Positions 1 to 32,000 of a DNA stretch of 32,000 nucleotides are shown piece by piece. The notes below the pieces were generated by a model. The model was not told the DNA's origin. It ran no database searches and saw nothing but the letters and a program-made list of their open reading frames with translations. Numbering within the stretch: the stretch's first letter is position 1; every line of letters begins with the position of its first letter. Made by a program: the position numbers and the translations under genes. The stretch spans positions 990,001 through 1,022,000 of the forward strand of contig OY970322.1 of assembly GCA_963716945.1 (NCBI GenBank), given 5' to 3'. The stretch is from Candidatus Saccharimonadota bacterium (GTDB taxonomy: Bacteria > Patescibacteriota > Saccharimonadia > Saccharimonadales > UBA4665).

Positions 1-63
1 GAATGTAGTACACTTAACAACATGCAGGCTGTATCAGTTCAACGGGATAGGAGACACGTATCG

Positions 64-1770
64 ATGGCTCTGAGTACGCACGCTGACAATCCCGATGGAG
101 CTGCGGCCGTCATCTACCTGCGGGTATCGAGCAAGGAGCAAGCCGAAAAGGGCGGCGAAGCCGAGGGATTCTCGATCCCCGCGCAACGCGAGGGCTGCAA
201 GCGCAAGGCGCAGAGCCTAGACGCGGTAGTCATCGAGGAGTTCGTCGAGCGCGGCGAGTCGGCCAAGACGGCTGACCGACCCGAGTTGCAACGGCTACTT
301 GCCTACCTCGCCGAGCATCCTGTCAAGTACGTCATCGTCCACAAGGTTGACCGACTGGCGCGCAACAGGGCCGATGACGTAGCGATCAACATGGCGATTC
401 GGCAGGCCGGGGCCGAGCTGGTGTCCGTCTCCGAGAACATCGACCAAACGCCATCGGGTCTACTGCTGCACGGCATCATGGCCTCGATCAGCGAGTTCTA
501 CAGCCGCAACTTGGCGACGGAGGTCATCAAGGGCACCACGCAGAAGGCCAAGAACGGCGGCACGCCGGGTCGTGCGCCGATCGGCTATCTGAACGTGCGG
601 GGCATGATCGAGGGCCGCGAAGTCCGTACCGTCGAGGTCGATCCGGTGCGCGGGCCGCTGATGGCGTGGGCGTTCGAGGCGTATGCGACCGGCGAGTGGA
701 CAATCCGGCGTCTACTGGCTGAGCTGACCGCCCGAGGCTTGACGACGGCACCGGGCCGAAAGAATCCGGGCCGGCCAGTGGTCGTCTCGCACCTGCATAC
801 GCTACTGCGCAACCCGTACTACATGGGCATGGTGCGCTACCGGGGAGCGGTCTACGTAGGCAAGCACGAGCCGCTCGTCACGCCCGCCATTTGGCATGAA
901 GTCCAGAGCATCTTGAGCGCGAAGTACCTAACCGGGGAGAAGGATCGGGAGCACCCGCACTACTTGAAGGGCAGCATCTACTGCGGCCAGTGCGGCGCTC
1001 GCCTGATTGTCAATCGAGCCAAAGGCAACGGCGGCAGCTACATGTACTTCGTCTGTGGCGGACGACAGCGCGACCCGGCAAGCTGCCAGTTCCGGGCGGC
1101 ACGGATCGAGCAGGTCGAGGCTGCCGTCGTCGCCTGCTACGCGACTGTGCAGCTTCCCGAGGATGAGGTTGCACGACTGCGTACCTTCTTGGGTCAAGAG
1201 CTGGCGAAGCTTCGCAGCGACTCCGAGCGTGAACGGGACGAGCAGGAGCGCCGACTGCGAGGACTCCAGGGCGAACGCGAGAAGCTGCTCCAAGCCCACT
1301 ACGCCGATGCGATCCCGCTCGACCTTCTCAAGCGCGAGCAAGACCGCCTCACGACAGCTATAGCCAACGCCGAAGGTCGGCTGGCTGCCATCACCGCCGA
1401 CCTCAAGGCGGCCGATGCAAATATGCACAAGGCCCTGACCCGAGCCGGCGACTGCCAGACCGCTTACGACGAAGCCGCCGACCGGCTGCGCCGGCAATTC
1501 AATCTGACCTTCTTCAAGCGCCTCGTCGTCTACGACTCCAGCAACGTCTCCGCCGAGCTGGCCGAACCTTGGGACATCATCCTCGGAGAGGAGCTGCGAC
1601 GGGCAGTCGCCGCACAAGAGGCCGAAAGCCTCAAAGACGCCATTGAACACGCCAAGCGCGAGCACGCACGACGCCCACGCGGGCCAATCGCAGGCAAGAC
1701 GACAACCGCCGCCCCTGATTGGGGCGGCGGTTGGAGTCCGAACATGATGGTGCGGGTGAGGGGACTCTAA
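64..1770 (+). CDS. Large serine recombinase (resolvase catalytic domain + recombinase domain + zinc ribbon + coiled coil)
   Basis: The ORF is open from 22. The ATG at 64 is preferred because AGGAG lies about 10 nt upstream. Motifs: catalytic-Ser 'AVIYLRVSSKEQ', 'VHKVDRLARN', 'SISEFYSRNLATEVIKG', Cys-rich ribbon 'YCGQCG...YFVCGG...SCQF', and an Arg/Glu-rich coiled coil 'RSDSERERDEQERRLRGLQGEREKL'. Confidence 0.85.
   Translation: MALSTHADNPDGAAAVIYLRVSSKEQAEKGGEAEGFSIPAQREGCKRKAQSLDAVVIEEFVERGESAKTADRPELQRLLAYLAEHPVKYVIVHKVDRLARNRADDVAINMAIRQAGAELVSVSENIDQTPSGLLLHGIMASISEFYSRNLATEVIKGTTQKAKNGGTPGRAPIGYLNVRGMIEGREVRTVEVDPVRGPLMAWAFEAYATGEWTIRRLLAELTARGLTTAPGRKNPGRPVVVSHLHTLLRNPYYMGMVRYRGAVYVGKHEPLVTPAIWHEVQSILSAKYLTGEKDREHPHYLKGSIYCGQCGARLIVNRAKGNGGSYMYFVCGGRQRDPASCQFRAARIEQVEAAVVACYATVQLPEDEVARLRTFLGQELAKLRSDSERERDEQERRLRGLQGEREKLLQAHYADAIPLDLLKREQDRLTTAIANAEGRLAAITADLKAADANMHKALTRAGDCQTAYDEAADRLRRQFNLTFFKRLVVYDSSNVSAELAEPWDIILGEELRRAVAAQEAESLKDAIEHAKREHARRPRGPIAGKTTTAAPDWGGGWSPNMMVRVRGL
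1703..1733. other. Perfect 13-bp GC-rich stem-loop (possible tRNA-Gly terminator or recombinase-associated palindrome)
   Basis: CAACCGCCGCCCC (1703..1715), TGATT loop, GGGGCGGCGGTTG (1721..1733). It lies inside the last codons of the recombinase ORF, about 15 nt downstream (minus sense) of the tRNA-Gly CCA end. No clear U-tract follows on either strand. Confidence 0.5.
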
Positions 1771-1824
1771 CCCCTGGCCTCGTCCTTGGCAAGGACGCGC
1801 TCTAAACAACTGAGCTACACCCGC
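1748..1824 (-). tRNA. tRNA-Gly (anticodon GCC), CCA encoded
   Basis: Hand-folded cloverleaf. Acceptor GCGGGTG/CACCCGC, D arm GCTC-AGTTGTTTA-GAGC, anticodon arm CGTCC-TTGCCAA-GGACG, T arm AGGGG-TTAGAGT-CCCCT, discriminator A + CCA. Confidence 0.9.
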
Positions 1825-1839
1825 ATGTTGTACCGGACT

Positions 1840-1869
1840 ATATTACCTGAAATGGCCGGCCGAAATCAA
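1840..1869 (-). promoter_or_regulatory. Candidate sigma70-type promoter for tRNA-Gly
   Basis: Minus strand: TTGATT (1869..1864), 18-nt spacer, TAATAT (1845..1840). The -10 box ends 15 nt before the mature tRNA 5' end. Confidence 0.4.
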
Positions 1870-1871
1870 CG

Positions 1872-1947
1872 TGGTGGCGCCTCCCAGACTCGAACTGGGG
1901 ACACAAGGCTCTTCAGGCCTCTGCTCTACCAACTGAGCTAAAGCGCC
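1872..1947 (-). tRNA. tRNA-Phe (anticodon GAA), CCA encoded
   Basis: Cloverleaf: acceptor GGCGCTT/AGGCGCC, anticodon arm GAGGC-CTGAAGA-GCCTT, T arm CCCAG-TTCGAGT-CTGGG, A + CCA. 76 nt. Confidence 0.9.
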
Positions 1948-1958
1948 ACGACTTGGCT

Positions 1959-1987
1959 ATTTTACGCTAGATAACAGATGAGCACAA
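1959..1987 (-). promoter_or_regulatory. Candidate sigma70-type promoter for tRNA-Phe
   Basis: Minus strand: TTGTGC (1987..1982), 17-nt spacer, TAAAAT (1964..1959). The -10 box ends 11 nt before the tRNA 5' end. Confidence 0.4.
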
Positions 1988-2099
1988 GGGTCTTGGGGTT
2001 CAGCGGAAGTTTATTTGCCGTTAGCTTGGGGCTTGATTTATACTGAAGCTATGACAAACCTAACAAAAACGGGTTTCGCGGAAAACCGGCTCTCGGCTG

Positions 2100-2729
2100 A
2101 TGCTTAGGCTATCGCCGGAAGACAGCCGGCAGCTCGGCCTGCTGATCAGGCCGTCATGGCTCAGCGGCCTGATAGCCGTGGTCGTCGGCCTGGTCATCAG
2201 TGTCGGCGTGGTCGTCTCGTTCGAGGCCCACAACAGCCTGCTGCAGCAGCACCTGGTGTCCTACCAAGACGGTCCGCAGCCGGCCCTGACGGTGCCCGGC
2301 CAAGGCGCGCCCGTCAGCAGCAAATCCGGCCTGTCCAGCAACTGGCCGCTGCTGCTCGTCTGGAGCCTGGTCGGTTTCCTGGTCTACCTTATGGTCGCCT
2401 CGATCGTCCGCTTCGCGTCCGAGGCCGAGGGCTTGAGGGAGTCGCTCGACTATGTCAACGCCAAGCCCAAGTCCGTCATCGCTTCGACCGCCGAGCATGC
2501 CTTGCTGCGGGTTACGGCCTTAATTCTGCTGATTACTTTCACCGTGGCCATTTGGCGGCAAATCATACCCTATAGCATCACCGCTTCCCTGGCCGGCGTG
2601 TCGAACCTGGCCAGCCTCGACGGCGGCCTTTACGCGCTGCTGTCATTCCTGCTGATCGCCGTCAGCCTGCACGTCGAAACCGTGCTGCTGAGGATGTCGC
2701 TGGGGCGGGCCCGGGTGTTCGAGCTGTAG
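2100..2729 (+). CDS. Hypothetical integral membrane protein
   Basis: 209-aa ORF with four hydrophobic spans ('LIAVVVGLVISVGVVVSF', 'LLLVWSLVGFLVYLMVASIV', 'ALILLITFTVAIW', 'LYALLSFLLIAVSL'). No family recognised and no SD. See the uORF/leaderless note in the findings. Confidence 0.5.
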   Translation: MLRLSPEDSRQLGLLIRPSWLSGLIAVVVGLVISVGVVVSFEAHNSLLQQHLVSYQDGPQPALTVPGQGAPVSSKSGLSSNWPLLLVWSLVGFLVYLMVASIVRFASEAEGLRESLDYVNAKPKSVIASTAEHALLRVTALILLITFTVAIWRQIIPYSITASLAGVSNLASLDGGLYALLSFLLIAVSLHVETVLLRMSLGRARVFEL

Positions 2730-2730
2730 C

Positions 2731-3495
2731 CTACTTGTGCTCTTTGATCATGAAGTCTTTGACGCTTTGGATAGTGTCCATGAACTGGCTGGGGAAGATG
2801 ATGGTGCTGTTCTTCTCCTGCGCGACATCCGTCAGGACCTGCAGGTTGCGCAACTGCAAGGCGATCGGGTGGGCGGCGATGACGTCGGCCGCTTCGCCGA
2901 GCTTCTTGGCGCTTAGGGCTTCGCCTTCGGCGGCGATGATCTTGGCCCGTTTCTCGCGCTCGGCTTCGGCCTGCTTGGCCATCGCCCGCTGCATGCTGTC
3001 CGGCAGCTGGATGTCCTTGACCTCGACGGTGCTGACATAGATTCCCCACTTTTCGGTCGAGGTTTCGAGGATGCTTTTGATCTTCTCGTTAATCGCCAGG
3101 GTTTCGCTGAGCACGTCGTCCAGGCTGCTCTGGCCGACGATGTTGCGGACGGTGGTTTGGGCGATCTGGTAGGTGGCCGAGACGACGTTCTCGATTTCGA
3201 CGATCGACTTGGTCGGGTCGACGACTTTGTAATAAGCCACGGCCGCCACGTCGATCGAGACGTTGTCCTTGGTGATGATCTTCTGCGACTCGATCGGCAA
3301 GGTGACAATCCGGAGCGAAACTTTGCGCATCTGGTCGATGATCGGGATGATCAGCCTCAGGCCCGGCTCTCGGACGCCGCCGCTGACCTTGCCTAAGCGG
3401 AAAACCACGCCGCGTTCGTACTGGTTAACGATCCGGACGCTGTAGCCGATAATGATAATGACGACGAAAATTAAAAATATGATCAGTCCCGGCAT
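2731..3495 (-). CDS. SPFH/band-7 (stomatin/QmcA-like) membrane protein
   Basis: N-terminal TM anchor, then '[15 protein letters not shown]...[12 protein letters not shown]...SLRI' and the C-terminal coiled coil '[20 protein letters not shown]'. GGAGG lies 4 nt before the ATG at 3495 (the ORF opens at 3507). Confidence 0.85.
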
Positions 3496-3572
3496 ATTGC
3501 CTCCCAAGCTTATGGCCTCATTGTACGGCCGCGCCTACCCAAAAAGCAATAAAAACCATGAACCGGTCAGCG

Positions 3573-3649
<77 letters not shown>

Positions 3650-3697
3650 GAATACCTAAACAATTCTAGCAAAACAGGGGTAAAAAATAAAGCCTGG

Positions 3698-4951
3698 TTA
3701 GCTAACGCCGAGCCAGCCCAGGACGGTCTGGGTCAGGACGGTCAGTGACAGCACGCTGACCACGGCGATGCAGACCGTGGCGACAGCCCGGAAGATCGGG
3801 CCGTTGGCGGCGTCGCCGAGCAGCGAGCGCTTGTTGGCCAGAATCAGCAGGTAGACCAGCAGGATGGGCGTGATGATACCGTTCAGGACCTGGGCGTTAA
3901 TCAGGGTGTGGATCAGGTTGCCCGGTATCAGGGCGACCGAGGCGCCGATGATGATTTGGATGGTGAACAGGCCGAGGAAGACCGGCGCTTCGCGGAAGCG
4001 CTTGCCGACGCTGCGTTCCGAGCCGACGGCTTCGCTGACGGCATAAGACGACGATAGCGGCACGATAACCGCGGCCAGGGCGCTGGCCCCCAGCAGGCCG
4101 ATGCCGAACAGCTGGGTCGCGAACGCGCCGGCCACCGGTTTCAGCGCCCGCGCCGCTTCGGTGGCACTGTCCAGCGGCGCCCGGGTCCGGATGGCGGCCG
4201 CCGTGGCGATGATAATGAAAATGCTGATAATATCGGCAAACAGCGCCCCGGCGATAGCGCTTACCCGTTCGCGGTTATAATCATCAGGCCCGACGCCTTT
4301 GTCGGCGATGGCCGCCGCCAGATAAAACTGCATGTACGGCGTAATGGTCGTTCCGATTAGGGCAACGCCCAGGAACAGGAAACTTTTACTAAGTATGAAG
4401 TGCGGCCAGACCAGCTGGCTGGCGGCCTGGCTGACATGCGGATGCGACAGGAAAGCGGCCACCGGATAGGTCAAAAAGGCCAGCGACAGGACCAGGAAGA
4501 TGCGCTCCACCCGTCGGTAGCTGCCGAACATCACCAGTGACCAGACCAGCACGGCGGCAATCGGCACCGATGTATAGCGGCTGACGTTGAACAGCTGGAA
4601 AGCGGCCGCGATACCGGCGAATTCGCTGACCACCAGGCCGATGTTGGCAACTACGAACAGCCCCAGCGCCAATGTCGTCATCCTAATCGAAAACTGTTCG
4701 CGAATCAGCGAACCGAGGCCCTCGCCGGTGTAAGCACCGAGCCGGGCGCACATTTCCTGGACGACGACCAGCGCCACCGTAACCAAAACCATAAAAAAAA
4801 GCGTCCGGTAGCCGAATTGGGCGCCCGCCGAAGCATAGGTCGCGATACCGCCGGCGTCGTTGCCGGCGTTAGCGGCAATCAGACCGGGGCCGGCGATGGC
4901 CAGAATTGCTATCAGCAGCCGTTTGGAAGTTAAGTGCTTGAGTCTCATCAT
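3698..4951 (-). CDS. Nramp-family transporter with a non-canonical metal site (NRMT-like, candidate Mg2+ transporter)
   Basis: 417 aa, polytopic. The TM1 segment 'IAGPGLIAANAGNDAGGIATYASAGAQFGY' aligns with the Nramp 'GPG...DPGN..T....GA' signature, but DPGN is DAGG (nt 4847..4858). The TM6 segment 'IGTTITPYMQFYL' replaces 'G..VMPHN.YLHS', so MPH becomes TPY (nt 4334..4342). Its start overlaps the upstream stop (ATGATGA). Confidence 0.8.
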   Translation of the reverse strand: MMRLKHLTSKRLLIAILAIAGPGLIAANAGNDAGGIATYASAGAQFGYRTLFFMVLVTVALVVVQEMCARLGAYTGEGLGSLIREQFSIRMTTLALGLFVVANIGLVVSEFAGIAAAFQLFNVSRYTSVPIAAVLVWSLVMFGSYRRVERIFLVLSLAFLTYPVAAFLSHPHVSQAASQLVWPHFILSKSFLFLGVALIGTTITPYMQFYLAAAIADKGVGPDDYNRERVSAIAGALFADIISIFIIIATAAAIRTRAPLDSATEAARALKPVAGAFATQLFGIGLLGASALAAVIVPLSSSYAVSEAVGSERSVGKRFREAPVFLGLFTIQIIIGASVALIPGNLIHTLINAQVLNGIITPILLVYLLILANKRSLLGDAANGPIFRAVATVCIAVVSVLSLTVLTQTVLGWLGVS

Positions 4952-6264
4952 GACAGTATCCTCGGGAAGTGGAAACGGTTGCCGTCGGGAACCAGGACGT
5001 CAATAATGTCGTCGGCCAGGATCCGGCCCAGCGGCCGGCCGGCGTCGTCGACGACCAGGACCGACGACCGCCGGTTGTTGATCAGCAGGTCGGAGACATC
5101 CTTGATGGAAGCGCCGGGGGGTACGGTGACCGGCGAAGGCCCGGTGATAGTGTCCTTGAGTTTTTTGGCCGGGTCGGCCAGGAAGAGCTCGGCCATGGTC
5201 GCATCATGGACGAATTTGCCGGCCTCATCGACCAGAACGACGGCTTCGAGTTCGGCAACCGGGCGTTTGGCGTCGGTTAGCCGTTTGCGCAAGTCACGCA
5301 CTGTTTCCGATATCGGGGCCGTAGTTATGGCCGTGTTCATGAAACCGCCGGCCGTTTCTTCGTCATAAGACAGTACCCTGTTAACCTGTTCCGACGAGTC
5401 GTCGGGCATCAGTTCCAGCAGCTGCCGGCGCAAATCCTCGTCGATGTCGCGCAGGGCGTCGGCGGCTTCGTCCGGCTCCATGCTGGTCAGGTACTGGGCG
5501 GCTTCTTCGGGGCTGGCTTCGCGCAGCAGGACGCCCAATTCTTTGGCCTGCATTTCTTCCAGGGCGTCGGCCGCCTGGTCGCGGGTCAGCGAATCCAGCA
5601 GTTCGCGGCGTTCGGCCCGGCCCAAATCTTCCAGCAGGTCGGCCAGTTCGCCGGGGCGCAACTTGCGCAGTTCGTTGCGGCTGGAGGCCAGCTTGAGGCT
5701 CTGGCCGTTTTCGGACCGGCCAAAACTTTTGATAGACGACCAGTCGATAACGGCGCCCGGACTGGAGTGCTTGCGCCAGCGGGCCGGACCCAGCCGGCGC
5801 AGCAGTGCCCGGTAACTGACATCTACGGCTACTAACCGCAGGACTTTATTATTATTGGCGACGTACAGGTCGGCCGCCCGGACGACGCGGGCGCCGTCGA
5901 TATCGACCAGCTGGTGGTCGAGAATGTCCTGCAAGACCCTGACCTCGGCCGGCCGGGGCTTAAAGTCGCGCAAGTCGAGCTGTGCCGTGTTGAGGCGGAT
6001 ACTTTTGCGGGTGGCTTCTTCGACCTGGCTGGCGGCTATCCAGACTACCCGGCGGCCGACCTTGACCAGAATGCCCGACAGGGGCGGATAAGCCTCACTG
6101 GTGTCCCAGCGGAAGACCAGGTCCACCAGGGTGCCGACTTCTTGGCCGCCCTTGTGGACGACCGTGCAGCCCGCCAAACCGGCAGCCGAAATCAGCGACT
6201 TGCTGAGATGCGAAGGCGCCTTTCGGGGTATACGTAATGCCGGTGGGTGAATTCTCTTTGACAT
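4948..6264 (-). CDS. Soluble MgtE-like cytoplasmic module: PRC-barrel-like repeats + MgtE_N domain + CBS pair, no transmembrane pore
   Basis: 438 aa. MgtE_N-type helical repeats: 'ELADLLEDLGRAERRELLDSL', 'AADALEEM', 'MEPDEAADALRDI'. Also the connector 'LSYDEETAGGFMNT' and two CBS-like units ending 'GRILADDIIDVLVP'. There is no hydrophobic span. The ORF ends where MgtE proper continues into its TM domain. Confidence 0.75.
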   Translation of the reverse strand: MSKRIHPPALRIPRKAPSHLSKSLISAAGLAGCTVVHKGGQEVGTLVDLVFRWDTSEAYPPLSGILVKVGRRVVWIAASQVEEATRKSIRLNTAQLDLRDFKPRPAEVRVLQDILDHQLVDIDGARVVRAADLYVANNNKVLRLVAVDVSYRALLRRLGPARWRKHSSPGAVIDWSSIKSFGRSENGQSLKLASSRNELRKLRPGELADLLEDLGRAERRELLDSLTRDQAADALEEMQAKELGVLLREASPEEAAQYLTSMEPDEAADALRDIDEDLRRQLLELMPDDSSEQVNRVLSYDEETAGGFMNTAITTAPISETVRDLRKRLTDAKRPVAELEAVVLVDEAGKFVHDATMAELFLADPAKKLKDTITGPSPVTVPPGASIKDVSDLLINNRRSSVLVVDDAGRPLGRILADDIIDVLVPDGNRFHFPRILS

Positions 6265-6273
6265 TTGGTATAT

Positions 6274-6282
6274 ATTATATCA
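6274..6282 (-). promoter_or_regulatory. Extended -10 promoter (TGaTATAAT) for the MgtE_N/CBS + Nramp operon; near-leaderless geometry
   Basis: Minus strand reads TGATATAAT (6282..6274). Only 9 nt separate the -10 box from the ATG at 6264, and there is no SD. Confidence 0.5.
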
Positions 6283-6356
6283 TAAAATCTACTAATCCGT
6301 GCCGGTCCGGCCAGCCCTGACCGGCCGGATACCTGATTTTGCGGCTTTATACGCTG

Positions 6357-6381
6357 GAGCCAAGCTTTTTGGGCTTGGCTC
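6357..6381. other. 9-bp perfect hairpin (possible U-tract-less terminator of the 6504..7247 gene)
   Basis: GAGCCAAGC (6357..6365), 7-nt loop, GCTTGGCTC (6373..6381). No convincing U-run follows on the minus strand. Confidence 0.4.
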
Positions 6382-6503
6382 TCAGTCGTGTTTTCTCGTG
6401 CGCGCCCACCCGGCGACGGGCAAGGTGTAGATATTTTTGTTTTTATCTGTTTGTTTGACGCGCCGCCCGCTAGCGCACGATCTATGTCTAAGCATAATTA
6501 AAT

Positions 6504-7247
6504 TCAGGCTTTTGTCAAGCTTGAAGGGCGTTTCAGCTCGCCCGCCCGCGGCAAGATGTACAGGGACAGAATCAGAGCGAACAGGACCGCAAAACCGCAC
6601 ATCACGCTCGGTATCGCCCGTTGGGTGGCCGGCCTGAGCTCGCCGACCAGGATGGTCGGCACGATGAAGACCAGCCAGCCGATCATCAGCGCCCGGACGG
6701 TCTGCAGCTGCCGGTAGGCTTTTTTGCCCCGGCTCATCAGTTCGTTGGCCCAGCGAATGCCCATCAGGAACGAGATGCCCAGCCAGCCGTAATAGTAGGC
6801 CGTGTACCAGCCGCCCCAGGTGTAGGCTATCTGGAAGATGACATAGTTACCGGTACATTTGTAGCCGAAGAATGCATTGTCGCCGACCAGGAAGAAGGTC
6901 ACGAAGACCAGCATCGTGGCGTAAGCCGTCCAGACCAGCCACCGGTTCTTCTTGCCGGTCAGGACATGAAGTATATGAATGCCGAGCGGCGGCAGCACGC
7001 TGATAGCCGCGAAGCCCAGGCGCGACCAGGTAGGCGTGTTGCCCAGCCAGCTGGTACAAACGAAATACTCGCAGACCTGAAAAGTAGCCAGCATAACCAA
7101 GGTGATAATCACCAGCCGGCTCAACTCGGTCATCTTGTAACGGGCAAACGTGTAGATAGCCAGCCCCAGCTCGATAACTACCGTGGCCACCATCACCGGC
7201 GGCGAAAAACAGTTGAATTGTGTGCCGTGGCGCTGCCGCATAAGCAT
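6504..7247 (-). CDS. Hypothetical polytopic membrane protein
   Basis: 247 aa, Trp/Tyr-rich, with about 7 hydrophobic spans. No family recognised confidently. Confidence 0.5.
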   Translation of the reverse strand: MLMRQRHGTQFNCFSPPVMVATVVIELGLAIYTFARYKMTELSRLVIITLVMLATFQVCEYFVCTSWLGNTPTWSRLGFAAISVLPPLGIHILHVLTGKKNRWLVWTAYATMLVFVTFFLVGDNAFFGYKCTGNYVIFQIAYTWGGWYTAYYYGWLGISFLMGIRWANELMSRGKKAYRQLQTVRALMIGWLVFIVPTILVGELRPATQRAIPSVMCGFAVLFALILSLYILPRAGELKRPSSLTKA

Positions 7248-7258
7248 ATTAGTTAGGA

Positions 7259-9274
7259 TTATAGCATATCCAGGAATTCGGCCTCAGTTAGCCGGGCGGT
7301 ACCGAGCTTGGCGGCTTTGGCGAGTTTGGCAGCGCCGACGTTGGCGCCGACGACCAGGTAGTCGGTATCCTTGCCGATCGAGCTCTGGAAGGTGCCGCCC
7401 AAGGCCCGGATACGTTCGGCGGCCTCTTCGCGGCCCATACTGTCCAGGCTGCCGGTCACGACGAAGCTGCGGCCGCTGAGTTTGCCGCCGACGTGCTTGA
7501 CCGGCTCGGGCCACACGCCGAGGCGTTTAAACTTCTGGAGCAGCTTGAGGTTAGCCGGCTCGGCGAACCATTCGACGACCGATTCGGCGACCACCTCGCC
7601 GACACCGTCGACTTCGGCCAAGGCGTCAATCGTGACTTCGGATAGCTTGTCCAGGCTCTTAAAGCGGTTGGCCAGGTCGACGGCCGTCTGGGCGCCGATA
7701 TGGCGGATACCCAGGCCGTAGACGAAGCGGCTGAGCGGCGGCTTGGTTTTAGCCTGGATGGCAGCGACCAGCTTGTTAGCCGAAACTTCGGCGAAACGGT
7801 CGAGCGGCAAGAGGTTTTCTGCCTTCAGCGAATATATATCGGCCGGATCCTTAACGAGTTCAGCATTAATCAAGGCAATCACATTCTTCTCCCCCAAGCC
7901 TTCGATATCCAAGGCGGCTTTGCTGGCGAAATGCTCGATCCGCTTCCAGGAACGCGACGGACAATGCTCGTTCGGACAGCGCCAGATGGCATCTTCGGCC
8001 TTATACTTAACAAGTTTAGTATTGCACTCCGGGCAATTGGACGGCATTACGAACGGCTTTTCCGAACCGTCGCGAAGCTTAGCCAGCGGCTCTACGACTT
8101 CCGGAATAATGTCGCCGGCCTTGTGAACGATAACGGTGTCGCCGACCCTGATGTCCTTACGCTCTATCTCGCCCTGGTTGTGCAGCGTGGCCATTTGGAC
8201 GGTACTGCCGGCGATGACGACCGGCTCCAGCATCGCCACCGGCGTGGCAGCCCCGGTCCGGCCGATTGAAACGAAAATATCCTTGACCTTGGTCGTCGCC
8301 TGTTCGGCAGCGTACTTGAGGGCGATAGCGCCGCGAGGGGCTTTGCCGGCTACGCCCAGCCGGCTAAAAAGCTGGCGATCGTTGACCTTGACGACCAGGC
8401 CGTCGGTGTTAAACGGCAGCTTCAGGCGCTTGCTTTCCCAGTCTTTGAAGAAACGCATGACGGCCGTGATGCTGGGCACGACTTTAGCCTCCCGGTTGAC
8501 CAAGAAGCCGAGGGCATGCAGGGCGTCATAAGCATAAGCATGGGTCGGGATTTCCGAAGCGTCATCACGCTGCAAGTCATAAGCCCGGAAGTGCAGCGGC
8601 CGGCTGGCGACCAGCCCGGGATCGAGCTGGCGGATAGTGCCGGCGGCCGTATTGCGCGGGTTGGCGAACAGCGGCTGCCCGGCGGCGGCCCGCTGCTTGT
8701 TGAGCTTGGCGAAGTCGGCTTTGTACATGACGATTTCACCGCGGACTTCGGTCCGGCCGCTCAGCAGGAAAGCCTCGGCTTTGGCATGGCGCAGCCGGAG
8801 CGGTACCGATTCGATAGTCCTGACGTTGGCCGTGACGTCCTCGCCGACGAAACCGTCGCCGCGAGTAATGCCGCGGACCAGGCTGCCGTCTTGGTATACC
8901 AGGGCGCAAGCCAGGCCGTCCATCTTGATATCGGCGAAGTATTCCAGCTTACTGTCTGCCGGCAGAAGCTTGACGACTCGTTCTTGCCAGGCTTTGACTT
9001 CGGCTTCGTCGAAGACGTCATTGAGGCTGAGCATGCGCGAGCTGTGTTCGACCTGCTGGAAACCGGGCAGCGCCGCGCCGGCTACCCGCTGGCTCGGCGA
9101 ATCGGGCGTAATCAGCTCCGGGTATTGGGCTTCCAGCTGCGTTAGCTCATGTTTTAGGCTGTCGGCCGCCGCTTCGCTCATAATCGACTCGTTGAGAACG
9201 TGGTAATGGTAGCGGTAGTCGTTGATTAGCTCCCGCAGCTGTTCAATGCGCTTGGCGGCTTTGGCCTTATTCAT
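7259..9274 (-). CDS. ligA: NAD-dependent DNA ligase LigA
   Basis: Adenylation motif 'FADIKMDGLA', OB fold, Zn finger 'CPECNTKLV...WRCPNEHCP', HhH repeats 'GIRHIGAQTA', and C-terminal BRCT 'GRSFVVTGSL...'. 671 aa, a typical length. Confidence 0.95.
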   Translation of the reverse strand: MNKAKAAKRIEQLRELINDYRYHYHVLNESIMSEAAADSLKHELTQLEAQYPELITPDSPSQRVAGAALPGFQQVEHSSRMLSLNDVFDEAEVKAWQERVVKLLPADSKLEYFADIKMDGLACALVYQDGSLVRGITRGDGFVGEDVTANVRTIESVPLRLRHAKAEAFLLSGRTEVRGEIVMYKADFAKLNKQRAAAGQPLFANPRNTAAGTIRQLDPGLVASRPLHFRAYDLQRDDASEIPTHAYAYDALHALGFLVNREAKVVPSITAVMRFFKDWESKRLKLPFNTDGLVVKVNDRQLFSRLGVAGKAPRGAIALKYAAEQATTKVKDIFVSIGRTGAATPVAMLEPVVIAGSTVQMATLHNQGEIERKDIRVGDTVIVHKAGDIIPEVVEPLAKLRDGSEKPFVMPSNCPECNTKLVKYKAEDAIWRCPNEHCPSRSWKRIEHFASKAALDIEGLGEKNVIALINAELVKDPADIYSLKAENLLPLDRFAEVSANKLVAAIQAKTKPPLSRFVYGLGIRHIGAQTAVDLANRFKSLDKLSEVTIDALAEVDGVGEVVAESVVEWFAEPANLKLLQKFKRLGVWPEPVKHVGGKLSGRSFVVTGSLDSMGREEAAERIRALGGTFQSSIGKDTDYLVVGANVGAAKLAKAAKLGTARLTEAEFLDML

Positions 9275-10295
9275 TAAGAAGCTCCCTGTAAAGCGTATAC
9301 ATGTAGGTATGGACGGCTACCAGGCCAAACATTGTCAGCAGGAAGAAAACCCATTTGGCCAGGGCCGTCAGCCAGATAATTATCGGCACCATCACGATAG
9401 CGCCGACGATTAATAGGACCAGTGGCAGGCAGAGGACTTTGCGCATCACGGTCCAGCGCCGGTAGCGGACCAGTTCGCGGGCCGAGCGCAGGGCTTTCAT
9501 CGGCGCCATATCGGGCAGCGTTACGATGTAGAGCGCGAACAGCGACGAACTGATCATGTAGACGCTAAGCATGGCCAGCAAGGCGTAGAGCAAGGCCCAG
9601 AGCAGTTTCTCGACGGCATAAACGGCAATACCGTTATTGATAACCAGGCCGTAAAGCGCCGAGCCGACCAGGAACGGAATCAATTGCAAACCGACCACTA
9701 AGAGGACCAGCACGAAGGGTACTAAGGGGTACATGCCCCTGTAATAGGCGTCGCGAATCCGCAAGCGTTCGGCACCGGCCAGGATTTGCCGCAGCGCCCA
9801 GATAATCGCCAGGCTGGCAATCAAGCCCAGGAAGAGCTGGTAAGCGCCGGCCGTCGGGTTGGAATTGTTGCCGGCCGACCCGACCAGCAGGGCGAAGACA
9901 CTAAGGCCGGAAGCCAAACCGCCCAGGTGACCGGTAAAGACCTGGTTGACCGAGTGTTTGAGGGTACCGACGTCAGTCGCGCCGGACAGGCCCTGGGTCA
10001 GGATAATGTTAAGCAGGCCGTAGGTCAGCGTGATGCCTACGAACAGCCGTTTGTTTTGCCATAGGGTCAAAGCGGACTTGCGGGTCAGCCGCCAGACGCT
10101 GGGCAGCCGCACCGGGTGTTTGATGCGTTTCTGCAGCCTCAGGGTCTTGTACTGGGGCTGCTTGATACGGCGCGGCTTGGCCGGCCGCGGTCTGGGCTTC
10201 GGCTTGGCAGCGGCCTTGGCGGCGGCGGATTTTTTGGACGCGGTGTTAGCGGCCGTCCGTTTGGGCGCGGCTTTCTTCCCTGATTTTTTCGCCAT
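9267..10295 (-). CDS. Membrane protein with a Lys/Ala/Pro-rich (histone-H1-like) N-terminal tail
   Basis: 342 aa. The first ~50 aa are 'MAKKSGKKAAPKRTAANTASKKSAAAKAAAKPKPRPRPAKPRRIK', followed by about 6 hydrophobic spans. The 3' end overlaps the ligA start by 8 nt. Confidence 0.6.
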   Translation of the reverse strand: MAKKSGKKAAPKRTAANTASKKSAAAKAAAKPKPRPRPAKPRRIKQPQYKTLRLQKRIKHPVRLPSVWRLTRKSALTLWQNKRLFVGITLTYGLLNIILTQGLSGATDVGTLKHSVNQVFTGHLGGLASGLSVFALLVGSAGNNSNPTAGAYQLFLGLIASLAIIWALRQILAGAERLRIRDAYYRGMYPLVPFVLVLLVVGLQLIPFLVGSALYGLVINNGIAVYAVEKLLWALLYALLAMLSVYMISSSLFALYIVTLPDMAPMKALRSARELVRYRRWTVMRKVLCLPLVLLIVGAIVMVPIIIWLTALAKWVFFLLTMFGLVAVHTYMYTLYRELLNE

Positions 10296-10326
10296 GGCCT
10301 TATTATAAAGGAATATTTAATAACCT

Positions 10327-11205
10327 CTAGGCGTGGGTGCCCATGCTGCGCAGGCGGGCGATGCGGTCGTCAATCGGCGGGTGGGTGCTGAACAGGCCGG
10401 CCAGGCTGTGGGCCTTGAGCGGGTTGACGAAGAAGAGGTGGGCGGTGGCCGTGTTCTGGTGGCGGGCGACGCTGCCGGTCTGCTTGATCTTCTCCAGGGC
10501 ACTGGCCAGGGCTTCAGGGTAGCGGGTAGTCAGGGCGCCGCTGGCGTCGGCCAGGTATTCCCGCTGGCGCGAGACGGCCAGCTGAATCAAAGTGGCCACG
10601 ATCGGCGCCAGGATAGCCGCTATGATACCCAGTACTATGAAGACTTGGTTGTTTTCGTCCCGGTCGCCGCCGCCGAACCACGCTAGGCGGATCATGATGT
10701 CAGCTACCAGCGAGATAACCGCCGTCAGGGCGAAAGCGATCATGCTGACGCGGATGTCATAGTTCTTGATATGGCTCATTTCGTGGGCCAGGACGCCTTG
10801 CAATTCGTCATCGTTCATCATGTCGAGAATACCGCTGGTAGCGCAGACGGCGGCGTGCTTGGGGTCGCGGCCGGTCGCGAAAGCGTTGGGCGCCGGGTCG
10901 TTCATGATATAAACCCGCGGCATCGGCAGTCCGTCGGTGATGGACAGGTTCTCGACGATACGCCACAGCCGGGGGTTGTCGCGCTTCTGAATCTCCTGGG
11001 CCTGGTTAACGGCCAAAGCCATTCTGGAGCCGGCATAATAGGTAACGATAGCATAGACGCAAGCGCCGATGAGGCCGCCGTAGAACACGCCGGTGCCGCC
11101 GCCGAGATACTTATCAAAAATCCAGATGATCAGCGTCACGAAGGCTAGGAAAACCAGCATTATAAAAACGGTTTTTCGTTTGTTGGCGGCAATATCAGAG
11201 TACAT
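10327..11205 (-). CDS. htpX: Zinc metalloprotease HtpX (M48 family)
   Basis: 'HEMSHIKNYD' (HExxH), four TM segments, 'REYLADASGA' and 'STHPPIDDRIARL' at the C-terminus. Confidence 0.9.
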   Translation of the reverse strand: MYSDIAANKRKTVFIMLVFLAFVTLIIWIFDKYLGGGTGVFYGGLIGACVYAIVTYYAGSRMALAVNQAQEIQKRDNPRLWRIVENLSITDGLPMPRVYIMNDPAPNAFATGRDPKHAAVCATSGILDMMNDDELQGVLAHEMSHIKNYDIRVSMIAFALTAVISLVADIMIRLAWFGGGDRDENNQVFIVLGIIAAILAPIVATLIQLAVSRQREYLADASGALTTRYPEALASALEKIKQTGSVARHQNTATAHLFFVNPLKAHSLAGLFSTHPPIDDRIARLRSMGTHA

Positions 11206-11237
11206 AGGCTTCTGGGACTATTGAACGGCTGCCTTAA

Positions 11238-11804
11238 TTAAAACTTAACGTCAACCGGTTGCTGGACAGCGGCAGCCTCGGCTTCATCGACTTCGAAGAA
11301 TTCCTTATCCTGCTTGAAGCCGAGCATGCCGGCGAAGATATTGGTCGGAAAAGTCTTGCGCTTGGTATTGAAATCGCGCACCACGCCGTTGTAGAAACGC
11401 CGCGAAGCCTGGATCTTGTCTTCGGTGTCCGTCAGTTCGCCCTGGAGTTCCTGGAAGTTCTGCGAAGCCTTCAGGTCGGGGTAAGCCTCGGCGACCGCGA
11501 ACAGGCTCTTCATGGTCTTCTGGAAGTCGCCTTCGGCCTTGCCGGCCTGTTCCGGCGTCTGGGCGCTCAGGGTATTGGCACGGGCTGCAGTGACGTCTTC
11601 AAAGACCGATTTTTCGTGCGAAGCGTAGCCCTTGACGGTATTAACCAGGTTCGGTATCAGGTCGGCCCGGCGTTTAAGCTGGACGGTTATGTCGCTCCAG
11701 GCTTCATTAGATTGCTGGTTCAGGCGCACCAGGCCGTTGTACATGGCGGCACCGATGGCTATCAGCAGTACGATAACGACGATAATCACGATAACGACAG
11801 TCAT
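11238..11804 (-). CDS. lemA: LemA family protein
   Basis: N-terminal TM segment, then 'YNGLV.L.....AWSDI.VQLKRRADLIPNLV..VKGYA.HE' and 'YPDLKA...F..LQ..L..TE..I...R..YN', which are typical of LemA. AAAGGAGA SD lies 6 nt upstream. It sits next to htpX, as is common. Confidence 0.85.
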   Translation of the reverse strand: MTVVIVIIVVIVLLIAIGAAMYNGLVRLNQQSNEAWSDITVQLKRRADLIPNLVNTVKGYASHEKSVFEDVTAARANTLSAQTPEQAGKAEGDFQKTMKSLFAVAEAYPDLKASQNFQELQGELTDTEDKIQASRRFYNGVVRDFNTKRKTFPTNIFAGMLGFKQDKEFFEVDEAEAAAVQQPVDVKF

Positions 11805-11876
11805 AAATAGTCTCCTTTAAGCTTATAAAGCCATTATACAGCAGTCGGCTGCCCTGGTGTATTATGAGAAGAAGAT

Positions 11877-13100
11877 ATGAAAGCATTGAAGCGGCGCGGT
11901 GGGAAACGATGGCTGTACTTGCTGGCGGCCATAGTCTTGATCGGCGCCTACGTTTTTTGGGCGGTGGGCCGGCCGCTGCCGGACCTCACGCTTATTCCGG
12001 GCGAAAGCAAATTATCAATCCAAACTCCCTCGCCCCAGCTAACCTGGCCTGGCGGCGGCCAGGCGGCCGTCGCCGTTCTCGGCAGCCAGGTACTGCTAAC
12101 CCACGGCTCGCAAACGCCGGTGCCGACGGCCAGTACGGCCAAGCTGATCACCGCCCTGGCGGTCCTGCACCAGAAACCGCTGGCCGTCGGCCAGACCGGA
12201 CCGGACCTCACGCTTACGGCCGCTGACGTGGCACTTTATAACTCCTACGCCGCCCGGGACGGGTCGGTCGTACCGGTCCTGGCCGGCGAACAGATCAGCG
12301 AATACCAGGTCCTGCAGACTATGATGCTGCCGTCGGCCAACAACATGGCCGACAGCCTGGCGATTTGGGCTTTCGGCTCGCTGACGGCCTATAGTACTTT
12401 CGCCAACGCCTATGCCGCCCAGCTTGGCCTGGCCCACACCCATGTCGGTGTCGACGCCAGCGGCTTCTCGCCGACCACGACCAGCACGGCCCGCGATTTG
12501 GCCAGGCTGGGCGAGGTGGTTATGCGCAACCCCGTCCTGGCCCGGATAGTCGGCCAGAGCACGGCTTCCGGCCTGCCGGTCGCCAACAACATCAAGAACG
12601 TCAATTCCCTGCTGGGCACCGATAACATCATCGGTATCAAGACCGGCAACACCGACCAGGCCGGGGGCGTTTTCGTCGGGGCCGCCCGGGCTTCGGCCAA
12701 CGGCCGGCCGGTGACCGTAATTACCGCCGTGATGGGGCAGCCCGCCCTCCGCCAAGCCATGCAAGACAGCCTGCCGCTTATCCAGAGCGCGCAGGCCAAC
12801 TTCAGTACGGACACCGTTGTTGCCGCCGGGTCGATTGTCGGCCGTTACCGGCAGGCCTGGGGCGGCAGCCTGCCGGCCGTTGCCGCCGGCCGGTTATCCG
12901 GCAGCGCCTGGAACGGCGACTCGCTGGCCGCCGCCATTAAACTCGATAGTAGCATTTCCGCCAAAAGCCCGCCCGGCCAAACCGCCGGCAGCCTGACTAT
13001 CTCCCAGTCACCCTTTACGCCCCAGCGATCGGTTGCCGTCAAGTTGGGATCGGCGCCTACCAAGCCGCCGCTGCGGTGGCGCTTGTTGCATGCCTTTTAA
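11877..13100 (+). CDS. D-alanyl-D-alanine carboxypeptidase (S11/PBP5-type)
   Basis: Signal anchor, SxxK 'STAKL', SxN 'PSANN', KTG 'IKTGNT'. Confidence 0.8.
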   Translation: MKALKRRGGKRWLYLLAAIVLIGAYVFWAVGRPLPDLTLIPGESKLSIQTPSPQLTWPGGGQAAVAVLGSQVLLTHGSQTPVPTASTAKLITALAVLHQKPLAVGQTGPDLTLTAADVALYNSYAARDGSVVPVLAGEQISEYQVLQTMMLPSANNMADSLAIWAFGSLTAYSTFANAYAAQLGLAHTHVGVDASGFSPTTTSTARDLARLGEVVMRNPVLARIVGQSTASGLPVANNIKNVNSLLGTDNIIGIKTGNTDQAGGVFVGAARASANGRPVTVITAVMGQPALRQAMQDSLPLIQSAQANFSTDTVVAAGSIVGRYRQAWGGSLPAVAAGRLSGSAWNGDSLAAAIKLDSSISAKSPPGQTAGSLTISQSPFTPQRSVAVKLGSAPTKPPLRWRLLHAF

Positions 13101-13111
13101 TAGTTTACTTT

Positions 13112-13913
13112 TCAGGGCTTCCGTAAAACGTACTGCACGAAGTCATAATGCTCCGGTTTTTCGGCCCGGTAATCATAATAAACCTCGACCCGCGCGTCCG
13201 GCACCGACTGCTTGATTAAACGTTCGACGGCCTCGCCGGTGAGGGGGCAAATATCGAGATAGGAAGAACGCTTTTTGGAGTAATATTTGTAGCGCAGGCG
13301 CACTCTTTGCGGCGTGATCTCTTCCGGGAAAGCCTTTATATCGCGGTTAAGGTAAGTGGTGCGGTACGAAAATTCAAAATTACGTTCCGGGTCTTCCAAA
13401 ATCGCTTCGGCGTTATCAAGGATATAGTCATAATTGCGGATGTCGAAGAACAGCGTGCCGCCCGGCTTCAAGATGCGCCAAAAACCTTTGAGCGACCTTT
13501 CCCGCTCCGATTCTTCAAACACGTAAGTCGGAAACGAGTTGCCAAGCGAAAAGACGATGTCGTAAGCCTCGTCCCCGAGCTCGGGGGTAGTTAGGAAGTC
13601 TCTCCAGTCAATGCTCAAAGTTTCGTTGGCGAGGCCGGCCTCTTGAAGACTGCGCTTGAGCTGGTTTATGAATTCGCTGTCGACTTCGTTGGCCGTGACA
13701 TCATAACCCCGACGGGCCAGCAATACGGTATCGTGCCCCCCCCCCCGCAGCCGTATCAAGTATTTTGGGGTTCTTGTAGTCCTTGAGGATGGCGTCGAAC
13801 ACGCCGTTCATACGGGACCACCTGGCTTCTATATCACCGGCAAAATCAAGGAATGGCAGCCACGACACCGGTGTCTGCTGGAAGCCTTTCAGGTCAACGA
13901 CTTTAGCTTTCAT
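13112..13913 (-). pseudogene. GNMT-like (glycine/sarcosine N-methyltransferase family) class I SAM methyltransferase, frameshifted in a G11 tract
   Basis: Two ORFs (13701..13913 and 13112..13759) join if the homopolymer is 10 nt instead of 11. This restores motif I 'ILDTAAGGGHDTVLLARRGYDVTANEVD'. Downstream, 'LGNSFP...GGTLFFDIRNYDYIL' resembles the GNMT 'LGNSFAHL...GGLLVIDHRNYD'. Confidence 0.75.
13736..13746. repeat. Homopolymer C11 (+ strand), G11 on the coding strand
   Basis: Counted directly: 5 C at 13736..13740 and 6 C at 13741..13746. It encodes the Gly-rich SAM-binding loop and is the site of the frameshift. Confidence 0.95.
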
Positions 13914-13933
13914 AAAAATAACAATTTTAAGAC

Positions 13934-13949
13934 TATGGTGGGTAGTGAG
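13934..13949. repeat. Direct repeat: partial copy of the tRNA-Val 3' end (candidate distal att of the island)
   Basis: TATGGTGGGTAGTGAG here versus TATGGTGGGTGATGAG at 19077..19092. Matches are 14/16, the first 10 nt are identical, and the orientation is the same. Confidence 0.5.
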
Positions 13950-14058
13950 TCTCTCAGGCGGAACGCCATCATACCCAGTTTACTCCTGTTGGCAGAAAAA
14001 TTAAAAGACCAAGGCTTTGTCTTCGCCGAAGGCAAGGTAGCCCTTCTTGCTTCTTTAT

Positions 14059-17034
14059 CTAAGAGACCGTCAAAACAAAATTCTGGGTAATTGTGCCTGA
14101 GCTATTTTTGGCAGTGATGGTTATCGGGTACGTGCCAGCGGTTCCAGCCTTAGGAGTACCACTGAAAGTATTGGTGGTGCCATTAAAAGTAACGCCCCTG
14201 GGAAGGGTGCCGGTCTTAGTAATGCTGGGACTTGGGAAGCCGGTAGCCATTACCTGGAATGAGAAGACTGAACCGACAGTCGCGCTAGTTGTGGCGGCGC
14301 TGGTAATCGCCGGCGTTTCGTTGACTTTGAGCGTGAAGGTCTGGCTGATAGAACCAAGCGAATTGGCAGCTGTAACAGTAATGGAATAGCTACCACCGCT
14401 GCCAGTAGCCGGTGTGCCGGTAATAGTGGCCGTACCATCACCGTTATCGACGAAAGTCAGTCCGTTAGGCATCGTTCCGGATTCGGTCAGTGCTGGAGTC
14501 ATGTAGCCACTAGCGGTGACTGTCATAAAGAACGCAGTACCGACCGTAGCGGTCTTATTAGGTATATTCTTAATGACCGGCGCCCTGGTAACGGTTAGCG
14601 TGAAGCTCTGCGTAATCATCCCGACAGAACTTTTAGCTTTAATCGTCAAAGCGTAAACTCCAACCGCCGAAGCCGATGGTGTGCCGGTAATAGCGGCCGT
14701 ACCATCACCGTTATCGGTAAACGTAACTCCAGACGGTAATCCGCCTGCCTTAGTTAGCTTAGGGGCTGGATAGCCAGTCGTATTAACAGTGAAACTGAAT
14801 GGTACCCCGAATGTCTCCGTATCGGAAGCATTGCTGGTAATAGCTGGCGCCGAACCAGCCGAAGTAACTGTTAGTATAAATGACTGTGTAGCCGGGCTGC
14901 CAACTCCATTAGTAGCCGTAATAGTAATCGGGTATGCCCCTGCACTGCCCGTAGCAGCCGTACCGGCCAGATCAGCCGTACCATTGCCGTTATCAGTGAA
15001 GGTTATCCCCGCCGGTAAGGCACCGTTTTCAGTGATAGAAGGAGCTGGGTTACCAGTCGTAGTTACGCTAAAGTCAAATGGTGTACGCATGCCAACGTTG
15101 GCGGAGGCCGCACTAGTAATAGTAGGAGCTGAGGAAATGGATGGTAAATCAACCTCAGCCGTAGTATTAGAGTTAACGGTTACGTTTGTCGGTGTACAAT
15201 ACTGACCACCGCTAGAAGTATCGGCGCAGATTTTGTAGGTTACCCCAGCAAATACGCTCAAGGTATCAGTGCCATTAGTATCAGTTGAGCCGATGGACTG
15301 TTCTTGTCCGTCATTAACATTAAAAGTTTCGGATTCGTCCGTAGTAGTGACTGTATTATTGCCCGTAGCGGTTATTGTAACAGGTGCCCCGGAGACTGGA
15401 TTACCATTCCCATCTTTCACGGTTACATTTACGGTATCCGTGTTAAAGGACAGGTTCTGTTCTGTATCGCCGCCATTGACAGTAACAGATGGACTGGCGC
15501 TTCCTATTTGGAAGAAGTTTGGCGTTCCGGTAGTACCGCTATCTTCAGAAGTATTTTGATAGTAGAGATTAGTATAGTAATTATCATTCGGTAGGCTTCC
15601 TACGGAATAGTTTCCATTGGAATCGGCATTTGTCTGGCCGCTCGGTCCATCAGAGGCACCAAGGGCGATTTGCATGCCTGTACCACCAGGTTCTAATGGA
15701 GGAGGGTTACCATTAAAGCTTGCTTGGCCGGAGACAGTATAGGATGAAGGGAAATCAACCTCAGCCGTAGTATTAGAGTTAACGGTTACGTTTGTCGGTG
15801 TACAATACTGACCGCCGCTAGTTGTGTCAGCACAGACCTTATATGTAATACCGGGGAACACATTAACACTAACGATGCCATCATCCCCACTAGACCCGGT
15901 GGACTGTTCCTGTCCGCTATTGACAGTAAAAGTTTCAGACCCATCCGTAGTGGTGACCGTGTTGTTGCCCGAGGCCGTTACTACGACCTGCGACCCAGGG
16001 ACCGGGTTTCCGTTTCCGTCTTTCACGGTTACCGTGACTGTGTTCGTATTAAACGCTAAGTTTTGTGTTACGTTGCTACCGTTTACGGCAACGGATGGAG
16101 TAGTGCTAGCTATCTGGAAGAAGGTTGGCGCTCCGGTAGTTCCCGTACTCTGGTAGAAGAGATTGGTAGAGTAGCTATCGTTTGGCAGGCTTCCTACGGA
16201 ATAGTTTCCATTGGAATCAGTGTTTGTCTGTCCAGACGGCCCGTCAGACGCACCAAACGCAACTTGCATATTCGAAGCAGAGTTACCATTAAAGCTTGCT
16301 TGGCCCGAAACGGTATAGGATAAGGGAAAGTCCACCTCGGCCGTAGTATTGCCATTGACCGTTACGTTTGCCGACGCACAGTACTGGCCGCCGCTGGTGG
16401 TATCGGCGCAAACTTTGTAGGTTACCCCAGCAAATACGCTCACTGTATTAGCTCCATCATCCCCGGTAATACCAGTGGATTGCTCTTGTTCACTATTAAC
16501 ATTAAAGGTCTCGGACCCATCAGTAGTAGTAACTGTGTTATTACCCGTAGGGGTCACTGTAACAGTTGATCCGGAGACTGGATTTCCACTTCCATCTTTT
16601 ACGGTCACTGTGACCGTGTTCGTGCTAAAGGACAGGTTTTGCGTTACGTTGCTGCCGTTAACGTTGACAGACGGATTGGCAGACCCTAGCTGGAAGAAGT
16701 TTGGTACCCCGGTAGTCCCACTATCTTCAGAACTATTTTGATAGTAGATACTAGTGTAATAGCTATCGTTTGGCAGGCTTCCTACGGAATAGTTTCCATT
16801 GGAATCAGTGTTTGTCTGTCCAGACGGCCCGTCAGACGCACCAAACGCAACTTGCATACCTTGACCGCCAGATTGTAGTGGCGCTGGACTGCCATTAAAG
16901 CTTGCTTGGCCGGATACGGTATAGCCGCTATCGGCATATGCTAGGGTTAGTTTAAAACCTGCAGATAGAATACCGACTAATATCACCCACTTGAGTAAAC
17001 GAGGAGCCCTCTTAAAAAAAGCTGGTGATTTCAT
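14059..17034 (-). CDS. Secreted modular repeat protein (3 x ~200-aa beta-sandwich-like modules + 4 x ~90-aa Ig-like modules); putative adhesin
   Basis: Signal peptide 'MKSPAFFKRAPRLLKWVILVGILSAGFKLTLAYA|DSG'. Three modules start with 'YTVSGQASFNG' (aa 38, 240, 432) and carry carboxypeptidase-regulatory-like 'TNTDSNGNYSVGSLPNDSY' and 'VTVTVKDG.GNPV.G..V.V'. Four C-terminal units look like putative-Ig/He_PIG domains, e.g. 'PAITS...FSF.V..TG.P.P.....G.LP.G.TF...(DG)T..(I)TGTP......Y.ITI.A.N..G...Q.F.LTV'. There is no C-terminal anchor. Confidence 0.8.
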   Translation of the reverse strand: MKSPAFFKRAPRLLKWVILVGILSAGFKLTLAYADSGYTVSGQASFNGSPAPLQSGGQGMQVAFGASDGPSGQTNTDSNGNYSVGSLPNDSYYTSIYYQNSSEDSGTTGVPNFFQLGSANPSVNVNGSNVTQNLSFSTNTVTVTVKDGSGNPVSGSTVTVTPTGNNTVTTTDGSETFNVNSEQEQSTGITGDDGANTVSVFAGVTYKVCADTTSGGQYCASANVTVNGNTTAEVDFPLSYTVSGQASFNGNSASNMQVAFGASDGPSGQTNTDSNGNYSVGSLPNDSYSTNLFYQSTGTTGAPTFFQIASTTPSVAVNGSNVTQNLAFNTNTVTVTVKDGNGNPVPGSQVVVTASGNNTVTTTDGSETFTVNSGQEQSTGSSGDDGIVSVNVFPGITYKVCADTTSGGQYCTPTNVTVNSNTTAEVDFPSSYTVSGQASFNGNPPPLEPGGTGMQIALGASDGPSGQTNADSNGNYSVGSLPNDNYYTNLYYQNTSEDSGTTGTPNFFQIGSASPSVTVNGGDTEQNLSFNTDTVNVTVKDGNGNPVSGAPVTITATGNNTVTTTDESETFNVNDGQEQSIGSTDTNGTDTLSVFAGVTYKICADTSSGGQYCTPTNVTVNSNTTAEVDLPSISSAPTITSAASANVGMRTPFDFSVTTTGNPAPSITENGALPAGITFTDNGNGTADLAGTAATGSAGAYPITITATNGVGSPATQSFILTVTSAGSAPAITSNASDTETFGVPFSFTVNTTGYPAPKLTKAGGLPSGVTFTDNGDGTAAITGTPSASAVGVYALTIKAKSSVGMITQSFTLTVTRAPVIKNIPNKTATVGTAFFMTVTASGYMTPALTESGTMPNGLTFVDNGDGTATITGTPATGSGGSYSITVTAANSLGSISQTFTLKVNETPAITSAATTSATVGSVFSFQVMATGFPSPSITKTGTLPRGVTFNGTTNTFSGTPKAGTAGTYPITITAKNSSGTITQNFVLTVS
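14062..15129. repeat. Four tandem ~0.27-kb coding repeats (Ig-like modules)
   Basis: Protein-level repeats at aa 636-727, 728-817, 818-906 and 907-991. They have diverged at the DNA level. Confidence 0.75.
15139..16923. repeat. Three tandem ~0.6-kb coding repeats with embedded perfect DNA duplications
   Basis: Modules lie at 16318..16923, 15742..16317 and 15139..15741. A 99-bp stretch is identical between 16172..16270 and 16760..16858 (offset 588). A 62-bp stretch is identical between 15146..15207 and 15752..15813 (offset 606). Confidence 0.9.
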
Positions 17035-17069
17035 AAGTTTCCGCCTCTCTTTAAAGCCTGCTGCCTAAA

Positions 17070-17098
17070 ATAGTATTCCAAGATTTGGTTTTCTGCAA
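17070..17098 (-). promoter_or_regulatory. Candidate promoter of the repeat-protein gene
   Basis: Minus strand: TTGCAG (17098..17093), 17-nt spacer, TACTAT (17075..17070). A GAGAGG SD-like element lies about 9 nt before the ATG at 17034. Confidence 0.35.
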
Positions 17099-17194
17099 TT
17101 GATGTTAATCACAAATTGACAAATGATAAGTAAGGTAAGCCGCGTGCCTGCCTAGAAAGACCGTATACCTTTAGATTGTTCGCAAGATATCAGT

Positions 17195-18928
17195 TTATGG
17201 GATCGTTATACTTTGGCCATCGTGGTCCAAATTAAGCGTAAACGGTCGGTTATTCATTATATTATCATAAAGGCCTTGGGATACTTGGCCGTAGCGTGCC
17301 GCATTCGTTATGGCGATCTTGGCGTCAGCATTGTCGTTATACCTGTCTTCCAAGATGGCTAGATAGGTCCATAATTTGTAATCTTGCGGAAACTTCTCTA
17401 ACGCATTTAGGAGAACCTGCTTATTAGTGTTAGGGTTTCCGTAGAATAAAGTTAGATCCCCTAGATTTTCATACAATTCACTGGAACTGTAGAGTTTCAA
17501 GCCAAGGTTGTAGCTTTGTGCTGCTCCGGAATAGTCCCCTAGGTCGTACAAAGCTAAACCGAGATCGTTATAGCCGCTATAGCTGGGGTAGATGCTTGTT
17601 GAGCGCGATGCGTATGCTCTGGCTTCACTGAATTTAGCTAGCTCAAGTGAATATCCTGCCAAGCTAGTGTAAGCAGTATAATTCTCTTTAGATGCGGCAA
17701 TATCACGATAAGCCAAGTTGATTGGGTTCCTCCAATCAAGACCTCTAAGTGCCGTACGAAACCCTAGCGTCCCGATTAGCAGTACCGCTACTATTAGAAG
17801 CCAGTTAAGCCGAATACGAGGCAGCAGTACGTCTAAGACAATGCCAATCATCCCCAACACTCCGGCCATCGAAAAGTAAAACCAGGCTTCACAGACTGTC
17901 ATGTCCAGGGGAACAATTTGTAGATAGGGTACTAGGCCTAAGATTGTCCAGGCCATGAAAAATAAGAAAGTATAGAACTGGGCCTTGGGAGCCTTTCGCC
18001 GTACCAAGACTGTCACATATAGCACTACCGCCGCTACCGCCAGGTCAATCAAGAGCGGCATAATGAAATGGCGGAAACTAAAGATCGGATGTACCCAGTA
18101 ATAGGCGGTGGCCAGCTTCCATGGGAAGACCAGCTTAGTTATATAAAATAGCGCGATTGAAGGCATGGTCAATAAGCGGGATCCTAAGCCTAGATTATCA
18201 ATTGGGGCGTTACTTGGGTTGGCAATCCAGCCGACAGCATTTATCCTCAAAGCCATGTACAAAATGATAGGCAGCACCATAATGCCAACGAATGGATACA
18301 GCCGTTTCCTCTCAAACCAAAAGAGATATAAGAGAGACACAGCAATAAACAGCGCTCCGGTTTCTTTGGCCAGCAAAGATATGAAGAGACAGGCGGCCAC
18401 CAGTATAAGGCTTCTTGTCGATTTAAATCTCAGTAACAACCAAAATGCCAGTATCCCGAAGAAAAAGAATAGGGCATCCTGCAAATACGGAATAGCAAAT
18501 ACGACTTGCGAATCAAGTGGATGCAACAAGAAGACTAACGACAAAAACAGGGCCAATCCTGGCTTGAAAGAGTATCTGAATACCAGGTAAAGGATAATGG
18601 CGCTGCCTATACACAGCAAGAGTTGGAACAAATGGAATGCTATAGGATGAGGACCGAACAAAGTATATAGCAGCGAAAAAGCCGTTGTCATAAGCGGCCT
18701 GAAATAGGTTCCGCCTAATGGGGCCAGGCCGTTTCCATTATAAAATGTACCGCCTTCAAAGAAGAGACGAATGTGGGTTATGGAATGGACGGGAACACTA
18801 TTAACAATTTGGGTTATGTCATCATTCCAAAATGGACTTGTCAGACCGCTAAAATAAGCTGCAAAACCCAAGAGCGCAATAATGAGTGCGGCCTGCCAGG
18901 CGGTAATTTTATTTATTTTAGCTAGCAC
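17195..18928 (-). CDS. GT-C-type (PMT/TMTC/ArnT-like) polytopic membrane glycosyltransferase with C-terminal TPR repeats
   Basis: 577 aa with a GTG start. It has about 10-11 TM spans, with an acidic 'FWNDDITQIVN' motif in the first extracytoplasmic loop (the GT-C catalytic-loop position). C-terminal TPR-like repeats: 'YNDLGLALYDLGDYSGAAQSYNLGLKLY', 'LYENLGDLTLFYG'. The assignment is by architecture only. Confidence 0.55.
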   Translation of the reverse strand: MLAKINKITAWQAALIIALLGFAAYFSGLTSPFWNDDITQIVNSVPVHSITHIRLFFEGGTFYNGNGLAPLGGTYFRPLMTTAFSLLYTLFGPHPIAFHLFQLLLCIGSAIILYLVFRYSFKPGLALFLSLVFLLHPLDSQVVFAIPYLQDALFFFFGILAFWLLLRFKSTRSLILVAACLFISLLAKETGALFIAVSLLYLFWFERKRLYPFVGIMVLPIILYMALRINAVGWIANPSNAPIDNLGLGSRLLTMPSIALFYITKLVFPWKLATAYYWVHPIFSFRHFIMPLLIDLAVAAVVLYVTVLVRRKAPKAQFYTFLFFMAWTILGLVPYLQIVPLDMTVCEAWFYFSMAGVLGMIGIVLDVLLPRIRLNWLLIVAVLLIGTLGFRTALRGLDWRNPINLAYRDIAASKENYTAYTSLAGYSLELAKFSEARAYASRSTSIYPSYSGYNDLGLALYDLGDYSGAAQSYNLGLKLYSSSELYENLGDLTLFYGNPNTNKQVLLNALEKFPQDYKLWTYLAILEDRYNDNADAKIAITNAARYGQVSQGLYDNIMNNRPFTLNLDHDGQSITIP

Positions 18929-19076
18929 TAGCGTACTTACCCATATCTAGAAGACCCTCTGTATTCCATTTATTGTTAATTATACATGTGCTAGTTTGCT
19001 TTTAGTTTTAGAGGGCTCAAGCAGAGCGTTAGAAGCATTATCAGGCACAAGCATAGTTTAAGATGTGTGCAGTATT

Positions 19077-19092
19077 TATGGTGGGTGATGAG
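19077..19092. repeat. Direct repeat, proximal copy (tRNA-Val acceptor 3' strand + CCA + 2 nt)
   Basis: TATGGTGGGTGATGAG, the partner of 13934..13949. Confidence 0.5.
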
Positions 19093-19155
19093 GGATTCGA
19101 ACCCCCGACCCCCTCGGTGTAAACGAGGTGCTCTAGCCAGCTGAGCTAATCACCC
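19079..19155 (-). tRNA. tRNA-Val (anticodon TAC), CCA encoded
   Basis: Cloverleaf: acceptor GGGTGAT/ATCACCC, anticodon arm CCTCG-TTTACAC-CGAGG, T arm GGGGG-TTCGAAT-CCCTC. 77 nt. Confidence 0.9.
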
Positions 19156-19168
19156 ACGGGTGCGGTCA

Positions 19169-19255
19169 TGGTGCGGACGAGAGGACTTGAACCTCCACAG
19201 GATTACTCCCACTACCACCTCAAGGTAGCGCGTCTACCAATTCCGCCACGTCCGC
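19169..19255 (-). tRNA. tRNA-Leu (anticodon GAG), long variable arm, CCA encoded
   Basis: Acceptor GCGGACG/CGTCCGC, anticodon arm CTACC-TTGAGGT-GGTAG, long variable arm, T arm GGAGG-TTCAAGT-CCTCT. 87 nt. Confidence 0.9.
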
Positions 19256-19268
19256 TCGAAGCCATCAT

Positions 19269-19297
19269 ATCGTATCTGTTTTTGCCGAAAAACTCAA
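19269..19297 (-). promoter_or_regulatory. tRNA-Leu(GAG) promoter, paralogous to the one at 21181..21209
   Basis: Minus strand: TTGAGT (19297..19292), 17-nt spacer, TACGAT (19274..19269). It lies in a 38-nt block (19262..19299) that matches 21174..21211 at 33/38 positions. Confidence 0.6.
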
Positions 19298-19322
19298 GCC
19301 TCGCTTAGGCATTTAATTAAGC

Positions 19323-20954
19323 TTAGGAACGGGGCAAATGGTCGTAGAGGTGCTCCAGACCATAGTCGCCACGGATCATGGCTTTGATATCATCGATCGT
19401 GGTGCCGAATTTGACGCCGGGGTTGAGCGTGCCGTAAGGGTCGAAGATTTTCTTGACCTTTTGCATCAGGGCGTAGAGTTCGGGGCCGTACATGGCCTCC
19501 AGATAAGGCGTTCGCAAACGGCCGTCGCCGGCCATGGAACTGATCGTGCCGCCCAGGCTGATGGCCAGTTTGCTGTGTTCTTCCATCAGGCGGAAAGCCT
19601 TTTGGCGGTCGCCGACCTGGCCGAGATTGAGCCGCGGCTGCAACCGCAGGCTGGCATCGCCGGCATGGCCCCAGACGGCCGGCTTCAGGTTGTTGGCCTT
19701 GAGCAGCGCGTAAACGCCTTCCAGGTATTCGCGCAGGCGGTCGGGCGGCACGGCCGCATCGAACAGCGGCAAAGCTTGGAGCAGGCCTTCGTTGTGGCCC
19801 AGCAGCGAGCTGGTCGCCTGGCGGACCTTCCAGAATAGCTGCTGCTGTTCAAGGTCGTCGGTCGCCTGGAAGCCGGTGGCGTACTTATCGAAGATTTTTT
19901 CGGCGCGCTTGGACAGCTTCTTGGTCTTGCGCTCACCGCCGTCAAATTCCACGAACAGGGTAACGGCCGGGAATGGCGGCTTGATAATTTCTTTGAGCTG
20001 GTTCGGGTTGAGTTCGTGAATCGACTGCAGGACGTGCTCGTCGACCATTTCGATGGCGCTCGGCATGTCCGGCAGCGACCTTAGTTCAAGGATGGCGTTC
20101 TGGACCTGCTCCAGGCTATCAAACCTGGCCATTATCAAAGTCGCCTGGGGGTCGTACTGTTCGGTTTTGAGGACCGCCTCGGTGATAATGCCCAGGGTGC
20201 CCTGGCTGCCGATAATCAGCTGCGTCAGGTCAAACGAACCGTCGCGGCGTTTAACGCCGGTCAGGTCGTAGCCGGCATTATTGCGGGTGACGCCGCGGGC
20301 CAGTTGGCCGACCAGGTCGTGCTGCTCTTCGAGCAAAGTATCGATTGAGCGGTAAATTTCACCCTCGAAGGTCGCCAGGCCGAGCTTTTTGCTGAGCTCG
20401 CGCTTGCTGAGGCGCTTGGTCTCGACGACTTCGCCGTTGGCCAGGACCACGCGCAGACTTTTGACGTAGGCCCTCATGGCGCCGTATTTGACGGACTTTT
20501 CGCCGGCGGCATTATCGGCGATCGCGCCGCCGACCGTCGAATATTCCAGCGACGGCGGATAAGCCGGCAGGAAGCGGCCGTGGGTATAAAGCGTCTGTTG
20601 AAGTTTGCCGTAGTTGATACCCGGCTCGACGGTTACGGTGTGGTCTTTGGTATCAAGTTCCAGCACCCGGTTCATATGGGCCGGAAAGACCAGCATAATG
20701 CCGTTGCCCAGCGCCGCGCCGCTCTGGCTGGTGCCGGAACCGCGGGCCGTAATCGGGATAACCCGCCCCCGTTCGGCCAGCTGCCAGCTGAAACGGGCGG
20801 TTTTGCGGACGTCGTTCTCGGTTCTGGGATAAGCTATCAGGGCAGGCGCCAGCTGCAGAATGCTGCCGTCGGTCGCGAAATAGCGCCGGGCGTCGGTGCT
20901 GGTCATCACCTCGCCTACCAAATGCTCCTGCAAATAATGCGCGACTTTGCTCAT
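19323..20954 (-). CDS. FAD-binding oxidoreductase (GlcD / D-lactate dehydrogenase family)
   Basis: 543 aa. N-terminal FAD_binding_4-type region ('VIPITARGSGTSQSGAALGNGIMLV', 'VTVEPGINYGKLQ', 'VGGAIADNAAGE') and a C-terminal FAD-linked oxidase domain ('GGTISSMAGDGRLRTPYL', 'KKIFDPYGTLNPGV'). Confidence 0.85.
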   Translation of the reverse strand: MSKVAHYLQEHLVGEVMTSTDARRYFATDGSILQLAPALIAYPRTENDVRKTARFSWQLAERGRVIPITARGSGTSQSGAALGNGIMLVFPAHMNRVLELDTKDHTVTVEPGINYGKLQQTLYTHGRFLPAYPPSLEYSTVGGAIADNAAGEKSVKYGAMRAYVKSLRVVLANGEVVETKRLSKRELSKKLGLATFEGEIYRSIDTLLEEQHDLVGQLARGVTRNNAGYDLTGVKRRDGSFDLTQLIIGSQGTLGIITEAVLKTEQYDPQATLIMARFDSLEQVQNAILELRSLPDMPSAIEMVDEHVLQSIHELNPNQLKEIIKPPFPAVTLFVEFDGGERKTKKLSKRAEKIFDKYATGFQATDDLEQQQLFWKVRQATSSLLGHNEGLLQALPLFDAAVPPDRLREYLEGVYALLKANNLKPAVWGHAGDASLRLQPRLNLGQVGDRQKAFRLMEEHSKLAISLGGTISSMAGDGRLRTPYLEAMYGPELYALMQKVKKIFDPYGTLNPGVKFGTTIDDIKAMIRGDYGLEHLYDHLPRS

Positions 20955-21041
20955 CGGCCCTGTCTGTTCCCCTTAGAATCTGTCATAACCTATAGCAGTT
21001 ATGATACCATACCATGCCTAGTGCCGCTCGCGGCCCGGGGC

Positions 21042-21067
21042 AAAAAAATAAGCCTGCCGGGCTTATT
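21042..21067 (-). terminator. Intrinsic terminator downstream of tRNA-Leu(CAG)
   Basis: 8-bp stem AATAAGCC (21047..21054) / GGCTTATT (21060..21067). On the minus strand it is followed by TTTTTTT (the complement of the A-run at 21042..21048). It starts 8 nt after the tRNA CCA end. Confidence 0.7.
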
Positions 21068-21074
21068 TCTTATT

Positions 21075-21161
21075 TGGTGCGGATGAGAGGACTTGAACCT
21101 CCACGAACCGAAGTTCACTAGCTCCTGAAGCTAGCGCGTCTACCAATTCCGCCACATCCGC
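21075..21161 (-). tRNA. tRNA-Leu (anticodon CAG), long variable arm, CCA encoded
   Basis: Acceptor GCGGATG/CATCCGC, anticodon arm CTAGC-TTCAGGA-GCTAG, T arm GGAGG-TTCAAGT-CCTCT. 87 nt. Confidence 0.9.
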
Positions 21162-21180
21162 ACGGGCTTGAGACCATCAT

Positions 21181-21209
21181 ATGGTATCTGTTTTGCTCGC
21201 AAAACTCAA
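21181..21209 (-). promoter_or_regulatory. tRNA-Leu(CAG) promoter, paralogous to the one at 19269..19297
   Basis: Minus strand: TTGAGT (21209..21204), 17-nt spacer, TACCAT (21186..21181). Confidence 0.6.
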
Positions 21210-21212
21210 GCT

Positions 21213-22997
21213 CTAGTCGGTAACTTTGGCCTGGCGGATTTCCCAGTTCTGGACATTGTCGAAGCGGTCGGTGGCCGTGTTAAGGCTGCCGTCGCTCAGG
21301 CCGTTCACCGGGCCGTGTGTCAGGTAGAGCAAACGCGGCTGATAGAGGCCGAGGGCCGGCGCGTCTTCCTGCCACTGCTGCAGGAAGGGCTTGTACTTGA
21401 TAACCCGCAGCGCCGGATCCAGCCGGGTACGGCCGCCTTCCAAGGAGGCGTCGGCAGTCGGATTCTTCCACTCCGAGAGATTGAGCCGGTTGGCCGAACG
21501 GATGTCGGCCTGCGAGCTGTCCCAGTAAACGAAAACGTCCGGATCGGGACCGATTGAAATACCGTAAAGTACCGCGTCATAAGTATGGTAAGCCAGCGTG
21601 CTTTGGAAATCGGCAGCGGCCTGCAGCTGAATATGAACGTCGGCGCCCGCCGCCCCCCACTGCCGCTGCAGTTCACGGGTAACGGCCCGGTATTCGGGCG
21701 TGTCGGAAGCCGTCAGCGTGAAAGTCAGCGGCTGGCCGGCTTTGGTCCGGATACCGTCTTTGCCCACCTGCCAGCCGTCGGCGTCAAGCATCTTGTCGGC
21801 CGCACTCAGGTCGAAGCCGGCCTGGGCGTAAGCCGGGTCATAGGCGAGCTGGCCGGTCAGCAAGGGCTCGCGGACTTCGTGGGTCGGATAACCCAGACCG
21901 GCCATGATCTGCGGCACATCGGCCGATTTGACCAGAGCCTGCCGCACCTGGGCGTCAGCCAGCACGCCGGTTGAAGTCTTGAAGAAGACCATATTGGCCG
22001 CCCGCAGCGACAGGTTATGCTGGATGACCGAACGGTCGTCGCTAACTTGGTCCGGCACTTGGTCCAAGCCCTCGGCGGCCGTTAACTGGTTACTGTCAAA
22101 AGCCTGGATAAGCTGTTGCTGGCTGCCGAAAATCTGGACGTTGAATTTTTGCAGCTTGGGCATCCCGCCTTGGTAATGCGCGAAAGGCGTCAAAGCTATT
22201 TCATAGGTCGTTTTGTCAGGGTCACCGTTGCCGGTAACCTGTACGGCTTGCCAGGCAAAAGGCCCGGCACCAACCGGGTGGACGGTGTTAAAATCAGCCG
22301 ACCTCAGGTCGGAGGGTGGTACGTTGTCCAGCAAATGCTTCGGGACGATACCGTTTGTCAGATTGTAAGGGAAAGAGGCCAGCACGTCAGGCAGTTTGAA
22401 GACGACCGTCTTAGGGTCCGGCGCCGAGACGCTGATGCCGCTCCAGCTGCTTTGTAGAGGCGACTGCGCGTCGGGGTTCTGGATTGACTGGTAAGTGAAC
22501 ACCACGTCGGCGCTGGTCAGCGGCCGGCCGTCCTGCCAGGTCAAATTCGGCTTCAGGTGCACCGTATAAGTCGTACCGCGGCTATCGACGCTATAGTAGC
22601 TGGCCAGGTCGCCGACCAGTTTGCCTTGCTGGTTATAGGTAAACAGGCCGGAAAAAATCAGGCGCGACACCGTGGCGTCGGCATCGCTGGTAGCATACAA
22701 CGGGTTGGCATTGGTAAATATGCCCTTGACGCCCTCGTTGTAGATGCCGCCCGGCACGGTCTGGAAAGACTGGTAGTAGCCGCTCAAGGCCAGGTTCTGG
22801 ACGACTAGCCCGGCGATCAGCAGCACCAGCAGGCTGAGCCAGCCGGCCAAGAAGCGCCGGATCGGACCCAGCCGGCCGAAGCGCCGGAAAAGGTGCCGTT
22901 CGATATTCTGCTCGGCCTGAACGCCAAAGTCCTCGACCTGCTGCTGGCTCTTGCGCAGCCGCCGCCGGAAACGCAGTCTGATAAGCCGGATGCGCAT
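21213..22997 (-). CDS. Family-5 (peptide/nickel, OppA/DppA-like) ABC substrate-binding protein with an Arg-rich N-terminal tail and a TM anchor
   Basis: 594 aa. 'MRIRLIRLRFRRRLRK...', a TM span 'LAGWLSLLVLLIAGLVV', then SBP_bac_5-like regions ('YTVHLKPNLTWQDGRPLTSADVVFTY', 'GAGPF'). No permease or ATPase genes lie nearby. Confidence 0.75.
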   Translation of the reverse strand: MRIRLIRLRFRRRLRKSQQQVEDFGVQAEQNIERHLFRRFGRLGPIRRFLAGWLSLLVLLIAGLVVQNLALSGYYQSFQTVPGGIYNEGVKGIFTNANPLYATSDADATVSRLIFSGLFTYNQQGKLVGDLASYYSVDSRGTTYTVHLKPNLTWQDGRPLTSADVVFTYQSIQNPDAQSPLQSSWSGISVSAPDPKTVVFKLPDVLASFPYNLTNGIVPKHLLDNVPPSDLRSADFNTVHPVGAGPFAWQAVQVTGNGDPDKTTYEIALTPFAHYQGGMPKLQKFNVQIFGSQQQLIQAFDSNQLTAAEGLDQVPDQVSDDRSVIQHNLSLRAANMVFFKTSTGVLADAQVRQALVKSADVPQIMAGLGYPTHEVREPLLTGQLAYDPAYAQAGFDLSAADKMLDADGWQVGKDGIRTKAGQPLTFTLTASDTPEYRAVTRELQRQWGAAGADVHIQLQAAADFQSTLAYHTYDAVLYGISIGPDPDVFVYWDSSQADIRSANRLNLSEWKNPTADASLEGGRTRLDPALRVIKYKPFLQQWQEDAPALGLYQPRLLYLTHGPVNGLSDGSLNTATDRFDNVQNWEIRQAKVTD

Positions 22998-23016
22998 TGG
23001 ATAGCGGTTCCGCCGC

Positions 23017-23232
23017 CTACTTGACGATCACGCTCAGGATCAGCGACAAGCTGAAAACGAGCGCGCAAACGATAGTGATTTGAAAGATTGTCTTGTCGGT
23101 ACCGCGGCGCGTCGTATTGACTTCACCGGCCCCGCCGAGCCCGGCCCCCAGGCTGGCACCGCGCGTCTGGATCAGGATAAGGAAGGTCATCAACGCCATC
23201 GAACCCATTATCAGATAGTCCCAAATACTCAT
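23017..23232 (-). CDS. secG: Preprotein translocase subunit SecG
   Basis: The 71-aa product 'MSIWDYLIMGSMALMTFLILIQTRGASLGAGLGGAGE...' has two TM segments flanking a Gly-rich loop. The start at 23232 overlaps the upstream stop (ATGA). The ORF track's longer 99-aa version is not needed. Confidence 0.75.
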   Translation of the reverse strand: MSIWDYLIMGSMALMTFLILIQTRGASLGAGLGGAGEVNTTRRGTDKTIFQITIVCALVFSLSLILSVIVK

Positions 23233-23609
23233 GATCCCGCCTTCGCGTCCTCCAAAATAGCTGTTACCAGATAGTTTACCAGCCCGATGACCATCCCGGC
23301 AAATACGGCCGCCCAAAAGTTGGTAATGTGCAGCGGGCTATACAGCTTGCTGGCAATGAAAACCGTCAGGCCGTTGATAATAATCATGAACAGCCCCAGC
23401 GTCAGCAGGATAGCCGGCAACGAAAGAATTATGATAATCGGCTTGATAATGACATTGATAATCGCCAGGATCAGGCCGGCGATAACGATAACCCTGAACT
23501 TGCTGTCATAGCTGATGCTGCTGCTCAGGAAACCGGCGGCAATCCATAAACCCAGGCTGCAGACCAACCAACGGGTCAGGAAACGATAAATCGGCCGGCT
23601 GTTACGCAT
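23229..23609 (-). CDS. Phage_holin_4_2 / YvlD-type small membrane protein
   Basis: 126 aa with 4 TM segments: 'LVCSLGLWIAAGFL', 'IIKPIIIILSLPAILLTLGLFMIIINGL', 'WAAVFAGMVIGLVNYL'. Confidence 0.65.
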   Translation of the reverse strand: MRNSRPIYRFLTRWLVCSLGLWIAAGFLSSSISYDSKFRVIVIAGLILAIINVIIKPIIIILSLPAILLTLGLFMIIINGLTVFIASKLYSPLHITNFWAAVFAGMVIGLVNYLVTAILEDAKAGS

Positions 23610-23651
23610 TACCGCTATTATACAGGATTACGCGGCGGCGCGACGGACGGT

Positions 23652-24884
23652 TTAACACAGGTCGCGCGACAATTTGTCGCTGAGAATTTTGATGCCGCCG
23701 GGTACGACCAGTACGTCGTCTTCGATACGGACGCCGATGCCTTCGCGCGGAATATAAATTCCGGGCTCGACCGTCAGGACCATGCCCGGCTCCAGCGGAT
23801 GGTCGTAATCGCCGGCGTCGTGGACGTTAAGCCCCAGGAAATGCGACGTGGCATGCGGATAAAACTGCTTTATGTTTTCGTGCTCGACAGTTTTGATCAG
23901 CCCCAGCTCACGCAGCTTCTCGCCCATGAAATGCTCAACTTGCCGTTCGTAATCCCGGAGCAGCACGCCCGGTTTCAGCAGATCGAAGGCAAAGCGCTGG
24001 ACCTCCAGAACGGCCGCGTGGACGGCCTGCTGGCGCCGCGAGGGCATACCCAGACTGATCGTCCGGGTAATGTCGGCCGCGTAGTGCCTGACTTCGGCGC
24101 CGACATCCATAATGACCAGTTCGTCCGATGACAAAGTACCGGAATTGGACACGTTATGCAGGGTGCAGGCCCGCGCGCCGCCGGCTACGATCGGCTCGAA
24201 GGCATGTCCCGACGCGCCCCGCCGCCGGAAACCGCGGCTCAGCTCGGCCTCCATCTGGTACTCCTGGGCATAGCGGCGCAGTTTGGCCGGCTTAATTGTT
24301 TCACGGATGGCAGCTATGGTAATGGCGACGGCTTCGCGGATGGCTGCCAGCTCGGCCGGCTGCTTGACCATGCGCAAGCGGACCAGGTGCGGCGACAGGT
24401 CAAGCAGTTCAAGGCCTTCCTTGGCGGCTTTCAAACGGGCTACCAGCGCCGCCCGGGCCGGGTTGGTGTACATGCCGTAGTGTTCGACATAAGCCGGCGG
24501 TGTGGCCAGCGTGGCGGCGTGCTTGACTTTCTTGAGCCGGCCGCTCAGCTGGTCCCAGCCGGCTTTGTCATCATAAATCGTCTTGATACCTGAGCGCCGG
24601 GTCAGCTCGTCTTCGTCCGTCGAGCCGTCGAACGCCTGGCGGCTGGCCGACCGTTCCGGGACTATCAGATACTCCTTATCACGGTCCATAACCAGCACGA
24701 TATCCGGCTCGTCGATGCCGGTCAGGTACCAGAAGTTAGCGTCCTGGGCAAAACCGTAAGTACTGTCCGCGCCGCGCTGCAGCAAGCCGTTGGCCGACAC
24801 CACAATCGGCGCCGTGCCGGTGAATAGCTCCTTCAACCGCTGACGGTTGCCGGCAAAGAATTCGCTTGAAAAGTTAGGCTCCAT
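23652..24884 (-). CDS. pepP: Xaa-Pro aminopeptidase (M24B, PepP-like)
   Basis: The start is taken at 'MEPNFSSEFFAGNRQRL' (the ORF opens at 24923). Metal-ligand motifs: 'MDVGAEVRHYAADITRT', 'HATSHFLGLNVHD', 'VLTVEPGIY', 'GVRIEDDVLV'. Confidence 0.85.
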   Translation of the reverse strand: MEPNFSSEFFAGNRQRLKELFTGTAPIVVSANGLLQRGADSTYGFAQDANFWYLTGIDEPDIVLVMDRDKEYLIVPERSASRQAFDGSTDEDELTRRSGIKTIYDDKAGWDQLSGRLKKVKHAATLATPPAYVEHYGMYTNPARAALVARLKAAKEGLELLDLSPHLVRLRMVKQPAELAAIREAVAITIAAIRETIKPAKLRRYAQEYQMEAELSRGFRRRGASGHAFEPIVAGGARACTLHNVSNSGTLSSDELVIMDVGAEVRHYAADITRTISLGMPSRRQQAVHAAVLEVQRFAFDLLKPGVLLRDYERQVEHFMGEKLRELGLIKTVEHENIKQFYPHATSHFLGLNVHDAGDYDHPLEPGMVLTVEPGIYIPREGIGVRIEDDVLVVPGGIKILSDKLSRDLC

Positions 24885-24952
24885 GATCAGACATCCAGTA
24901 TAGCAAAGCCGGCAAGTAATCACCGCCCGTCCCGATGATGTAAGATTAAGCT

Positions 24953-25258
24953 ATGGACCCTATCAACGGCACCCTCAACCGGCTCGGTTTCCTCTTCTGG
25001 AACTGCATCTGTTTCGGCTTGCTCGTAGCTTTCGGGGCCGTTATCGACACCACCAAGGCCAGCCATGTAGGTGATTACTGGCTGCCTTTGCGGATTGCCT
25101 TCATCATCGTATTTGTCCTTCTATCGGCCCTGGTGTTTTGCCGCCGCCTCCAAAATGTCGGCCTCAGCCCGTGGCTGACGCTAATTTATTTCGTGCCGGG
25201 CGCAGGCAGTATGCTCTGGCTGGCGCTGTTCTTCCTCCGGCCGGCCGATTCAAAATAA
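24953..25258 (+). CDS. DUF805-family small membrane protein
   Basis: 101 aa. 'RRLQNVGLSPWLTLIYFVPGAGSMLWLALFFL' matches the DUF805 'RRLHD.G.SGWW.L...IP..G' core. Confidence 0.6.
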   Translation: MDPINGTLNRLGFLFWNCICFGLLVAFGAVIDTTKASHVGDYWLPLRIAFIIVFVLLSALVFCRRLQNVGLSPWLTLIYFVPGAGSMLWLALFFLRPADSK

Positions 25259-26761
25259 TCAGGCTTTAAGCGCTGCCAAATACTTGGCGACTACCGCCGC
25301 CTTGTTAGGGCCGAGCACTTTTATAAGTTCACCCTCTTCAGCCTGGTTCACGCCGCGCATCGAACCGAAAGCCCGCAGGAGTTTTTTGCGGGTAGCCGGA
25401 CCGATGCCCGGGATGTCGTCAAGCAGACTGGCGGTCTGGCGCTTGGTTTTTAGGACGCTGTGGTAGCTGACGGCGAAGCGGTGCGATTCGTCGCGGATGC
25501 GCTGCAGCAGCTTAACGAGGTTGGTGTTGTGCGGCAAGCTAACCAGAATGAAATCGTCGCTCTCACTGGCGAAACCACCCATTTGCTGTAAGCTTAACTT
25601 GTTAAGTGTTACGTTGGATTTATCCTTCTGGATAACGATCTGCTCTTCACGTTTGGCCAGACCGATGAACGGAATCTGTGAACAGCCCTGTTCGTCACGA
25701 GCCTTGATGGCCGCATCAAGCTGGCCTTTACCCCCGTCAATCAGCACTAGGCTCGGCACGCCCCAGGCCTTGCGGTTCTTATCGCTCAGACGGCGCTTGA
25801 TGGTTTCATTCATATTGTAGAAATCATTGTTATGGTCAAGCCTGGTCTTGAATTTGCGGTACTGGGCTTTGTCGCTGACGCCATTGGTGAAGACGACCAT
25901 GCTGGCTACGACGTCGCTGCCTTGCTGGTGGCTAATATCGTAGCCCTCTATCCGGCGCGGAAATTTGGCTATACTTAACAAGTTAACTAATTCGGAAAGG
26001 GCGTGGTCCTTGCTGATGTCCAAGAACTCTTTGTCGCTGAAAATAACCTGCTTATCAAGTCCCCGTAAGGCAAAAAGCTGGTTGCGCAGCTTGGCGGCCC
26101 GCTCGAAGTCGGAGACCTTGGCGGCCCGCTTCATGTCGCGCTCCAGCTCCCTCTCGATTGTCTTGCGCTTGCCTTCGATAACAGCCATGAGCTTGCGTAA
26201 GTTGGCCCTGTAATCCTGCAGGCTGGTCTTGCCCTCTTCCAGCCCCGGGTCTAGCCCCAGGTGATAGTGCAGGCTGGCCCGTTTCTGGCCGGCGACGCGG
26301 CGCGAAGCGAACGGAAAAGCGCGGCGCAACAGTTTCAAGGACTGCCGGACGGCCAGTGTGCTGAAATACGGCCCGAAGTAATGCGCCCCGTCATCGAGCG
26401 GCCGCCGGGTCGTGCCGACCGTCGGATAGTCGCTGTCATAATCGATGCGGATGTAGCTCATGGCCTTGTCGTCGCGCAGCAGGATATTGTAGCGCGGCAT
26501 GTAGCGGCGGATCATTTCGGCTTCCAGGAAAAGGGCTTCCAACTCGCTGTCAACGACCATCCAGTCGAGGTCGGCGATTTCGGCGACCAAAGCCTCGGTC
26601 TTGGGGTCGCGGCTGCGTGATTTTTGAAAATACTGGCGCACGCGGTTGCGCAGCACGGCGGCCTTGCCGACATAGATGATCTCCCCCGTCTTATCCTTAT
26701 GGAAGTAGACGCCGGGCGATTTCGGCAGTTCGTCTAGTTTGGCTTTGAGAGCGTCATTCAT
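25259..26761 (-). CDS. uvrC: Excinuclease ABC subunit C (UvrC)
   Basis: GIY-YIG 'PGVYFHKDKTGEIIYVGKA..LRNRVRQYF', UVR domain 'FERAAKLRNQLFALRGL', endonuclease core, and C-terminal (HhH)2 'IPGIGPATRKKLLRAFGS'. The start is taken at 26761 ('MNDALKAKL'). At 500 aa it is shorter than the typical ~600 aa. Confidence 0.9.
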   Translation of the reverse strand: MNDALKAKLDELPKSPGVYFHKDKTGEIIYVGKAAVLRNRVRQYFQKSRSRDPKTEALVAEIADLDWMVVDSELEALFLEAEMIRRYMPRYNILLRDDKAMSYIRIDYDSDYPTVGTTRRPLDDGAHYFGPYFSTLAVRQSLKLLRRAFPFASRRVAGQKRASLHYHLGLDPGLEEGKTSLQDYRANLRKLMAVIEGKRKTIERELERDMKRAAKVSDFERAAKLRNQLFALRGLDKQVIFSDKEFLDISKDHALSELVNLLSIAKFPRRIEGYDISHQQGSDVVASMVVFTNGVSDKAQYRKFKTRLDHNNDFYNMNETIKRRLSDKNRKAWGVPSLVLIDGGKGQLDAAIKARDEQGCSQIPFIGLAKREEQIVIQKDKSNVTLNKLSLQQMGGFASESDDFILVSLPHNTNLVKLLQRIRDESHRFAVSYHSVLKTKRQTASLLDDIPGIGPATRKKLLRAFGSMRGVNQAEEGELIKVLGPNKAAVVAKYLAALKA

Positions 26762-26826
26762 ATCGTTATTACATTTTACCCTAGCGGCGGCGGGGCCGGC
26801 TAAGGCGAGACGCACCGGGCATTGAT

Positions 26827-27366
26827 TCAGTCAAGCAAGCCGAACTCTTTTATAATGCGGCCGGCCGATTCCTCAGGCGATAGCCGCGACGTATCCAGAT
26901 CCAGGCTGGACGGATAGTCTATCAGGCCGCGGACGTCGTATTTGGCCATCTTGCGGCGCAGGTGTTCAGGATCGGTCGGCTTGTTAAGCTTGCGCCGCGA
27001 TTCATTGCCGATTCGCTCGAACAGCGTGGCGTCCGGAGGCGTCAGGCGGACAAAATGGATCTGTCCGCCGCCTTCAGTAACAACTTTTATAACGTCGGCG
27101 ACGAACTCGTCGCTTTGGCCGGCGGTGTAAGCAAGCGTAAAAATAACGTTCATATCGTAGCGGACGGCGGCTTCGATGACCATCAGCCGCAAACCGTCCA
27201 GCAGGTCGTTCCGCCGCTGATCTTCATCGGCATTGCCGAATAACGGCCTGACCACGTCGACTGTCAGGTGGTTATAGAAAAACTTATAGCCGGTCAGGTC
27301 GGCCAGTTTCTGACCGACGGTATGTTTGCCGGCCGCGGTCGGACCGTAAATAAAGATTAGTTTCAT
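26827..27366 (-). CDS. P-loop NTPase / small kinase-like protein (AAA_33-like)
   Basis: Walker A '[12 protein letters not shown]'. 179 aa. 4-nt overlap with trhO. Confidence 0.6.
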
Positions 27367-28253
27367 AGCTCTCTAGCGGCGGTTTGGGCGCAGGCCGGTC
27401 CACAGGTCGAAGCCGCCGTCCGGCAGGCCTGGCAGATTAGGACCAGCCGGTTGCAGGCCCGGTTAGCGCAGTTCTCGTAGTTGCTGGTCTTGCCGGCGCA
27501 GTTCGTACAAACGCCGATATCGGCCGCTTTGTCCGAAAACTTTTGGCCCATCCGGCCGTCAAACACGTAGAGCGAGCCTTCCCAGAGGCCGTCGTCGCCA
27601 TAGGCTTCGCCGTATTTAACTATGCCGCCGTCGATCTGGTAGACATCCTGGAAGCCGCGCCGTTTCATCAGCATACTGAGTACTTCGCAGCGGATGCCGC
27701 CGGTGCAATAGGTAACGACGGGCTTGTCTTTGATCGCATCGTACTTGGGGTCGTCCAGTTCGCCGGCGAAATCCCGGGTATGGCCGACTTCCGGCACGAC
27801 GGCGCCCTTGAACCTGCCGACCGCCGCTTCGTAGGCGTTGCGGCCGTCGAAGAAGACTACCTCCTCGCCCCGCTCGGCAACCAGCTCATGGACTTGTTCG
27901 GGTTTCAGCCGCCGGCCGCCGCCGACGATGCCGTCTTGGTTGACTTCGATCTCGCCGGGAACGCCGAAAGTAACGATTTCCGGCCGTACCTTAACCGATA
28001 GGCGCGGGAAATCATCCCGGCCGCCGCCGCTCCACTTAAACTCCATGCCCTTGAAAACGGCGTAGCCCCTGGTTTCCTTGGCATAGGTCTTAAGGTCTTT
28101 TAGCTCGCCGCCCAAAGTACCGTTGATACCGTGCGGCGCGATTATGATCCGGCCTTTGAGGTTTAGCCGTTCGCACAGGGTTCTTTGCCATAAACGGACC
28201 GCTTCGGGGTCGGCCACGGGCGCGAATTTGTAATAAAGAATCGTTTTTTGCAT
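27363..28253 (-). CDS. trhO: Rhodanese-domain tRNA uridine(34) hydroxylase TrhO (UPF0176/YceA family)
   Basis: 'ILYYKF....DPE.....Q...[19 protein letters not shown]', rhodanese active-site loop 'YCTGGIRCE', and a C-terminal Cys-rich tail 'CTNCAGK...CANRACN.L.LICQAC'. Confidence 0.8.
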
Positions 28254-28263
28254 AAAGCTTGGC

Positions 28264-29016
28264 CTAGGTCCGGGTCATGAAGAGCACGATTACCAAGGCT
28301 ATGAGGATGGTTATGGCGCCGGCCAAGCCGATATCGACCATGCGGCGGCTTTGCTTGTGCTGCTGCAGCTGGCTGGCTTCGTACAGCGCGCGGGCCTTGA
28401 AGAAAGCCGCCTCCTCTTCGCTATCGTTAATGTTAAGGGCGGCCTTTTCGAGCAGTTCGTTGAGGGCTTCTTTGCCGCGGGCGCCGCTTACGTTTTTGGG
28501 CACCGACCGGGGAACGGCCCCCCGTACGCCCGGGTCGCGCTCGAAATCTATTTCGCGCTCGACGACCTCGCGGCGCAAGGCTTTCCTGAGGTCGCCGCCT
28601 TCCAGGTGCGCGGCGATTAGACGGCGCAAGCCTTGTTCGCCCACCAAGTGGCTCTCGTAAATCTGGCGCAAGCTGCTGCCGTCAATCAGGATGTGCTCGC
28701 TCATGACCAGCAGCTCGGCCCGGCTGATCGTGTCAATCCGCTGACCGGAGGCCGCTTCGCCGCGGCGCTCGGCCGCCTGCTCGCGGCGGCTGTCCGCCCG
28801 GGCAGCGGCTTCGAGGGCCGATTTGCCGGTGTGGCGCCTGATTGGCTCGGTTTCGTTGGCGATGACTAACATCCGGCCGATGTGCTCCGGAGCCGCCTGT
28901 TCGGGACCGGACAATTGGCCGGCAGCGGCTTTGGACAGCTTCTCGGCTACCCGGGCTACTTGGACCTTAGCCTTTTCGGCGGCCTGGCGGGATCTACTAT
29001 CTTCAGCCTTTTCCAT
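28264..29016 (-). CDS. Hypothetical tail-anchored protein (charged, helical cytoplasmic region + C-terminal TM)
   Basis: 250 aa, rich in Ala/Glu/Arg, with a single C-terminal span '[19 protein letters not shown]'. No family recognised. It is the first gene of the trhO/P-loop/uvrC string. Confidence 0.5.
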
Positions 29017-29047
29017 GGTATTGGTTAAGCGTTTATGCTTATTACGG

Positions 29048-29076
29048 TTGCATTAACAGATACTGTAGTATACGAT
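29048..29076 (+). promoter_or_regulatory. Candidate promoter of the ABC-exporter leader
   Basis: TTGCAT (29048..29053), 17-nt spacer, TACGAT (29071..29076). It would give a leader of about 180 nt before the ATG at 29267. Confidence 0.45.
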
Positions 29077-29095
29077 GGAAAGTATTAATTAGCAA
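29067..29095 (-). promoter_or_regulatory. Candidate divergent promoter of 28264..29016; its -10 box overlaps the plus-strand -10 box
   Basis: Minus strand: TTGCTA (29095..29090), 17-nt spacer, TATACT (29072..29067). Confidence 0.45.
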
Positions 29096-29142
29096 TTTCA
29101 TCAGCCTTAAACGGCCGTTGATTTAACCGGAGGCGGCAAAAA

Positions 29143-29196
29143 ATGTACACCACAACGACAACCCTTTTCGAAGTTGCCGCCCCGGCGGCGTGCTAA
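29143..29196 (+). CDS. Candidate 17-codon leader peptide/uORF 'MYTTTTTLFEVAAPAAC'
   Basis: ATG at 29143, preceded by GGAGG (29129..29133) at 9-nt spacing. Five consecutive Thr codons (ACC ACA ACG ACA ACC). TAA stop at 29194. It is not in the ORF track because it is too short, and nothing shows that it is expressed. Confidence 0.3.
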   Translation: MYTTTTTLFEVAAPAAC

Positions 29197-29266
29197 CTCT
29201 CGAAGCCTCAAAAACTTTTACAGGCCAAATTATTGAACCAATCCGCGCTGCAGGAGGCAGTGTGTC

Positions 29267-31057
29267 ATGAAACCGATTAAAACCAGTTCGACCACCCGCA
29301 AGACCCTGAACATCCACTGGCGCTACACCAGGCGTTATTTGCCGGATTTCCTGATCGGTACTATCGGCGCGGCACTGGCGGTCATCAGCCAGAGTATGAT
29401 ACCGCCGTTAATAGTCGCCAAGGTCTTCAGCAAGCTGCAGACCAGCTATATCCACCACCAGGCGCTGCATTTTACGATGTTCCTGCCCTATTTCGTCTGG
29501 TTCAGCGTAGCCATGCTGACCGGCGTGGTCTTTTGGCGCTTGCAGTCATACTTCGCCTGGCAGCTGGAGATCAAAGTCAGGCGCGATATCGCCAATGACA
29601 TATACGACCACTTGCAATCGCAAAGCCAGCGCTTCCACGCCGACCGTTTCGGCGGAGCCTTGGTGTCCCAAGCCAATAAATTTAACAATTCGTACGAACG
29701 TATAATGGATGACTTCATTTGGAATATCGTCCCCAGCGTGACTACCGTCGTCGTCGCGATCAGCGTTCTGGCGGTCATTTCTTACCCCTACGCCCTGGTC
29801 CTGTGCCTAATCGTACTGGTTTACCTGGCGGCCATGTCGCGCCGGATGGCCAAGCAGCTGCCGTTCAACGAGCAAGCCGCCAATCTTGAAAGCAAGCAAA
29901 CCGCCGCCTTGGCCGATGCCATTACCAATATGAACACTATCCGGGCCTTTGCCGGCGAACAGTACGAGTCCAAACGCTTTGGCGGCGCCAGCGGCAAGCT
30001 GTTCAAGGCCAACCGCGTGTTGTCGGTCGAGATACTGAAGTCGGAGGCATTGAGCCACATCCAGACCAACAGTTTCCAGATTATCGCGTTGCTGGCCGGG
30101 TTAATAGCCATTACCAGTTACGGTACGAGCGCCAGCCTGCTTTACCTGCTGCTAAGCTATACCCAAAACATCACCAACCAGGTACTGCAATTCAGCCGGT
30201 TGGTCCGCAATATTAACCGCAGCCTTGGCGATTCGATAGAAATGACGGAGATCATGGGCATCCAGCCGGAAATACTGGACCCACCGCAACCGGAAACCGT
30301 CCGCATGCGGCGCGGCCAGGTCAGGTTTAATGACGTGGCTTTCGCCTACCCGGAAAATACCGAGCAGCCGCTGTTCAAAGACCTGAACCTGGACATCAAG
30401 CCCGGCGAGAAAGTCGGCCTGGTCGGCCCCAGCGGCGGCGGCAAGACCACCATCACGCAGTTGCTGTTGCGCTTCATGGACGTCCAAGGCGGCGCGATAA
30501 CAATCGATGGCCAGAACATAGCCGCCGTCAAGCAGGCCGGCTTGCGATCGCGCATCGCTTACGTATCGCAGGAGCCGATCCTGTTCCATCGGACGCTGGC
30601 CGAAAATATCGGCTACGGCAATCTGGAAGCCAAGCAGGACGTCATTGAGGCCGTAGCCAAAATGGCTAACGCCCACGAGTTCATCAGCCAGCTGCCCAAA
30701 GGTTACGACACCCTGGTCGGCGAGCGCGGCGTCAAGCTGAGCGGCGGCCAGCGGCAGCGGGTGGCGATTGCCCGGGCCATGCTTAAGAACGCGCCGATCC
30801 TGGTGCTGGACGAGGCGACATCGGCGCTGGACAGCGAGAGCGAGGTCCTGATTCAAGACGCCCTCTGGAAACTCATGGAAGGCCGGACGGCTATTGTCAT
30901 CGCCCACCGTTTGAGCACGATTCAGAAGATGGACCGTATAATAGTACTTGACGAGGGCCGAGTGGTTGAACAGGGTTCGCACTCCGAGCTGCTGGCCAGG
31001 GACGGCACTTACGCCCGGCTGTGGGCGCACCAGTCCGGAGGTTTCATGAATGACTAA
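29267..31057 (+). CDS. ABC exporter subunit (N-terminal 6-TM domain + C-terminal NBD), first half of a heterodimer
   Basis: AGGAGG (29252..29257) lies upstream. Walker A 'GPSGGGKTT', signature 'LSGGQRQR', Walker B 'ILVLDEATSALD', H-loop 'IAHRLST'. Confidence 0.9.
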   Translation: MKPIKTSSTTRKTLNIHWRYTRRYLPDFLIGTIGAALAVISQSMIPPLIVAKVFSKLQTSYIHHQALHFTMFLPYFVWFSVAMLTGVVFWRLQSYFAWQLEIKVRRDIANDIYDHLQSQSQRFHADRFGGALVSQANKFNNSYERIMDDFIWNIVPSVTTVVVAISVLAVISYPYALVLCLIVLVYLAAMSRRMAKQLPFNEQAANLESKQTAALADAITNMNTIRAFAGEQYESKRFGGASGKLFKANRVLSVEILKSEALSHIQTNSFQIIALLAGLIAITSYGTSASLLYLLLSYTQNITNQVLQFSRLVRNINRSLGDSIEMTEIMGIQPEILDPPQPETVRMRRGQVRFNDVAFAYPENTEQPLFKDLNLDIKPGEKVGLVGPSGGGKTTITQLLLRFMDVQGGAITIDGQNIAAVKQAGLRSRIAYVSQEPILFHRTLAENIGYGNLEAKQDVIEAVAKMANAHEFISQLPKGYDTLVGERGVKLSGGQRQRVAIARAMLKNAPILVLDEATSALDSESEVLIQDALWKLMEGRTAIVIAHRLSTIQKMDRIIVLDEGRVVEQGSHSELLARDGTYARLWAHQSGGFMND

Positions 31058-32000
31058 GCAGAAACAATACTACTCGATGCGGTCATATTTCAGCTACCTC
31101 AGCGATTATAAGTGGCGTTGCCTGATGGTTTTTGCCGCCTTTATGGTCAGCGATATATTGCTGGCCGTTATTCCGGTGTTCATCGGTAAGCTGGTCGGCG
31201 TGCTGGCGCACAACCCGATTAACAGCCACCAGGCATACATATACGTTTGGATACTTATCGGCTGCAGCGTAGGCCATAATTTCGAGTGGCGTTTCGTGGG
31301 CGAACTGTCATTCTTGAAGCTGCTCAACCCGGTTAGCCATAACTACGAAAGCCTGGTCTTCAGACAGGTTATTCAGAAACCGTACCCCTACTTCGTCGAC
31401 AAATTCACCGGCAAGGTCTCGTCTTACGTCGCTTTGATCGGCCAAGAGATCAAAGACTTGATGGAGAAGATTTTTTGGGATTACGCCAACCAGCTGATCA
31501 GCCTGATAACCGTCAGCATAATATTAACGGCCGTGGATTGGCAAACCGGGCTCATCTTCATAGGCGGCCTGCTAATGATGCTGCTGGTCGGCAGCTATAC
31601 CATTCGCAACAGCACGAAATACGAAAAAAAGGTGGCTGACGTCCAGTCCACCAAGAACGGCAAAATCGTCGACGCCATTGCCAATTTCGTCAACGTCAAA
31701 TCTTTCCAAAAAGAGAGTTCCGAAATCCAAACCATAGAAGCCGAACAGGCCAAAACCATAGCCACCGATAATAAGTCCTTCGTCTGGAATATGGTGTTTT
31801 GGGGATCGATGTCCTTTTTCGTCAGGGACGCTATGTGGCCGGCGACCATAGCCCTAAACGTTTACCTTTTTATTCATCACGAAATATCCATCGCCGCTTT
31901 GACGACGTTCTTATCGACCGTGCTGATATTCTCCACTTACGTCTGGGACATTATCTGGGATATTTCCCAGCTCAACCTCAAGCTGGCACGCTTGGAAGAA
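31050..32000 (+). CDS. ABC exporter subunit, second half of the heterodimer (partial, runs off the window)
   Basis: I translated this by hand. It is absent from the ORF track because it has no stop in the window. The product begins 'MTKQKQYYSMRSYFSYLSDYKWRCLMVFAAFMVSDILLAVIPVFIGKLVG...' and shows an ABC-exporter TMD pattern. 8-nt overlap with the upstream stop. In frame through 32000. Confidence 0.8.
   Translation, partial: MTKQKQYYSMRSYFSYLSDYKWRCLMVFAAFMVSDILLAVIPVFIGKLVGVLAHNPINSHQAYIYVWILIGCSVGHNFEWRFVGELSFLKLLNPVSHNYESLVFRQVIQKPYPYFVDKFTGKVSSYVALIGQEIKDLMEKIFWDYANQLISLITVSIILTAVDWQTGLIFIGGLLMMLLVGSYTIRNSTKYEKKVADVQSTKNGKIVDAIANFVNVKSFQKESSEIQTIEAEQAKTIATDNKSFVWNMVFWGSMSFFVRDAMWPATIALNVYLFIHHEISIAALTTFLSTVLIFSTYVWDIIWDISQLNLKLARLEE

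Follow-up and report, generated by a model that had tools for sequence, protein, structure and literature searches.

An NRMT-type operon from Saccharimonadales with an MgtE-like, PRC-barrel partner protein that may act as a Mg2+-sensing inhibitor of the carrier

The window, a stretch of 32,000 nucleotides from a Candidatus Saccharimonadota genome (contig OY970322.1), contains a pair of genes that form an operon of the known NrmT/NRMT kind, in which an Nramp-related carrier is preceded by a soluble protein of 438 aa made up of a predicted tandem PRC barrel, an MgtE_N domain, a CBS pair and a short basic tail. We put the chances at about even that this protein, called the sensor here, is a co-translated subunit that senses Mg2+ and inhibits the carrier. 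The sensor-NRMT pairing has been known since 2014, when Shin et al. (PLoS Genet 10:e1004429, PMC4072509) reported that most NrmT genes follow a gene for an MgtE cytoplasmic domain and proposed feedback regulation. An earlier note on this DNA was not aware of any such complex having been characterised; the pairing is real, but it is not new, and the locus adds a case from Saccharimonadales, which are not among the organisms sampled in that paper. New here are the PRC module as the constant part of the partner, the retention of the acidic residues of sites Mg4, Mg6 and Mg7 with loss of the ATP-site residues, and the alternation of a C-terminal tail with a membrane anchor.

The gene pair and its carrier

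The locus and the metal site of the carrier comprise the following features, with the evidence for each in brackets.

4948..6264, minus strand: upstream gene, MgtE-like accessory (sensor) protein, 438 aa (open reading frame, Pfam, PDB sequence match, AF2/Foldseek, homologues)
3698..4951, minus strand: downstream gene, NRMT-type SLC11/Nramp-related transporter, 417 aa (Pfam Nramp, EleNRMT 7QIA, homologues)
4948..4951, minus strand: ATGA start/stop overlap of both genes (sequence; same overlap in relatives)
6265..6518, minus strand: non-coding region 5' of the sensor gene (promoter-like site; no M-box riboswitch)
4847..4858, minus strand: TM1 metal-site motif D32-A-G-G35, canonically DPGN and D55...G58 in EleNRMT (alignments)
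4334..4351, minus strand: TM6 metal-site motif T201-T-I-T204-P-Y206 (alignments)
3890..3892, minus strand: Q354, equivalent to EleNRMT Q379 in helix 10 (invariant alignment column)

The two overlapping minus-strand reading frames of the earlier note are present as it described them. Its ATGATGA lies at 4951..4945, and four nucleotides are common to both genes, with the transporter start ATG at 4951..4949 and the sensor stop TGA at 4950..4948; judged from this overlap, translation of sensor and transporter is probably coupled. Both reading frames are long and their profile matches strong, and therefore chance occurrence of the pair is of no concern. The MgtE-cytoplasmic-domain gene lies immediately upstream of the NRMT gene and in the same orientation, which is the arrangement of an NrmT operon. 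Upstream of the sensor gene, a consensus scan gave one promoter-like site as weak evidence (TTGACA-16-TATGCT, 6518..6491), while the M-box riboswitch (RF00380) had no Rfam match at gathering score across the window, nor at E<=1 in 6150..6750. Many such operons, though not all, have an M-box, and the C. acetobutylicum operon is one of them; its absence is no strict bar to membership, because the A. capsulatum locus is also without one.

The transporter matches Pfam Nramp (PF01566) at E=4e-80 over profile positions 1-356 of 357, and its maximum 19-residue Kyte-Doolittle mean is 2.46. It aligns end to end with EleNRMT (PDB 7QIA) at 44% identity (339 bits, E=3.4e-100), compared with 60 bits (about 1e-15) for the best MntH/DMT and 36 bits for NRAT; it scores under the cut-offs of both the NCBIfam MntH and Nramp models, and its actinobacterial homologues are 72-78% identical. 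By sequence comparison, then, the transporter belongs to the NRMT clade and not to MntH, as the earlier note had anticipated. The two motifs on which that note relied, DAGG at 4847..4858 and TPY (residues 204-206, 4334..4342), both align with metal-site positions of EleNRMT. N31-D32-A33-G34-G35 is identical to NDAGG of EleNRMT, and GNDAGGI is the most frequent TM1 form among 80 genome loci. In TM6, G200-T201-T202-I203-T204-P205-Y206 aligns with G-T224-T-I-A227-P-W, which puts T201 at T224, T204 where canonical carriers have Met and EleNRMT has Ala, and Y206 in place of the canonical His; in the same 80 loci, the Met position most often holds Thr, not Ala. D32, G35, T201, T204 and Q354 make up the NRMT signature. 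The two carriers thus share the metal-site D, G, T and Q and have both lost the TM6 His, and they differ where EleNRMT has Ala227 and Trp and the window protein Thr204 and Tyr.

In EleNRMT, D55 and G58 have metal-site roles, T224 is required for Mg2+ and Q379 for transport (the Q379A effect), and Mg2+ is imported without proton coupling, with Mn2+ carried as well (PMC8806188). Such transport is also on record for C. acetobutylicum NrmT (PMC4072509). A site widened by the changes Asn to Gly, Ala to Thr and Met to Thr, with the proton-coupling His lost, would likewise admit largely hydrated Mg2+ as well as Mn2+. Because a site of this kind accepts hydrated Mg2+, the carrier is probably a Mg2+ importer without proton coupling, as is EleNRMT.

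The canonical TM6 Met favours soft transition metals, and here it is gone. Its loss, the presence of T201 (counterpart of T224, on which Mg2+ transport by EleNRMT depends) and G35, the signature of a wide site, and the MgtE Mg2+-site carboxylates in the partner, which are hard-ligand sites, all argue against a regulated Mn2+ importer, one whose physiological substrate in this clade would be Mn2+ or some other transition metal and whose partner would respond to that metal. We consider this unlikely, though it has substance: the A. capsulatum pair, also without an M-box, fully rescued a Mn2+-uptake mutant and only partially a Mg2+ mutant, its carrier acting mainly as a Mn2+ importer (PMC4072509), and EleNRMT transports Mn2+ too (PMC8806188). 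The missing M-box counts on the same side, as may the Thr that this clade carries, in place of Ala, where canonical carriers have Met.

Architecture and site residues of the accessory protein

Along the sensor gene, four parts can be distinguished.

5692..6195, minus strand: predicted tandem PRC-barrel module, residues ~24-191 (AF2, Foldseek, weak Pfam)
5356..5661, minus strand: MgtE_N helical domain, residues 202-303 (Pfam PF03448)
4993..5355, minus strand: connector YDEETAGGFMNT and CBS pair, residues 304-424 (Pfam CBS, 2yvy/2yvx alignment, Foldseek)
4951..4992, minus strand: C-terminal tail VPDGNRFHFPRILS, residues 425-438, a basic/aromatic motif at the MgtE plug-helix position (78 homologues)

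More than 100 full-length homologues of the sensor were collected. Its MgtE_N domain matches the full profile (positions 1-102, E=1.8e-20) and its CBS region Pfam CBS (E=3e-12, residues 376-424), and the connector YDEETAGGFMNT aligns with YEEDEAGGLMTP of T. thermophilus MgtE, so the assignment of these three parts in the earlier note holds. MgtE cytosolic domains in the PDB match the sensor at E=2e-15 in sequence and its AF2 model at TM 0.8-0.88 (Foldseek; rmsd 2.2-2.5 Å, about 230 residues). The membrane half of MgtE is absent, because TIGR00400 (mgtE), a profile of 450 positions, is matched only from 20 to 252 and scores 81.8 bits where its cut-off is 232.75. In addition, the 5-TM pore domain (PF01769) has no match in the sensor, and no membrane span is found, the maximum 19-residue Kyte-Doolittle mean being 1.07. 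By these results, the sensor is a homologue of the MgtE cytosolic domain and not an MgtE transporter. Counted from the equivalent of Tt E255, at which the plug helix starts, the chain runs on for only ~11 residues, in agreement with the earlier claim that the protein stops there without a hydrophobic span. Compared with the MgtE cytosolic domain (T. thermophilus, PDB 2YVY/2ZY9), it has the same N domain and CBS fold, but it is without the plug helix past its first turn and without the 5-TM pore, adds a tandem PRC barrel at the N-terminus, and is encoded apart from the membrane protein that it presumably controls.

The N-terminal half of the sensor is predicted to adopt a PRC-barrel fold. An AF2 model of residues 1-195 (pLDDT 79, pTM 0.77) has one barrel at ~34-91 and a second at ~107-148, followed by a short helix/strand extension. 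Its top Foldseek matches in the PDB are the tandem PRC proteins CdpB1/CdpB2 (E=1.8e-4), reaction-centre H subunits, RimM and CdvA; nearly all of the top 50 are PRC-barrel proteins, and the best covers both barrels. Sequence support is weak, with Pfam PRC (PF05239) under threshold in the sensor (E=0.031, 14.7 bits against 21.2) and matches recorded in several homologues, so that the PRC-barrel-like segments first read from the letters owe their support to the model. The module is found in sensors from every phylum sampled and varies least of all parts of the partner. While CdpB1/CdpB2 (A. fulgidus, PDB 8QZO), the reaction-centre H subunit (RC-H), RimM and CdvA have the same predicted two-barrel fold over residues ~24-150, identity to these adaptors is 15-17% and TM 0.42-0.58, they serve an unrelated process, and none has the fusion to MgtE_N and CBS. 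In all of them, PRC barrels mediate binding between proteins. By a term search, "PRC-barrel" does not occur in the text of Shin et al. (2014); the partner is "small" in their description, whereas here it is a single 438-aa protein of which the tandem PRC barrel, unmentioned there, is the N-terminal half.

[quoted passage not shown] D233, D265/E266 and D269 in MgtE_N correspond to TtMgtE E59, D91/D92 and D95, and D419 and D422 in the CBS pair to D247 and D250. Five of the six site carboxylates (Tt E59, D91, D95, D226, D247, D250) are therefore acidic in the sensor, the sixth, D226 of site Mg5, being R398, an Arg throughout its clade. Depending on the position, between 98 and all 105 of the compared sensors have an acidic residue at D233, D265, D269, D419 and D422; across this set, sites Mg4, Mg6 and Mg7 keep their acidic residues, and Mg5 keeps half of its own. 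Sites Mg2 and Mg3 need the plug helix and the membrane domain, neither of which is present here. From these residues we infer that the sensor would detect Mg2+ through MgtE-type sites.

CBS pairs commonly bind adenosine nucleotides, and many nucleotide-bound CBS pairs are among the Foldseek matches. The signal by which the partner regulates the carrier might accordingly be an adenine nucleotide, or some other small molecule bound by the CBS pair, instead of Mg2+, the more so as MgtE binds ATP through its CBS domain and has its Mg2+ gating tuned by it (published MgtE work). We regard this as highly improbable. The ATP-site positions of MgtE are changed in the sensor (Y170 to A341, R187 to A358, N203 to T374, F227 to R399), F227A alone eliminates ATP binding in MgtE (published MgtE work), and the Mg-site acidic residues, unlike the ATP ones, are kept. 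Variants without a CBS pair exist as well: three relatives (L007, L010, L016) have the PRC barrels and part of MgtE_N only.

The tail has pLDDT <50 in the AF2 monomer model, and its residues P426, F433, P434 and R435 are almost invariant across 78 homologues. Eggerthellaceae-like sensors, the partner of EleNRMT among them, end in a transmembrane helix (47/47), and other clades have clade-specific basic tails in its place. Because the C-terminus is a basic tail here and a transmembrane anchor in Eggerthellaceae, it points to a sensor that works at the membrane.

Conservation of the pairing

The pairing is conserved in relatives, as the earlier note had required of its proposal. The sensor gene lies directly upstream of the NRMT gene in 59 of 78 assessable species genomes, and within 6 kb in five more. 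Paired genomes span Saccharimonadales, Actinomycetota, Chloroflexota, Nitrospirota, Dormibacterota, Melainabacteria and others, with adjacency and gene order kept across at least 8 phyla, and a 4-nt (A/G)TGA overlap is found in 24 of the 53 genome loci with an adjoining sensor. Among Eggerthellaceae-like contigs with upstream sequence, a set that includes a 97%-identical EleNRMT, the sensor is upstream in 75 of 76, and the other one also carries a sensor gene; EleNRMT in contigs from gut metagenomes follows a partner gene with the same three parts (PRC, MgtE_N, CBS). From the sensor side, an Nramp gene is next, or next but one, downstream in all four look-ups. Conversely, 14 NRMT-like genes of Acidobacteriota have no partner nearby.

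This distribution bears on the possibility that the two proteins are merely co-expressed and never touch, the soluble protein having its target elsewhere, such as another membrane partner or a ribosomal one bound through the PRC barrels. Co-expressing the two in B. subtilis brought no change (PMC4072509), and PRC barrels are used in unrelated systems. We nevertheless hold it to be very unlikely, given adjacency and order in so many phyla with frequent 4-nt overlap, a linkage that is reciprocal from the sensor side, a membrane anchor at the C-terminus in one clade, and no look-up in which a sensor gene stood apart from an Nramp gene.

A possible mechanism and its relation to known systems

We propose that the upstream gene, translated together with the carrier, yields a soluble regulatory subunit. 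Its tandem PRC barrel would dock onto the carrier, the basic tail would face the membrane or the carrier's cytoplasmic side, and the MgtE-type N domain and CBS pair would sense Mg2+. Clamped into a compact state, the subunit would keep the carrier inactive; as Mg2+ falls, the clamp would open and import would resume. That the two form a stoichiometric complex of exactly this kind, docked by PRC barrels and tail and shut by the MgtE-type sites at sufficient cytoplasmic Mg2+, is a tentative reading to which we give somewhat less than even chances; gating of the carrier by the sensor is plausible. In the literature that could be searched, nothing was found on the two proteins binding or on the sensor gating the carrier.

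Several observations were weighed with regard to gating. Counted against it were that C. acetobutylicum NrmT complements alone (PMC4072509) and EleNRMT is active alone in proteoliposomes (PMC8806188; Ramanadane et al. 2022, eLife 11:e74589), and that A. capsulatum ACP2976 and ACP2977, co-expressed in B. subtilis in the single such test, gave no extra rescue (PMC4072509). The Arg at D226, the absence of the plug-dependent Mg2 and Mg3 sites, the CBS-less relatives, the partnerless Acidobacteriota genes and the lack of an M-box were counted on the same side. Counted in its favour were the identities of carrier and sensor, the predicted PRC barrels, the conserved pairing and overlap, the kept Mg2+-site residues, the membrane-directed C-terminus, and the proposal of the same regulatory role by Shin et al. 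(PMC4072509).

The partner may instead help the carrier to assemble or stay stable, or handle its metal, for example as a cytoplasmic acceptor or chaperone to which the ion passes from the inner vestibule. "Metal chaperone activity" was named as an alternative by Shin et al. (2014; PMC4072509), the many conserved acidic residues might bind the transported ion, PRC barrels are generic protein-binding modules (RimM, RC-H, CdvA, CdpB), and tightly coupled expression suits any stoichiometric partner. Yet NRMTs fold and transport alone in heterologous hosts and liposomes, and the conserved residues are specifically MgtE regulatory sites. A Mg2+ chaperone would also have no obvious purpose, because free Mg2+ in cells is millimolar. 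On balance, we judge such a role improbable.

Returning to the sensor as a Mg2+-responsive inhibitor, the closest relatives of the locus are the NrmT operons of C. acetobutylicum (CA_C0685) and A. capsulatum (ACP2976/ACP2977), with the same gene pair and the same feedback proposal. In concept it resembles KtrA/TrkA, whose RCK rings on KtrB/TrkH are ligand-sensing cytoplasmic proteins encoded beside the membrane subunit and controlling its activity in trans; folds and ligands differ, however, and those complexes are experimentally established, whereas that of the window pair is a proposal. The suggestion that the MgtE pore was swapped for an Nramp carrier is an evolutionary story rather than a result, and it leaves the tandem PRC module unexplained.

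Among bacterial Mg2+ importers, NRMTs form the fourth class. Their structural model, EleNRMT, has been studied only in isolation (PMC8806188), and a term search of that paper turned up neither an operon nor a neighbouring or adjacent gene, although its gene also has a conserved partner upstream whose role has been proposed since 2014 (PMC4072509). Should the partner prove to gate the carrier in trans in response to Mg2+, the transport data now available would describe an unregulated half-system. It would then be the first MgtE-type sensor to control a LeuT-fold carrier in trans, with a sensing module movable from a channel (MgtE) to a carrier, and the first PRC-barrel function in transport regulation. 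The details added here suggest concrete mutants and constructs: the PRC barrels, the Mg4/Mg7 carboxylates, the lost ATP site, and the tail or anchor. For Saccharimonadales, whose genomes are about 1 Mb, the pair may be a main Mg2+ supply route.

The two-gene unit and its surroundings

The unit consists of two minus-strand genes that share four nucleotides:

4948..6264, minus strand: sensor (partner) gene, upstream, 438 aa, ORF call
3698..4951, minus strand: carrier gene, downstream, 417 aa, ORF call
4951..4949 and 4950..4948, minus strand: start ATG of the carrier and stop TGA of the sensor, a 4-nt overlap in the sequence

All elements of the observation made in the earlier note (the two ORFs, their overlap, the domains, and the motifs) were confirmed, the remark on PRC barrels being the weakest at the sequence level. 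The junction reads ...CTG TCA TGA / ATG ATG AGA..., and an overlap of exactly 4 nt recurs in 24 of 53 genome loci, with most of the remaining pairs no more than 50 nt apart. Taking as downstream start the candidate closest to the upstream stop biases this count toward small distances, yet chance alone would not be expected to give a peak at exactly -4. No M-box or other riboswitch was found upstream, either at the Rfam gathering score in the window or at E<=1 in 6150..6750.

The carrier matches Pfam Nramp (E=4e-80), and among all PDB sequences its top match by far is the Eggerthella lenta transporter EleNRMT (7QIA, residues 14-412, E=3.4e-100), whereas canonical MntH/DMT proteins reach about 1e-15 at best and the plant Al3+ transporter NRAT 5e-8; its earlier placement with NRMT rather than MntH is upheld. 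The motifs DAGG (D32-A-G-G35) and TPY (T204-P-Y206) lie exactly where they had been reported. Thr204 occupies the canonical Met position, which is Ala227 in EleNRMT, and Tyr206 stands where proton-coupled Nramps have His. In the alignment, counterparts are present for all the EleNRMT residues that mutagenesis found to be important (PMC8806188), namely D55 (D32, metal ligand), G58 (G35, substituting the Asn of DPGN), T224 (T201, required for Mg2+), and Q379 (Q354, required for transport). Because the carrier shares the commonest single motif form among 80 species-genome relatives, 'GNDAGGI / IGTTITPYM', it is a typical NRMT member and no oddity, and it has every sequence feature by which the NRMT branch is recognized. 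It may transport Mg2+, Mn2+ or both. Less probably, the pair is a Mn2+ system, which would be compatible with gating. In favour of this, the transporter of A. capsulatum was better at rescuing Mn2+ uptake than Mg2+ uptake (Shin et al. 2014, PMC4072509); against it, the carrier keeps the Thr that EleNRMT requires for Mg2+.

The window is a piece of a Saccharimonadales chromosome. The sensor is 100% identical to a protein encoded on an NCBI contig, and among named sequences its closest relatives carry the label Candidatus Saccharimonadales. The carrier shares 72-78% identity with homologues from Actinobacteria. That identity brings to mind a recent horizontal transfer from this group, which is without compositional support, since the GC of the operon (0.61-0.63) is that of its flanks. 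The neighbours are ordinary (serine recombinase, tRNAs, SPFH protein, 7TM protein, LigA, M48 peptidase with LemA, UvrC, and others). Features of the window outside the unit include:

22-1770, plus strand: large serine recombinase (Resolvase, Recombinase, and Zn ribbon), ending in or beside a tRNA gene
1751-1824 and 1875-1947, minus strand: tRNAs at the recombinase end
6504-7247, minus strand: 247-aa multi-pass membrane protein directly upstream of the operon, also a neighbour in locus L001
10327-11804, minus strand: LemA gene and M48 peptidase gene side by side
14000-19000: low GC, 0.44-0.51 against 0.58-0.63 elsewhere

The recombinase and tRNA region may mark where an integrated element ends; its distance from the NRMT operon is 2-4 kb, and the operon is not unusual in GC. 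The 247-aa protein has no kinase domain but is similar to the N-terminal 7TM part of histidine kinases, with a HisKA_7TM match (E=2.5e-6) that narrowly misses the cut-off. Encoded in the low-GC stretch are a 991-aa Ig-like/He_PIG-repeat protein and a PMT_2-type glycosyltransferase of 577 aa that has TPR repeats. The stretch may be an island of surface proteins gained by horizontal transfer.

Domains of the upstream partner

The sensor matches the whole Pfam MgtE_N profile at residues 202-303 (E=1.8e-20), and CBS at E=3e-12. The NCBI mgtE equivalog model aligns only over profile positions 20-252 of 450, at 81.8 bits and thus well under its cut-off of 232.75, which shows that MgtE's membrane half is absent; nor is there a hydrophobic span in the sensor, whose hydropathy averaged over 19 residues peaks at 1.07, compared with 2.46 for the carrier. 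These matches bear out the reading of a pore-less MgtE_N and CBS protein. Residues 194-427 align with the cytosolic domain of T. thermophilus MgtE (TtMgtE, 2YVY, E=2e-15), and an AF2 model from 78 homologues (mean pLDDT 78) fits five MgtE cytosolic-domain structures over about 230 residues with TM-scores of 0.8-0.88 (relative to target) and an rmsd of 2.2-2.5 A. Sequence and fold searches of a PDB copy to April 2026 returned no experimental structure, either for the partner alone or for its complex with the carrier.

Mg2+-site residues of TtMgtE and their counterparts in the sensor (mapping checked against isoleucine numbering; counts over 105 distinct sensors)
E59, Mg7: D233, acidic in 104/105
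D91, Mg4: D265, conserved in 102/105
D95, Mg6: D269, acidic in 105/105
D247, Mg4: D419, conserved in 104/105
D250, Mg5: D422, acidic in 98/105
D226, Mg5: R398, Arg or Asn in the window's clade, acidic in the Eggerthellaceae clade

Mg4, Mg5, and Mg7 are conserved among MgtE structures and needed for Mg2+-dependent closure, and judging from this mapping the regulatory carboxylates appear to be kept in the sensors. The loss of D226 in the window's clade counts against a sensor that gates the carrier, as does the lack of Mg2 and Mg3, two sites that need the plug helix and TM5 in MgtE. An unlikely rival reading is that the partner senses a nucleotide; the MgtE ATP ligands Y170, R187, N203, and F227 are replaced by A341, A358, T374, and R399, and because these residues are not conserved, ATP sensing as in MgtE was rejected.

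The earlier description of PRC-barrel-like segments fared unevenly, with Pfam PRC below threshold (E=0.031) and the predicted fold in its favour. Modelled separately (pLDDT 79, pTM 0.77), residues 1-195 form two consecutive small beta-barrels, for which a fold search of the PDB ranks first CdpB1/CdpB2 of A. fulgidus, cell-division proteins with tandem PRC barrels (E=1.8e-4, about 140 aligned columns, both barrels spanned). The matches that follow are nearly all PRC-barrel proteins (reaction-centre H subunits, RimM, CdvA, MTH1859), and the assignment is thus supported at fold level, by a predicted structure. The partner is more than the cytosolic domain of MgtE by itself: in every sampled clade a tandem PRC barrel makes up its N-terminal half. 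The module family spans 353 representative clusters at E<=1e-10, many of the short matches being frameshifted calls; matches to the N-terminal module only, many among the 150 best representatives, were excluded from counts. An independent family of 'short' tandem-PRC proteins was rejected, as the inspected examples are frameshifted or truncated gene calls.

Three partners directly upstream of NRMT genes (L007 4670-5929; L010 5030-5953, Mycobacterium sp. OTB74; L016 4925-5926) have the tandem PRC barrel and the first ~60-70 MgtE_N residues, and no CBS pair. They look like real CBS-less variants, and their retention of the PRC module suggests that it is the indispensable part. Relatives without CBS count against gating. 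An improbable rival has the partner act as a chaperone or assembly factor; the retained carboxylates of the MgtE regulatory sites count against it. In two metagenomic gene calls, P0319 (244 aa) and P0381 (288 aa), PRC-barrel sequence is joined in frame to the NRMT start, which if genuine would be strong evidence of direct interaction; with frameshift-like sequence or TM1 skipped, both are probable deletion or frameshift artefacts and were left out of the evidence.

The sensor's final 13 residues (...PDGNRFHFPRILS) are predicted to be disordered in the monomer model (pLDDT below 50), and P426, F433, P434, and R435 are nearly invariant among sensor homologues.

C-termini of the partner by clade
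Saccharimonadales and Actinomycetota: GR(F/L)HF(P/R)R(L/F)L
Chloroflexota: WRRRLPRLF
Nitrospirota: RKKRRKL
Eggerthellaceae-like: hydrophobic helix (probable membrane anchor), 47/47 distinct sensors

Variable as it is between clades, this end would always suit a membrane-proximal position; in MgtE the chain passes at this point via the plug helix into the membrane.

Distribution of the pairing

For the transporter-side survey, one genome per species (GTDB) was scanned with an NRMT alignment and the best 80 loci were kept; partners were sought by comparing six-frame ORFs with HMMs of the partner's three parts, built from 114 homologues.

Position of the partner in the best 80 loci
Directly upstream, same strand, three parts complete: 53
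Directly upstream, gene cut by contig end: 3
Directly upstream, PRC barrels and partial MgtE_N only: 3
Other position within 6 kb: 5
Absent from the flank: 14
Not assessable: 2

The pairing is thus conserved, with the partner directly upstream in 59 of these loci, and with a Nramp gene next or next-but-one downstream in 4/4 look-ups from the sensor side on long contigs. The 59 belong to Saccharimonadales, Actinomycetota (Streptomyces, Kitasatospora, Mycobacterium, Acidimicrobiia), Chloroflexota, Nitrospirota, Dormibacterota, Melainabacteria, and others. The 14 loci with no partner within 6 kb (L044, L046, L050, L052, L055, L056, L063, L064, L068, L069, L072, L073, L075, L079) are from Acidobacteriota (Pyrinomonadaceae, Acidobacteriaceae), except the Thermogemmatispora MAG L064. 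Several of these NRMT-like genes have variant TM1 motifs, DASG or DPNG, the latter intermediate between canonical DPGN and NRMT DAGG.

A metagenome scan with EleNRMT as query gave 80 Eggerthellaceae-like contigs at 72-98% identity. Of the 76 that include upstream sequence, 75 have the three-part gene ahead of the transporter (the exception, L099, also has the sensor gene), and loci 97% identical to the crystallised EleNRMT are among those with a partner. In L082 (3446-4885), and likewise throughout the Eggerthellaceae-like loci L082-L161, the PRC-MgtE_N-CBS gene directly upstream of EleNRMT has an extra C-terminal hydrophobic helix (e.g. ...KVLGGLVASILFLALYTLVLLQIIGYAGR), by which the EleNRMT partner is probably membrane-anchored. 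Beside the sensor-NRMT pair, and on the other strand, a second and more distant Nramp-family paralogue is present in two MAGs, one from Saccharimonadales and one from Streptosporangiaceae (L002 2845-4221, minus; L004 1572-3548, minus).

Proposed mechanism and earlier work

The earlier interpretation, a separate MgtE-type sensor gating a Nramp-related carrier, is partly supported, and its core is a rediscovery, since both the association and the hypothesis were published in 2014 (Shin et al., PMC4072509). It still holds, as the earlier note remarked, that no complex of this kind is known to have been characterised. Full-text searches found no later literature on the accessory protein, and papers from 2026 that seemed relevant do not discuss it. 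In the 2022 EleNRMT structural paper (PMC8806188), a term search found no mention of an operon, neighbouring or adjacent gene, and MgtE appears only as an unrelated transporter.

In the proposed mechanism, the carrier would import Mg2+ (and Mn2+) like EleNRMT, and the overlapping stop and start codons would have the partner synthesised in step with it. The partner would be placed at the carrier's cytoplasmic face, docked by its PRC barrels and its tail or anchor, and at low Mg2+ its N domain would be freed and transport would go ahead. Taken as a whole, this mechanism seems to us evenly balanced between right and wrong, and a true trans-acting Mg2+ gate somewhat doubtful. NRMTs are autonomous, which speaks against it: C. 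acetobutylicum transporters rescued without need of the accessory gene, and rescue was not improved by co-expressing the A. capsulatum pair (PMC4072509). The relatives without a partner point the same way. A further, improbable rival is that partner and carrier are only co-expressed; the partner's conserved place directly upstream counts against it.

The window locus is a system of known type. To our knowledge, such a system had not been pointed out before in the window's phylum. The mechanistic question that it poses is real, and is now easier to test.
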